Positions 1 through 64,000 are shown, counted from the stretch's first letter. The stretch: 64,000 nucleotides of DNA from Alphaproteobacteria bacterium (GCA_963667785.2 CAXXMU010000005.1:224001-288000); one strand, 5' to 3'. The notes: generated by a model not told the origin, from the letters alone. Numbers and translations are program-made.

Positions 1-946
1 CTACGACCGCTTCGGCCACGCCGCGTTCGACGGCCCGGGCTCCGGCCCCGGCGCCGGCGGTTTCGACTTCGGCACCAGCTTCGCCGATGTGTTCGACGAT
101 CTCTTCGGCGAGTTCATGGGCGGTGGTGCCAGGCGCGGCGGCCGGCGCCAGCCGGCGCGGGGCGCGGATCTCCGCTACAACATGGAGATCACGCTGGAGG
201 ACGCCTTCGGCGGCAAGCAGGCGACGATCCGCGTTCCCGGCACCGTGTCCTGCGAGCCCTGCGACGGCTCGGGCGCCCGCGCCGGTACCCGGCCTTCCGC
301 GTGCGGCACCTGCGGCGGCGCGGGCAAGGTGCGGGCCCAGCAGGGTTTCTTCACCATCGAGCGGACCTGCCCCACCTGCCAGGGCGCGGGCCAGGTGATC
401 GCCGACCCCTGCCCCGAGTGCCGCGGCGCGGGCCGGGTGCAGAAGGAGAAGTCGCTCGCCGTCAACATCCCGCCCGGCGTCGAGGACGGCACCCGCATCA
501 GGCTCGCCGGCGAGGGCGAGGCCGGCGCCCGCGGCGCACCGCCGGGCGATCTCTACATCTTCCTCTCGGTCGCGCCGCACCGCATCTTCCAGCGCGACGC
601 CATGCACGTCCACTGCCGGGTGCCCATCCCGATGACCACGGCGGCACTCGGCGGCGCGGTCGAGGTGCCCACCGTCAGCGGCAGCCGGGCGCGGGTCACG
701 GTGCCGGCAGGTACCCAGTCGGGGCACCAATTCCGCCTGCGCGGCAAGGGCATGCCGGCGCTGCGCGGCGCCGGCCACGGCGACATGTACATCGAGGTCG
801 CCGTCGAGACGCCGGTCAACCTGAACAAGCGCCAGAGGGAGCTGCTCGCGCAATTCGACGAGCAGGGGGGCTCGCGCTCGACCAGCCCCGAATCCGAGGG
901 CTTTTTCGCCAAGGTGAAGGAGCTCTGGGAGGATCTTAAGGACTGA
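1..946 (+). CDS. dnaJ: Molecular chaperone DnaJ (5'-truncated by window edge)
   Basis: Frame open from base 2 ([11 protein letters not shown]-rich region, DLFGEFMG). Four CxxCxGxG zinc-finger repeats and C-terminal GDLY and [11 protein letters not shown] motifs. Confidence 0.97.
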
Positions 947-1010
947 CTTTTTCTTACCCCTCAATCGCCGGGCGCTCGCTCCACTCGCTTGGCTACGCGC
1001 TTGGCGGCGC

Positions 1011-1047
1011 GCCGGCGCGGTCGCGCCGGCCGGGCCTGACGGCCCGG
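1011..1047. repeat. REP-like tandem GC hairpins between dnaJ and dapB
   Basis: GCCGGCGCG-GT-CGCGCCGGC (9-bp arms) followed by CCGGGCC-TGAC-GGCCCGG (7-bp arms). Confidence 0.5.
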
Positions 1048-1138
1048 TCCTTGTAATGATCCACATCCCGACCGCTGCCGAGCGCTTCGTGGCTGCCGGC
1101 CGCTTGCGCGGGCCGGGGTGCGTCGCCACTATTGTCCG

Positions 1139-1939
1139 ATGAAGATCGGCATCCCGGGCGCCGCCGGGCGCATGGGCCAGGCGCTGACCCGCCAGGTCGC
1201 GGGCACCGAGGGTTGTGCGCTGGTCGCCGCGACCGAAGTGCCGGACCATCCCGCCCTCGGGCGGGACTGCGGCGCGCTTGCCGGTATCGAGCCGCTCGGC
1301 GTCACGCTCGGTGACGACGCGCAGGCGATGTTCCGCGCGGCCGATGCGGTGCTCGACTTCACCCTGCCGGGCGCCGCCGTCCGCCACGCCGAGCTGGCCG
1401 CGTCCGAAGGCGCGATCCTGGTCGTCGGCACCACCGGCCTCGGCGACGCCGAGCAGGCGGCGCTGGAAGCGGCGGCGGCGCGGGTCGCCGTGGTGCAGGC
1501 GCCCAACATGAGCCTCGCGGTCAACCTTCTGCTCAGGCTCACCGAGCAGGTCGCCGGCCTGCTCGACGACGACTACGACATCGAGATCGTCGAGATGCAC
1601 CACCGGCACAAGATCGATGCGCCGTCCGGCACCGCGCTCGGCCTCGGCCGGGCGGCCGCGAGGGCGCGTGGCGTCTCGCTCGACGAGGTGGCCGCGCGGG
1701 GCCGCGACGGGGTCACCGGCGAGAGGCCGCGCGGCGCGATCGGCTTCGCCGCGCTCAGGGGCGGCGACGTCGTCGGCGAGCACAGCGTGATCTTCGCGGC
1801 GGACGGCGAGAGGCTGGAGCTGGCCTGCCGCTCGTCGAACCGCCAGACCTACGCGCGCGGCGCCCTCCAGGCGGCGCGCTGGGCGCGGGGGAAGCCGCCC
1901 GGCCTCTACACCATGGCGGACGTTCTCGGCCTCGCCTGA
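1139..1939 (+). CDS. dapB: 4-hydroxy-tetrahydrodipicolinate reductase
   Basis: N-terminal GAAGRMG nucleotide-binding motif, VVGTTG, and EMHHRHKIDAPSGTA signature. ATG at 1139. Confidence 0.97.
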   Translation: MKIGIPGAAGRMGQALTRQVAGTEGCALVAATEVPDHPALGRDCGALAGIEPLGVTLGDDAQAMFRAADAVLDFTLPGAAVRHAELAASEGAILVVGTTGLGDAEQAALEAAAARVAVVQAPNMSLAVNLLLRLTEQVAGLLDDDYDIEIVEMHHRHKIDAPSGTALGLGRAAARARGVSLDEVAARGRDGVTGERPRGAIGFAALRGGDVVGEHSVIFAADGERLELACRSSNRQTYARGALQAARWARGKPPGLYTMADVLGLA

Positions 1940-1961
1940 GCCGCTGCCTGCAGCCGCCCGG

Positions 1962-2849
1962 TCAGACCTGCTTGGCCTCGATCACGCCGCGCCGGATGGC
2001 ACGGGTGCGGGTGAAGAGCGATTCCAGATGGGCGCCGTCGCCGCGCCGGATGGCGCGCTGGAGGGCCGAGAGGTCCTCGCTGAAGCGGCCCAGCATCTCC
2101 AGCACCGCCCCCCGGTTGTTGAGGAAGATGTCGCGCCACATGATCGGGTCGGAAGCGGCGATGCGGGTGAAGTCGCGGAAGCCGGCGGCTGCGTACTTGA
2201 AGACCTCCTGCTTGGTCTCCTCCTCGAGGTCGGTGACCGTGCCGACGATGTTGTAGGCGATCAGGTGCGGCAGGTGGGAGGTGATGGCGAGCACCGCGTC
2301 GTGATGCTCGGCGCTCATCAACTCCACCGTCATGCCGGCCATACGCCAGAGCGCGGCGACCCGCTCCACCGCCGCAGGGTCGGCCTCCTCCGGCGGGGTG
2401 AGGATGCACCAGCGGCCCTCGAACAGCTCGGCGAAGCCGGCCTCCGGCCCGGAGAACTCGGTGCCCGCCACCGGGTGGCCGGGGATCAGGTGAACCCCCG
2501 CCGGCACGTGCGGCGCGAGCGCGCCGATCACGGCGCTCTTGACCGAGCCCACGTCGGTCACGGTCGCGCCGGGGGCGAGGTGCGGCCCGATCTTCGCCGC
2601 GAGCGTCTCGAACGTGCCCACGGGCGTTCCCAGCACCACGAGGTCGCAGCCTGCGACAGCCTCGGCGGGGTCGAGCGTCACCCGGTCGACGAAGCCGAGC
2701 GCTACGGACGTGTCGAGCGTCGCCTGGCTGCGGGCACAGCCCACGATCTCGGTCGCGGGCGCCTTCTGCCGCAGCACCCGCGCGAGCGAGGAGTTGATCA
2801 GCCCGAGTCCGATCAGCGCGGTGCGGGAGAAGGGTGCAGGCTCGCTCAT
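1962..2849 (-). CDS. tyrC: Prephenate/arogenate (cyclohexadienyl) dehydrogenase
   Basis: IGLGLI, DVGSVK, GHPVAGTEFSG, HDAVLAITSHLPH and GFRDFTRIAASDP motifs. ATG at 2849 overlaps the hisC stop. Confidence 0.95.
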   Translation of the reverse strand: MSEPAPFSRTALIGLGLINSSLARVLRQKAPATEIVGCARSQATLDTSVALGFVDRVTLDPAEAVAGCDLVVLGTPVGTFETLAAKIGPHLAPGATVTDVGSVKSAVIGALAPHVPAGVHLIPGHPVAGTEFSGPEAGFAELFEGRWCILTPPEEADPAAVERVAALWRMAGMTVELMSAEHHDAVLAITSHLPHLIAYNIVGTVTDLEEETKQEVFKYAAAGFRDFTRIAASDPIMWRDIFLNNRGAVLEMLGRFSEDLSALQRAIRRGDGAHLESLFTRTRAIRRGVIEAKQV

Positions 2850-3967
2850 GGCGCCGCTCCCTCGTCCGCCGCAGGCGTCGCCATGAACGCCTCGAGCGCC
2901 CGGCCCACCTCGTCCGTCTCCGCCTCCAGGCCGACGGTGATCCGGAGGCAGTCGCTCAAGTGGTAGGGCTCCATCCGTCGGGCGACGATCCCGCGCGCGC
3001 TGAGGAAGCGATCGGCCGCCGCTGCGTCGCGGCCCTCCTCCGCCGGGAAGCGCACCAGCAGGAAGTTGCAGACGCTGGGCACGACCGCGAGCCCGCCCGC
3101 CGTGAGCCGGGCAGCGAGCGCGGCGCGGCAGGTCTCGTTGAGACTGCGGGCGCGGGCGACGTGCTCCTGGTCCTCGAGCGCGGCGAGCGCCGCGACAAGC
3201 GCGGCTGCGTTGGCGTTGAAGGGGCCGCGGATGCGGTGCAGCACGTCGACGATGGCGGGCGCGGCGTAGGCCCAGCCGAGCCTGAGCGCGGCCAGCCCGT
3301 AGGCCTTCGAGAAGGTGCGGGTCATCACCACGTTGGGCGCCATGCCGGCGAGCTCCAGGCCCGGGTCGTAGTCGGTTTCGGTGACGAACTCGGCGTAGGC
3401 CGAATCGATCACCAGCACGACATGCTCCGGCAGCCCGCCCCACAGGCGGCGCAGCTCGCCCTGGGGGATGTACGTCCCGGTCGGGTTGTTGGGGTTGGCG
3501 AGGAAGACGATCCGGGTGCGCTCGGTGACCAGGCCCAGGATCGCGTCCACGTCGGCGGTGCAGTCGCGCTCAGGTGCCACGACGGGGGTGGCGCCGGTGG
3601 CGAGCGTCGCCAGGGGATAGACCAGGAAGCCATGGCGGGTGTGGATGACCTCGTCGCCCGGCCCGGCATAGGCGTGGGCCAGGAGCTGGAGCAGCTCGTC
3701 CGAGCCGTTGCCGCAGACGATCCGCTCCGGCTCGATGTCGTGGAGCGTCCCCAGCGCCGTGCGCAGCGCCGTGGCGCCGCCGTCGGGATAGCGGTGCAGC
3801 TCGGCTGCGAGCGCGCGGTACGCGGCCTGCGCCTTCGGGCTCGGCCCCAGCGCCGATTCGTTGGAGGAGAGCTTGATGGTGTTGGCGTGGCCCTCCGCGG
3901 TCGAGCGGCCGCCGACATAGGGCGAGATCTCCATGATCCCGGGGCGGGGGGTGGGGTGGACCGGCAT
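2846..3967 (-). CDS. hisC: Histidinol-phosphate aminotransferase
   Basis: KLSSNE, GNGSDELL, ANPNNPTG and TRTFSKAYGLAALRLGW (PLP lysine). Confidence 0.96.
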   Translation of the reverse strand: MPVHPTPRPGIMEISPYVGGRSTAEGHANTIKLSSNESALGPSPKAQAAYRALAAELHRYPDGGATALRTALGTLHDIEPERIVCGNGSDELLQLLAHAYAGPGDEVIHTRHGFLVYPLATLATGATPVVAPERDCTADVDAILGLVTERTRIVFLANPNNPTGTYIPQGELRRLWGGLPEHVVLVIDSAYAEFVTETDYDPGLELAGMAPNVVMTRTFSKAYGLAALRLGWAYAAPAIVDVLHRIRGPFNANAAALVAALAALEDQEHVARARSLNETCRAALAARLTAGGLAVVPSVCNFLLVRFPAEEGRDAAAADRFLSARGIVARRMEPYHLSDCLRITVGLEAETDEVGRALEAFMATPAADEGAAP

Positions 3968-3985
3968 CGCAGGCTCCGCCGCGCG

Positions 3986-4900
3986 TCAGGGCTCGTCGTG
4001 GCGGGCGGGCGGTCTCGGGTAGCTGCCCAGCACCGCGATCCGCCCGATGTCGTCGCCCAGCTGCCTGGCGAAGCGCCCCAGCCGCGCGTCCTCCTCGTCC
4101 ACGAAGCCGTCGGTCTCGATGAGCTGCCAGCGGCCCGGCGCGCCGTTCTCGTCGTGCCAGACCACCGAGCCGGTCATCTCGATGCCGGTGTTGGCGAGTG
4201 CCGTCCTGATGCGGTCGCGGCTGATGGTGTCCGAGGATTCGACCGCCACGTAGGAGACATCGTCGCCCGACGGCGCCGGCGGGGCCATGGTCACCACGAG
4301 AGCGCTGGTCGCGCCGGCCGGATGCCGCCCGCCCGCGAGCCAGGGCAGGCGCGAGACGATCATCGGCCGGCTCTCGTCGCTGGCGGCGAGCGTCAGCCAC
4401 CAGGGCTCGGCGCTCACGCCCACGTCCCCGCTCATCGCATCCGCCGGCACCGGCAGCACGCCGACCGATGCCCTGCCGTCGCGCACGGCACGCAGCACGC
4501 CGCTTTCCGTCTGGGCCTGGAGCAGCAGGGTTTCGGCGCCGAAATGGGCCCGCGCCAGATCGGTGAAGCGCATCTCGTCGCCGGGCGCCTCCACCGTGAA
4601 CACCGAGACGGCGAAGTTGCCCTCCGCGAAAAGCGTCGCCGACATGATCTCCGACCAGATCCGCACGACCACGGGGAAGGGAAAGGGGCCGTCGTGGCGC
4701 GCCATCAGCCGTCGCAGGATCGCGGCCTCACGCGCCGGCCGCAGCAGCGCGCCGGCGACGCCCGCGTCGCGCTTCGCCTTGCTGATGCGGTTGGCGAGCG
4801 CCACCCGGCGCTTCAGCAGGTCGTGGATGGTATCGTCGATCTCGTCGATCTCTCCGCGCAGGGCGTCGAGCGGCGGATCCTTCGGCGAGGGCCTGTTCAT
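3986..4900 (-). CDS. pheA: Chorismate mutase (AroQ domain plus degenerate prephenate-dehydratase-like region)
   Basis: LDALRGEIDEIDDTIHDLLKRR...RPAREAAILRRL AroQ motif; C-terminal LGSYPRP; typical position upstream of hisC-tyrC. Confidence 0.85.
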   Translation of the reverse strand: MNRPSPKDPPLDALRGEIDEIDDTIHDLLKRRVALANRISKAKRDAGVAGALLRPAREAAILRRLMARHDGPFPFPVVVRIWSEIMSATLFAEGNFAVSVFTVEAPGDEMRFTDLARAHFGAETLLLQAQTESGVLRAVRDGRASVGVLPVPADAMSGDVGVSAEPWWLTLAASDESRPMIVSRLPWLAGGRHPAGATSALVVTMAPPAPSGDDVSYVAVESSDTISRDRIRTALANTGIEMTGSVVWHDENGAPGRWQLIETDGFVDEEDARLGRFARQLGDDIGRIAVLGSYPRPPARHDEP

Positions 4901-5069
4901 GGCGGGGCTGATGCGGCTGAGGCGGCGCTGAGTCCTAGTCCATGAGCGTGCCAAAAGCAAAGTAAACATTGACTTTCGGGTGCAATTCGCAACTGTCTGA
5001 CGCCCTTTCGGCGATCCCGTCGGCGCGCGCTCCGGTGGCAGGACGCGGCCTTGCGGGACTCGGAGAGCG

Positions 5070-6239
5070 ATGATCGCGATGCCCGAGAGCACAGCCGCTG
5101 CAGTACATGAAGGCGCGGGCCTCAGCGTAGAGCTCGGCGGGGCGGCGCCGCTCGAGCTCGACTGCGGCGTCTCGCTCGGACCGTTCACGCTTGCCTACCA
5201 GACATACGGCACGCTGAACCGGGACCGCTCCAACGCGGTGCTGCTCTGCCATGCGCTCACCGGCGACCAGTTCGTACGCGGGCCCCATCCGCTCACCGGG
5301 CGCGCCGGTTGGTGGGAGCTGATGGTGGGCCCCGGCAAGCCCTTCGACACGGACCGCTACTTCGTGATCTGCAGCAACGCGCTCGGCGGCTGCATGGGCA
5401 CCACCGGGCCGAAGGAGATCAACCCTGCCACCGGGCGCCCGTGGGGCCTCGACTTCCCGGTCATCACCATCCGCGACATGGTCAAGGCCCAGGCGATGCT
5501 GCTCGACCATCTGGGGATCGAGCAGCTCTTCTGCGTCTCTGGCGGCTCGATGGGCGGCATGCAGGCGCTGCAGTGGGTGGCGAGCTTCCCCGAGCGCTGC
5601 TACACGGCGCTGCCGATCGCCTGCGCGGCCAAGCACTCGGCTCAGAACATCGCGCTCAACGAGGTCGGCCGCCAGGCGATCATGGCCGATCCCGACTGGC
5701 GCGCAGGGCGCTATCAGGAGCACGGAGTCAATCCCGTCGGCGGCCTCGCGGTCGCGCGCATGGCCGCCCACATCACCTACCTCTCGGAATCCGCGCTGCA
5801 GCGGAAGTTCGGCCGCGCCCTGCAGGACAGGAGCAACGTCACCTACGGCTTCGATGCGGACTTCCAGGTGGAGAGCTACCTGCGCCACCAGGGGCAGAGC
5901 TTCGTCGAGCGCTTCGACGCGAACTCCTACCTCTACATCACCCGGGCGATCGACTATTTCGACCTCGCGGCCGACTACGAGGGCGTGCTGGCGAATGCGT
6001 TCCGCGGGGTGGACACCCGCTTCTGCGTCATCTCGTTCACCAGCGACTGGCTCTATCCCACGGCGGAAAACCGCGCCATCGTGCGCGCGCTCGCCGCGGT
6101 CGCCGCCAATGTGAGCTTCGTCGAGGTGGTGAGCGACAAGGGACACGATGCCTTCCTCCTCGACGAGCCGGACATGTTCGAGACCCTGCGCGGCTTCCTG
6201 AGCGGCGCCGCCGCCCGCCGCGGGTTCGGCGGCCCGTGA
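5070..6239 (+). CDS. metX: Homoserine O-acyltransferase (MetX)
   Basis: [15 protein letters not shown] nucleophile, RFDANSY and GHDAFLL motifs. Start may be ATG 5079. Confidence 0.96.
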
Positions 6240-6898
6240 GCGAGCGCCAGCGGCAGGCCGGCGCCCGCCCCGATCACCGCCTGATCGCCGAGATGGTGGC
6301 GCCCGGCTCCCGGCTCCTCGATATCGGCTGCGGCGACGGCGCCCTGCTGGAGCTGCTGGCGCGCGAGAAGGAGGTCGACGGCCGCGGCATCGAGATCAGC
6401 CAAGAGGGGGTGAACGCGTCGGTCAGGCGCGGGCTCTCGGTCATCCAGGGGGATGCGGAGACCGATCTCGCCCACTACCCCGATGCCGCCTTCGACTACG
6501 TGGTGCTGAGCCAGACCCTGCCGGCGATCCGCGATCCCCGGGGCGTGCTGCTGGAGCTGCTCAGGATCGGCCGCAGCGCCATCGTCTCGATCCCCAACTT
6601 CGGGCACTGGCGCAACCGGCTGCATCTTCTCACGCGGGGCCGGATGCCGGCACCGCTCGGCTCCAGCGAGCTCTGGTACGAGACGCCGCAGATCAGGCCC
6701 TGCACCATCAAGGACTTCGTCATGCTCTGCCGCGAGCTCGGGATCGCGATCGAGCGCCGCACCCAGCTCGATTCGCGCGGCCGCGTGCGCCGCTTCACCG
6801 GCACCGGCCGCTTCGCCAACCTCTTCGGCGAGCAGGCGGTGTTCCTGCTCTCCGCCAGCCGGACCGGGCCGGGCGCCTCACGGCCCGATCGCCGCTGA
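6236..6898 (+). CDS. metW: Methionine biosynthesis protein MetW
   Basis: RPDH...[35 protein letters not shown] at 6236 overlaps the metX stop. Confidence 0.93.
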
Positions 6899-7645
6899 GC
6901 CACCGCGCGCCGCCGTGCGCGCGCCTGCGGGCACCGGCTGCGGCAGCGGCACGATGACCCGGCGCCGGCGCCGCGCCGTGACCGCGCGCGCCTCGAACAC
7001 GGTCTTGCCGGCCTCGACATAGACGATGCCGCCGAAGGGGCGGCCGAGATGCCGACCCAGATGATGCCAGGCCGCGGCGGTGCGCAGCACCGCGCGCGAG
7101 CCCGTGGGCGGCAGGAACAGCATCGCGCCGGACGCGACCGGGGCGAAGCGGTGCTCGCGCAGGAGCCGGGCGAGCTGCGAGGCGCTGAAGGGCGAGCCGT
7201 GGCCGAAGGGCGTGGCCTCCGCCCGCGCCCAGAGGCCGTGGCGGTTCGGCACCAGCGCCAGCATGCGCCCGTTCGGCCGCATCACCCGCCAGACCTCCTC
7301 CAGCATCGGCCGGCGCTGCTCGCTGAACTCCAGGCCGTGGACGATGAGGATGCGGTCGATGCAGCCGTCGGGCAGCGGCAGGGCGCCGTCGTCGGCGAGC
7401 GTCACGAGCCTGCCGCCGCTCTCCGGCCAGGCCATCACCCCCTGGCCCGCCGGCATGACCGCGAAGACGCGGTCCGCCTCCTCCCGGAAGAGGCCGAGAT
7501 AGGGCACCGGGTAGCCGAGGCCGAGCACCACTTCCTCGCGCACGCTCGGCCAGGCGCGGCGGAGCTGCTGGCCGATCATGCGCCGCGTCACCCGGCCGAG
7601 CCGGGTCAGATAGAAGGCGTTGAGGTCGACGACGTCCTGGTGCAT
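6878..7645 (-). CDS. Class I SAM-dependent methyltransferase (type 11, YafS-like)
   Basis: MHQDVVDLNAFY..LG, LGLGYPVPYL, MPAGQGVMAWP and GLWARAEATPFGHG motifs of the conserved alphaproteobacterial family. Confidence 0.88.
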   Translation of the reverse strand: MHQDVVDLNAFYLTRLGRVTRRMIGQQLRRAWPSVREEVVLGLGYPVPYLGLFREEADRVFAVMPAGQGVMAWPESGGRLVTLADDGALPLPDGCIDRILIVHGLEFSEQRRPMLEEVWRVMRPNGRMLALVPNRHGLWARAEATPFGHGSPFSASQLARLLREHRFAPVASGAMLFLPPTGSRAVLRTAAAWHHLGRHLGRPFGGIVYVEAGKTVFEARAVTARRRRRVIVPLPQPVPAGARTAARGGSAAIGP

Positions 7646-7657
7646 GGGCGGGCATGT

Positions 7658-7928
7658 TAACCTGCACTTCTCACCATGGTCATGGTCTGCGCGGCGCTGT
7701 CCGACCGACAGGGCAGGAGAGGCGCGCAGCGCGATGCGGGGACATCGGGCAAGCGCCTCGACGCACACTGTCGGTCGGACAGCGCCGCCCTTCGGGTCTC
7801 GCCCAGGCGCCCGCCCGCGGCGTCGCGAGCCTCAACCGTATTCCCCGATACGCTTTTCGGCCCGCTCCTGGCGGATCGAACGCCTGGTGCGCGACGCAGA
7901 CCGTGACCATGGTGAGAAGTGCAGGTTA
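7658..7928. mobile_element. MITE-like structured repeat, family A, copy 1
   Basis: Perfect 25-bp terminal inverted repeat TAACCTGCACTTCTCACCATGGTCA (7658-7682 / 7904-7928), TA at both ends. About 85% identical by manual alignment to the reverse complement of 27971-28239. Confidence 0.88.
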
Positions 7929-7953
7929 GCAGCCCGCGCGCGCCGGCACCGGC

Positions 7954-8676
7954 TCAATACATGTGGGTGCCGCCGTTCATGGTGATGGTGGAGCCGGTGG
8001 TCCATGCCGCCTTGTCGTCGACGAGAAAGAGCACCGCATGCGCTACCTCGTCTTCGTAGCCCATGCGGCGAACGGGCGACTTGTCGATGATCTTCTTCAC
8101 GATCTTCTCGGGCATGTTGCGCATCATGTAGGTGTCGACGTAGCCGGGCGCCACGGTGTTGACCGTGATCCCGTGCCTCGCACCCTCCTGCGCCAGTGCC
8201 TTGGTGAAGCCGTGCATGCCCGCCTTGGCGGCGACGTAGTTGACCTGGTTGAGCTGGCCGGCCTGGCCGTTCATCGAGCCGATCTGGATGATCCGGCCCC
8301 AGCCGCGTTCGATCATGCCGGGATAGACCGCCTTCGACATGTAGTAGACGGAATCGAGATTGACCCGCACCACCCGCTGCCACTGGTCGTCGGTCATGTT
8401 CTCGAACTTGTTGTCGGAGACCGTGCCTGCGTTGTTGACGAGGATCTCGACCGGGCCGTGCTCAGCCTCGATCGCCGCGACGCCCGCGCGGCAGGCCTCG
8501 CCGTCGCTCACGTCCCACTTGCGCGCCGGAATGCCGGACTCCGCGCTGAACGCGGCGGCGCAGGCCTCGTCGGCATGGTAGTTGACCACCACCGGGTGGC
8601 CGGCCTGCTTCAGGGCACGCGCGATCGCCGCGCCGATGCCGCGCGTGCCGCCGGTAATCAGCGCATGCCGTTCCAT
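7954..8676 (-). CDS. phaB: Acetoacetyl-CoA reductase, second tandem paralog
   Basis: TGGTRGIG, NNAG, NGQAGQLNQVNYVAAKAG (YxxxK), ends NGGTHMY; 240 aa. Confidence 0.85.
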   Translation of the reverse strand: MERHALITGGTRGIGAAIARALKQAGHPVVVNYHADEACAAAFSAESGIPARKWDVSDGEACRAGVAAIEAEHGPVEILVNNAGTVSDNKFENMTDDQWQRVVRVNLDSVYYMSKAVYPGMIERGWGRIIQIGSMNGQAGQLNQVNYVAAKAGMHGFTKALAQEGARHGITVNTVAPGYVDTYMMRNMPEKIVKKIIDKSPVRRMGYEDEVAHAVLFLVDDKAAWTTGSTITMNGGTHMY

Positions 8677-8711
8677 CTTCCGCCTCCCCTCGCCCGCTTC
8701 CGTCGCTTCGT

Positions 8712-9434
8712 TCAGTACATGTGGTGGCCGCCGTTGACCGAGATCGTGGAGCCGGTGATGAAGTCGGCGTCGTCGGCGATCAGGAAGAGCACCGCGCGGG
8801 CGATGTCCTCGGCCCGGCCGAGCCGGCCCACGGGGATCGAGGCGACGATCTTCTCCAGCACCGCCTCCGGCACCGCGCGCACCATCTCGGTATCGACGTA
8901 GCCGGGCGCCACGGCATTCACGGTGATGTTGTGGCGCGCGCCTTCTTGCGCCAGCGCCTTGGTGAAGCCGTGAATCCCCGACTTCGCCGCCGCATAGTTG
9001 ACCTGGCCGTACTGGCCGGCCTGGCCGTTGATCGAGCCGATGTTCACGACCCGCCCGAACTTGCGCGCGCGCATGCCGGGGAAGGTCGCGTGGCAGAGGT
9101 TGAAGCAGGAGCCGAGGTTGGTGTCGAGCACCGCCTGCCAGTTGTCCGGCGTCATCTTCTGCAGCGTGCCGTCGCGGGTGATCCCGGCGTTGTTCACCAG
9201 GATGTCGATGGGACCGATCTCCTGCTCGATGCGCCCGACGCCCGCCTCGCAGGCGGCGAAGTCGCCCACGTCCCACTTGTGGACGGCGATGCCGGTGGCG
9301 CTGCGGAAGCGCTCGGCCGCCTCGTCGTTCGCGTTGTAGTTCGCGGCTACCTGGTAGCCGTCGTTCTTCAGCGCCAGCGAAATGGCGCCGCCGATACCGC
9401 GTGTTCCGCCCGTGACCAGTGCCACCCGTGTCAT
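8712..9434 (-). CDS. phaB: Acetoacetyl-CoA reductase
   Basis: MTRVALVTGGTRGIG, NNAGITRD, INGQAGQYGQVNYAAAKSG, ends NGGHHMY; 240 aa. Confidence 0.94.
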   Translation of the reverse strand: MTRVALVTGGTRGIGGAISLALKNDGYQVAANYNANDEAAERFRSATGIAVHKWDVGDFAACEAGVGRIEQEIGPIDILVNNAGITRDGTLQKMTPDNWQAVLDTNLGSCFNLCHATFPGMRARKFGRVVNIGSINGQAGQYGQVNYAAAKSGIHGFTKALAQEGARHNITVNAVAPGYVDTEMVRAVPEAVLEKIVASIPVGRLGRAEDIARAVLFLIADDADFITGSTISVNGGHHMY

Positions 9435-9522
9435 GCCTGCGTTCCCCGATCGTGCATCGCGCCGCCGGGGAAGGGCTCCTCGGCGACGCGCGCGCCTCAT
9501 ATGCGCAGGCGCCGGCGCATTT

Positions 9523-10761
9523 TCAAGGGCTGCCGCGGTCGCGCGGGCCGGCGTGCGCGGCGATCCAGTCCGCGAGCCGGCGCCAGAGCAGGCGCTTGGC
9601 GCGCGGGCTGGCCATCATCCCGATATGGCCGAGCGGCGGCCGCCAGGTGTCGACCGCAGGCAGGGCCGCGCTCAGCGCCGCCGCCGATGCCGGCGGGACG
9701 ATGCGGTCGCGCGCCGGCACGACGTTGAGCGCCGGCGTGGTTACGCGCTCGGGCCGGACCGCCTCGCCCCCCACCCGCCAGAGGCCGCGCCCAGGCGCGT
9801 TCGCACCGTACCAGTCCGCGAGGCAGGCCTCGGCAACGGGTGCGGTGAGCGGCACGACGTCGTTCAGCCAGTCCTCCAGCGCGACGAAATTGCGCGCGGC
9901 TGCGGAGGCGGGCGCAAGCGCGGCGAAGGCCGAGAACTTGCGGGCTGCGAGCAGCGGATCGAGCCCGGCGAACATCGCCTGCAGGGCGTCGGCCGGAAGC
10001 TCGCCTGCGGACTCGGTCAGCGCCAAGAGCCCCGGCGCACAGGCGGCGACGAGGCGCGCCTGGTGGCCGCCGTCCGCGTGAAAGTCCCAGGGGGTTGCCA
10101 GCAGCACCAGCGCCGCCACCTCCGGGCGGGCGGCGAGCGGCAGCGCCATCGTTCCCCCCATGCAGTAGCCCGCCAGCGCGAGCGGCCGGCCCGCGTCCCG
10201 GTGCACGGCCTCCAGCGCCGGCGCGAGCCGGCCCGTGATGTAGTCGTCGAGCGTGAACGCCCGCTCGTCCGCGCCCGGCACGCCCCAGTCGAGCAGGTAG
10301 GGGCGCAGGCCGCATTCGCGCAGGTAGCGGGCGAAGCTGCGGCGTGCCGTGAGGTCGAGGATGTAGGCGCGGTTGATGAGCGAGGGCACGAGCAGCACCG
10401 GCGCGCCCGCGGGCTCCCCGCCGAAGGCCAGCACCCGCGTCGTCCCCGCCTGCCACAGCACCGGCGGGTCGGCGAGGCGGCGCCGGTAGGGATGCGCCCG
10501 GTAACCCTCGATGCCGTCGAGGAAGAGGCCGATGCGCCGGGCCGCGTGCGCGCCGAGCGCACGCGCGAGCGCCTCAGGATCGGCGCGGGCGAGCGGCTGC
10601 CGCAGGGCCGCCGCCTCCGCTTCTGCCGCGTGCTTCCAACGCAGCGATCCGCTCCGCGCAGGCGGCAAGGCGGCGAGCGAGCTCAGCCAGCCGCCGAGCG
10701 CCATCGCCAGATGAAGCTGCAGCGGCCTGGGGCCCGTGCGCGGCGGCGCCGGGTCCGGCAT
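9523..10761 (-). CDS. PhaC-like alpha/beta hydrolase (short PHA synthase, class III/IV-like)
   Basis: VPSLINRAYILDL, DWG, lipase box GYCMGG, TPWDF, Asp in RDRIVP, His in GHIGMM. Confidence 0.85.
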   Translation of the reverse strand: MPDPAPPRTGPRPLQLHLAMALGGWLSSLAALPPARSGSLRWKHAAEAEAAALRQPLARADPEALARALGAHAARRIGLFLDGIEGYRAHPYRRRLADPPVLWQAGTTRVLAFGGEPAGAPVLLVPSLINRAYILDLTARRSFARYLRECGLRPYLLDWGVPGADERAFTLDDYITGRLAPALEAVHRDAGRPLALAGYCMGGTMALPLAARPEVAALVLLATPWDFHADGGHQARLVAACAPGLLALTESAGELPADALQAMFAGLDPLLAARKFSAFAALAPASAAARNFVALEDWLNDVVPLTAPVAEACLADWYGANAPGRGLWRVGGEAVRPERVTTPALNVVPARDRIVPPASAAALSAALPAVDTWRPPLGHIGMMASPRAKRLLWRRLADWIAAHAGPRDRGSP

Positions 10762-10945
10762 TCAGGCTGCCGTCCGCGCGCGCGCCGGCCATCGCTCCGA
10801 GGTGCAGGGCGGCGAGCCTGGAGGCGAGCGGGCCGGGGCCTTCCTCCCGCCCGGTGCCGGCGACCTCCTCCTGCCAGAGGTCGAGAAAGCGGCGGGCGAG
10901 CGTGGCCGGATCGTCGTCATCGCTCGCGCTCCCTGCCCCGCTCAT
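10574..10945 (-). CDS. Small hypothetical protein (coiled-coil C-terminus; possible PhaE-like partner), overlapping the PhaC-like gene
   Basis: ATG at 10945; LARRFLDLWQEE N-terminal helix and LAELARRLAACAERIAALE heptad helix. Confidence 0.6.
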   Translation of the reverse strand: MSGAGSASDDDDPATLARRFLDLWQEEVAGTGREEGPGPLASRLAALHLGAMAGARADGSLNAGPGAAAHGPQAAAASSGDGARRLAELARRLAACAERIAALEARGRSGGGGPAAAARPRRS

Positions 10946-11053
10946 GGCCGCAGTATAGCCGATGCGGCAGGGTCGGGGCGGCGCCGCGTCCTCCCGCCGC
11001 CGGGCGCGGGCTGCGTCGTTGACACCCCCGGCCGTGCGTCCCATGCTCGGGCC

Positions 11054-11578
11054 ATGACCATCGAGCAGAAGATCGAGGCCGCGGGCCTCACGCTGCCCCG
11101 GCTGGAGGACAGCTACAGCAACAACCCCGCGGGCGCGAAGTACGTCTCGCACCACGCGCTGGGGCGCGTGCTCTACCTCTCGGGCTGCACGCCGGCCAAG
11201 GACGGCAAGCCCTACATGACCGGCGTCCTCGGCGTCGACCGCACCATCGAGGAAGGCTACGAGGCCGCGCGCCAGTGCATGCTCTGCTACCTCGGCATGA
11301 TCAAGTACGCGCTGGGCGATCTCGACCGGATGCACCGCATGCTGCATCTGGTGGGCTACGTGAACTCGGGCCCCGACTTCACCGACCAGCCGCGCGTCAT
11401 CAACGGCGCCGTCGACCTCCTGGTCGAGCTCTACGGCCGCCGCCTGATGCCCACGCGCGCGGCCATCGGCTGCCGCGGGCTCGCGGTCGACCACTCGGTC
11501 GAGCTGATCGCCACGGTGGAATTCGACGGCGGCAGCGTGGCGCCTGCGCTCGGCCGCGACGGGACGGTGCTGGACTGA
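11054..11578 (+). CDS. RidA/YjgF/YER057c/UK114 family protein
   Basis: LYLSG, FTDQPRVINGAVDLLVELYG, PTRAAIG (conserved Arg), VELIATVE. Confidence 0.85.
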   Translation: MTIEQKIEAAGLTLPRLEDSYSNNPAGAKYVSHHALGRVLYLSGCTPAKDGKPYMTGVLGVDRTIEEGYEAARQCMLCYLGMIKYALGDLDRMHRMLHLVGYVNSGPDFTDQPRVINGAVDLLVELYGRRLMPTRAAIGCRGLAVDHSVELIATVEFDGGSVAPALGRDGTVLD

Positions 11579-11615
11579 GCGGCGCCCCCGCCGCCCCGAC
11601 GAGAGACCCCGAGCC

Positions 11616-12605
11616 ATGAAAGCGGTGCTCTGCAGGGCCTTCGGCCCGCCGGAAACCCTTGCGGTCGAGACCGTGGATCCGCCTGCGCCCGGCCCCGGCG
11701 AGGTGTGCATCGCGGTGGCGGCGGTCGGCGTGAACTTTCCCGACCTCCTGCTGATCGAGGGCAAGTACCAGATCAGGCCGCCGTTCCCCTTCAGCCCCGG
11801 CCTCGAGTGCGCCGGCGTCGTCGCCGAGTGTGGCCCGGGGGTGGATGGGCCCGCGCCCGGCACCCGCGTCATGGCCTTCCTCTCCCACGGCGGCATGGCC
11901 GAGCAGGTGGTGGTGCCGGCGACCTGCGTCTTCCCGATCCCCGATGCCATGCAGTTCGACACCGCCGCCGCCTTCCCCGTGGTCTACGGCACCAGCTACC
12001 ACGCGCTGGCGAGCAGGGGGGCGCTGGCCCGGGGCGAGACGCTGCTGGTGCTCGGCGCCTCCGGCGGCGTCGGGCTCTCTGCGGTGGAGATCGGCAAGCG
12101 CCTCGGGGCAACGGTCATCGCCGCTGCCGGCAGCGACGAGAAGCTCGCGCTCGCCGCCCGGCACGGCGCCGACCATCTCGTCAACTACCGGAGCGGGGAC
12201 CTGCGGGAGCGGGTGAAGGCGCTGACCGACGGGCGCGGCGCCGACGTGATCTACGACCCGGTCGGCGGCGACATCTTCGACGCGTCGATGCGCTGCATCG
12301 CCTGGAACGGCCGGCTGCTGGTGGTCGGCTTCGCCTCCGGCCGCATCGCCGAGGCCAGGACCAACATCATCCTGCTCAAGGAGATCAGCGTCGTTGGCGT
12401 CGCCTGGGGGGCCTTCGCCCACCGGGATTCCGCCGCCAACCGCGCCAATTTCGCGGAGCTCCTGCGCTGGTACGAGGCCGGCGCGCTGCAGCCGCTGATC
12501 TCCCGCCGCCTGCCGCTGGCAGACGCGCCGGCGGCGCTGGAGGCGTTCCAGAGCCGCAGCGTGGTCGGCAAGCAAGTGCTGACGGTGGCGCAGCCCGGCG
12601 GCTGA
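11616..12605 (+). CDS. NADPH:quinone oxidoreductase family protein (MDR)
   Basis: VNFPDLL..GKYQ, PFSPGLE, LVLGASGGVG, YDPVGG, GFASG. Confidence 0.92.
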   Translation: MKAVLCRAFGPPETLAVETVDPPAPGPGEVCIAVAAVGVNFPDLLLIEGKYQIRPPFPFSPGLECAGVVAECGPGVDGPAPGTRVMAFLSHGGMAEQVVVPATCVFPIPDAMQFDTAAAFPVVYGTSYHALASRGALARGETLLVLGASGGVGLSAVEIGKRLGATVIAAAGSDEKLALAARHGADHLVNYRSGDLRERVKALTDGRGADVIYDPVGGDIFDASMRCIAWNGRLLVVGFASGRIAEARTNIILLKEISVVGVAWGAFAHRDSAANRANFAELLRWYEAGALQPLISRRLPLADAPAALEAFQSRSVVGKQVLTVAQPGG

Positions 12606-12719
12606 GCGCCTCAGGCCGCGTGCCCGCGCGGCTCCTTTACCGTTGGCACGCGATTTTCTACCTTGGGTCAGCGCCGCGCGCTCGCGGTGCGGCGGGCGAC
12701 AGGACGGCTGAGACGGGAC

Positions 12720-13790
12720 GTGGCAGGGAAGAGGGTCCAAGGCAGCGACGGGCCGCTCGTGGACGATCCCGTCGTCGGCCACCCGGTCCGCGCCGGCGGC
12801 TGGGCGGACCACGCCGCCTCGTCCTACGCGCTCGCGGCGGCGGCCATCGACGAGGAACGCTTCGCCGATGCCGCGGCGCTGGCCCGTCACACGGTCGAGG
12901 AAGCGCGCGAGGGCTACGAGCTCTACGCGCTCTGGGTCGACCAGATCAGGGAGACGCTCGCCGCCGAGGGCGCGGACCAAGCCGGGGTCGCCGCCGGCGA
13001 GGCGCGGCTCGATGCGCTGCTCGCCGGCGAGGACGGCGCTCCCTTCGACATCCACGCGGGCTGGGCCGCCTATGTGGCCGCGATCGACGAGGTCGAGGCA
13101 GCCTGCGACGCCGGCGACGGGCGCGCGGCCCGCGCCGGGCTGGAGCGCGCGCGCCTCCTCTGGCTCGAGACCCACGACCGGGGCTGCGACCGGGTCTACG
13201 GCATGCTCGACCTCGTCGTCCGCCTTCTCGGCGAGCGCCGCATCGGCCCGCTCTGGGACGAGCTCATGGCGCCGATGTACGAGACCTACGACGTCTACGA
13301 CACCGCTACGCATCCCTGGCCGCGCTCGCTGCACCGGCTGATCGTCATCGCCGCGCTCTCGCTACGCGGCCATCTGAGCGGGCCTGGGCGCACGGGCGCG
13401 GTCGAGATCGCGGAGGAGGCCGATCGCTGGGTGCTGAGCTTCGATCCCTGCGGCTCCGGCGGGCGCACCTACCGCGAGGACGACGCGCACACGCCCCGCA
13501 TGCTGCCGCCCTACGGCTTCGCCGTGACCACCGAGGCGCATGACTGGGCCTGGGGCAAGAAGGGTATCTGCGTCTACTGCGTGCACTGCTGCCAGCTCAA
13601 CCAGCGCATGCCGATCCGCCGCTTCGGCTATCCGACGCGGGTGATCGACCCGCCGACCTGGCCGGCGGCGCGGGCGGGCGGCGTCTGCCGCTGGTCGATC
13701 TACAAGGACCCGTCGCTGGTGCCGGAGGAGGCCTATACCAGCGTCGGCCATGCGAAGCCGGCGGCGGCTGGCGCGGGGCTCAGCCCATGA
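12720..13790 (+). CDS. Hypothetical Cys/His-rich protein
   Basis: Long ORF with normal GC-rich codon pattern; motifs HDRGCD, FDPCGSGGR, CVYCVHCC, CRWSIYKDP. Stop overlaps the next ATG (ATGA). Start uncertain (12663, 12720 or 12759). Confidence 0.8.
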   Translation: MAGKRVQGSDGPLVDDPVVGHPVRAGGWADHAASSYALAAAAIDEERFADAAALARHTVEEAREGYELYALWVDQIRETLAAEGADQAGVAAGEARLDALLAGEDGAPFDIHAGWAAYVAAIDEVEAACDAGDGRAARAGLERARLLWLETHDRGCDRVYGMLDLVVRLLGERRIGPLWDELMAPMYETYDVYDTATHPWPRSLHRLIVIAALSLRGHLSGPGRTGAVEIAEEADRWVLSFDPCGSGGRTYREDDAHTPRMLPPYGFAVTTEAHDWAWGKKGICVYCVHCCQLNQRMPIRRFGYPTRVIDPPTWPAARAGGVCRWSIYKDPSLVPEEAYTSVGHAKPAAAGAGLSP

Positions 13791-15145
13791 GCGGCGCCGG
13801 CGCGGACGGGCTCGCGGCGGTGCGCGAGCGGATGCGGGCGGACGGCGTGCGCTTCGTGCAGGTCGAGGTGCCCGAGCTCGACGGCGGGCTGCGCGGCAAG
13901 CTGCTCGCGCTCGACAAGGGCCTTTCCGGCGAGGTCGGCTGGTCCAACATCCTCTACGGGCTGACCACAGCGGACGATGTCTATCTCTCGCCCTTCTCGT
14001 CCTACGAGAACGGGTTTGCGGACATCTACGGCCGCCCCGACCCGGATACGGTGCGCCGCCTGCCGTGGCGCAGGGATACCGCCGCGGCGATCCTCGACAT
14101 GCACGACGCCGACGGCACCATGACGCCCGAATGCCCACGCACGGCGCTCAGGCGCGCCGCCGAGAAGGCGGCGGTCATGGGCTTCGAGCCGCGCTTCGCG
14201 CTCGAGTACGAGTGCTTCCTCTACCATGCGGACGAGGATGCCGGCGCGCCCTCGCCGGCCGCGCTCACGCCGGTCTCGCGCGGGCGCAACGCCTACAGCC
14301 TGGTCCGCCTGCCGGCGCTCCGCGCGGTCTTCGAAACGCTGATGCAGCGCATGGAGGATGCGGGCGCGCCGCTGGTCTCCGCCCATACCGAGCTCGGCCA
14401 CGGCGCCATCGAGTTCGCGCTGGCGCATGCGCCCGCGCTCGCCGCCGCCGACGGTGCCATGCGCGCCAAGACCTACCTGAAGGAGCTCTGCGCCGAGCGC
14501 GGCATGATCGCGACCTTCATGGCGAAGCTCGACGCCGCCCAGCCCGGCTCCGGGGCGCATGTGCACCAGAGCCTGTGGCGGGACGGCGAGAACGTCTTCT
14601 GGGACGGTGCCGGCGTGAGCGAGACGGCCAGGCAGTACGCCGCAGGCCAGCTCGAGCATCTGCCGTCGTTGGCGGCGCTCTGCATGCCCACCGTCAACGC
14701 CTACCGGCGGCGCGGCTGGGAGCACTGGGTGCCCGAGAACGCCTCCTGGGGCGAGGACAACCGCAGCGCGGCGCTCAGGCTCATCACCCGGCCGCGACCG
14801 GGGGGCGTGCGCTTCGAGAACCGGCTGCCGGGCGCCGATTCCAACGCCTATCTCACCATCGCCGGCATGCTGGCCGCCGGCCTCGACGGCATCGAGCGCC
14901 GCCTCGCGCCGCCGCCGCTCAGCACCGGCAACGCGGCGCTCGACGAGCGGTACACGCGGCTGCCCGCCTCGCTGGAAGAGGCGGTCGAGGTCTTCCAGGC
15001 CTCCGCCTTCCTGCGCGGCATCTTCGGCGATCGCTTCGTCGATCACTATGCGCTGTCGCGCCGGGCGGAGCTCGACCTCTGGCAGGGCTGGCTGCGCAGC
15101 CATGTCAGCGCCTGGGAGTACGAGCGCTATTTCGAGACCATCTGA
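13787..15145 (+). CDS. Glutamine synthetase family protein (gamma-glutamyl ligase, PuuA-like)
   Basis: LRGK, ALEYECFL, HTELGHGAIE, TFMAK, GSGAHVHQSLW, WGEDNRSAALR, RFENRLPGADSNAYL. Confidence 0.92.
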   Translation: MSGAGADGLAAVRERMRADGVRFVQVEVPELDGGLRGKLLALDKGLSGEVGWSNILYGLTTADDVYLSPFSSYENGFADIYGRPDPDTVRRLPWRRDTAAAILDMHDADGTMTPECPRTALRRAAEKAAVMGFEPRFALEYECFLYHADEDAGAPSPAALTPVSRGRNAYSLVRLPALRAVFETLMQRMEDAGAPLVSAHTELGHGAIEFALAHAPALAAADGAMRAKTYLKELCAERGMIATFMAKLDAAQPGSGAHVHQSLWRDGENVFWDGAGVSETARQYAAGQLEHLPSLAALCMPTVNAYRRRGWEHWVPENASWGEDNRSAALRLITRPRPGGVRFENRLPGADSNAYLTIAGMLAAGLDGIERRLAPPPLSTGNAALDERYTRLPASLEEAVEVFQASAFLRGIFGDRFVDHYALSRRAELDLWQGWLRSHVSAWEYERYFETI

Positions 15146-15253
15146 GCGGCGGGGCGGCGTGCGGCTTTGCTCGCGCGAGCTCTGCCCCCATATTGGCTGG
15201 AATTGGAGGCGTGGCAGCCGCCGCGCCGGCTCCTGCATGACAAAGGAGGACGA

Positions 15254-15442
15254 ATGACGGACCAGGACACGATCGCGCAGCGTCTGGAGGCGCTGCGCAG
15301 CGAACATCAGACTCTCGACGCGGAAATCGCCGCGCTCGCGGGCCGCGGCGACAATCTCGAGATACAGGGGCTCAAGCGCCAGAAGCTCCGCCTCAAGGAC
15401 GAGATCGCGCGGCTGGAGAGCGAGAGCGCGGCCGCCGGCTAG
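15254..15442 (+). CDS. DUF465/YdcH family small protein
   Basis: SD AAGGAGG then ATG 15254; RLEALRSEHQTLDAEI...LKRQKLRLKDEIARLE signature. Confidence 0.85.
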   Translation: MTDQDTIAQRLEALRSEHQTLDAEIAALAGRGDNLEIQGLKRQKLRLKDEIARLESESAAAG

Positions 15443-15532
15443 CAGGGGTTTCTCGGCGGACGCATCGGGCGGGCGGCGATAGCTGGAAAGAGCGAAGTCG
15501 GATCGCTCAGGCGCAACTCATTATTATCTCAC

Positions 15533-15557
15533 AATAAATCGGCGGTGCTCGCCGATT
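15533..15557 (-). terminator. Probable intrinsic terminator between convergent genes
   Basis: AATCGGCG-N5-CGCCGATT hairpin followed by TTTATT on the minus strand. Confidence 0.55.
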
Positions 15558-15580
15558 CAGCCGCCGCGCGTGGCCAAGCT

Positions 15581-16441
15581 TCAGCCCGTCGGCTTCACCC
15601 CCGTTCCGATCCGCACGTGGACGGCGAGCGGGATCTCGTCGCCGTCGCGCAGGCGCTCGAAGCCCGCCGCCACCGCCGCCTCCAGGGCACGGCGCTCGTG
15701 CTCCGTGGCGCCGTCGAGCGCGCGGCCGAAGGTCATCTCGAACTGGGCTTGCCAGAAGGGCGCTGCGGCCGGCACCCGGGGGGCGAAGCGCACCTCGCTC
15801 TCTTCCACCTGCGCGAGCCCGCCGCCGGCCAGCGCGGCGCCGAGCGCGCCGGGCGCACCGAGCGAGAAGGGGCGCGCGAGGTCGATCGCCTCCACGCCAT
15901 CGAGGGGGCCGAACACCGCCTCCGCGGCGGCGACGAAGACGGTGAACATGGTCGTCTCGTCGCGCGGACCCCAGACGAGATAGGCCGCCCGCCCGCAGGG
16001 CTTCAGCACGCGCGCGGCCTCGGCGCAGGCGCGGGCCGGTGCCGGGCAGAACATCAGGCCGAAGCGGCAGATCACCCGGTCGAACGCGGCGTCCGCATCG
16101 GGGAGCGCCAGCATGTCGGCGGTCCGGAAGGTGATGTTGCTGAGGCCCCGGGCGGCGGCGCGCCGGCGGGCGCCCAGCATCATCTCCGGGCAGAGATCAG
16201 TGGCGAAGACGCGACCCTCCGCTCCCACCAGCTCGGCGACGGTGAGCGCCGGCTCGCCGGCGCCGGTGGCGATGTCGCAGACCCGCTGGCCCGGCCCGAT
16301 CGCCGCCGCCTCGATGAGCGGCGCGTTCATGCGCGCCGCCTGCTCGGCGAGCTCGTCCGACCGCCGGTCCCAGTGGCGGCCGCGCGCGGCCCAGTCCGCC
16401 CGCACGAGCTCGGTCTCCTGCCTGATGCTGTCAGCGTCCAT
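15581..16441 (-). CDS. Class I SAM-dependent methyltransferase (UbiE-like)
   Basis: VCDIATGAGEP motif I, FDRVICRFGLMF, RVLKPCG. Confidence 0.88.
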   Translation of the reverse strand: MDADSIRQETELVRADWAARGRHWDRRSDELAEQAARMNAPLIEAAAIGPGQRVCDIATGAGEPALTVAELVGAEGRVFATDLCPEMMLGARRRAAARGLSNITFRTADMLALPDADAAFDRVICRFGLMFCPAPARACAEAARVLKPCGRAAYLVWGPRDETTMFTVFVAAAEAVFGPLDGVEAIDLARPFSLGAPGALGAALAGGGLAQVEESEVRFAPRVPAAAPFWQAQFEMTFGRALDGATEHERRALEAAVAAGFERLRDGDEIPLAVHVRIGTGVKPTG

Positions 16442-16493
16442 GGCCGCGCACTCTCCCACCCGCGGCGCGCCTGTCAAGGCCGCCCCGTCTCCG

Positions 16494-18032
16494 TCAGAGA
16501 AACTGTACGGCGAGAAGGGCCGCGAGCAGGCCGGCGATGAGCGCCAGCAGGGCCGGCAGCGCGCCGCCGCCCCGCCGGCGGCCGGCCATCGCCTCCAGGG
16601 TTGAGGGAGAAAGGGCGACCCCCTCCTCCAGCCCGTCCAGCACCCGCTCGGCGCGGGCGGCCAGCCGCGGCAGGCGGCCGGCGGCCTCGAAGAACTCGGT
16701 CGCCGCATCCCTGAGCCGCGCCTCCACGCCGAGGTTCTCCCGCGCCCAGCGCTCGATCAGCGGCTGGGTGAAGACCCACATGTTCTGGTCGGGCGTGAGA
16801 CGCCGGGTCAGCCCCTCGGCCATGAGCATGGTCTTCTGCAGCAGCAGCAATTGCGGCTGGGTCTCCATCTCGAAGGCCTCGGTGATCTGGAAGAGCTGGC
16901 CGAGAAGCTGGGCGATCGATATCTCGTTGAGCGGACGGCCCAGGATCGGCTCGCCGATGGAGCGGAGCGCCTGGACGAACGCCGCCTTCGAGGTCCGCCG
17001 GGGCACGTAGCCGGCCTCGAGATGGACCTCGGCCACCCGCTCGTAGTCGCCGATCAGGAAGCCCAGAAGCATCTCGGCGAGATAGCGCCGGGTCTGGGTG
17101 TCGAGCCGGCCCATGATCCCGAAGTCGACGGCGACGACGTTGCCGTCAGCGTCCACCAGCAGGTTGCCGGGATGCAGGTCGGCGTGGAAGAAGCCGTCGC
17201 GGAAGACCTGGTTGAAGAATGCCTCGGCCGCCTTGCCCAGCACCGCGTGGGGGTCGTGGCCCGCGGCCACCAGGGCCTCGCGCTCGTCGATGGGGATGCC
17301 CTCGACCCGCTCCAGCGTGAGCACGCGGCGGCTGGTGCGCCGCCAGTCGACCGCCGGCACCAGGAAGCCCGGATCCTCGGCGAAGTTCTGCCGCAGCTCC
17401 GAGGCCGCGGCCGCCTCGAAGCGGAGGTCCATCTCGACCATCACGCTCTGGGCAAAGGTGCGGATCACCTCCACCGGGCGCAGTCGGCGCCAGGAAGGGA
17501 GCGTCCGCTCCGCCAGCTCCGCCAGCCAGTAGAAGAGCTCGAGATCGCGCTCGAGTGCGCGCTCGACTCCGGGCCTGAGGATCTTGACCGCGACCGGCTC
17601 GCCCGCAGCCGTGACGGCAAAGTGCACCTGGGCGATGGATGCGGCGGCGACCGGCTCGTCGGTGAACTCGCGGAAGAGAGTCTCCAGGGGCACGCCGAAC
17701 TCGGCTTCGACGATGGCCCGCGCAGCTCTCCCCTCGAAGGGCGGCAGGCGGTCCTGCAGGGCGGACAGCGCGGCCGCGATCTCCTCGCCCACCAGGTCCG
17801 GCCGGGTGGACAGCGCCTGGCCGAACTTGATGAAGCTCGGCCCCAGCACCTGCAGCGCACCGGCGAGCCGCTGCCCCGGCGAGCCCAGCCTCCGCTTGCG
17901 CGGCGCCATGCCGGCGAGAAAGGTGACCGGCGGCACGAGGCCGTAGTCCCGCAGCAGGAAGAGCGCGTCCCAGCGCCCCAGAGTCCAGGCGATGCGCAGC
18001 AGCCGCCCGATGTTTCTGAGCGCCCGGCGCAT
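16494..18032 (-). CDS. ubiB: Ubiquinone biosynthesis protein kinase-like UbiB
   Basis: LGPSFIKFGQALSTRPD, AAASIAQVH, VAVKILRP, FFHADLHPGN, DFGIMG. Confidence 0.96.
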   Translation of the reverse strand: MRRALRNIGRLLRIAWTLGRWDALFLLRDYGLVPPVTFLAGMAPRKRRLGSPGQRLAGALQVLGPSFIKFGQALSTRPDLVGEEIAAALSALQDRLPPFEGRAARAIVEAEFGVPLETLFREFTDEPVAAASIAQVHFAVTAAGEPVAVKILRPGVERALERDLELFYWLAELAERTLPSWRRLRPVEVIRTFAQSVMVEMDLRFEAAAASELRQNFAEDPGFLVPAVDWRRTSRRVLTLERVEGIPIDEREALVAAGHDPHAVLGKAAEAFFNQVFRDGFFHADLHPGNLLVDADGNVVAVDFGIMGRLDTQTRRYLAEMLLGFLIGDYERVAEVHLEAGYVPRRTSKAAFVQALRSIGEPILGRPLNEISIAQLLGQLFQITEAFEMETQPQLLLLQKTMLMAEGLTRRLTPDQNMWVFTQPLIERWARENLGVEARLRDAATEFFEAAGRLPRLAARAERVLDGLEEGVALSPSTLEAMAGRRRGGGALPALLALIAGLLAALLAVQFL

Positions 18033-18042
18033 GGCGGAGGTG

Positions 18043-18825
18043 CTAGACGCGCCAGCCCGAGTGGAGCGTGGCGATGCCGGCGGAAAGCGGCCGCACCCGC
18101 ACCCCGCCGAAGCCGGCGTCCTCCATCATGGCCGAGACCCGCTCGGGCGCAGGGAAGCGCCGGATGCTCTCCACGAGGTAGGCGTAGGCGTCGCGCTGGC
18201 CGGTCACCGCCGCGCCGAGCCACGGGATGACGGCGAAGGAGTAGGCCTCGTAGAGGCGCTCGAGGCCGGGCGGCGGGCGCGACGAGAACTCGAGGCAGAG
18301 AAAGCGCCCGCCGGGCCTGAGCACGCGCGCGGCCTCCGCCAGCGCCCGCTCGATGCGGGTCATGTTGCGGATGCCGAAGGCGATCGTGTAGGCGTCGACC
18401 GCGCGCGCCGGCAGCGGCAGCGCCTCGGCGTCGCCCACCAGCCAGTCGATGCCGCTGACGAGGCCGGCGTTCCAGGCGCGCTCGCGGCCCGCCTCCACCA
18501 TGCCTGCGCTTGCATCGCAGACGATTACCCGGCCCCGGCCCTCCATCGCCGCCAGCACCCTCTGCGCGACGTCGCCGGTGCCGCCGGCGACATCGAGCAC
18601 GTCCATGCCGGGGCGGGGGCTAAGCCAGGCCACCATCTCCCGCTTCCAGAGACGGTGGACGCCGCCGCTCATCAGGTCGTTCATGAGGTCGTAGCGGCCC
18701 GAGACGCGGTCGAAGAGGTCGCGGACCAGCCCCGGCTTCTCGTCCTCGCCGACGCGGCGGAAGCCGAAGTCGGTGCCGTCCGTGGCGTCGTGCTCACCGC
18801 GCGCGGAGGCCATGCAGGCGACCAT
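18043..18825 (-). CDS. ubiE: Ubiquinone/menaquinone biosynthesis C-methyltransferase
   Basis: [45 protein letters not shown]. Start may be ATG 18813. Confidence 0.96.
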
Positions 18826-18862
18826 AGCCCAGCGGCAGAAGGCGCGCTACCGTGGCCACGGC

Positions 18863-19687
18863 ATGCCGGAATTGCCCGAGGTCGAAACCGTGCGCCGCGG
18901 GCTCGCCGCCCGGCTCACGGGCAGGCGCATCGCCGGCGTGACGGTCCGCCGCGCCGATCTCAGGCGTCCGCTGCCGCCCGATCTGGCAGACGCGCTCTCG
19001 GGCCGGGCGATCCGGGGCTTCGGGCGGCGCGGCAAGTACCTGCTGGTGCATCTCGACGCGGACGCCACGCTCCTCGTCCATCTCGGCATGTCGGGCCGGC
19101 TCGCGATCGCGGACGCGCCGAGCGGGAGCGCGCACGAGCACGTGGTCTTTCGCTTCGACGACGGCACGGTGTTGAGCTACGTCGACCACCGCCGCTTCGG
19201 CCTGATGGATCTAGTCCGCACCGCGCACATCGAGGAGCATGCGCTGCTGCGCCACATGGGGCCGGAGCCGCTCGCGGCCGCCTTCGACGGGCCGGCGCTC
19301 GCCCGGCGGCTCGCCGGCAAAGACACGCCGATCAAGGCGGCGCTCCTCGACCAGCGTGTGGTCGCCGGCCTCGGCAACATCTACGTGTGCGAGGCGCTCT
19401 TCCACGCGGGCCTCAGCCCCAGGCGCCGGGCCGGCTCGGTGCAGCGCGTGCGTGCGGCCCGCCTCGCCCGGGCGATCCAAGAGGTGCTCGAGGCGGCCGT
19501 CGCCGCCGGCGGCTCGTCGCTCCGGGACTACGTGCAGGCGTCGGGCGAGCTCGGCTACTTTCAGCACCGCTTCGCGGTCTACGACCGGGCGGGACTGCCG
19601 TGCCCCGGCTGCGACTGCGCCGTCGGCGTGCGGCGCATCGTGCAGGGCGGCCGCTCGACATTCTATTGCGCAAGGCGGCAGCGGTGA
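18863..19687 (+). CDS. mutM: Formamidopyrimidine-DNA glycosylase
   Basis: [21 protein letters not shown] and C-terminal zinc finger. Confidence 0.97.
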
Positions 19688-19779
19688 GTTATCAGGCGTG
19701 CCGGACGCCCGTTGCGGCGCCCGGCCGGTAGCGCCTGCCCGTCGAGAATGCAGGCCCCGGCCGTTTGAGGGAGAACGCA

Positions 19780-20553
19780 ATGGCCTATGAAACAATTGCC
19801 GTCGACCGGCGCGGCCGGGTCGGCCTGATCACGCTGAACCGGCCCAAGGCGCTGAACGCGCTGAACGGCGCGCTGATCACCGAGCTCAACGACGTCCTCG
19901 ACAGCTTCGAGACCGAGGAGGGGATCGGCGCCATCGTCATCACCGGGAACGAGAAGGCCTTCGCCGCCGGTGCCGACATCACCGAGATGCGCCGGCTGAG
20001 CTACGTCGATGCCCACGGCAGCGACTTCATCGCCAGGTGGCACCGCATCACCGCCTTCCGCAAGCCGATCGTCGCTGCGGTGGCGGGCTATGCGCTGGGC
20101 GGCGGCTGCGAGCTCGCCATGATGTGCGACATCGTCATCGCCGCCGACAATGCGAAGTTCGGCCAGCCCGAGATCAAGCTCGGCACGATCCCCGGCGCCG
20201 GCGGCACCCAGCGGCTCACCCGCGCCGTCGGCAAGTCAAAGGCGATGGAGATGATCCTGACCGGGCGCATGATGGGTGCCGAGGAGGCCGCGCAGAGCGG
20301 GCTCGCCAGCCGCGTCGTGCCGGTCAGCGACGTGGTGGACGAGGCGGTCGCCGTCGCCGAGCAGATCGCGCATTTCTCGGCGCCCACCGTTGCGCTGGCC
20401 AAGGAGAGCGTCAACCGCGCCTTCGAGACCACGCTCACGGAGGGTGTGCTGTTCGAGCGCGCGGTCTTCTACGCCTCCTTCGCGACCGAGGATCAGAAGG
20501 AGGGGATGGACGCCTTCATCGAGAAGCGCGAGCCGTCGTTCACCAACCGCTAG
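19780..20553 (+). CDS. Enoyl-CoA hydratase
   Basis: [44 protein letters not shown]. Confidence 0.95.
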
Positions 20554-20597
20554 CGGGCGCGGGGGCGCCCCGCGGCCTGTCATCGCCGCCGGCGCCG

Positions 20598-20625
20598 TTG
20601 ACGCCCGATCAAGGCGTGGTATAAG
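20598..20625 (+). promoter_or_regulatory. Sigma70-type promoter of rpsT
   Basis: TTGACG-16 bp-TATAAG with extended -10 TG, 30 bp upstream of the rpsT ATG. Confidence 0.65.
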
Positions 20626-20655
20626 GCCGCGCCACCACGGGAGAGGCCTCCGCCC

Positions 20656-20925
20656 ATGGCCCATTCACGCCAAGCCCGCAAGCGGGTCCGGCAGAACAAG
20701 CGCCGCGTCGCGGTCAACCGCGACCGGCTCTCGCGCATCCGCAGCTTCATCCGCCGGGTGGAGGAGGCAATCGCCAGCGGCGACAAGGGCCGGGCCGAGC
20801 AGGCGCTGCGCGAGGCGCAGCCCGAGATCATGCGGGGCGTCACCAAGACGGTGCTGCACCGCCGCACCGCCGCGCGCCGGGTCTCCGGTCTCGCGCGCCG
20901 GGTGGGCGCGCTCCCCGACGCCTAG
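20656..20925 (+). CDS. rpsT: 30S ribosomal protein S20
   Basis: [13 protein letters not shown]...[14 protein letters not shown]...[13 protein letters not shown]; upstream of dnaA. Confidence 0.95.
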
Positions 20926-21577
20926 GGCGCTTCCGTCCCCATAGGGTGGCGCTCCGCCACTCTGTCGCTCTCGGCAACCGGCCGCACAGTGCTTCCGCGC
21001 GCCGTTCGGCGTCCTCTTGCTCTGCGCGCCGTTCGGCGCGACGCGCGGGCGCGGGATGGTGTCCTGCACCGGTCACGATGGGGTGCGTTTCGGCTCGCCG
21101 GGCGGGGGCGTCGCTGCGGCGCAGCCTGTCAATTCGGCTATCCCGGCCGCCGCCATCGGCATGGAGCGGCGGCGTGCTTCCGTTCCCGGCACAGCGCCAA
21201 CGATTTAAGGCATGCCGTTCAACCGGGCAGCCAAGAGCGAGCCTTGGAAACGACGCTCAGATTTTTCGCCGGTTCCGCTTTCGGACCTGTTGTCAGCCGC
21301 GTCTTCGCCCTTTAGCCTAGCCGTCACATATCGCCGGAGGTGTCGCCGGCGGTTTGAAAAGCAAGATATCACTGACGTTCGATACGGCGCGACAAGTACG
21401 GCTTGTCCGCAACAGGGGAGAGTTGCGCCGTCTGTTGAAGTCGCGTCGGTGCATAAGAACAAAAACGGGGATTAGGGGGGTGATATTAGCAACATTTACG
21501 CCGTTGCGGCGCGCGCCGCGCCGTGATGGGAAGCGGCCCGTGAGCGCCCGCTCCGGTGCCGAACAGCATTTCCGCCG

Positions 21578-23017
21578 GTGGCGCATCCGTCCGGCCGGCC
21601 GCCGCCCGTGACCGAGAGGCCAGCGGTGCGGGAGATGCGCGACGCCTGGGCGCGGGTTCGTGAGCGGCTCCGGGCCGAGGTCGGCGAGGCCACCTTCGCG
21701 AGCTGGCTCGCGCCGCTGATTCTGGTCGATGTCGACGACGACCAGGTCACTCTCGGCGTCGCGACACGCTTCCTCCGCGACTGGATCACCTCGCGCTATG
21801 CCCACCGCATCGCCGCGCTCTGGGCGCTGGAGCGGGAGGGCATCCGCAGCGCGAGCATCGTGATCCGTGCGCCCCGGCCCGAGGACGGCGAGAGCGCGGC
21901 GGCAACCGCCGACGCCGCGACGGCGGCGCCGCCGGGCGATGGCAGACCCGCGGCACGGGCGCGGGAGCCGGCATCGGCCGAGCTCGGCTCGCCGCTCAAC
22001 GGGCGCTTCACCTTCCGCGACTTCGTGGTGGGCGAGAGCAACGAGTTCGCACACGCCCTGGCGCAGCAGGTCGCGGGCGCCGACCGGCTGCCCTTCAACC
22101 CGCTCTATCTCTACGGTGGCGTCGGCCTCGGCAAGACCCATCTGCTGCACGCGATCGCCTGGTGCATCCGTGGCCGCGAGCCGGCGCGTCGTGTCCTCTA
22201 CCTCTCTGCCGAGAAGTTCATGCTCCACTTCGTCCAGGCGGTCCGGCACAAGGACACGGTGGCGTTCAAGGAGCGGATTCGCTCGGTCGACGTGCTGTTG
22301 ATCGACGACATCCAGTTCATCTGCGACAAGGGGCGCACGCAGGAGGAGTTTCTCCACACCCTCGACGCCCTGATCGACCACCGCTGCCAGGTGGTGGTCT
22401 CCAGCGACCGCTCGCCGGCTCATCTCGAGGGGATGGACGAGCGGCTGAGATCCCGGCTCGCCGGCGGACTCGCCGCCGATGTCCGGCCTACCTCCTACGA
22501 TCTTCGCCTCGGGATCCTGCGGGCCAAGGCGGGGCTTCTCGGGATCGCCGACGCCCCGCTCGAGGTGCTGGAGTTCCTGGCCCGGAAGATCACCTCCAAC
22601 GTGCGCGAGCTGGAGATGGCGCTCAACCGCGTCGCCGCCCACGCCGCGCTCCTCGGCGATGCCATCACACTGCCGACGACCCAGGCGGTGCTGCGCGACG
22701 TGCTCGGCGCCAAGGAGAGGCCGATCACGATCGAGGACATCCAGCGCCGCGTCGCTCAGCACTACGACATCAAGGTGGCCGAGATGTCGTCCAGTCGCCG
22801 GGCGCAGGCGGTGGTGCGGCCCCGCCACGTGGCCATGTACCTCGCCAAGCAGCTCACCACGCGCTCGCTGCCCGAGATCGGCCGCCGCTTCGGCAAGCGC
22901 GACCACACCACGGTCATGTACGCCATCGGCCGTATCGAGAAGCTGCGGTCCGAGGACCCGGGACTCGACAAGGACCTGGAGGATCTCAGGCGGAGCCTCG
23001 AGGACCCCGGCCGCTGA
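21578..23017 (+). CDS. dnaA: Chromosomal replication initiator DnaA
   Basis: [49 protein letters not shown]. Start uncertain (21578, 21608 or 21635). Confidence 0.97.
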
Positions 23018-23133
23018 GCGCACGCCCGGCGTCGGTCGGCACGCGCCGACGCATCCCCTTCGCGCGCGCCCGAGCGGCGCCCCTTCTTGCGCCGGGAGCG
23101 GCGATAGTAATGCGAAATCCGCCGCTTCTCCGC

Positions 23134-23169
23134 TATAATCGGGTGTGATTCGACGACGAATCAGGAATC
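23134..23169 (+). promoter_or_regulatory. dnaN promoter region: perfect -10 plus three GANTC sites
   Basis: TATAAT at 23134; GATTC 23147, GAATC 23158, GAATC 23165. Confidence 0.55.
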
Positions 23170-23178
23170 CACGCGACA

Positions 23179-24303
23179 ATGAAACTCACCATTGAGCGCT
23201 CCACGCTCCTGAGCTCCCTGGCGCATGTGCAAAGCGTCGTCGAGCGCCGCAACACGATCCCCATTCTGGCCAATGTGCGCATCGATGCGCAGGGCAGCGA
23301 CCGCCTGCGGCTGACGGCGACCGACATGGACCTCGCCGTCGTCGACGAGGCCGCGGCCGTGGTCGAGCAGGAAGGCGCCGTGACCACGACCGCGCTCACG
23401 CTCTACGACATCGTCCGCAAGCTGCCGGACGGCGCCCAGGTCGCGATGCGCCTCGACGGCGGCGAGGGCGGGCAGCTCGATCTCGTGTCGGGGCGCTCCC
23501 GCTTTCGCCTCTCGTGCCTGCCGATCGCCGAATTCCCGGTCATGGGCGACGACGAGCTGCCGCATTCCTTCGAGCTGCCGCGGGATCATCTGCGGCGTCT
23601 GATCGACAAGACCCGCTTCGCCATCTCGACGGAGGAGACGCGCTACTATCTCAACGGCATCCACCTGCACAAGGCGGACCAGGAGGGGACCGAACGGCTG
23701 CGGGCCGTCGCCACCGACGGCCACCGGCTCTCCTGTGCCGACGTGGCGCTCCCGGATGGCGCGGCCGATCTGCCGGGCGTGATCGTCCCGCGCAAGACCG
23801 TCATGGAGGTGCGCAAGCTGATAGACGACGGCGATGCGCCGGTTTCCATCGCGCTGTCGGAGACCAGGATCCGCTTCGAGGTCGACGACGCCCAGCTCAC
23901 CTCGAAGCTGATCGACGGCTCCTTCCCGGACTACGAGCGGGTCATCCCGCGCGGCAACAACAACATCCTGACCGTGGCCAGCGACGCTTTCGCCGAGGCC
24001 GTGGACCGGGTTTCCTCGATCTCCACGGACCGCTCGCATGCGATCAAGCTCTCTCTCAGCGAGGGTCAGGTGACGCTCACCGCCAACAGCCCCGACACGG
24101 GCACCGCGACCGAGGAGCTGGATGCCGACTACGGCGCAGGCCCTCTCGAGATCGGCCTCAACGCGCGCTACGTGCTGGATGTCGCTGGGCAGATCGAGAG
24201 TGAGTCCATCCGCTTCTTCTTCGCCGACGCCGGCTCGCCGTCGCTCGTGCGCGATACCGGCGATTCGGACGCGCTCCACGTCATCATGCCGCTCCGCGTC
24301 TAG
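23179..24303 (+). CDS. dnaN: DNA polymerase III beta clamp
   Basis: VERRNTIPILANV, ATDMD, STEETRYYLNG, ATDGHRL, SKLIDGSFPDYERVIP, VIMPLRV. Confidence 0.98.
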   Translation: MKLTIERSTLLSSLAHVQSVVERRNTIPILANVRIDAQGSDRLRLTATDMDLAVVDEAAAVVEQEGAVTTTALTLYDIVRKLPDGAQVAMRLDGGEGGQLDLVSGRSRFRLSCLPIAEFPVMGDDELPHSFELPRDHLRRLIDKTRFAISTEETRYYLNGIHLHKADQEGTERLRAVATDGHRLSCADVALPDGAADLPGVIVPRKTVMEVRKLIDDGDAPVSIALSETRIRFEVDDAQLTSKLIDGSFPDYERVIPRGNNNILTVASDAFAEAVDRVSSISTDRSHAIKLSLSEGQVTLTANSPDTGTATEELDADYGAGPLEIGLNARYVLDVAGQIESESIRFFFADAGSPSLVRDTGDSDALHVIMPLRV

Positions 24304-27970
<3,667 letters not shown>

Positions 27971-27973
<3 letters not shown>

Positions 27974-28239
27974 CCCGGATTTCTCACCAATGTCACGGCC
28001 TGCGTCACGTCCAGGCGTTCGGTCCACAAGGAGCGAGCCGAAAAGCGTAGCGGGGACTACGGTTGAGGCTCGCGACGCGGTGGGCGGGCGCCTGGGCGCG
28101 ACCCGAAGGGCGGCGCCCTCCGCCAGACAGGGTGCGTCAAGACGCTTGCCCGATGCACCACATCGCGCTGCGCGCCTTTCCTACCCTGTCGGGCGGGGGA
28201 CGCCGCGCAGACCATGACCTTGGTGAGAATTCCGGGCTA
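27971..28239. mobile_element. MITE-like structured repeat, family A, copy 2
   Basis: 25-bp TIR TAGCCCGGA(T/A)TTCTCACCAA(T/G)GTCA (2 mismatches), TA ends. Its first three bases are the gyrB stop codon. Homologous to 7658-7928 in inverted orientation. Confidence 0.88.
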
Positions 28240-28254
28240 GCCCCGCGGCGGTCG

Positions 28255-30132
28255 ATGGCAGCGCGCCGCACGCCCCCGCCGAAGCGGCCCCGCGCGAAGG
28301 CGAAGACCCCCTCCCGCGGCGCGGCGGCGCAATCGGGCGGCGACGGCCGGCGCCCGCCGGCGCGGCGGGGGCGCCTTTCCTGGCGCCTCGCCAAGTGGTC
28401 GCTGGTCCTCGTTCTCTGGCTTGCGGTCCTCGGCGCGGGCTTCGTCGGCTACTACGCGCACGACCTCCCCGATACCGATCACCTGGCCGGGCCCGAGACG
28501 CCGCTCTCGGTCACGGTGCTGGCGGCGGACGGTTCCACCGTCGCCACCGTAGGCGAGATGTGGGGCGAGCTGGTGCCCGTCGCGGAGATGGCGCCGGTGC
28601 TGCCCCGGGCCGTGCTCGCGATCGAGGACCGGCGCTTCTTCGAGCATGGCGGGATCGACGCCTTCGGCGTCATCCGGGCGGCCTGGCAGAACGCGGTGGA
28701 GGGCCGCGTGGTCGCAGGCGGCAGCACGATCTCCCAGCAGGTGGCGAAGCTCGTGTTCCTGACACCCGAGCGCAGCGTCAGGCGCAAGATCCAGGAGGCG
28801 ATGCTCGCCTTCTGGCTGGAGCGCGAGTTCAGCAAGGAGGAGATTCTCACGATCTACCTCAACCGCGCCTATTTCGGCGCTGGGGCCTATGGCGTGGATG
28901 CCGCGGCGCGGCGCTATTTCGGCCGCTCGGCGCGCGATGTCGACACGGCGCAGGCCGCCATGATCGCCGGCCTCCTGAAGGCGCCGTCGCGCTACAGTCC
29001 CGCCAGCGACCTCGCCCTCGCGCGTCGTCGCGCCGCCGTCGTCGTCGATGCGATGGTCGACGCGGGCTTCCTCGCTGATGGCGACGGCGCGACCGCCAGG
29101 GCGGCGGTAAACGCGCTCTCCGTCGCTCCGCGTAGCGGGCCGGCTGCCGGCTACTTCGTCGACTGGGTGCTCGAGCAGGTGCCGGGCTACGTCGGGCGCG
29201 ATCGCGGGGCCCTGCACGTGGTGACGACCCTGGACCCTGCGCGCCAGCGGGCGGCGCAGGCGGCGCTCGGCGAGACGCTGGCCGCCGTCGGCACGGCGCG
29301 CAGGATCGGCCAGGGCGCCCTCGTCGCGCTCGGCCCAGACGGCGCGGTGCGCGCCATGGTCGGCGGGCGCGACCACGGCCGCAGCGTGTTCAACCGGGCG
29401 ACGCAGGCGCGGCGCCAGCCGGGCTCGGCCTTCAAGACGGTGGTCTATCTCGCCGCCATCGAGGCCGGGCTCGAGCCCGACGACACGATCGAGGATGCGC
29501 CGATCACCGTCGCCGGCTGGTCGCCCCGCAACTATGACGACGAATATCGCGGGCCCGTGACGGTCAGGCAGGGGTTCGCGCACTCGATCAACACCGTGGC
29601 GGTGCGCGCGGGCCTGCGGGCGGGCGTGAAGCGGATGCGCGATGCGGCCCGGCGGCTCGGTATCGCGAGCACGCTTCCGGCCGATGCGGGGCTTGCGCTC
29701 GGCACCGGCGAGGTGACGCTGCTGGAGCTCACCGGCGCCTATGCGACGCTCGCCAACGGCGGTGCGCGCGTGCTCCCCCACGGCATCGTCGAGGTGCGAA
29801 ACCGCGCGGGCGACGTGCTTTACCGGCGCGCCGGCTCCGGCGCCGGCCGGGCGGCCGAGGCCCCGGCGGTGGCGGCGATGCACGACCTGCTGGCCGCCGC
29901 CGTGGCCGACGGCACCGGCCGCGCCGCTCGACTCGCCGCGCCGCTCGGGCCCGCCTACGGCAAGACCGGCACCAGCCAGCGCTTCCGCGACGCCTGGTTC
30001 GTCGGCTGGGCGCAGGGGCTCACCGCCGGCGTCTGGCTCGGCAACGACGACGGCAGCGCGATGGATACGGTCACTGGCGGCGGCTATCCAGCTCGGATCT
30101 GGCGCCGCTTCATGGAGGATGCGCTGGGTTGA
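28255..30132 (+). CDS. PBP1A-family bifunctional transglycosylase/transpeptidase
   Basis: Basic N-terminus and TM helix; EDRRF, GGSTISQQ, RKIQE, YLNRAYFG; SAFK (SxxK), SIN, KTG. Confidence 0.93.
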   Translation: MAARRTPPPKRPRAKAKTPSRGAAAQSGGDGRRPPARRGRLSWRLAKWSLVLVLWLAVLGAGFVGYYAHDLPDTDHLAGPETPLSVTVLAADGSTVATVGEMWGELVPVAEMAPVLPRAVLAIEDRRFFEHGGIDAFGVIRAAWQNAVEGRVVAGGSTISQQVAKLVFLTPERSVRRKIQEAMLAFWLEREFSKEEILTIYLNRAYFGAGAYGVDAAARRYFGRSARDVDTAQAAMIAGLLKAPSRYSPASDLALARRRAAVVVDAMVDAGFLADGDGATARAAVNALSVAPRSGPAAGYFVDWVLEQVPGYVGRDRGALHVVTTLDPARQRAAQAALGETLAAVGTARRIGQGALVALGPDGAVRAMVGGRDHGRSVFNRATQARRQPGSAFKTVVYLAAIEAGLEPDDTIEDAPITVAGWSPRNYDDEYRGPVTVRQGFAHSINTVAVRAGLRAGVKRMRDAARRLGIASTLPADAGLALGTGEVTLLELTGAYATLANGGARVLPHGIVEVRNRAGDVLYRRAGSGAGRAAEAPAVAAMHDLLAAAVADGTGRAARLAAPLGPAYGKTGTSQRFRDAWFVGWAQGLTAGVWLGNDDGSAMDTVTGGGYPARIWRRFMEDALG

Positions 30133-30135
30133 CCC

Positions 30136-30341
30136 TAGAGCGTATCCGTCTTTGACGGATACGCGACAGGCCGCGACCGCGGCCCGCCGCTTATGCGGCG
30201 CCCTCGCGGAGGCGCCGGCCGTCGCGCCGGCAGGCGCGCGGTATCGAATGTCGGCCCGCAGGCGCGCGGAATCGCGGGACGGCCGGCTGCCGTGAGCGAA
30301 AAAGAGGCTGGAGCACTTCCGTGCAAAACGGACACGCTCTA
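30136..30341. mobile_element. MITE-like palindromic repeat, family B, copy 1
   Basis: Ends TAGAGCGTATCCGT / ACGGACACGCTCTA (inverted, 1 mismatch), with a series of internal hairpins. Near-identical to 35244-35421. Confidence 0.87.
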
Positions 30342-30374
30342 ACCGCCGCCTCCCGCCCGGCCGCGGGGGCCAGC

Positions 30375-31676
30375 CTATGCCCGGTCGATCAGGTGGATGA
30401 ACGAGCCCGAGACCGGGCCGGCGCTCATGCCGGCGGGGCCGAGCGGCTCTCCCGTCGCGTCGGAGGCAGCGAACAGCGGCCGGTCGAGGTTCTCCGAGAC
30501 CGCGCGGCAATAGTGGAACTCGTGGCCGCGGTAGGTCGCGCCGGCGCTGCCGAGTGGGCCGTCCGCCGCGAGCCGCGCCCGGCGGTAGCCGAGCGCGAGG
30601 CGCCGCTCGCGAAAGCTGGTCTCGAGCGGCAGCAGGCCCGTCATGGCGTGGCGCCGGCCGTCGGCATCGGTCAGGCCGCGGCCCAGCACCATGTAGCCTC
30701 CGCACTCGCCGAAGACCGCCGCACCCCGCGCGGCCGCGTCTCGCAGACCCTGGAGGAAGTGCCCGGCGCCTGCGATGCGGCCGGCGTGAAGCTCGGGATA
30801 GCCGCCGGGGAGGTAGACGGCGTCCGCCGCGGCGTCGGGCGCCTCGTCGGCGAGCGGCGAGAAGGGCACGACTGTCGCCCCTGCGGCGCGCCAGTCGCCG
30901 ATCAGCGCCTCGTAGCAGAAGCCGAAGGCACGGTCGTACGCCACGGCGATCCGCTGCCCGAGCGGCGGGATCGCCGCTCCCTGCGCCTCCGCCGGCGCCG
31001 ACCGGAGCGGGCGGGCGAGGGCCGCCAGCGCGTTGCAATCGACCGTCTCAGCGACGATCGTCGCCGCAGCGTCGAGCCAGAGCCCCTCGCGCTCGACGGC
31101 CTGCACCAGGCCGAGATGGCGCGACGGCAGGTCGAGCGCGTCGGACCGCGGCACGGCGCCGAGAACCGCGATCGCGTGGGCCGCGAGCGCGTCGCGCAGC
31201 AGCCGCTCGTGCACCTCCCCCGCCACCCGGTTGAGGATCACGCCTGCCACCGTCACGTCCGGGCGGTGATTCGCGAACCCCTCGGCGAGCGCGGCGACGG
31301 AGGCGCCCTGACCGCGCGCATCCACCACCAGCACCACCGGCAGCCCGAGCCGGGCGGCCAGATCGGCGGTGGACCCGGTGCCGTCGCGGGCGCCGTCGAA
31401 GAGGCCCATCGCGCCCTCGCCGATGACGAGCGCGCCGTCCGCATCGAGCGAGGCGGCCCTGCGCGCGAGCGTCGCGGGCCGCATGCCCCAGGGGTCGAGG
31501 TTGATGCAGTCGTGGCCGCTGGCCTGCCGGTGATAGCCGGGGTCGATATAGTCGGGCCCCGCCTTGAAGGCGCGCACGCGGCGGCCGCTCCTGCGGTAGT
31601 GGGCGAGCAGGCCGGCGCACAGCACGGTCTTGCCGCTGCCCGACGCCGGCGCGGCGAGGATCAGTCCGCCGGCCAC
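30375..31676 (-). CDS. cobB: Cobyrinate/hydrogenobyrinate a,c-diamide synthase
   Basis: APASGSGKT, FKAGPDYIDP, EGAMGLFDG, LPSRHLGL, YLPGGYPEL, GECGGYM, GHEFHY. Confidence 0.96.
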   Translation of the reverse strand: MAGGLILAAPASGSGKTVLCAGLLAHYRRSGRRVRAFKAGPDYIDPGYHRQASGHDCINLDPWGMRPATLARRAASLDADGALVIGEGAMGLFDGARDGTGSTADLAARLGLPVVLVVDARGQGASVAALAEGFANHRPDVTVAGVILNRVAGEVHERLLRDALAAHAIAVLGAVPRSDALDLPSRHLGLVQAVEREGLWLDAAATIVAETVDCNALAALARPLRSAPAEAQGAAIPPLGQRIAVAYDRAFGFCYEALIGDWRAAGATVVPFSPLADEAPDAAADAVYLPGGYPELHAGRIAGAGHFLQGLRDAAARGAAVFGECGGYMVLGRGLTDADGRRHAMTGLLPLETSFRERRLALGYRRARLAADGPLGSAGATYRGHEFHYCRAVSENLDRPLFAASDATGEPLGPAGMSAGPVSGSFIHLIDRA

Positions 31677-31682
31677 CGCGGC

Positions 31683-32384
31683 TCAGCCCCGAAGCTTCCG
31701 CTCGATCTCGAGAGCGATCTGCGTCGGCCCCAGTTGCGGCTCGTACTGCCGGATGAACGTGCCGTCCGGCCCCATCAGGTAGAAGAGCGACGCGTGGTCC
31801 ACGAGATAGTCCCTGTCCGTCGGCCCGTCCGCGTGGGAGCGGCGGTAGATGCCGAAGGCGGTGAGCGCCTGGCCCACCGCCTCCTCCGAGCCGGTGAGGC
31901 CGACCAGGCCAGGCGCGAGATTGGTGACGTAGTCGGCGAGCTTCTCCACCGTGTCGCGCGTCGGGTCGACGGTGATGAAGAGCGGCTGCACCGTGCTGCC
32001 CTGCGCGGCCAGGTCCTCCACCACCTGCGCCATGACCAGCATGGCGCTCGGGCAGACGTCGGGGCACCAGGTGAAGCCGAAATAGATCAGCGTGTGGGTG
32101 CCGTGGAAGTCGCTGTCGGTGCGCGGCGCGCCGGTATGGTCGATCAGCGAGAACGTGCCGGTGATCTCCTCGGCCGGCACCGCCATGCGGGAGACGTGGC
32201 TCTGCTCGAAGTTGCCGAACAGCGAGCCGTCATACTGCGTGTAGATCAGGATCGCGCCGATCACCACGATCCAGAGCAGCGGGTTGGTGCGGCGCGGTCC
32301 GGGCCGCTGGCCGCGGCCGCCGGGCTGCTGGCCGTCGCCGCCGGACGGCGGCCCCATGCCGAACCTGCCGAGTTCCTTCCACAT
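31683..32384 (-). CDS. SCO1/SenC family copper chaperone
   Basis: TM helix, YFGFTWCPDVCP (CxxxC), ITVDPTRD, YLVDHAS (His ligand). Confidence 0.93.
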   Translation of the reverse strand: MWKELGRFGMGPPSGGDGQQPGGRGQRPGPRRTNPLLWIVVIGAILIYTQYDGSLFGNFEQSHVSRMAVPAEEITGTFSLIDHTGAPRTDSDFHGTHTLIYFGFTWCPDVCPSAMLVMAQVVEDLAAQGSTVQPLFITVDPTRDTVEKLADYVTNLAPGLVGLTGSEEAVGQALTAFGIYRRSHADGPTDRDYLVDHASLFYLMGPDGTFIRQYEPQLGPTQIALEIERKLRG

Positions 32385-32492
32385 GAGCGGGCGATGCGTG
32401 GCCTGAGCGCCTTCAGGGCGCCAGACTATCGCCTGCGCGGCCTGCGCGGCAAGCGAGCCGGGCGCGAGTCGGGCGCACGAGGAGGGGGCGCC

Positions 32493-33347
32493 TCAGCCGG
32501 CGGCGCGGCGCCAGTGCCGAGCCAGCGCCTCGGCCGCCTCGGCGCGGGCCTCGATGGTCGCCTCCGGGTCCAGCGCGCGCCTGAGCCGCACCACGTCGCC
32601 CACCACCACCAGGCAGGGCGCCTCGATGCCTGCGCGCTTTGCCGCCGCCGCCGCGCCTGCGAGCGGGGCCTCCACCACGCGCTGGGTTCCGGTGGTGGCC
32701 TGGCTGATGAGCGCCACCGGGGTCTCGGCGGCGAGGCCGTGGCCGGCGAGCCGGGCCGCGATGGTGTCGAGCTGGCGCAACGCCATGTAGAAGATCAGCA
32801 CCGGCGCGCCCCGGGCGATCGCCTGCCAGTCGAGCCCGTCCGGCACGCCGCCCGCCGCGTCGTGGCCGGTGAGCAGCGTCACCGCCGAGTTGGTCGTGCG
32901 ATGGGTCATGGGGATGCCGGCCGCGGCGAGCCCGCCTGCGGCGGCGGTGACGCCCGGCACGAGGCGGAAGGGGATGCGCGCTGCGGCGAGCGCCAGCGCC
33001 TCCTCGCCGCCCCGGCCGAAGACGAAGGGATCGCCGCCCTTCAGCCGCAGCACCCGGAGCCCCTGCCGGGCGAGCCGCACCAGCCGGCCGCTGATGTCGG
33101 GCTGGCGCGCCGACGGCTTGCCGCCCCGCTTGCCGGCATATTCGAGCGAGACCCCCGGCCGGGCCAGCGCCAGGATCTCGGGCGAGACCAGGGCGTCGTA
33201 GACGACGCAGTCGGCACGCTTTAGCGCGTTCAGCGCATGGAGCGTGAGCAGGCCGGGGTCGCCCGGTCCCGCGCCCACCAGCCAGACAGAGCCGGGCTCG
33301 ATCGCCGGCAGGGGCGGCAGGCCGGGGGCAGGGTGCGCGTCGTCCAT
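32493..33347 (-). CDS. cobA: Uroporphyrinogen-III C-methyltransferase
   Basis: VGAGPGDPGLLT, YDALV, RLKGGDPFVFGRGGEE, PGVTA. Confidence 0.96.
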   Translation of the reverse strand: MDDAHPAPGLPPLPAIEPGSVWLVGAGPGDPGLLTLHALNALKRADCVVYDALVSPEILALARPGVSLEYAGKRGGKPSARQPDISGRLVRLARQGLRVLRLKGGDPFVFGRGGEEALALAAARIPFRLVPGVTAAAGGLAAAGIPMTHRTTNSAVTLLTGHDAAGGVPDGLDWQAIARGAPVLIFYMALRQLDTIAARLAGHGLAAETPVALISQATTGTQRVVEAPLAGAAAAAKRAGIEAPCLVVVGDVVRLRRALDPEATIEARAEAAEALARHWRRAAG

Positions 33348-33394
33348 CGCCGCACTCTACACCGGCCGGGCGTCGGCGCGGTATAACCGGCGCG

Positions 33395-34495
33395 ATGACG
33401 GCGGAATCGGAGCAGGCGGGCGCGCTCAGGCGGGGCTGGACCACCGGCGCCTGCGCCGCGGCCGCGACCCGGGCGGCCTACGAGGCGCTGGTCACCGGAC
33501 GCTTCCCCGACCCGGTCTCGGTGACGCTGCCGGGCGGCGAGGCGCCCTCCTTCCCCCTCGTGCTCGCCGAGCGCGGCGCTGGCCACGGCCGTGCCGGCGT
33601 GCGCAAGGATGCGGGCGACGACCCCGACGTGACCCACGGCGCGCTGGTCGAATCCTGGGTGCGCCCGGCACCGCCGGGAGCGGGCATCGTCTTCCGCGCG
33701 GGCGAGGGCGTCGGCACCGTGACCCGGCCGGGGCTCAGCCTCGCGGTGGGCGAGCCCGCGATCAACCCGGCGCCGCGCCGCATGATCGCCGAGATGCTGG
33801 GTGCGCTGGCGCCGGCGCTCGGCGGGCCGGCCGACGTCTCGGTCGCCATCTCCATTCCCGACGGGCGCCGCCTTGCCCGGCAGACCATGAACGGCCGCCT
33901 CGGCATCGTCGGCGGCCTCTCGGTGCTGGGAACCTCCGGCATCGTCAAGCCCTATTCCTGCGCCGCGTGGATCGCCTCGATCCGGCAGGGGATCGACGTG
34001 GCCGCTGCCGCCGGTGCCACCCATCTCGCGGCGGCCACGGGCCGCGTCTCGGAACGGGCGGTGGCGGCGCTCTACGGCCTCGACGACGGCAGCCTCATCG
34101 ACATGGGCGACTTCGCCGGCGCGACGCTCAAGCTGGTCCGGCGCAAGCCGGTGCCGCGGCTCACCATCGCCGGCGGCTTCGGCAAGATCAGCAAGCTCGC
34201 CGACGGCCACCTGGACCTCCATTCGGCGCGCAGCACGGTCGATCGCGCGGGCCTCGTCCGCCGCCTCGCGGCGCTCGACGCATCCGAGGCAACGCTGGCG
34301 GAGGCGCGGGCCGCCGCCTCCGCCGCCGCGATCCTCGCGGTCGCGTCAGACGCCGGACTGGCGCTTGGCAACGCGGTCGCGGCCGCCGCGCGTGACCAGG
34401 CCCTGGCCGTGCTCGCCGGCGCCCGGCCCAGCCCTGCCGTGGACGTGCTGATCGTCGACCGCGCAGGCTCCGTCGTTGGCCGCGCCGGCCCCTGA
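33395..34495 (+). CDS. cbiD: Cobalt-precorrin-5B C1-methyltransferase
   Basis: LRRGWTTGACAAAA, KDAGDDPDVTHG, GEPAINPAPR, LGIVGGLSVLGTSGIVKPYS, GHLDLHS. Confidence 0.96.
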   Translation: MTAESEQAGALRRGWTTGACAAAATRAAYEALVTGRFPDPVSVTLPGGEAPSFPLVLAERGAGHGRAGVRKDAGDDPDVTHGALVESWVRPAPPGAGIVFRAGEGVGTVTRPGLSLAVGEPAINPAPRRMIAEMLGALAPALGGPADVSVAISIPDGRRLARQTMNGRLGIVGGLSVLGTSGIVKPYSCAAWIASIRQGIDVAAAAGATHLAAATGRVSERAVAALYGLDDGSLIDMGDFAGATLKLVRRKPVPRLTIAGGFGKISKLADGHLDLHSARSTVDRAGLVRRLAALDASEATLAEARAAASAAAILAVASDAGLALGNAVAAAARDQALAVLAGARPSPAVDVLIVDRAGSVVGRAGP

Positions 34496-35246
34496 GCGCC
34501 TGCTGATCCTGGGCGGCACGGCCGAGGGCCGTGCGCTGGCGGCGGCCGCAGAGGCACGCTTCGGGCGCTCGCTTGCGGTGATCTCGGCGCTCGCCGGCCG
34601 CACCCGAACGCCGGTCCTGCCGGCGGGCTGCGTCCGCATCGGCGGCTTCGGCGGGGCGGCGGGGCTCGCCGCTTACCTGCGCGAAGCGGGGATCGGCCTC
34701 CTGATCGACGCCACCCATCCCTTCGCCACCCGCATCTCGGCGCACGCCTGCGAGGCGGCGGCACGGTCAGGCACGCCGCACCTCGCGCTGGTGCGCCCGC
34801 CCTGGCGCCCGGCGCCCGGCGATCGCTGGATCGACGCGGGCACGACGGCCGACGCTGCGGCCGCGATCCCGGCCGGGGCGGCGCGCGTCTTCCTCACCGT
34901 CGGCGCCCGCGCGCTGGCCCCTTTTGCCGGCCGCGACGACCTCTGGTTCCTGGTGCGGCTGGTGGATCCGCCGGCAGCGCCGATCCCCCTCGCCCGGCAC
35001 CGGCTGATCTGCGCCCGCGGGCCGTTCAAGGAGGAGGACGAGCGCGCGCTGCTCCGCGACCACCGCATCGACTGCCTGATCACGCGGGCGAGCGGCGGTG
35101 CGGCGACCGCGGCCAAGCTCGCGGCGGCGCGGGCGCTCGGGTTGCCGGTGGTCATGGTGCGCCGCCCGGCGCCGCCACCGGGCGAGCGCGTCGCCTCGAT
35201 CGAGGATGCGCTCGCCTGGATCGAGCGCCACCTGGAGGCGCGTTAG
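34476..35246 (+). CDS. cobK: (Cobalt-)precorrin-6A reductase
   Basis: LILGGTAEG, SALAGRT, GGFGG, IDATHPFA, ARGPF, VVMVRRP. Confidence 0.94.
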   Translation: MAAPAPERLLILGGTAEGRALAAAAEARFGRSLAVISALAGRTRTPVLPAGCVRIGGFGGAAGLAAYLREAGIGLLIDATHPFATRISAHACEAAARSGTPHLALVRPPWRPAPGDRWIDAGTTADAAAAIPAGAARVFLTVGARALAPFAGRDDLWFLVRLVDPPAAPIPLARHRLICARGPFKEEDERALLRDHRIDCLITRASGGAATAAKLAAARALGLPVVMVRRPAPPPGERVASIEDALAWIERHLEAR

Positions 35247-35421
35247 AGCGGATCCGTCTTTGACGGATACGCGACAGGCCGCGACCGCGGCCCGCCGCTT
35301 ATGCGGCGCCCTCGCGGAGGCGCCGGCCGTCGCGCCGGCAGGCGCGCGGAAACGCTGGACGGCCGGCTGCCGTGAGCGACCAAGAGGCTGGAGCGTTTCC
35401 GCGTAAAGCGGGCACGCTCCA
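35244..35421. mobile_element. MITE-like palindromic repeat, family B, copy 2
   Basis: Begins TAGAGCGGATCCGTCTTTGACGGATACG (TAG is the cobK stop). About 100 bp near-identical to copy 1; 28 bp shorter internally; ends CACGCTCCA. Confidence 0.87.
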
Positions 35422-35441
35422 GGAGCAGGCCGGGCGCGGTC

Positions 35442-38400
35442 TCAGGCGCTCTCCGGCAGCCAGATCAGGCGGGGCGCATCGACGAAGAGCAGGCCGCAGG
35501 CGATCCTGCGCTCGGGGAAGACCGCGGCCAGCGCCGCGCGGTAGCTCTCCATCTGGGCGCGATAGGCCTCGGGCACGGGCTCGCCCTCGGCAGGGGCGCG
35601 GCCGGTCTTGAAGTCCAGCGCGATCACCTCCCGCTCGTTCACCAGCAGCCGGTCGATCTGGCCCGCGATCTCCCGCTCGCCGACGCGGGCGGATATGGGT
35701 GCCTCGGCGAGCGCATCGGGGCCGAAGTAGGGGGCGTAGTCAGGGTTCTCGATGAGGGCGATCATGGCTGCCGCCAGGGCCTCCTTCTCGTCCTCGCCGA
35801 GGCGGCGCCTCGCCAGCAGGCGCCGGGCCGCGGCCGGGCGGGCCGCCTGCGGCAGCGCGGGAAGGCGCTCGAGCAGCGCGTGGGCGGCGATACCGCGCAG
35901 CCGCGCTCTCTCTCCGGCCTGGTCGGTCGGCGAGTGCGGCGCTGTGTCGGCAAGGGCGCGCGAGGGCGCGAGGGGACGCGGCACGGGCGGCTCCGCCGGC
36001 GGCGGCGCCAGCAGCGCGGGCGGCAGCGGCGGGGGGGCCTCGGGCTCCGGCGCGCGATCCTCATGCGCCGGCAGCGGCGCGGTCTGCGGCTCGTCGTAGA
36101 CGAGGCCGGCGGCGCCTGCCGCGATCCCTTCTTCCGTCATCGCCAGCGGCACTGCGCCTTCCAGGCCCGCCATGCCGCGGCGCACGAGCGCGTACCAGCA
36201 GTCTTCGGGCGGCTTGTCGCGGCCCTGCCAGCCACAGACGTAGAGCCGGTCCTCGGCGCGGGTCATCGCGACATAGAGGAGCCTGCGGTATTCCTCGTCC
36301 CCCGCGGCGCGGGCGCGAGCGCGGGCGTTCCGCGTGACGGGATCCTCGCGGCTCACCCGGCCGGGCCAGAGCAGGCCGTCGGGCGTGGCGACGCCGATAT
36401 CCGGCCGCTCCTCCTCCAGCCAGACGAGCGGGTCGCGGGCGCCCGGCTTGCGCATGGTATCGGGCAGGAAGACCACCGGCGCCTCCAGCCCCTTGGCGCC
36501 GTGTACGGTCATGATCCGCACCTCGTCGCGCCCCTGCTCGAAGTCCCGCGCGATCTCCGCGCGCCCGTCCCACACCCAGTGCAGGAAGCCCTGGAGAGAG
36601 TGCGGGTGGGCGCGGCCGTAGCCGAGGGCCAGCGCCAGGAACTCCTCCACGGCATCGCCCGATTCCGGGCCGAGCCGGCCGAGCAGCGCCGCCCGCCCGC
36701 CGCCTGCGCCGAGCACGTGCGCGTAGAACTCGAAGGGCGCCAGCGCATCCGCCGCCCTGCGGAACGCGGTGAGCGCGCGGTGGGCATCGCCGAACACCGG
36801 GCATTCGTCGCGGCGCCTGGCGAGCGTCGCCCACAGGCTCGCGGCGCCGCGCCCGTGGGCGAGGGCGAACAGCGCCTCCTCGTCGAGCCCGATCAGCGGG
36901 CTCCTGAGCACCGTGGCCAGCGTCAGGTCGTCGTCCGGCAGCAGGCAGAAGTCGCCCAGCGCGATCAGGTCCATCACCGCGAGCTGCTCGGTCAGCACCA
37001 TGCGGTCGATCCCCGCCACCGGCACCGCGCGGGCCTTGAAGGCGCGCAGCAGGTGATCCACGAAGGGGCCGCGGCGGCGCACCAGCACCAGCACGTCGCC
37101 GGGGCGGATCGGGCGGCTGCGGGCCGCGAGCCAGGCGTCGTCGCCGGGCGACGCCGGCTCCTGGGTCCAGCGGGCGACGCGAGCGGCGATGAGGGCGGCG
37201 AGCCGGGCTGCCGGGTCGTCGGCCGCCTCGCGCGCGACGGGCGGGGCCCAAGGCTCCGGCGGCTCTCTCTCTCCCGGCACCAGCGGCGGCCACAGCTCGA
37301 CCCGGCCGGCGGCGCCCGCACGATACACCCGATGGCGGATCGGCGCCGCTCCTTCGGTGACGCCCTGGGCCGCCTCGGGCCGGGCGAACACCGCGTCGAC
37401 CGCAGCGAGCACCGCCCCGGTGGAGCGGAAGGATTCGGCCAGCGGCAGCGACTGCCAGGGCTGCCCGGCGGCCTCGGCCCGGCTGCGGAAGCGCCGATGG
37501 GCGGCGGCGAGCGCCCGGGCATCGGCGCCCTGGAAGCTGAAGATCGACTGCTTCCCGTCGCCGACGGCGAAGAGCGTGCGCGGCGCGGCGCGCGCGCCCT
37601 CGCCGGCGAAGAACTCCTCCGCCAGTGCCGCGATCACCGCCCACTGCGCCGGGCTTGTATCCTGCGCCTCGTCGATCAGCAGGTGGTCGAGGCCGCCGTC
37701 GAGCTTGTAGAGCACCCAGGGCGCGATGCCGGCGAGCCCGAGCAGGTCGCGGCTCATCGCGATCTGATCGCCATAGTCGAGCACGGCGTGGCGTGTCTTC
37801 TCGGCGCCGTAGAGGGCGAGATGGCGCGACGCCACCTCGAGGAGCGCGGCGCTGCCCTCGGCGACGCGGGCGGCGTTCCAGCGCTCCGTGAACGCGACGA
37901 GCCGCTCCTGCTCGGCGCCGAGCGCGTCCGCCGCTTCCGGGTGCGCGTCGCCGAGCTTCTTGGTGACGAGCCGCTGGAGGGGCTCGTCCTTCTGGCTGAG
38001 GAAGGCGCGGCGATAGGCGCCAAGGCCCGCCATCCGTGCCGCATGCACACCGCCGAGCCAGGTCGCGATCGCCTGCGCCCGCCTCTTGTCGGTCACGGCC
38101 CCTGTGCCAAGAACGCGGGCCGCGTTGGCGAGGCTCTCGCGATCGAAGGCCTCGTCCGCGCAGGCTTCGGCGAGCAGGCCGTCGGCCGTCGCGCCGTCCG
38201 CCACGCCGAGCCTCGTGCGCAGCGCCGCGACGGCGCCGGCGAGGCCGCCGTGACGCCGGATCAGCGCGGCGAAGCGGTCGCGCTCCCGGCTCACCTCGGC
38301 CAGCAGGGCGGCGAAATCCTCCTCGCCCACGATCGCGGTCATGGCGGCAAGGGCTGCGGAGAGCGTCGCCTCGGCTTGCGGCCGGGCGGCGTTCAGCAGA

Positions 38401-38900
38401 CGCGCCCGCGCCGCGCCCAGCAGCGCGCTGCTCATGCGCTCGTCGGCGATCTCGAAGTTGGGGGCGACGCCCGCCTCCAGCGGGAAGCGCCGCAGCAGCG
38501 ACTGGCAGAAGGCGTGGATGGTCTGGATCTTCAGCCCGTCGGGCGCGTCGAGCACGGTGGCGAAGAGGCGCCGGGCCAGGTCGAGCGTGCCGCGCCGGGG
38601 CGGGCTCCCGGTCAGCGCGGCGAGGGAACTGCCAAGCGCTTCGTCGTCAGCGACCGTCCAGCGGGCGAGCTCGCTGGAGATCCTGAGCGCCATCTCGGCG
38701 GCGGCGGCGCGGGTGAAGGTGAGGCAGAGAATCCGCTCCGGCGCGGTGCCGCCCAGCAGCAGGCGCAGCACGCGGTCCGTCAGCACCTTGGTCTTGCCGG
38801 TGCCGGCAGACGCCGCGACCCAGACCGAGGCGCCCGGATCCGACGCGTCGTGCTGGGCTCGGTTGAAGGCCTGCGCCGGTGCCTGTCCGCGCGCGGCCAT
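35442..38900 (-). CDS. addA: Double-strand break repair helicase/nuclease AddA
   Basis: ASAGTGKT, LTFTRAAAAEM, IDEAQDT, VGDGKQSIFSFQGA, MTVHGAKGLE, YVAMTRA, C-terminal IDRL..DFKTG nuclease. Confidence 0.97.
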   Translation of the reverse strand: MAARGQAPAQAFNRAQHDASDPGASVWVAASAGTGKTKVLTDRVLRLLLGGTAPERILCLTFTRAAAAEMALRISSELARWTVADDEALGSSLAALTGSPPRRGTLDLARRLFATVLDAPDGLKIQTIHAFCQSLLRRFPLEAGVAPNFEIADERMSSALLGAARARLLNAARPQAEATLSAALAAMTAIVGEEDFAALLAEVSRERDRFAALIRRHGGLAGAVAALRTRLGVADGATADGLLAEACADEAFDRESLANAARVLGTGAVTDKRRAQAIATWLGGVHAARMAGLGAYRRAFLSQKDEPLQRLVTKKLGDAHPEAADALGAEQERLVAFTERWNAARVAEGSAALLEVASRHLALYGAEKTRHAVLDYGDQIAMSRDLLGLAGIAPWVLYKLDGGLDHLLIDEAQDTSPAQWAVIAALAEEFFAGEGARAAPRTLFAVGDGKQSIFSFQGADARALAAAHRRFRSRAEAAGQPWQSLPLAESFRSTGAVLAAVDAVFARPEAAQGVTEGAAPIRHRVYRAGAAGRVELWPPLVPGEREPPEPWAPPVAREAADDPAARLAALIAARVARWTQEPASPGDDAWLAARSRPIRPGDVLVLVRRRGPFVDHLLRAFKARAVPVAGIDRMVLTEQLAVMDLIALGDFCLLPDDDLTLATVLRSPLIGLDEEALFALAHGRGAASLWATLARRRDECPVFGDAHRALTAFRRAADALAPFEFYAHVLGAGGGRAALLGRLGPESGDAVEEFLALALGYGRAHPHSLQGFLHWVWDGRAEIARDFEQGRDEVRIMTVHGAKGLEAPVVFLPDTMRKPGARDPLVWLEEERPDIGVATPDGLLWPGRVSREDPVTRNARARARAAGDEEYRRLLYVAMTRAEDRLYVCGWQGRDKPPEDCWYALVRRGMAGLEGAVPLAMTEEGIAAGAAGLVYDEPQTAPLPAHEDRAPEPEAPPPLPPALLAPPPAEPPVPRPLAPSRALADTAPHSPTDQAGERARLRGIAAHALLERLPALPQAARPAAARRLLARRRLGEDEKEALAAAMIALIENPDYAPYFGPDALAEAPISARVGEREIAGQIDRLLVNEREVIALDFKTGRAPAEGEPVPEAYRAQMESYRAALAAVFPERRIACGLLFVDAPRLIWLPESA

Positions 38901-41900
38901 CAGGGCTCTCCGCCGGGCACGGACCACTCCTTGTGCCGGGCCAGGTGGGCGTAGTCGTTCCAGGGAGGCGCCAGCACCGGCCGCGGCACCGGGTGGTAGG
39001 GGGTCGCGGGATCGTCGAAGCGGGCGACGAGCGCCTGCAGGCCGCGCAGCGCGTCCTCGGCGAGCGCTCCCGCATCGCCGCCGATCTCGCTGATCTCGCC
39101 GGCGGTCTCGGCCCCGCTCAGCCTCCAGTAGGCGAGCGCCGCGACCCCGGCGGCGGCGACGCCCGCGAACCCGCCTGCCGCGGCGATCGCCGCCTCCAGC
39201 GAGAGCTGCGGACGCCGGCCGTCGGCGACGTGGCTCTTCGGCGGCACGCTGCCGGTCTTGTAGTCGATGATCTCCAGTGTGCCCGCCTCGGTCCCGTCGA
39301 TGCGGTCCGCCTTCGCCGTGAGGCGGAAGCGGCCGGCCGGCGCATCCAGGTCGAGCGCGCCCTCCACCTCGGTCGCGAGCGGGCGGCATGCGGGCCTGCG
39401 CGCGCCTTCCGTCTCCAGGAACCAGCGGACGATGCGCGCAAACCGCGGCCACCAGAAGGCGAGCACGCCGGGGGGCGTGCCGGCCGCCTCGAAATGTGCC
39501 CGGCCGAGGGCCAGCAGGCGCTCCTCGGCATCCGCAGGCAGCCTCTCCGGATGCGCACGCACGAACGCCTCCAGGATGCGGTGGATGACGATGCCGCGTT
39601 CCGCCGCGCTCGGGTCGGCGTCCACGGGCTCGAGCGGCTTGAGGCGGAGAATGTCGCGCGCATAGACGGAATAGGGATCGGCGATCCAGGTCTCGATACG
39701 CGTCACCGAGAGCCGTCGCGGCCGGGCCCAGACCGGCGGCGCCGGCGCCGGCGCCGGCGCCGGCCGGGGGCCGGGGGGCTTCGCCGGCCGGTCCAGCGCA
39801 TTCCACCAGCCGAGCAGCGCGGGCTCGCTCGCGCGGAGCGCGGCCGCACCCCCGGGCGTGCCCGCCAGCAGGGCGTCGAGGCGCTGGAGCCAGCGCGAGG
39901 GGATCGTCGGCGTGCCCTCGATGCGCCGCGCCCGCGTGAGCCAGACCTCCGCCGCGCCACAGCACTGGACGAAGTCGTGGGCGGAGAGGCCGATGCGGAG
40001 CTCCGGCGGCGGCAGGCCGAAGTCCGCCCGCATGGGGCGGCTCATCCAGGGATCGCCCGCCGCCGCCGGCGGCCAGACGCCCTCGTTGAGCCCGCCCAGG
40101 ATCATGCGGTCGGCATGCTGCAGCCGGGCCTCCAGCGGCCCCCAGATCTGCAGGCGGGGATGGCGGCCGTAGGGCGGGCGGACTACCTCGCCCTCCAGCA
40201 GCGCATCCAGCAGCGCCGGGTAGAGGGCGGGCGGCGCCACCGGCGGCAGCGCCGGCGCGGCCTCCATCACGCCCGCCACGAAGCGCGCCGCCCCCTCGCC
40301 GGCCTCACCCGACCAGAGCCGCTGGGCGCCGCTCTCCTCGTCGCTCGCGGCGAGCCATTCGGCGAAGGCGACATGGGCGCGCACGAGGTCCTGCAGGGCC
40401 GCGGCGGGCCGGGACATGACGTCCGCGAAGGGGCGCGCGCCGTCTGTGAGCCCCTCCAGCCAGCGAGCGATGGCGGGATCGTCCCCTTCGAGCGCTGCGC
40501 TCAGCCCGCCGAACCCCGGTGCCGGCCGCGGGCCGCGCAGCACCGCCCGCTCCAGGGTGCGGACGGCGCGGCGGAAGGCCGCAGGCGCGTCACCGCCGGT
40601 GGCGAGCGGATGCTTGAGCGCGGCCAGCAGCGGCACCGGCGCGGCGTCTTCCGCGACCAGGCGCGCCGTGAGCCTGAGATAGGCGCCGGGGCGCGTCTCG
40701 CCGAGCGGCATGCCGGCGGAATCGTCCACCTCGATGCGCCAGCGTCTGAGCTCCGCCGCGACCCGGCGAGCGAGCGCGCGGTCGGCGGTCACCAGGGCGG
40801 CGGTGCGGCCGGGCGTCTCCAGCGTGCGCCGCATGACGATCGCGATGACGCCCGCCTCCTCCTGCGGGCTCGCGCAGTCGACGCGGTGCAGGCCGCGCAG
40901 CGCTGCGGGGTCGCGCGGCGGCAGGGCGCGCCAGGCGGCGATGGTCTCCGCCGGCCGCATGGCGTCGGCAATCAGCCGCGCGCGGAGGCGCCCTGCGCCG
41001 GATTCCCCTCCCGCCCCCTCGTCGCCTGGCCACGGCAGGACGGCATCGCGCGCGACACCGAGATGATCGAGCAGGCCCTTCAGCGCGTACTGCGGATGGG
41101 TGGGGCCGAGCGCCTCCCAGCTCTCGTCGTCGGCCTCCGTGTCGAGGCCGGGGAGGACCACCGCGCCCTGCGGCAGGCGCGCAATGGTCGCCAGCAGGTC
41201 GCGCGTGGCGGGCACGCTGCCGGTGGAGCCGGCGGCGATCACGGGGTGGGGCGGCGGCCGGGCGGCCCAGCGTTCCGCGAGGCGTTCCAGCAGGGCGTTG
41301 CGGCGCGTCCACGGGTCCATGAGACCCTCTTCCGCCAAGTGCGCCGGCCACGCGTCCATGATGATCTCGAGGAAGCTCAGCACCTGCTGCCAGTGGGCGG
41401 CGTATTCCTCCGGCGCGAGGGTGGCGAGCGCGGCCGGGTCGAGCCGGGCGATCTGGATCTCGTCGAGGAGGGCGGCCAGCGCCTGTGCGAGCCGCGAGGC
41501 CTGGTCCACGGCGCCGGCGCCGGCCAGCGCGGTGCCCGATGCCGTCTCGCCCAGCCGCTGGATCAGGCGGGCGAGCAGCAGCCGGCGGACCAGCGGCGAG
41601 ATCGCATCGGGCAGCGCCTCGTCGATCTCGTCGCCGATGCTCGCCTCGTCCTCGTCGACGTCGCCGAGAGGGCGGATGTGCGGCAGCAGCAGCGCCTGCC
41701 CCGGGCTGGCACGCAGGAAGGCGCGGCCGAGCGCGCGGCAGGCCCGGCGGGTCGGCAGCAGGATGGTGAGACGGCTGAGCGCGAGCGGGTCGTCGCGGTC
41801 GAGGGGGAGCGCGCGTCCGGCAAGAATGCCCCCGGCCAGCGTATCGACGAAGGAGCGCTCGGGCGGCACCGTGTAGAGGGTGGGGGGCGCCGCGCCCCCG

Positions 41901-41917
41901 CCGGTGCGCGCGCTCAT
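38900..41917 (-). CDS. addB: Double-strand break repair protein AddB
   Basis: LLPTRRA, AAGSTGS, THPQY, DDSAG, GPLEARL, PSRWL, DPYSVYAR, KADRID..IIDYKTG. Confidence 0.96.
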   Translation of the reverse strand: MSARTGGGAAPPTLYTVPPERSFVDTLAGGILAGRALPLDRDDPLALSRLTILLPTRRACRALGRAFLRASPGQALLLPHIRPLGDVDEDEASIGDEIDEALPDAISPLVRRLLLARLIQRLGETASGTALAGAGAVDQASRLAQALAALLDEIQIARLDPAALATLAPEEYAAHWQQVLSFLEIIMDAWPAHLAEEGLMDPWTRRNALLERLAERWAARPPPHPVIAAGSTGSVPATRDLLATIARLPQGAVVLPGLDTEADDESWEALGPTHPQYALKGLLDHLGVARDAVLPWPGDEGAGGESGAGRLRARLIADAMRPAETIAAWRALPPRDPAALRGLHRVDCASPQEEAGVIAIVMRRTLETPGRTAALVTADRALARRVAAELRRWRIEVDDSAGMPLGETRPGAYLRLTARLVAEDAAPVPLLAALKHPLATGGDAPAAFRRAVRTLERAVLRGPRPAPGFGGLSAALEGDDPAIARWLEGLTDGARPFADVMSRPAAALQDLVRAHVAFAEWLAASDEESGAQRLWSGEAGEGAARFVAGVMEAAPALPPVAPPALYPALLDALLEGEVVRPPYGRHPRLQIWGPLEARLQHADRMILGGLNEGVWPPAAAGDPWMSRPMRADFGLPPPELRIGLSAHDFVQCCGAAEVWLTRARRIEGTPTIPSRWLQRLDALLAGTPGGAAALRASEPALLGWWNALDRPAKPPGPRPAPAPAPAPPVWARPRRLSVTRIETWIADPYSVYARDILRLKPLEPVDADPSAAERGIVIHRILEAFVRAHPERLPADAEERLLALGRAHFEAAGTPPGVLAFWWPRFARIVRWFLETEGARRPACRPLATEVEGALDLDAPAGRFRLTAKADRIDGTEAGTLEIIDYKTGSVPPKSHVADGRRPQLSLEAAIAAAGGFAGVAAAGVAALAYWRLSGAETAGEISEIGGDAGALAEDALRGLQALVARFDDPATPYHPVPRPVLAPPWNDYAHLARHKEWSVPGGEP

Positions 41918-42657
41918 CCGCTCTCTCCGCCCGCGCCGCCGCCGAGAATGCGCGCGGCCTCCGCCAGTCCCGCCGGCGAGCCGACATGGAGCGCGAGACC
42001 GCGATGCACCAGCCCGAACAGGCGGCCGCGCCCGATCGCCTCGTCGTAGTGGCGGTTCAGCGAATAGGCGCCGTCGGGTGCGGCAGCGAAGAGCCGGGGG
42101 TGCAGGAGCTGGACGCCGGTGAAGACGAAGGGCGCGCCCGGCGCCGCGCCGCGTCGCGCAAGGCGCCCGTCCGGCTCGCGGAAGAAGTCTCCGGCGCCTG
42201 CGTGGCCCGACATGCGCGCGCGCGGGCAGAGGAGAAGGAGCGCATCCATCGCCACCTCGTCCCACGCCCAGGCTAGGCGCGCGAGCGCGGGCGCGTCGCG
42301 CTCCACCAGCACGACATCACTGTTGAGCACGTAGAAGGGGCCCTCGCCGAGCCGGGGAAGCGCCCGGCGCACGCCGCCGCCCGTCTCCAGCCGCTCCGCC
42401 TCGCGCGAGATGTGGATGCGGGGCGAGGCGGCCGCGGCGGCATGGGCGGCGAGAAAGGATTCGACCTGCTCCGCCCGGTGGTGGGTGTTGACGACGATCT
42501 CGTCCACGCCGGCCTGCGCCAGACGCCCGAGCGCATGGGCAACGAGCGGCCTGCCCGCGAGCGGCACCAGGGGCTTCGGGAGGGTCTCGCTGACTGCGCG
42601 CATGCGCAGGCCCAGGCCCGCCGCCAGCACCATCCCGCGCCGGGGACGGAGGATCAC
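41914..42657 (-). CDS. murU: Nucleotidyltransferase (MurNAc-1-phosphate uridylyltransferase, MurU-like)
   Basis: MVLAAGLGLRMR..SETLPKPL, LETGGG, NSD. Located between amgK and addB. GTG start at 42657. Confidence 0.85.
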   Translation of the reverse strand: MILRPRRGMVLAAGLGLRMRAVSETLPKPLVPLAGRPLVAHALGRLAQAGVDEIVVNTHHRAEQVESFLAAHAAAAASPRIHISREAERLETGGGVRRALPRLGEGPFYVLNSDVVLVERDAPALARLAWAWDEVAMDALLLLCPRARMSGHAGAGDFFREPDGRLARRGAAPGAPFVFTGVQLLHPRLFAAAPDGAYSLNRHYDEAIGRGRLFGLVHRGLALHVGSPAGLAEAARILGGGAGGESG

Positions 42658-43655
42658 GGCGCGCCGCTCCGCACCCCTTGCCCGCACCAGCGCCCCACCC
42701 AGGTACGCACCGGGGCGAGCGCGGGGTGGGCGAGGGCGCTGTCGAGATGCCACCAGACCCGGGGCAGATGGGCGAGGTAGCCGGGCTTGCCGTCCCGCTT
42801 CGCCAGGCGGTGGAAGACACCGATGATGCGCAGGGCGCGCTGAGCGCCGAGGATGGCGTAGGCCGCGCGGAACGCTGCCTCGTCGACGCCGGGCGCCGCA
42901 TCGAGGTAGCGCGCCACCATGGCCGCCTCGAGGCCCGCGCCGAGGTCGCGGCGCGCGTCCTGAAGCAGGGAGACGAGGTCGTAGGCGAGCGGTGCCGCCC
43001 GCGCGTCCTGAAAGTCCAGCAGCCCGACCCGGCGGAGCCCGCGTCCGCTGCAGCCGCCATCGCCTCTCGCGGGCAGCCACATCAGGTTGCCGGCGTGGAA
43101 GTCGCGCAGGGAGAGCGCATGAGGCCCCTCCGCCGCCTCTTCCAGGGGCCCGCGCCAGGCCGCCACGAATTCCGCTGCGGCATCCCCTGTCGTCCCATCG
43201 AGAGCGCTGTCGAGAAAGAGCGCCGCATCGTCGAGCATCCACGCAGGATCGTAGCGCGGAAGGTCGGGCGGCAGCGGCTGCCGGTGGAGATCGACCAGCA
43301 GATCGGTCGCGGCCTCGTAGAGCGTGCGTTCGAGAGTGATCCCGCCTCCACGCGCGAGCAGGGCGGCGAAGCTGTCGTCGCCGAGATCCTCGAGCAGGAC
43401 GAAGCCCTGCTCCGCGTCCGCGGCGAGCACGGCGGGCGCGCTGTAGCCCATGCCGCGCAGCAGGCCGGCGACGCGCAGGAAGGGGCCGGTGGAGGCCTGC
43501 GGCGGCGGATCGTCCATGAGCACGGCCGAGGACTCGCCCCGCGTGAGCCGCTCGTAGCGCCGCGCAGACGCATCGCCGGCGAGCGGGGCGCACGCCGCAT
43601 CGCCCCAGCCTGCCGCCGCGACGAAGGCCCGGCGCCGGCGCGCACGCTCGTTCAC
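42654..43655 (-). CDS. amgK: Anomeric MurNAc/GlcNAc kinase (APH family, AmgK-like)
   Basis: LAGDASARRYERL, LLEDLGD, LRDFHAGNL, LDFQDA, YDLVSLLQDAR, RDGKPGYL. Confidence 0.87.
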   Translation of the reverse strand: MNERARRRRAFVAAAGWGDAACAPLAGDASARRYERLTRGESSAVLMDDPPPQASTGPFLRVAGLLRGMGYSAPAVLAADAEQGFVLLEDLGDDSFAALLARGGGITLERTLYEAATDLLVDLHRQPLPPDLPRYDPAWMLDDAALFLDSALDGTTGDAAAEFVAAWRGPLEEAAEGPHALSLRDFHAGNLMWLPARGDGGCSGRGLRRVGLLDFQDARAAPLAYDLVSLLQDARRDLGAGLEAAMVARYLDAAPGVDEAAFRAAYAILGAQRALRIIGVFHRLAKRDGKPGYLAHLPRVWWHLDSALAHPALAPVRTWVGRWCGQGVRSGAP

Positions 43656-44113
43656 CGCGCGCGCTCCAGCTTCCCGAGCAGCGCGCGGGCGCGCGGGCCG
43701 CAGGCAACGACGGTGACGCAGCGAGTCTCCGGCGCGTCGCCATGCGCGAGATGCACCTCGAGCCGGTCCGCCGGCATGATGGCGCCGAGCTTCTCCGGCC
43801 ATTCGACGAGCGAGATCGCGTCCGAGAACGCGTCCTCGATGCCGAGCTCCCAGGCATCCTCGGCCGCATCCAGGCGGTAGAGGTCGAAGTGCCAGATCGC
43901 GCCCGCCGCATGTTCGTAGAGTTGCACCAGGGTGAAGGTGGGGCTCGGCACCTCCTCTCCGCTGCGGCCGAGGCGGGCGCGGATGAAGGCGCGCGCGAAG
44001 GTGGTCTTGCCGCTGCCGAGGGGGCCGGCGAGCCCGATCACGTCGCCGCGTGCGACATGTGGGGCGAGGCGCCTGGCCAGCGCCTCCGTGGCGGCCGGCC
44101 CGTCTGCGCGCAG
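43652..44113 (-). CDS. tsaE: tRNA threonylcarbamoyladenosine biosynthesis ATPase TsaE
   Basis: GPLGSGKTTFAR, VPSPTFTLVQ, HFDLYRL, LVEWPE. Start uncertain: the first canonical start (GTG 44041) omits the N-terminal helix, so CTG at 44113 is proposed. Confidence 0.92.
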   Translation of the reverse strand: MRADGPAATEALARRLAPHVARGDVIGLAGPLGSGKTTFARAFIRARLGRSGEEVPSPTFTLVQLYEHAAGAIWHFDLYRLDAAEDAWELGIEDAFSDAISLVEWPEKLGAIMPADRLEVHLAHGDAPETRCVTVVACGPRARALLGKLERAR

Positions 44114-44171
44114 GGCAAGCGACGCGCGCGGCGCGGCTTGCGCGTGGTCTCCGGCGCGGCGCGCCCTATCG

Positions 44172-45467
<1,296 letters not shown>

Positions 45468-45557
45468 TCCCCGGTCCCTGCCTGCCTGCGCACCCGTGCC
45501 GCTCCGTAGCCGGCGCGGCTTTTAGCACCGCCGCCGGAGCCTCACAACAGGGGCGCC

Positions 45558-47360
45558 TCAGGAGCCCTTGGCGAAGCCGTCGACGAGCTTGGCGATGCGG
45601 CCCGCCTCGGACTGGTCCAGCAGCTCGTCCGCATGGCGTGCCGCCGCTTCCGCGTCGAGCGCGAGGATGCGCTGCTTCACGCGCGGCAGATGGGGCGGCG
45701 CCATCGAGAGGTCGCGCAGGCCGAATCCCAGCAGCATGGCGGTGAAGCGGGGATTGCCCGCAAGCTCGCCGCAGAGGTTGACGGGCAGGCGCGCGCGGCG
45801 TGCGGCGTCGGTGGCGAAGCGGATGAGCCGGAGAACGGCCGGATGGAGGGGGTCGTAGAGGTGCGCCACCTGCTCGTCGCCGCGGTCGATCGCGAGCGTG
45901 TACATGGTGAGGTCGTTGGTGCCGAGCGAGAAGTAGTCGCAGGCGCCGGCCAGCGCGTCCGCAGCCAGCGCCGCACCGGGCGTCTCGATCATGATGCCGA
46001 GCGGCGGTTCCGGCTCGATCGGCACCCGCGCCCGGGTCAGGCGGCGGATCGTCTTGTCCACGGCCTTGCGCACGTGCCTGATCTCGTCGACCGAGGTGAT
46101 CATCGGCACCAGGATGCGCACCGGCCCGTGGGCGCCGGCCCGGAGGATCGCGGCGATCTGCGCCTCGAGCAGCGCCGGCGTCTTGAGCGAGAGGCGGACG
46201 GCGCGCAGGCCGAGCGCCGGGTTGACGCTCGGCGTGATGTGCTCGCCGAGGGAGTAGGCGAGCTTGTCGGAGCCCACGTCGAGGGTGCGCACCGTCACCG
46301 GCGCGCCCGCCATGCCGTCGACGATGTCCTTCAGCGCGACATACTGCTCGTCCTCGCTCGGCGGCTCGTCGCGGTTCATGTAGAGGAACTCGCTGCGCAG
46401 GAGCCCGATGCCCTCGGCGCCGGCCTCCTGGGCCAGCGCCAGCTCGTTGGGCAGCTCGATGTTGCACTGCAGCGTCACGCGCGCACCGTCCTGCGAGACG
46501 GCCGCCACTTGGCGCAGCCGGGCGAGCTGGCGCTCGCGCCGCTCCAGCGCCCGGCGGCGGCGTTCCAGCCGGGCGATCGTCGCCTCCTCGGGGTTGACCA
46601 CGAGCCCGCCGCGCACGCCGTCCACCGCCACGATGTCGCCGGAGCGCACCGCGCCCTTGAGCCCGGCGACGCCGAGCACCGCCGGCAGGCCCAGCGAGCG
46701 CGCCATGATCGCGGTATGCCCCTCGGCCCCGCCGAGCGCCGCGGCGAAGCCGCCGACGCGGGCCGGGTCCATCAGCGCGGTATCGGCCGGCGTGATCTCC
46801 TCGGCGATGACGATGGTGCCCGGCGGCACGCCGGAGAACGCCTGGTAGCCGGCGCGGGTGAGGTTGCGCACCAGCCGGGCGCTCGCCTCCCGCACGTCGT
46901 CGATCTTGCCGGCGAGGTAGGCATCCTCCATCCCGGCGAAGGCCTGCGCGATCTCCGAGAGCTGCACCTGCACCGCCGCCTCCGCGTTGATGCGGGCATC
47001 GCGGATGCGGGCCTCCACGCCGCGCACGAGGCGCGAGCCGGAGAGCATCAGGAGGTGTGCGTCGAGCAGATAGCGCAACTGGCCCGCGACCTCCTCCGGC
47101 AGCGTCTCGGCCTTGGCCTGCAGGCCGTGGATCTGGGACACGGAGAGGGTGACGGCTTCGCGGAAGCGCGCGATCTCGGCGTCGACCGCATCCGCCTCGA
47201 TGCGGTATTCGGGCACGTCGATGAGGCCGCGCTCGACGACATGTGCCGGCCCTACGGCGATTCCGGCGGATACGCCGAGCCCGGTGAAGTGCCGCTCGGG
47301 CTGGCGGGGCGGCTCCCCGGCCGGGGCCTCTGCGGCGGCAGAGCCCGCCTCAGTCTTCAT
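45558..47360 (-). CDS. ptsP: Phosphoenolpyruvate-protein phosphotransferase (PTS Enzyme I, no GAF domain)
   Basis: GHTAIMARSLG phospho-His, GIGLLRSEFL, RTLDVGSDK, NPALGLRAVR, SLGTNDL, CGELAG. Confidence 0.95.
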   Translation of the reverse strand: MKTEAGSAAAEAPAGEPPRQPERHFTGLGVSAGIAVGPAHVVERGLIDVPEYRIEADAVDAEIARFREAVTLSVSQIHGLQAKAETLPEEVAGQLRYLLDAHLLMLSGSRLVRGVEARIRDARINAEAAVQVQLSEIAQAFAGMEDAYLAGKIDDVREASARLVRNLTRAGYQAFSGVPPGTIVIAEEITPADTALMDPARVGGFAAALGGAEGHTAIMARSLGLPAVLGVAGLKGAVRSGDIVAVDGVRGGLVVNPEEATIARLERRRRALERRERQLARLRQVAAVSQDGARVTLQCNIELPNELALAQEAGAEGIGLLRSEFLYMNRDEPPSEDEQYVALKDIVDGMAGAPVTVRTLDVGSDKLAYSLGEHITPSVNPALGLRAVRLSLKTPALLEAQIAAILRAGAHGPVRILVPMITSVDEIRHVRKAVDKTIRRLTRARVPIEPEPPLGIMIETPGAALAADALAGACDYFSLGTNDLTMYTLAIDRGDEQVAHLYDPLHPAVLRLIRFATDAARRARLPVNLCGELAGNPRFTAMLLGFGLRDLSMAPPHLPRVKQRILALDAEAAARHADELLDQSEAGRIAKLVDGFAKGS

Positions 47361-47649
47361 CGAAGCCGCCATTTACCAGCCCGGCGAGCGCCGCCAGCGC
47401 GGCGGCTGCCGCCGGCCCCCTGGTCTCGATCTCGATCTCGCTGCCCGGCTTCGCCGCCAGCATCATCAGCCCCAGGATCGAAAGCCCGGAAACCCGTGTT
47501 CCGTTGCAGGAGACGGCGACATCGGCATCGAAGCGCGCGGCGGTCTCCACAAAGCGGGCGGCGGCGCGCGCGTGCAGCCCGCGCCGGTTGCCGATCAGGC
47601 AGGTGCGGCGGTGGCTCTCCGCGCCGGGTCGGGACGCCGCCTCGCTCAC
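47350..47649 (-). CDS. ptsH: HPr-family phosphocarrier
   Basis: NRRGLHARAAARFV (His15), SILGLMML (Ser46), GFDE. Confidence 0.94.
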   Translation of the reverse strand: MSEAASRPGAESHRRTCLIGNRRGLHARAAARFVETAARFDADVAVSCNGTRVSGLSILGLMMLAAKPGSEIEIETRGPAAAAALAALAGLVNGGFDED

Positions 47650-48053
47650 GCCTTGCCGCCCTCGAGCAGCTGGCCGGCGACATGGATATGGGCACGGCCC
47701 GCCTCCTCCGCGCTGGCGACGGCGCTCCGCAGGTCGCTGTCCGCCCGCACGCTGGCGAGCTTGATCAGCATCGGCAGGTTCACGCCGGCGATCACCTCGA
47801 CCTTCGCCTTGTCCATGATCGAGATTGCGAGGTTGGACGGCGTGCCGCCGAACATGTCGGTCAGCACGATCACGCCCTGGCCCTCGTCGGTGGCGCCGAC
47901 GGCATCGAGAATCTCCTGGCGGCGCTGCTCCATGTCGTCGTCGGGGCCGATGCAGATGGCCCGCGTGGCGCGCTGGGGGCCGACGACGTGCTCGGTCGCC
48001 GCGATGAACTCCTCGGCGAGCCGGCCGTGGGTGACAAGCACGAGTCCGATCAT
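47646..48053 (-). CDS. PTS EIIA, mannose/fructose family
   Basis: MIGLVLVTHG, LTDMFGGTPSN, GVNLPML. Confidence 0.94.
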   Translation of the reverse strand: MIGLVLVTHGRLAEEFIAATEHVVGPQRATRAICIGPDDDMEQRRQEILDAVGATDEGQGVIVLTDMFGGTPSNLAISIMDKAKVEVIAGVNLPMLIKLASVRADSDLRSAVASAEEAGRAHIHVAGQLLEGGKA

Positions 48054-48057
48054 CGTC

Positions 48058-48993
48058 TCACCCCGCTGCCTGCTTCGCCGGCTCGTCGGCGCCCATGTCG
48101 GTGTCGGTGTCGCCGTCGAGGTCGCGGTGGCGCACCGACACCGTCCATCTCCCCTCATCAAGCGCTTCGGCCAGATGCTCCGCCACGGCGACGGAGCGGT
48201 GCCGCCCGCCCGTGCATCCCACAGCGACCGTGAGATAGGACCGGCCATCCCGCTCGAAGGCCGGCAGAAGCGGCCGCAGCAGCGCCACGATGCCGTCGAC
48301 GAAAGTGTGATAGGCCGGGTCTTCCCGCACCCGGCCGGCGACCTCGGGGTCGAGCCCGGTGAGCGGCCTCAGCGCCGGCTCGTGGTGCGGATTGGCCATG
48401 AAGCGCACGTCGAACACGAAGTCGGCCTCCGCTGGCACGCCGTGCCGGAAGGCGAAGGAAACGACGAAGATCGCCGGCGCCTGCCCTGCTCCGGGCCGGA
48501 AGCGGTCGGCAACGATGCGGCGGAGATCGCGGACCGAGAGCGCGCTCGTGTCGATGGCGAGATCCGCCCGTTCGCGGAGCCGGCCGAGCAGGGCGCGCTC
48601 GCGCCGGATGCCGTCCTCGACCGGCCGGTCGTGGGCGAGCGGATGGCGGCGCCGGGTTTCGCTGAAGCGCCGGCGCAGGACCTCGGTCTCGCAGTCGAGG
48701 AAGAGGAGCGCGAGGCCGGCTGGCCCGCTCCGGCCGGGAGCGGGCTCCAGGTGGCGCTCGATGTGGGCGGGGTCGAAGCCCCGGGTGCGCGAATCGATTC
48801 CGAGCGCGAGCGCCCCCTGGCGCTCGCCGTCGCCGCGCGCCTCGATCAGCTCCGGCAGCAGCGAGAGCGGCAGGTTGTCGATCGCCTCAAAGCCCAGATC
48901 CTCCAGGATCTTGAGCGCCGTCGACTTGCCGGCGCCGGACATGCCCGTCACCAGCACCAGGGTGCGCTCGCCGGGGCCTGCCGCGCCCATCAC
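48058..48993 (-). CDS. rapZ: RNase adapter protein RapZ
   Basis: VTGMSGAGKS, IDNLP, FSETRRRHPL, DVRF..NP, GCTGGRHRSV. Confidence 0.96.
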   Translation of the reverse strand: MMGAAGPGERTLVLVTGMSGAGKSTALKILEDLGFEAIDNLPLSLLPELIEARGDGERQGALALGIDSRTRGFDPAHIERHLEPAPGRSGPAGLALLFLDCETEVLRRRFSETRRRHPLAHDRPVEDGIRRERALLGRLRERADLAIDTSALSVRDLRRIVADRFRPGAGQAPAIFVVSFAFRHGVPAEADFVFDVRFMANPHHEPALRPLTGLDPEVAGRVREDPAYHTFVDGIVALLRPLLPAFERDGRSYLTVAVGCTGGRHRSVAVAEHLAEALDEGRWTVSVRHRDLDGDTDTDMGADEPAKQAAG

Positions 48994-49439
48994 CCGGCCG
49001 ATTCCGCCCTCTGCGCCCGCGCCTCACCCGCGGCCTGCGCGAGCGCGAGCCTGACCTTCGCCGGCGCCGAGGCTTCGAAGGGCGCAAGGGCTGCGCGCGC
49101 GAGCCGGTGGCCGCAGAGATCGGCGGTCGCGGGCTCGGGCATGCGCGCGACCGCGTCCCGCGGGGCGAGGTCCACCACGAGGTGGACCGGGCATTCGGCC
49201 AGGTATTCCACCCTGACGATGCCGACCCCGCGCACCTCGAGCAGCCCGGCGATGGTGGCGGGCGGGGCTGCGAGAAGCCTCCCGCCGTCACTGCTCAGCG
49301 CCACCTGATCGTCCGCGACCAGCACAGCACCGGCCTCGATGAGGCGGAGCGCGAGATCGGACTTGCCGGCGCCGGGGGCGCCGCGCAGGAGCACGCCCCT
49401 GCCGCCGAGGGCGACGCAGCTCGCATGGACCAGGACCAT
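48990..49439 (-). CDS. hprK: HPr kinase/phosphorylase (short alphaproteobacterial form)
   Basis: HASCVA, GAPGAGKSDLALRL, LVADDQV, LLEVRGVG. Confidence 0.92.
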   Translation of the reverse strand: MVLVHASCVALGGRGVLLRGAPGAGKSDLALRLIEAGAVLVADDQVALSSDGGRLLAAPPATIAGLLEVRGVGIVRVEYLAECPVHLVVDLAPRDAVARMPEPATADLCGHRLARAALAPFEASAPAKVRLALAQAAGEARAQRAESAG

Positions 49440-49507
49440 GGGGTGACGGTGGGGCGCGCCCGCGCACCTGTCAATCGGACGGTCGCCGCCGGGCGGGCGG
49501 GAGCGGC

Positions 49508-49972
49508 TCACGTCCGTGCGGCGCCGGCGGCCGCGGTGAGCACGGCATAGAGCGCCTCCGCGCTGTCGGCGCCCCGCAGGCGGGCGCACGCGCGCTCGTC
49601 CCGCAGCAGGCGGGAGACTAGCGCCAGCGCCTTGAGATGGTCGGCGCCCGCCGTGTCGGGCGCGAGCAGCAAGAAGACGAGATCCACCGGCCGTTCGTCG
49701 ATCGCGTCGAAGGCGATGGGCTCGCGCAGGCGGGCGAACACCGCCGAGACCTGTTCCAGGCCGGCGAGCTTGCCGTGCGGGATCGCGACGCCCGCGCCGA
49801 CCCCGGTGGAGCCCAGGCGCTCGCGCGCGAGCAGGATGTCGAGGATGGCCCGCTCGTCCCGTCCCGTCTGCGTCGCTGCGATGGCGGCAAGCTCCTGCAG
49901 GGCCTGCTTCTTGCTGCCGGCTCGGAGGCCGTCCACGACGTCGCCGAGCGACAGCAGATCCGCGATCTCCAT
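49508..49972 (-). CDS. ptsN: PTS IIA-like nitrogen regulatory protein
   Basis: SKKQALQEL, RERLGSTGVGAGVAIPHG, PVDLVFLLLAP, GADHLKALA. Confidence 0.96.
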   Translation of the reverse strand: MEIADLLSLGDVVDGLRAGSKKQALQELAAIAATQTGRDERAILDILLARERLGSTGVGAGVAIPHGKLAGLEQVSAVFARLREPIAFDAIDERPVDLVFLLLAPDTAGADHLKALALVSRLLRDERACARLRGADSAEALYAVLTAAAGAART

Positions 49973-50053
49973 TACCCGGCCGCTTCCCTTGTCGCCATCG
50001 GCTGCAGCGCGCGGTCGCGGATGGCGGCGGCCGGCAGCCGGCCGCGCCGCCGC

Positions 50054-50410
50054 TCAGTCGGCAGGTTCCAGCGGAGCCGCGGCGTCGTCCGCGGCCCTCG
50101 CTCCGCGCGGGCTCTTGTGATGGTCGCGCAGCTTGCGCTTGTGCCGTCGCATGCGCTTCTCGAGCCGCTCGGCGGCGATGCTGAAGCTCGCCGTCATGTC
50201 GGCCGCGGACGCGTGGCTCTGAAACCTGATCCCGTGGCCGACGTGGATCATGAGATCGGTCTCGATCATCTGCGCCACCTTGACGAACACCGCCTGCGCG
50301 TCGATGGCGGTGGCGAAGAACTTTCCGGCCGAGGTCTCGAGGCGCCGCGTGACCTGGTCGCGGAAATGATCGTTGACGCTGACGTGCCGTCCGGTGATGG
50401 CGATCTGCAT
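50054..50410 (-). CDS. raiA: Ribosome hibernation promoting factor (RaiA/HPF), short form
   Basis: MQIAITGRH...KFF...H...AERLEKRMRRHKRKLRDHH; 118 aa; upstream of ptsN. Confidence 0.88.
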   Translation of the reverse strand: MQIAITGRHVSVNDHFRDQVTRRLETSAGKFFATAIDAQAVFVKVAQMIETDLMIHVGHGIRFQSHASAADMTASFSIAAERLEKRMRRHKRKLRDHHKSPRGARAADDAAAPLEPAD

Positions 50411-50503
50411 TCGTGCCCTCGCGGTCTCGCTTCTGCGACGGATTATAGGCGACCCGGGCCGGAGCCGGGAAGCACGGTCGGACGCCGAGCGGGGGGATGA
50501 CGG

Positions 50504-50575
50504 TGCCGCCGGGAAGAATTGAACTTCCGACCCCTCCCTTACCAAGGGAGTGCTCTACCCCTGAGCTACGGCGGC
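50504..50575 (-). tRNA. tRNA-Thr(GGT)
   Basis: GCCGCCGTAGCTCAGGGGTAGAGCA-CTCCC-TTGGTAA-GGGAG...GTTCAATT...CGGCGGCA cloverleaf; CCA not encoded. Confidence 0.96.
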
Positions 50576-50663
50576 GCGGGCGCGAACTTGCCACAGCGAA
50601 AGCCCGCCGGCAACGGGCCGATGCGGCGCTCACGGGCGAGCGGCACGTCCCGTCGATAGGGCC

Positions 50664-50722
50664 TTGACCGCCCGCGATCCCTGACTATATTGCACTGCAG
50701 CATGATGCTGCGCTGCAATATA
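50664..50722 (+). promoter_or_regulatory. Phasin promoter with overlapping PhaR-type operator palindrome
   Basis: TTGACC (50664) and TATATT (50686); near-perfect palindrome TATATTGCACTGCAGCAT-G-ATGCTGCGCTGCAATATA containing two TGC-N3-GCA boxes. Confidence 0.75.
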
Positions 50723-50819
50723 CGAGGCCGTATGCGAGCCGCGTGACGGATTGTTTGACGGGCCGTCACAGGGCGGCGCTGGCATCCCCGAACGACTGCG
50801 AAACCGAAGGGTGAGAGAA

Positions 50820-51236
50820 ATGACCACCAAGTCCGACACCACCAGCAAGGCCGGCGCGTCCGGCCCCAAGTCCCCCTGGAACGGCGCGTCCGCGCTCGAG
50901 ACCATCGCCGAGGAAAGCCGCGCGAACTTCGACAGCGTCGCGGCCGCGTCGGCGATCGCCGCGCAGGGCTACGGCGCGATCGGCAGCGCCTGGTTCGACT
51001 TCGCCAAGGAGGCCATGGCGGCCCAGGCCGGCGCGGCAGAGGCGCTCATGGGCGCCCGCAGCTGGGCCGAGCTCAGCGAGGCCCAGGCCGGGCAGGCGAA
51101 GGACGCGCTCGACCGCACCGTGGCCGCCGGCAACCGGATCGCCGACATGACGGTCAAGACCACCGGCGAGGCGATGGCGCCGATCCGCGCGCGGGCGGAA
51201 GAGCTCGCCCAGCGCTACGGCACGCCCGCCGTCTAG
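50820..51236 (+). CDS. Phasin family protein
   Basis: Ala-rich amphipathic helical 138-aa protein (ANFDSVAAASAIAAQG, ARSWAELSEAQ, EAMAPIRAR) with a PhaR-type operator upstream. Confidence 0.82.
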   Translation: MTTKSDTTSKAGASGPKSPWNGASALETIAEESRANFDSVAAASAIAAQGYGAIGSAWFDFAKEAMAAQAGAAEALMGARSWAELSEAQAGQAKDALDRTVAAGNRIADMTVKTTGEAMAPIRARAEELAQRYGTPAV

Positions 51237-51255
51237 CACCTCCTGCGATTGCGGC

Positions 51256-51293
51256 GGCAAGGGCCCGGAGCCGGTCGGTTCCGGGCCCTTGTC
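51256..51293. terminator. Hairpin between convergent phasin and purN (bidirectional terminator candidate)
   Basis: GGCAAGGGCCCGGAGCC-N4-GGTTCCGGGCCCTTGTC long stem. Confidence 0.7.
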
Positions 51294-51956
51294 TCATGGA
51301 TCGCCTGTGCCCGGTGCCGGGTTGACGAGGGCGCCGGCGGGTGCGGGAGCAGCGACGACGCAGCGCTCGCCCGCGACCGAGACACGGCCCTCGGCGACGA
51401 GCCGGACGGCGAGCGGCAGGCAGCGGTGCTCCTCGCGCAGCACGCGGGCGGCGAGGCTCTCCGCCGTGTCGTCGGCCAGCACCGGGACCGCCGCCTGGAC
51501 GATGATCGGCCCGTCGTCGACCTCGGCGCGCACGAAGTGGACCGTGCAGCCGGCGAGGCGGACTCCCGCCGCGATCGCCCTGGCGTGCGTGTCCAGCCCC
51601 TTGAAGGCGGGGAGCAGCGAGGGGTGGATGTTGATCAGCCGGTCGCGCCAGCGCTCGACGAAGTCCGCCGTCAGCACCCGCATGAAGCCGGCGAGAACGA
51701 CCAGCTCGACGCCTTCGGCCTCCAGCGCCTCGCTCAACGCCTGCTCGAAGGCGGCGCGGGAGCCGTAACCGCGGTGGTCGATGACGCGGTGGGGAAGGTC
51801 CGCGCGCGCGGCGCGGGAGAGGCCGAACGCATCGGCCCGGTTGGCGAGCACCAGTGCGATCTCGCTCGCGGCGTCGGCACGGGCGCAGTCGTCGATGAGG
51901 GCCTGAAGATTGGTGCCGCTTCCCGAGATCAGGACGCCCACCCTCAGCCGTGCCAT
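51294..51956 (-). CDS. purN: Phosphoribosylglycinamide formyltransferase
   Basis: LISGSGTNLQAL, LAGFMRVL, INIHPSLLP, GCTVHFV, DDGPII, EH. Confidence 0.97.
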   Translation of the reverse strand: MARLRVGVLISGSGTNLQALIDDCARADAASEIALVLANRADAFGLSRAARADLPHRVIDHRGYGSRAAFEQALSEALEAEGVELVVLAGFMRVLTADFVERWRDRLINIHPSLLPAFKGLDTHARAIAAGVRLAGCTVHFVRAEVDDGPIIVQAAVPVLADDTAESLAARVLREEHRCLPLAVRLVAEGRVSVAGERCVVAAPAPAGALVNPAPGTGDP

Positions 51957-52079
51957 GTCGTCCCCCCGCCGTCGCCGGCCGCCGCCGGTCGCCTTGCCCC
52001 GGACCCCATGATACCCTGCGGGCGGGCTTTCCGCCGTCGCCGGCTGCAGCCCGTTCGACCGCACCGCAGGGCCGGACCC

Positions 52080-53267
52080 ATGGGTGGCTCGCCTCGCCTC
52101 GCCAGCACCGCCCGCCGCATCGCGTGCGCCTGTGCGCTGGCGCTGCTGCTCGCCGGCGGCGCGGCGCGGGCCGACTCGGTATTCGCCGTCGCGAACGTTC
52201 CCGTCGACGCCGAGGCGGCCTCGTCGGCGGAGGCCCGCGAGCTCGCTATCGCCGCCGGCCAGCGCGCGGCGCTGGAGACCCTGCTGCGCCGCCTCACCGT
52301 GGAGGGCACGCCGCTGCCCGGGCCTGAGCCCGATGCCATTGCGGCGATGATCGCGGGATTCTCCATCGACCGCGAGCTGGTCTCGGACACCCGCTACCGC
52401 GCGTCGCTGACGGTGGACTTCGATCCGCCGGCGGTGCGCGATCTGCTGCGGGAGAGCGGGATCGCCTACGCCGAGACGGTGAGCAAGCCGGTGCTGGTGG
52501 TGGCGGTCCAGCGCGGCCCCGGCGGGGCCCTGCTGTGGGACGAGGGCAATCGCTGGCGCCGGGTGTGGGAGGAGCGGCCCCCTCATGGCGGCCTGGTGCC
52601 GCTGCTGCTGCCGCTCGGCGACGTCATCGATCTCGGCACCATCGACGCCGCGCGGGCGCTGGAAGCGGAGGCGGACGCGCTTGCGGCGCTCGCCGGCCTC
52701 TACGGCACCGCCGAGGCGGTGGTCGCGGTCGCCGGGCTCTCCGGAACCGCCGCCGTCGCCAAGCCCGCCGCGCCTGCCGCGCACGCCACACCCGACCCGG
52801 ACAGTGCCGACGCCGAGGCCTCGGCCACCGGCCGCGCGCTCACGCTCTCGCTCCGCCGCAGCGCCGCCGGCGACCGGCGGGTCGTCGAGCGGACGCTGAT
52901 CGGCCGCGAGGGCGAGAGCGAGCGGGCGCTGCTGGAGCGCGGCGCGGCGTGGATCGTCGCCATGCTGGAGGACGACTGGAAGGCCGCCAACCTTATCCGC
53001 TACGACGAGCAGCGCGCCCTCCGGGTGAGGGCTCCCATCGCGGGTCTCGCCGAGTGGGTCTCGATCCAGCGGCGACTGGCGGGGCTCGCCACGGTCGCCT
53101 CGGTCGAGATCGAGCAGCTCTCGCGCAGCGAAGGGCGGCTCATGCTCCGCTACCACGGCACCGCCGATCAGCTCCGCCTCGCCCTCGACCAGGCCGATCT
53201 CGTGCTCGCGCGTGCGGAGGACGGCTGGGCGCTGCACCTCCGCAGTGCCGCCGCCGCGGGCGATTGA
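52080..53267 (+). CDS. DUF2066 family exported protein
   Basis: Signal peptide, VFAVANVPVD..A, YRASLTVDFDP..VR.LL, W...W, LPLGD, WK; typical position upstream of hdaA. Confidence 0.8.
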   Translation: MGGSPRLASTARRIACACALALLLAGGAARADSVFAVANVPVDAEAASSAEARELAIAAGQRAALETLLRRLTVEGTPLPGPEPDAIAAMIAGFSIDRELVSDTRYRASLTVDFDPPAVRDLLRESGIAYAETVSKPVLVVAVQRGPGGALLWDEGNRWRRVWEERPPHGGLVPLLLPLGDVIDLGTIDAARALEAEADALAALAGLYGTAEAVVAVAGLSGTAAVAKPAAPAAHATPDPDSADAEASATGRALTLSLRRSAAGDRRVVERTLIGREGESERALLERGAAWIVAMLEDDWKAANLIRYDEQRALRVRAPIAGLAEWVSIQRRLAGLATVASVEIEQLSRSEGRLMLRYHGTADQLRLALDQADLVLARAEDGWALHLRSAAAAGD

Positions 53268-53277
53268 GGGGCGGGCC

Positions 53278-53985
53278 GTGGCCGGTGCCGGGCGGCAGCA
53301 GACCTTCGACTGGGGCGTCCGCCCCGCCCTCGGACGCGAGGACTTTCTGGTCGCACCCTGCAACGAGGCGGCGGTTGCGTGGATCGACCGCTGGCCGGAC
53401 TGGCCGGGGCCGGCGCTGGTGATCCACGGCCCGCCCGGTGCCGGCAAGAGCCATCTGGCCGAGGTGTGGCGGCGGCGGAGCGATGCGGCGCTCGTCCCTG
53501 CGGCGGACCTCGCCGGGGCGGCGAGCGCGCACGCGCGGGAGGCGGGCGCGCTGGTCGTCGACGGACTCGGGGGGCCGATCGCAGAGCGTGCCCTGCTGCA
53601 CCTCTACAACCGCATCGCCGAGCGCGGCGGGCACCTGCTGCTCACCGCGGCGGGGCCGCCGGCGCATTGGCTGCTCGCGCTCCCCGATCTCGTCTCCAGG
53701 CTCCGGCTCGCGCCGGCGGCGGCGCTCGGCATGCCGGACGATGCGCTGCTCGGCGCGCTCATGGTCAAGCTCTTCGCCGACCGGCAGGTCGCGGTCGCGC
53801 CCGAGGTGCCGGCCTATCTCGTGCCGCGCGTCGAGCGCACCTTCGCGGCCGTCGCCAGCCTGGTCGAGCGACTCGACCGGGCAGCCCTTGCCGAAGGCAG
53901 GCCGGTCACGGTGCCGCTCGCTCGTGCGGTGCTCGCTGCGGGCGGGGAGCGAGCGGCCACGCCCGACGCGGTGCCCCGCGCCTGA
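53278..53985 (+). CDS. hdaA: DnaA regulatory inactivator HdaA/Hda
   Basis: N-terminal clamp-binding-like QQTFDW, GREDFLVAPCN, GPPGAGKSHL, LPDLVSRL, KLFADRQ. Confidence 0.9.
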   Translation: MAGAGRQQTFDWGVRPALGREDFLVAPCNEAAVAWIDRWPDWPGPALVIHGPPGAGKSHLAEVWRRRSDAALVPAADLAGAASAHAREAGALVVDGLGGPIAERALLHLYNRIAERGGHLLLTAAGPPAHWLLALPDLVSRLRLAPAAALGMPDDALLGALMVKLFADRQVAVAPEVPAYLVPRVERTFAAVASLVERLDRAALAEGRPVTVPLARAVLAAGGERAATPDAVPRA

Positions 53986-54084
53986 GTCCGGTGCGGCAGC
54001 GTGCCGCAACCCTCCGCCCCGCGGGGCCGGCTTTGTCTTGCCGCGCCAATGCCCATATTGTAGGCGGGAGCTAGGGGTAGCGGC

Positions 54085-56247
54085 ATGGCCAGGGCCAAGC
54101 GGGCCGTCGAAGCAGGCAGCTTCGCGCCGGCCGACAAGTTCATCAATCGCGAGCTGAGCTGGCTCGCCTTCAACGCGCGGGTGATGGAGGAGGCCGAGAA
54201 CCTCGACCACCCGGTGCTGGAGCGCCTGCGCTTCCTCTCGATCTCGGCCTCGAACCTCGACGAGTTCTACATGGTCCGCGTCGCCGGCCTGCACGGCCAG
54301 GTGGAGGCGGGCATCGTCGAATCCTCGCAGGACGGGCTCAGCCCCATTGCCCAGATCCGCGCCGTCAACGCGCGCGCCAACGCGCTCATGGCGCAGCAGC
54401 AGGAGCGCTGGCTGGCCCTGCGCGCCGAGCTCGCCGAGGCGGGCATCGCCATCCTCTACCGCAATCACCTCACGCCGGACGAGCGCGACTGGCTCGACCG
54501 CTACTTCATCGACCGCCTCTTCCCGGTGCTGACGCCGCTCGCGATAGACCCGGCCCATCCCTTCCCGTTCATTCCCAATCTCGGCTTCAGCCTCGCGCTC
54601 GAGCTGGTCGAGCAGGGGACGCAGCGCCTGGTCCCCTCGCTGGTGCGCGTGCCCAGCCAGGTGGAGCGCTTCATCCGCCTGCCCGGGGGCGAACGCGGCG
54701 CGGTTCGCTATATCGCGCTGGAGGACGTGGTGGAGCTTTACCTCGACCGGCTGTTCCCCGGCTTCAAGCCGCGCGCGGTGGGCCAGTTCCGCATCGTCCG
54801 CGACAGCGACATCGAGCTGGAGGAGGAAGCGGAGGATCTGGTGCGCTCGTTCGAGAGCGCGCTCAAGCGCCGCCGGCGCGGCAGCGTCATCCGGCTCGAG
54901 GTGGACTCCACGATGCCCCTGAGCATGCTGGAGTTCCTCACCGACCAGCTTCACGTCGACCAGCGCGACGTGGTCAAGGTCGAGGGGATTCTCGGGCTCG
55001 CGGACACGGCCATGCTCATCAAGAGCGGCCGGGCCGACCTCGAGTTCTCGCCTTACCGCGCGCGCTTCCCCGAGCGGATCCGCGACTTCGGCGGCGACTG
55101 CTTCGCCGCGATCAAGGCGAAGGACATCGTCGTCCATCACCCCTACGAGAGCTTCGACGTCGTGGTCCAGTTCCTGCGCCAGGCGGCGCGGGATCCGGAC
55201 GTGATCGCCATCAAGCAGACGCTCTATCGCACCAGCAACGATTCGCCGATCATCAACGCGCTGATCGAGGCGGCGGAGGCGGGCAAGTCTGTCACCGCCC
55301 TGGTCGAGCTCAAGGCGCGCTTCGACGAGGCGGCGAACATCCGCTGGGCGCGGGACCTGGAGCGCGCCGGCGCCCAGGTGGTCTACGGCTTCATGGACCT
55401 CAAGACGCACGCCAAGGCGTCGCTGGTGGCGCGCCGCGAGGCCGACGGCCTGCGCAGCTACGTGCACTACGGCACCGGCAACTATCACCCGATCACCGCG
55501 GCGATCTATACCGATCTCTCGTTCTTCACCTGCGAGCCCGCGCTCTGCCGCGATGCGGCGCTGCTCTTCAACTATCTGACCGGTGGCGCTGCGCCCGAGC
55601 GCTACGAGAAGATCGCGGTGGCGCCACTCGGCCTGCGGAGCGCCATCGACGACCTGATCGAGGAGGAGATCGCTCACGCCCGCGCCGGCCGGCCGGCGGC
55701 GATCTGGGTGAAGCTCAACTCGCTGGTCGATCCCGACGTGATCGAGGCGCTCTACGCCGCGTCCGCCGCAGGCGTCTCTATCGATCTGGTGGTACGCGGC
55801 ATCTGCTGCCTCAGGCCCGGCGTGCCGGGCCTCTCGGAGAACATCCGGGTGAAGAGCATCGTCGGGCGCTTCCTCGAGCATTCCCGGATCATGTGCTTCG
55901 GTGCGGGCCACGGCCTGCCCTCGCCGCAGGCCAGGGTGTTCATCTCGTCGGCCGACTGGATGAGCCGCAACCTCGACCGGCGGGTCGAGATGATGGTGCC
56001 GATCGAGAACCCGACGGTGCACGAGCAGATCCTGGAGCAGATCATGACGGCGAACCTCCGGGACAACGAGCAGAGCTGGACGCTCGATCCCGACGGCGCC
56101 TTCTCGCGCCTCGCCCCGGACGGCGAGCCCTTCAACGCCCACCGCTTCTTCATGACCAATCCGTCGCTCTCGGGCCGCGGCACGGCGCGGCGCGAGCCCC
56201 GGCTGGCCGTGGCGGCCGATGCCGGCGACGAGCCGCGCGACGGGTGA
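54085..56247 (+). CDS. ppk1: Polyphosphate kinase 1
   Basis: [69 protein letters not shown]. Confidence 0.98.
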
Positions 56248-57797
56248 CGCAACAGCCCTCGGCCACAGGGCTCGCGGCCGACGCGGCAGCGCTGGCGGAG
56301 ACCGCGCCGCTCTTCCCGGCGCCGGCGCCGGCCCCGGCGGAGACGCCCTACGGCGTTCTCGACGTGGGCTCCAACTCGATCCGCCTCGTGGTGTTCGAGG
56401 GGCTCCGGCGGGCGCCGGCGCCCGTCTTCAACGAGCGCGAGCTGTGCGGCCTCGGCGCCACCCTGGCGGAGACGGGCGCGCTCGCGCCGGACGCGGTGGA
56501 GCCTGCGCTCGATGCGATGCGCCGCTTCGCCGCGGTTGCGGCGGCACTCGGCATTGGGCCACTCGACGCCGTGACCACCGCGGCGGTGCGCGATGCGCGG
56601 GACGGCGCGCGCTTCCGCCAGGCGGTGGCCCGCGAAACCGGCTTCTCCCTCAGGGTCCTTTCGGGCGAAGAGGAAGCTCGCTATGCGGCGCTCGGCGTGG
56701 TCTCCGCCTTCCCCGGCGCGAGCGGGCTGATGGCGGACCTCGGCGGCGGCAGCCTGGAGCTCGTCCGCCTCGACGAGGGACGGCTCGCCGAGCACGCGAC
56801 GCTGCCGCTCGGCGTGCTCCGCCTCGGCAATCTCGCGCCGGGCCGGCGCACCGCGCTTGCGGCGGGAAGGCTCGGCACGCTCTCCTGGCTGGACAAGGTC
56901 CACGGCGCGCCGGTCTATCTCGTCGGCGGGGCGTGGCGGGCGCTGGCCCGCATCCACATGGCCGCCCGGCAACACCCCATCGCGGTGGTCCATCACTATC
57001 GCATGACCGCGAACGAGGCGCGCCAGACGGCCAAGGCCTATGCCACCGCCGATCCGCGCACGCTGCGGCCGGGACCGGAGGGCATGTGGCCCAGTCGGCT
57101 TGCGACCGTGCCGAGCGGCGCCGCCGTTCTCCGGGCCCTGCTGAAGGCCGCAGCGCCGAGCGAGGTGCTGTTCTCCGCCTTCGGGCTGCGCGAGGGCCTC
57201 CTCTTCGACAGGCTGCCGGAGGCGGTCCGCGCGCTCGACCCGCTGCACGACGCCTGCCGGGCGATCGCCCGGCGCGAGGGCCGGTCGCTCGCCTATGCCG
57301 AGGCGCTGGACTCGTGGCTCGCGCGGGCGGCGCTGCCGGCCTTCGCGCCGCACCGGGAGCTGCTGCCGGCGGCGGCGTTCCTTTCCGAGATCGCCTGGCG
57401 CCAGCACCCGGACCTGCGCGCGGCCGATGCGTTCACGCGGATCTCGCGGGCGCCCTTCGTCGGCATCGACCATCCGGGCCGTGTGTTCCTCGCCCTTGCC
57501 GTCGCCACCCGCTACAAGTCGGCGCTGCCGGCCGAAGCCGACCAGGCGGCCAACCGCCTTCTGCCCGCGGAGGTGCAGGGCGCGGCCCGCGCGCTCGGGC
57601 TCGCGCTCAGGCTGGCCGAGAAGCTCTCCTGCGGGGAGCGCGCGGTGCTCGAGGGCTCGCAGCTCTCGGCCGAGGGCGACAGGCTCACGCTCAGGCTCGC
57701 AGCGGCGCACGAGCCGCTCGCATCGGGCAAGGCGCGCTCCGCGGCGGATGCTCTGGCGCGGTCGATCGACTGCACGCTGGTGCTGGAGACCGGCTAG
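56244..57797 (+). CDS. ppx: Exopolyphosphatase Ppx/GppA
   Basis: [39 protein letters not shown] at 56244 overlaps the ppk1 stop. Confidence 0.94.
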
Positions 57798-57853
57798 TAG
57801 GGAAACCGCGGCGGTGGCCTTGCGCGCGTTCGCGCGCTATGAGTGGCGCTCGT

Positions 57854-57938
57854 GCGGGCGTGGCGGAAGCGGTAGACGCGCGGGTCTCAAAAACCCGTTC
57901 CTTCGGGAGTGTGAGTTCGAGTCTCACCGCCCGCACCA
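57854..57938 (+). tRNA. tRNA-Leu(CAA)
   Basis: GCGGGCGTGGCGGAAGCGGTAGACGCG-CGGGT-CTCAAAA-ACCCG, long variable arm, GTTCGAGT, ends CGCCCGCACCA. Confidence 0.96.
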
Positions 57939-58015
57939 GCGCGCAAGCGTCTCCCCGTCTCCCCGTCTCCGCCCCTGCCGCTGCCCCAGCGCTGCCGCAT
58001 GCCAAGGAGAGGTCG

Positions 58016-58963
58016 ATGACCGTCCCTGCAACCCTCGATACGGTCGCCGTCGTCGGCAACGGCCGCGTCGGCCACGGAATGGCCCAGATCTTCGCGTCCG
58101 CCGGCCACCGGGTCGTCATGATCGGCCGGCGCGAGGAGAGCCTCGCCGCGGCGATGGAGAGGATCGCGACGAGCCTCGCCGCCTTCGAGGCGCACGGCCT
58201 CCTCACGGCACGCGACGCGAGCGCCGCCCTGGGGCGCATCCGCGCCTCGACCGAGCTCGAGGACGCGGCGGAGGCGCAGCTCGTCCTCGAGGCGGTTCCG
58301 GCGGATCGCGCCGTCCAGGACGAGGTCTACGGGCGACTGGACGAGATCTGCGCGCCGCCCGCCGTCTTCGCCTCGGGCAGCGGGCAGCCCGCCAGCGAGC
58401 TCGTGTCCAACGTCACCCACCGGGGGCGCGTGGTCGCCGCCCACTTCTGGTACCCGCCGCAGCTCATTCCCCTCGTCGAGGTCTGCGCCGGACCGGAGAG
58501 CGACCCGGACGTGGCGCCGTGGCTCTGCGACGTGCTGCGGGCGGCCGGAAAGGAGCCGGTGATCGTCGACAAGGAGGTTCCGGGCTTCATCGGCAACCGG
58601 CTTCAGTACGCGATCCTGCGTGAGGCGTGGGCGCTGTGGGCGGAGGGAGCGGCGTCGGCCGAGGCGATCGACACGGTGGCGAAGGCCTCCATCGGGCGGC
58701 GCCTCGCGATCACCGGACCCATCGAGTCGGCCGACATCGGCGGCCTCGATACGCTGCACGCGTTCGGCGCGTACCTGATCCCGCACCTGACGACGGACTC
58801 CCGGCCCGCGTCGGCGGTCGGCGCGCTGGTCGAGGCGGGGCACTGCGGCCTGCCGTCAGGCCGGGGGGTGTATGACTGGAGCGCGCGTGACGGCGCTGCG
58901 CTGCTCGCGGCGCGCGAAGAGGAGCTGTTCCGCCATCTCGCCAGGGACAAGACTGGGCTCTGA
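58016..58963 (+). CDS. 3-hydroxyacyl-CoA dehydrogenase family protein
   Basis: SD AAGGAG; VVGNGRVGHG, LEAVP, HFWYPPQLIPLVEV, PGFIGNRLQ, GPIESADIGGLD. Confidence 0.92.
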   Translation: MTVPATLDTVAVVGNGRVGHGMAQIFASAGHRVVMIGRREESLAAAMERIATSLAAFEAHGLLTARDASAALGRIRASTELEDAAEAQLVLEAVPADRAVQDEVYGRLDEICAPPAVFASGSGQPASELVSNVTHRGRVVAAHFWYPPQLIPLVEVCAGPESDPDVAPWLCDVLRAAGKEPVIVDKEVPGFIGNRLQYAILREAWALWAEGAASAEAIDTVAKASIGRRLAITGPIESADIGGLDTLHAFGAYLIPHLTTDSRPASAVGALVEAGHCGLPSGRGVYDWSARDGAALLAAREEELFRHLARDKTGL

Positions 58964-58999
58964 CCGCCGCCCGCCGCCAATTCGATCCGGTCGGAGGGT

Positions 59000-59794
59000 T
59001 CAGGCGATCGTGTCGAGAAAGTCCACGACCGTGGCGGCCAGCGCGTCGCCGCGCGTCTCCGGCAGCATGTGGCCGCCGCCGTCCAGCGCGCGATGGACCG
59101 CACCGGGGATCAGCGCCGCGAGCGCCGCGCCGAACCAGGGCGGCATCAACTGGTCGTCGGCCGCGGTCACGATCAGGACGGGGCAGGTCAGGCCCGGCGC
59201 CAGCGGGCGCGCGTCGAACGCCAGGATCGCCTCCAGCCTCTCCTTGATCTGCTCGGCATCCTGCGGCGCGGCGTTCCTGGCCAGCGTCTCGAATGCGTCC
59301 GCGTGTGCGCGGCGGTAGTCGGGCGGGAACAGCAGGCTGGCGTTGAACCGGGCGTAGCTGTACGGATCGAGCGCCCGCGCGGCGGCCACGCGCAGGCGCT
59401 GCATCGCCGTCAGATACGCGTCGCCGTGGCTCCACGGATTGGCCAGAACCAGCCCGGCGACCCGGTCCGGGCAGACCGCCGACAGCGACAGGCCGATGCC
59501 GCAGCCGGTGGAGTGGCAGAAGAGGTGCGCCCTCTCGATCTCCAGCGCGTCGAGGAGCTCCCCGAGCTCCGCCGCGCGGCCGGCCACGGTCGTGCCCCCG
59601 GGCACGGCCGCAGGCGCGCTTCGGCCGGTGCCGCGCTGGTCGTAGCGGACCACACGGAAGCGCTCCGCCAACCGCTCGTGGAACGGGCGCACGCCGCGCG
59701 GCCCGACGCTCAGCGGCAGCAGCAGCGCCAGCGCCGCGCCGCCGCCGCTCACCTCGTAGTGGATGTCGCCGCCTTCGATCCGCGCCAGGGGCAT
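59000..59794 (-). CDS. Alpha/beta hydrolase (RutD-like)
   Basis: YDQRGTGRS, CHSTG nucleophile elbow, ADDQLMP, GGHM. Confidence 0.8.
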   Translation of the reverse strand: MPLARIEGGDIHYEVSGGGAALALLLPLSVGPRGVRPFHERLAERFRVVRYDQRGTGRSAPAAVPGGTTVAGRAAELGELLDALEIERAHLFCHSTGCGIGLSLSAVCPDRVAGLVLANPWSHGDAYLTAMQRLRVAAARALDPYSYARFNASLLFPPDYRRAHADAFETLARNAAPQDAEQIKERLEAILAFDARPLAPGLTCPVLIVTAADDQLMPPWFGAALAALIPGAVHRALDGGGHMLPETRGDALAATVVDFLDTIA

Positions 59795-59904
59795 GTGCGG
59801 GACGTCCGTGGTCCGTGGTCCACGACAGGGGGGTGGCCGGTTCCGGGCGATCCCGCTCCCGCTCGACGCTGCCCGAGCGCTCTGCGGCGACGGCCCGCCT
59901 TGCC

Positions 59905-60744
59905 CTACGCGGGCGCGCCTGCGACGGGGAGCGTCGGGATGCGGTTCACGTCCTTGTAGAGCAGGTAGCGGAAGGGCCCGGGTCCGCCGGCGTAGCAGGC
60001 CTGCGGACAGAAGGCGCGCAGCCACATGTAATCGCCCGCCTCGACCTCCACCCAGTCCTGGTTGAGCCGGTAGACCGCCTTGCCCTCGAGCACGTAGAGC
60101 CCGTGCTCCATGACATGGGTCTCGGCGAAGGGAATGGACCCGCCTGGCTGGAAGGTCACGATGTTCACGTGCATGTCGTGGCGCATGTCGCCCGAGTCCA
60201 CGAAACGCGTCGTCGCCCAGGCGCCGTCCGTGTCCGGCATCGGCACCGGCGCGACGTCATGGTCGGAGGTCACGAAGCACTCGGGCCTGTCGACACCCTC
60301 CAGCGGCTGATACGCCTTCCGGATCCAGTGGAAGCAGGCGGGCGCGCTGCCCGCGTTCGCGACCGTCCAGCGCGTGGCCGGCGCGACGTAGGCATAGCCG
60401 CCGGGCGAGAGCGTGTGTTCGGCATTGTCGAGCGAGAGCCGCACCTCGCCGGCCATGACGAACAGCACGCATTCGACGTGCGCGCCGGGCTCCGGCCGCT
60501 CGCTGCCGCCACCCGGCTCGAGCTCGACGATCGACTGGGAAAAGGTCGTCGCGAAGCCGGCGACGGGGCGCGACAGCACCCAGGCGCGCGTGCCCTGCCA
60601 GTGCGGGAAGTAGCTGGTGACGATGTCGCGCAGCACGCCGCGCGGAATGACCGTGTAGGCCTCGGTAATCACGGCGCGGTCGGTCAGGAGCGCCTGCTGC
60701 GGCGGCAGGCCGGCCACCGGCGTGAAGTAGCTGCGCGCGCTCAT
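59905..60744 (-). CDS. allE: (S)-ureidoglycine aminohydrolase (bicupin, AllE/UGHY family)
   Basis: GLPPQ..LLTDRA, DIVTS, RPVAGFATTFSQ, DMRHDMHVNIVTF, ETHVMEHGLYVLEG, FRYLLYKDVNR. Confidence 0.92.
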   Translation of the reverse strand: MSARSYFTPVAGLPPQQALLTDRAVITEAYTVIPRGVLRDIVTSYFPHWQGTRAWVLSRPVAGFATTFSQSIVELEPGGGSERPEPGAHVECVLFVMAGEVRLSLDNAEHTLSPGGYAYVAPATRWTVANAGSAPACFHWIRKAYQPLEGVDRPECFVTSDHDVAPVPMPDTDGAWATTRFVDSGDMRHDMHVNIVTFQPGGSIPFAETHVMEHGLYVLEGKAVYRLNQDWVEVEAGDYMWLRAFCPQACYAGGPGPFRYLLYKDVNRIPTLPVAGAPA

Positions 60745-61090
60745 CGCTCGGCCACGCCTTGCCGAATGCTCATCGCGCACGTTCCTCCTTCGACCTTGTC
60801 GCGCCGCACCCGGCCGCCCGGCGCGGAGACCGCTCCCCGCACCCCCGGGCCGCGCGCCGGAGAGCGGCACTGTAGCCGCTTGCGGGAAGGACTCCCAATA
60901 GAGTTGTCTTCGGTCTCCCGTCGGGGATCGGCCGGCTGCGGAAGGCCCTCCCTGGTTTGCGCGGGCACCGGATTCCAGTAGGGTGCCAGGCAAACCGGCA
61001 CGAACCGGCCGCGAACCGCGCCTCTCGCCTGCCTTCTGAACCGGCAGGGGACGTGCGCTTCGCAAACCGACATGGAGGAGGTCGTAGCCC

Positions 61091-62098
61091 ATGTACAAGT
61101 TCGCTCTCGCAATGCTGGTCGCCGCCGTGGCGTGGGCAGGGTCCGCCAGCGCCCAGGAGGTCACGCCGTTCGCGCTCGACTGGAAGTTCGAAGGTCCGTC
61201 CGCGCCCTACTTCGCGGCCATCGACAACGGCCATTTCGAGGCCGCCGGCCTCAGCGTCGAGATCTCCGCCGGCCAGGGCTCCCTGGATGCCATTCCCAAG
61301 GTGGCCACCGGCGCCTTCCCGATCGGCTTCGCGGACATCAACTCCCTGGTCAAGTTCCTGGACCAGAATCCCGGCGCGCCGGTCATCGCCGTCATGATGA
61401 TCTACGACAAGCCGCCGTTCGCGGTCGTCGGCCGCAAGAGCCTCGGCGTCATGGTGCCGAAGGATCTCGAGGGGCGGGTGCTCGGCGCGCCGCCGCCTGA
61501 CGGTGCCTGGGCCCAGTTCCCGGCCTTCGCCACCGCCAACGACCTCGACGTCGGCAAGATCACCGTCGAGCCCGTCGGCTTCCCGACCCGCGAGCCGATG
61601 CTGGCGGAGGGCAACGTGGATGCCGTCACGGGCTATTCCTTCTCGTCCTTCCTCAACCTCGTCCGCCTCGGCGTACCGGAGGACGACATCTCGACCATCC
61701 TGATGGCGGATCACGGTCTCGCGCTCTACGGCAACGCCGTCATCGTGAACACCGACTATGCGGCCGCCAACGGGGACAAGGTCACGGGCTTCATCGCCGC
61801 GGTGGCGAAGGGGTGGAAGGACGCCATCGCCGATCCGGCGAAGGCCGTCGAATCGCTGGTGAAGCGGAACCCCGCCGCCGATGCGGCGCTCGAGACCCGT
61901 CGGCTTCAGCTTTCCATCGACGCCAACGTGCTCACGGACTACACCAGCGCCAACGGTATCGGCGGCATCGATTCCGCGCGCATGGAAAAGGCGCTGATGC
62001 AGCTCGCCGAGACCTACGAGTTCCAGAACGCGCCCGACGCATCGCTCTATTTCACGGACGCCTATCTGCCTGCGGCCGAGATGAGGATGCTCCAGTAG
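61091..62098 (+). CDS. ABC transporter substrate-binding protein, NMT1/THI5 family
   Basis: SD GGAGG; signal peptide; LDWKFEGP, FADINSL, GFPTREPML, LYGNA. Confidence 0.92.
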   Translation: MYKFALAMLVAAVAWAGSASAQEVTPFALDWKFEGPSAPYFAAIDNGHFEAAGLSVEISAGQGSLDAIPKVATGAFPIGFADINSLVKFLDQNPGAPVIAVMMIYDKPPFAVVGRKSLGVMVPKDLEGRVLGAPPPDGAWAQFPAFATANDLDVGKITVEPVGFPTREPMLAEGNVDAVTGYSFSSFLNLVRLGVPEDDISTILMADHGLALYGNAVIVNTDYAAANGDKVTGFIAAVAKGWKDAIADPAKAVESLVKRNPAADAALETRRLQLSIDANVLTDYTSANGIGGIDSARMEKALMQLAETYEFQNAPDASLYFTDAYLPAAEMRMLQ

Positions 62099-62213
62099 CC
62101 CGACCGCGGCAGCGTATGCCGCATGCTCCGGCCGGGGAGGCGGACCGGGTGGGACGAGCCTCTCCGGCCGGCGTCCAGACGCAGGGCGTCGGCCACTCAG
62201 CGGGCGGCCTCGC

Positions 62214-63008
62214 ATGGATGCCCTGATCGACATCAGGGACGTCAAGCTCAGCTATGAGACCGAGGGGGGGCGGCTGCCCGTCCTCGCCGGCGTCGACTTG
62301 CGGGTTCCCGAGGGGGGCTTCGTGGCCGTGGTCGGCCCGTCGGGCTGCGGCAAGTCGACCCTCACGCGCCTGATCGCCGGCCTGCTGGCGCCGGATGCGG
62401 GCGAAGTCTGGCTGCACGGGCAGCAGGTGACGGGCCCGAAGTCCTCGGTCGGCATGGCGTTCCAGAACCCGGTCCTGCTCGAATGGCGTTCCGTGCTGCG
62501 GAACGTGACGCTGCCGCTCGAGCTGGTGGCGCCTCGCATGCCGAAGCGGGAGAAGGAGGCGCGCGCGCGGCACCTGCTGACCCTGGTCGGCCTCGAGGGA
62601 TTCGAGGACAAGCGGCCGAGCGAGCTTTCCGGCGGCATGCGTCAGCGCGCGTCCCTCTGCCGCTCGATCGTGCACAAGCCGGAAGTGCTGATCCTCGACG
62701 AGCCGTTCGGGGCGCTGGATGCGTTCACGCGCGAGGACCTCTGGCAGACGATGCAGAAGGTGAAGTCGGAGGAGCCCTTCACCGGCGTGATGATCACGCA
62801 CGATCTGCGGGAATCGATCTTCCTGGCGGATCAGGTGATCGTGCTCTCCGGCCGTCCGGCGTTCACGCAATACACGATGCAGGTCCCGTGGCAGGGCGAG
62901 CGGGATCTCGACCTCCTCTACACCCCCGAGGGGGCGGACATGCTGGGGGAGCTTCGGCACCAGATACAGATCGCGCAGGGCAGGGCCCCGCAGGAGGCGG
63001 CCCAATGA
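62214..63008 (+). CDS. ABC transporter ATP-binding protein (NitT/TauT type)
   Basis: GPSGCGKST, LSGGMRQR, ILDEPFGALD, ITHD. Confidence 0.95.
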   Translation: MDALIDIRDVKLSYETEGGRLPVLAGVDLRVPEGGFVAVVGPSGCGKSTLTRLIAGLLAPDAGEVWLHGQQVTGPKSSVGMAFQNPVLLEWRSVLRNVTLPLELVAPRMPKREKEARARHLLTLVGLEGFEDKRPSELSGGMRQRASLCRSIVHKPEVLILDEPFGALDAFTREDLWQTMQKVKSEEPFTGVMITHDLRESIFLADQVIVLSGRPAFTQYTMQVPWQGERDLDLLYTPEGADMLGELRHQIQIAQGRAPQEAAQ

Positions 63009-63763
63009 GCTGGCGCATCCTTGCGCCGGTGTTCGCGCTCGTCGTGGTTGGCCTGCTCTGGGAGGCCGTGGTCTGGGTGAACGACTGGCCGAACTACAAG
63101 ATGGCCTCGCCCTCGGACCTCGGACCCGCCTTCTGGAAGTTCCGCTGGCTGTTCCTCGAGTACGGGTGGGACACCCTCTGGCGAACGGTGGCGGGGCTTC
63201 TCGTCTCCGTGTTCGCCGGCGTGCTTCTCGGCATGATCATGGGACTGAACCGGACCATGCGGAACGCGCTCTACCCGCTGCTGGTCGGCTTCAACGCCAT
63301 ACCCAAGGCGACCGTGGTCCCCATCATCGCGCTGCTGTTCGTCGGCGCGCACGACATGAACACGATCCTGATCGCGTTCCTCATCTCCTTCTTCCCGATC
63401 GCCGTCTCCGTCTCGATCGGCCTCTCCACGCTGGAGCCCGAATACCGCGACATCCTCGCCTCGCTCGGCGCCTCCCGCTTCACGATCTTCTGGAAGATCG
63501 CGCTTCCGAAGACGCTGCCGGAGTTCTTCGGGGCCCTCAAGGTCGCGGTCACGCTCGCCTTCATCGGCACGAACCTGATGGAGATCGTGGAGCCGCACGG
63601 GCGCGGGCTCGGCCATCTCTTCGACAGCGGCAAGATCAGCGCGGACTATCCCCTGATGTTCGCCGTGCTCATCGCGCTCGCGGCGCTCGGCATCATGCTC
63701 TTCTACGTTGTCGTGGTGCTGGAGCGCATCTTCGCCGGCTGGGCCGAGCGCTCACCGACGTAA
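63005..63763 (+). CDS. ABC transporter permease (NitT/TauT type)
   Basis: Multiple TM helices, SLGASRFTIFWKIALP EAA-like loop; ATG overlaps the ATPase stop. Confidence 0.93.
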   Translation: MSWRILAPVFALVVVGLLWEAVVWVNDWPNYKMASPSDLGPAFWKFRWLFLEYGWDTLWRTVAGLLVSVFAGVLLGMIMGLNRTMRNALYPLLVGFNAIPKATVVPIIALLFVGAHDMNTILIAFLISFFPIAVSVSIGLSTLEPEYRDILASLGASRFTIFWKIALPKTLPEFFGALKVAVTLAFIGTNLMEIVEPHGRGLGHLFDSGKISADYPLMFAVLIALAALGIMLFYVVVVLERIFAGWAERSPT

Positions 63764-63797
63764 CGCGCCTCGACATTCGCCGGCCCCGCCCGGCGTT

Positions 63798-64000
63798 CTA
63801 TAGACCTGCGGAAAGGATGTCGCTGGCCCGCTCGGCGACCGCGACGATGGCCGCGTTGACCGGACCGGTCGTGAGGCTCGGCAGGATCGAGCCGTCGACG
63901 ACGTGAAGCCCCGGCACGCCCGGGACGGAAAGGTCGGGACGGACGACGGCGGCCGGGTCCGTTCCCATCCTGCAGGTTTCGACCGGATGATGGTGGGTGC
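63798..64000 (-). CDS. GMC oxidoreductase C-terminus (partial, window edge)
   Basis: Minus-strand translation (absent from ORF track): THHHPVETCRMGTDPAAVVRPDLSVPGVPGLHVVDGSILPSLTTGPVNAAIVAVAERASDIL. Confidence 0.85.
   Translation of the reverse strand, partial: THHHPVETCRMGTDPAAVVRPDLSVPGVPGLHVVDGSILPSLTTGPVNAAIVAVAERASDILSAGL

Follow-up and report, generated by a model that had tools for sequence, protein, structure and literature searches.

A TA-flanked MITE of Alphaproteobacteria carries a covarying hairpin module twice, in opposite orientations

Is the interior of a small mobile repeat constrained as a folded structure, and if so, what is the unit that is kept? An alphaproteobacterial locus raises this question. 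The window, the whole stretch of 64,000 nucleotides of DNA that was analyzed, contains two inverted, TA-flanked copies of one element, which the initial annotation had judged about 85% identical and had read, tentatively, as one multi-stem RNA (or single-stranded DNA) of about 270 nt in a single orientation. The two copies are as described: elements of 267 and 265 nt that are 86.9% identical over 251 nt by blastn, with an E value (3.9e-81) that excludes a chance likeness. Moreover, the differences that had been listed as preserving base pairing were found in the alignment, both in the terminal stem (ACCTGCA/TGCAGGT versus GCCCGGA/TCCGGGC) and in the inner stems (CGTAT..ATACG versus CGTAG..CTACG; CCGC/GCGG versus CCAC/GTGG). 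The reading as a single RNA was not borne out. We found instead that the conserved unit is a hairpin module of about 70 nt, which each element carries twice, once per arm, in opposite orientations.

Copy 1 with its flanking TAs occupies window positions 7658-7928 and consists of TA, the 267-nt element (7660-7926) and TA. Copy 2 with its flanking TAs lies at 27971-28239 on the minus strand, inverted relative to copy 1, and its 265-nt element is at 27973-28237. The predicted fold of copy 1 has an outer stem formed by both ends and two long internal arms, and it is stable on either strand (-192.7 kcal/mol on one, z -14.5 versus shuffles; -201.2 kcal/mol on the other, z -15.1). The left terminal inverted repeat (7660-7690, plus strand) is the 5' half of the outer stem and pairs with the right terminal inverted repeat (7896-7926, plus strand), which is the 3' half. 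Arm 1 spans 7691-7788 and arm 2 spans 7796-7895; the junction between them is the linker CCCTTCGGG at 7788-7796. To compare copies, we aligned 118 distinct family members from at least 20 genomes and counted pairs on the consensus fold. Five of seven linker columns are invariant in 118/118 copies, and the remaining two have rare variants only. Length is similar across the family, with 107 of the 118 collected stretches, each including four flanking bases on either side, measuring 272-275 nt and the others carrying insertions.

Several observations demonstrate that the element moves. The source genome (G000; 4.09 Mb, 14 contigs, 98% complete) contains 12 full-length copies. Of 20 other genomes in the genus, 19 have a match to the element, most with at least 12 matches. 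The site of copy 1 is empty in the relatives G005, G008 and G012, which read ...ATGG TA GCAG... where the source genome has TA, 267 nt and TA. The TAs at 7658-7659 and 7927-7928 are therefore the left and right target-site duplications of the single TA at the empty sites. The site of copy 2 is empty in G002, again with a single TA (...GACGTC TA GACG...). Neither window site is occupied at the same TA in any relative searched, and G013 has an independent insertion at another TA within the spacer of copy 1. These empty sites and the duplicated TA bear out the proposal that this is a MITE with TA flanks and terminal inverted repeats. We conclude with high confidence that it is such a non-autonomous transposon. 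Consensus sequences of the element from eight genomes are 91-98% identical pairwise, in a sampling biased to copies like copy 1, and flanking genes are 80-91% identical between relatives. Sequencing runs that contain this DNA are mostly labeled as sponge metagenomes.

The insertions have a clear target. TA flanks the left end of 82 of the 118 copies, the right end of 88 and both ends of 59, and the reconstructed target is YTAR in 52 of these 59, with CTAG the most common (n = 16). In 46 of the 118 copies, the flanking TA together with the terminal purine of the element forms a stop codon in a coding-like open frame. Counted by ends, 47 of 169 complete an in-frame stop codon, versus 19 and 14 in two control frames. 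Copy 2 is one such case: TA and the first G of the element make the stop codon of the neighboring frame. A crude GC3-based gene caller that misses genes placed 25 of 43 scored copies in tandem, 10 in convergent and 8 in divergent gene contexts, and by the same caller the orientation of the element relative to its neighbors in tandem contexts is unbiased (11 versus 14). The spacer at window 7650-7960, between two conserved genes, is an insertion hotspot across the genus. In the source genome it is filled by the MITE and in G013 by a separate MITE insertion, G003 has an IS630-type element there, and several further species have inserts of 1-2 kb.

What moves the element? IS630 elements have a preference for CTAG targets, and the IS427 group of the IS5 family also duplicates TA at YTAR. 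The most likely candidate for the mobilizing enzyme is a transposase of the IS630/Tc1-mariner type, and the IS427 group is the alternative. The IS630/Tc1-mariner family is described as inserting at TA and duplicating it (PMC2170065). The annotation had suggested looking for a transposase with matching terminal repeats, and none was found either in the source genome or in the sampled IS630 loci of relatives. The source genome has no match to PF13358 (IS630) or PF13340 (IS5 family); across the genus, 16 of 21 genomes have a PF13358 match. An end-motif and profile scan of 12 sampled IS630 loci of relatives detected no end like that of the element, a TA-flanked terminal-repeat scan of the same 12 loci plus L196 found no matching ends, and neither did an inverted-repeat search of 8 of the 12. 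L196 (G003:C1:960400-961900) is an IS630 copy that occupies the orthologous spacer in G003, and its ends differ from those of the element. Two candidate partners were rejected. In G003, two terminal repeats separated by 1.97 kb turned out to belong to one family copy split by an IS5/IS1182-like insertion (L209, G003:C1:226700-230300), a 1.64-kb sequence encoding a 440-aa DDE_Tnp_1/DUF772 transposase. A low-GC sequence of 150 nt joined to one terminal repeat is not the end of an insertion sequence; it belongs to a separate repeat family of about 160 nt, which has the terminal repeat of the element at one end only and a low-GC body. This second family occurs in several genomes of the genus, for example at C1:721260-721455 and C2:377938-378085 in the source genome and at L201:1500-1662 in G012, which has at least six copies.

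The covariation seen between two copies extends to the whole family. In the 118-copy alignment, 41 pairs show changes on both sides, versus 21.0 ± 2.5 in shuffles and 10-21 in slid controls, and 379 cells carry such changes, versus 106.6 ± 8.0 and 26-57. Standard pairs are formed by 94.7% of cells (shuffles 91.5%, slid controls 33.6-40.5%). None of 500 shuffles reached the observed value in any of these measures. In an all-against-all scan the strongest covarying pairs sit on the predicted helices, above a background linkage of up to about 10 cells. The outer stem has 31 pairs, 13 of them with both-side changes. The claim that the interior is constrained as a fold, beyond what the ends alone would need, thus stands. 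A companion claim, that loops are invariant or more conserved than stems, does not hold within the family, where rare variants per column are equally frequent in stems and loops (1.99 and 1.92, p 0.76). Individual copies, once inserted, thus show no evidence of purifying selection, and the family covariation sits in variants that are common to subfamilies. One pair inside the terminal repeats, 22:253 (window 7677 and 7909 in copy 1), is hypervariable, yet 71 of 118 copies have a Watson-Crick pair there and the four pair types are about equally frequent. A transposase that recognizes two separate duplex ends would not account for this pattern.

The strands of the whole element are indistinguishable. 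Mean stability across the family is -191.7 kcal/mol on one strand and -191.0 kcal/mol on the other, with the plus strand better in 65 copies and the minus strand in 51; likewise, G.U exceeds A.C at 36 pairs and the opposite is true at 37. Both strands fold equally well because the module is carried twice in opposite orientations. Weak matches in other families had pointed to the tip of arm 1, and when a 76-nt piece from there (window 7700-7775) was searched by blastn against 300 other sampled Alphaproteobacteria, 20 of them had a match, representing 19 of 253 other genera. Arm 2 read on the minus strand (7806-7881) aligns with the same module, flanks included. A covariance model of the module, R1, finds the core of arm 1 at 7700-7775 with sense on the plus strand (85.5 bits) and the core of arm 2 at 7809-7884 with sense on the minus strand (66.9 bits). 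In copy 2, it finds the arm 1 homologue at 28123-28197 (minus, 76.8 bits) and the arm 2 homologue at 28014-28089 (plus, 67.3 bits). The 24 modules that R1 detects in the source genome are two in each of the 12 elements.

How far does the module extend beyond this genus? R1 identified 43 modules in 28 sources, including both window copies and a plasmid of Terrarubrum flagellatum, and wherever both ends are present they are convergent pairs about 108 nt apart. In a class sample with one genome per family, 16 of 150 other genomes had matches (15 of 149 without the unpublished genome G069), from 2 to at least 32 each. In a phylum-wide sample, 2 of 150 genomes did, and both are Alphaproteobacteria. 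The matches elsewhere in the class lie between unrelated housekeeping genes, inside TA-flanked elements with terminal repeats unlike those of our element; three classes of terminal repeat were seen, beginning GCCCGCATTTC.., GAGC.. and GCACCCAC.. A search of a plasmid collection with the element gave one partial match, on the Terrarubrum flagellatum plasmid NZ_CP091854.1, whereas the module alone gave none and a doublet from another family gave chance-level matches only. On that plasmid (L216, 168503-168688) the genes for subunits IIC and IIB of the sorbitol PTS flank a module doublet, and T. flagellatum (strain 7MK25) is the only named organism in which we found one.

The structure of the module is supported by changes at nearly every pair. 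RNAalifold predicts 23 pairs for an alignment of 21 sequences, 19 of them with double changes that keep pairing, and in these sequences the internal-loop segments AGG and ACG and one A of an AA bulge are invariant, while the other bulge A is nearly so. Across about 18 families the unpaired AGG, AA and ACG are near-invariant. AGG opposite ACG, beside GA opposite GA, would allow tandem G.A pairs. Among 41 distinct module instances, 22 of 23 pairs have both-side changes (shuffles 17.8 ± 1.2, slid controls 10-14), as do 233 cells (shuffles 69.7 ± 6.5, slid controls 40-59), and 91.9% of cells form a standard pair (shuffles 63.3%, slid controls 29.0-45.6%); 0 of 500 shuffles reached these values. 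This alignment was fitted to R1, which leans the counts towards structure, and many of its rows are kin, so that the cell counts overstate the number of independent events. Conservation of the hairpin across many alphaproteobacterial families suggests that the hairpin itself has a function.

Once the orientation of each module is set by its conserved sequence motifs, a strand-specific wobble bias appears. On the sense strand of the class-level set there are 50 G.U and 13 A.C cells, and 12 pairs have more G.U versus 3 with more A.C (p 0.035). In the 118 family copies, arm 1 in its own sense has 55 G.U versus 21 A.C, and arm 2 in its own sense has 44 versus 21 at non-fixed pairs, which omits two fixed G.U and one fixed A.C. 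Together these counts give 99 G.U versus 42 A.C, and over all pairs in the family 25 have more G.U versus 9 with more A.C (p 0.009). Kin copies are not independent, and cell-level p-values overstate this evidence. A G-U strand bias had been proposed for the element as a whole. It is present in each arm in that arm's own sense and absent over the whole element, where the tests are flat because the two modules have opposite polarity; the G-U examples originally given lie in arm 2, read in the sense of arm 2, and agree with the per-arm bias. Because its polarity is reversed between the arms of a single element, the bias cannot be produced by mutational strand bias or by strand-symmetric correction of palindromes. 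The excess fits selection on a single strand, and that strand is most likely RNA. In DNA hairpins, too, G.T is the mismatch tolerated best, and the strand bias is therefore also compatible with single-stranded DNA or a cruciform.

Could the hairpins then act entirely as DNA, one sense hairpin per strand in a cruciform or in single-stranded DNA, without a role for RNA? A dimeric transposase or host protein would bind them and join the ends of a short, stiff element or otherwise aid its spread. The two-fold symmetric architecture would suit such a role, as would the equal folding of both strands, and so would the pairing pattern at 22:253. This explanation would also account for covariation in subfamily-shared variants, those of lineages that kept transposing, next to private variants that are unconstrained. 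We nevertheless consider it somewhat unlikely. Cleavage by Tc1/mariner/IS630 enzymes is described as acting on duplex ends without a hairpin intermediate (PMC2170065), the module outlives particular terminal repeats across families, which would be odd for an accessory tied to one transposase, and searches with PF01797 associated no DNA-hairpin transposase with the module. Those searches bear equally on a REPIN-like doublet moved on single-stranded hairpins by a RAYT (REP-associated tyrosine transposase), for which the inverted doublet of imperfect hairpins and its strand-specific mismatch pattern might speak. PF01797 has no match in the source genome, which is 98% complete and has 12 elements, and it is present in only 2 of 5 genomes that have from 11 to at least 32 module matches. 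In addition, REPINs are not known to have the TA duplication or the long terminal inverted repeats that the element shows. RAYT-driven movement is thus extremely improbable.

Template-switch (quasi-palindrome) mutation or conversion between arms could keep long imperfect palindromes paired without any function. Most double changes in the family do fall in two long stems (13 of 31 pairs in one, 21 of 31 in the other), and rare variants do not avoid stems, as such upkeep would predict. Conversion is strand-symmetric, yet sense-strand G.U exceeds A.C in each arm with opposite polarity, and fixed G.T mismatches persist uncorrected in 112 of 118 and 93 of 118 copies. Neutral upkeep also does not predict that unpaired loop segments would be near-invariant in so many families or that the module would be retained under different terminal repeats, and we regard it as improbable. 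The idea that the whole fold of about 270 nt is one mobile, orientation-specific small-RNA gene would be consistent with the strong fold and with covariation across the element. It is disfavored by the lack of strand bias and the equal strand stability of the whole element, by the unbiased insertion orientation, by the absence of a promoter-like site in the element and by class-wide conservation of the module only, without the terminal stem. Such a gene is very unlikely.

We therefore favor, with moderate confidence, a MITE whose module is selected as a single-stranded hairpin, most likely as RNA. On this proposal, a transposase acting in trans would recognize the terminal inverted repeats of about 31-35 bp, and cut-and-paste transposition would insert the element at the TA of a YTAR site and duplicate the TA. 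Its cargo is a convergent doublet, with the module in sense on the top strand in arm 1, in sense on the bottom strand in arm 2, and a short linker between them. From whichever side a transcript entered, it would run through a terminal repeat into a sense module, and the element would thus function however it was inserted. Selection would keep the module as a single-stranded hairpin. Its three helices covary, and its internal loops are rich in purines: AGG faces ACG, where G.A pairs may form, and there is an AA bulge. Many copies coincide precisely with a gene's stop codon, and in these the module would lie in the 3' untranslated region of that gene, where it might serve in protein binding, processing or stability.

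A more specific form of this proposal is that the module functions as an RNA motif, namely a hairpin with G.A-type loops that binds protein, and that MITEs have spread it through Alphaproteobacteria as an orientation-independent cassette. We offer this only tentatively, as a possibility that falls short of an even chance. Owing to the inverted doublet, any gene transcribed into the element would be followed directly by a sense copy, and the first base of the element would often restore the stop codon of that gene. If this is true, the cargo is what is selected, and it outlasts both terminal repeats and transposases. That would be the reverse of the usual MITE, in which only the ends matter and the interior drifts; here, the interior is conserved and the ends differ. 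Roughly a tenth of the alphaproteobacterial families sampled have the conserved hairpin, which covaries and shows a wobble bias specific to one strand. As an RNA motif, it would constitute a high-copy, unannotated structured element that is absent from Rfam, and it would show mobile DNA delivering the same RNA signal downstream of many genes in either orientation.

Neither window copy matches Rfam 15 at E <= 1, in agreement with the earlier suggestion that it is undescribed there, and the only window matches at gathering score are two tRNA genes, at 50504-50575 (minus) and 57854-57935 (plus). Among eight loci of other families, none came near an Rfam 15 gathering score. The best was a match of L235:1164-1258 to Pab19, an archaeal H/ACA RNA (32.5 bits versus a gathering score of 55, E 0.043), which is probably due to chance. 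Contigs of one metatranscriptome cover the element, more weakly relative to its flanks than in DNA runs; they carry no information on strand, ends or level. The element has no promoter-like or terminator-like site. In the papers searched, four 11-nt strings from the module matched unrelated primers only, and no report of a MITE from a sponge symbiont was found.

How does the element compare with repeats that are already known? It resembles RUP of Streptococcus pneumoniae, a 107-bp IS630-type MITE that inserts at TA and has ends matching IS630-Spn1 (PMC2229807). RUP and other IS630-type MITEs are, like our element, described as short, non-autonomous, intergenic and present in many copies, with terminal inverted repeats and TA insertion. 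The differences are that our element has no matching partner in the loci searched, whereas RUP has IS630-Spn1, and that its cargo is conserved class-wide while the ends differ; the account of RUP in PMC2229807 mentions no structured, conserved cargo. Closer in kind is bcr1 of the Bacillus cereus group, a transcribed, mobile, MITE-like repeat in which compensatory changes keep a cruciform-like RNA structure (PMC3184786). Compared by description only, bcr1 shares mobility and a compensated fold with our element and differs in belonging to an unrelated phylum, in its length of about 155 bp and in its 5-bp direct repeats. Transcription is reported for bcr1; for our element the transcript data are the metatranscriptome contigs described above. 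Because MITEs of the bcr1 type keep an RNA fold by compensatory changes, this kind of element is already known. What is new is that the cargo is shared across the class while the ends differ, that the inverted doublet is obligatory and that each arm has its own wobble bias.

The main risk to this novelty is kinship with CIR1-4 (Chen and Shapiro 2003), repeats of Caulobacter and other Alphaproteobacteria that are intergenic and conserved between species (PMC2229807). The predicted CIR RNA, about 110 bp in length, has two hairpin arms and a linker, with conserved GANTC methylation sites at the loop (PMC2229807). Our element is likewise an alphaproteobacterial intergenic repeat with two arms and a linker, but only 6 of 118 copies contain GANTC, at scattered positions. 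The comparison is with the description of CIR, to which the element may yet be related, and some class-level relatives with TAGAGC-type ends do have GANTC about 20 nt before the module.

Other families share single features with the element. REP and REPIN sequences are also inverted doublets of imperfect hairpins in intergenic DNA, but they are moved by RAYT, while our element has no RAYT association and does have a TA duplication and long terminal repeats. REPs are, moreover, shorter than its modules of about 70 nt. ERIC and Correia (NEMIS) elements form one long hairpin by pairing of their two ends, whereas our element has two internal arms, each a separate conserved hairpin with invariant internal loops. 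Both of these are, like our element, MITE-like repeats, and their transcribed hairpins are described as affecting the mRNA of neighboring genes (PMC2229807).

Repeats of this kind break assemblies, and many of the matches lie at contig ends; R1 can be used to annotate them. Variants of the element are also recurrent. The source genome has about 29 solitary terminal repeats of roughly 35-40 nt, each preceded by TA and followed by unrelated sequence, for example, outside the window, at C5:137210-137249, C6:588273-588312 and C6:776898-776939. Both left-end and right-end variants were seen, and some are deletion derivatives that keep part of one arm. Some family copies have inserts of 25-29 nt with CGCGCG-NNNN-CGCGCG mini-palindromes at or near the tips of either arm (L009, L011, L012 and L063 at the tip of arm 1; L008, L011, L063 and L107 in arm 2), which resemble either a hairpin that has expanded or a very small nested palindromic unit. 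Finally, in 8 of 118 copies (L011, L040, L058, L075, L129, L143, L145 and L154) the last 9 nt or so of the right end are swapped for a recurring AAC(A/C)A(T/A)(A/C)AGT.., which may be another repeat inserted there or a variant end.
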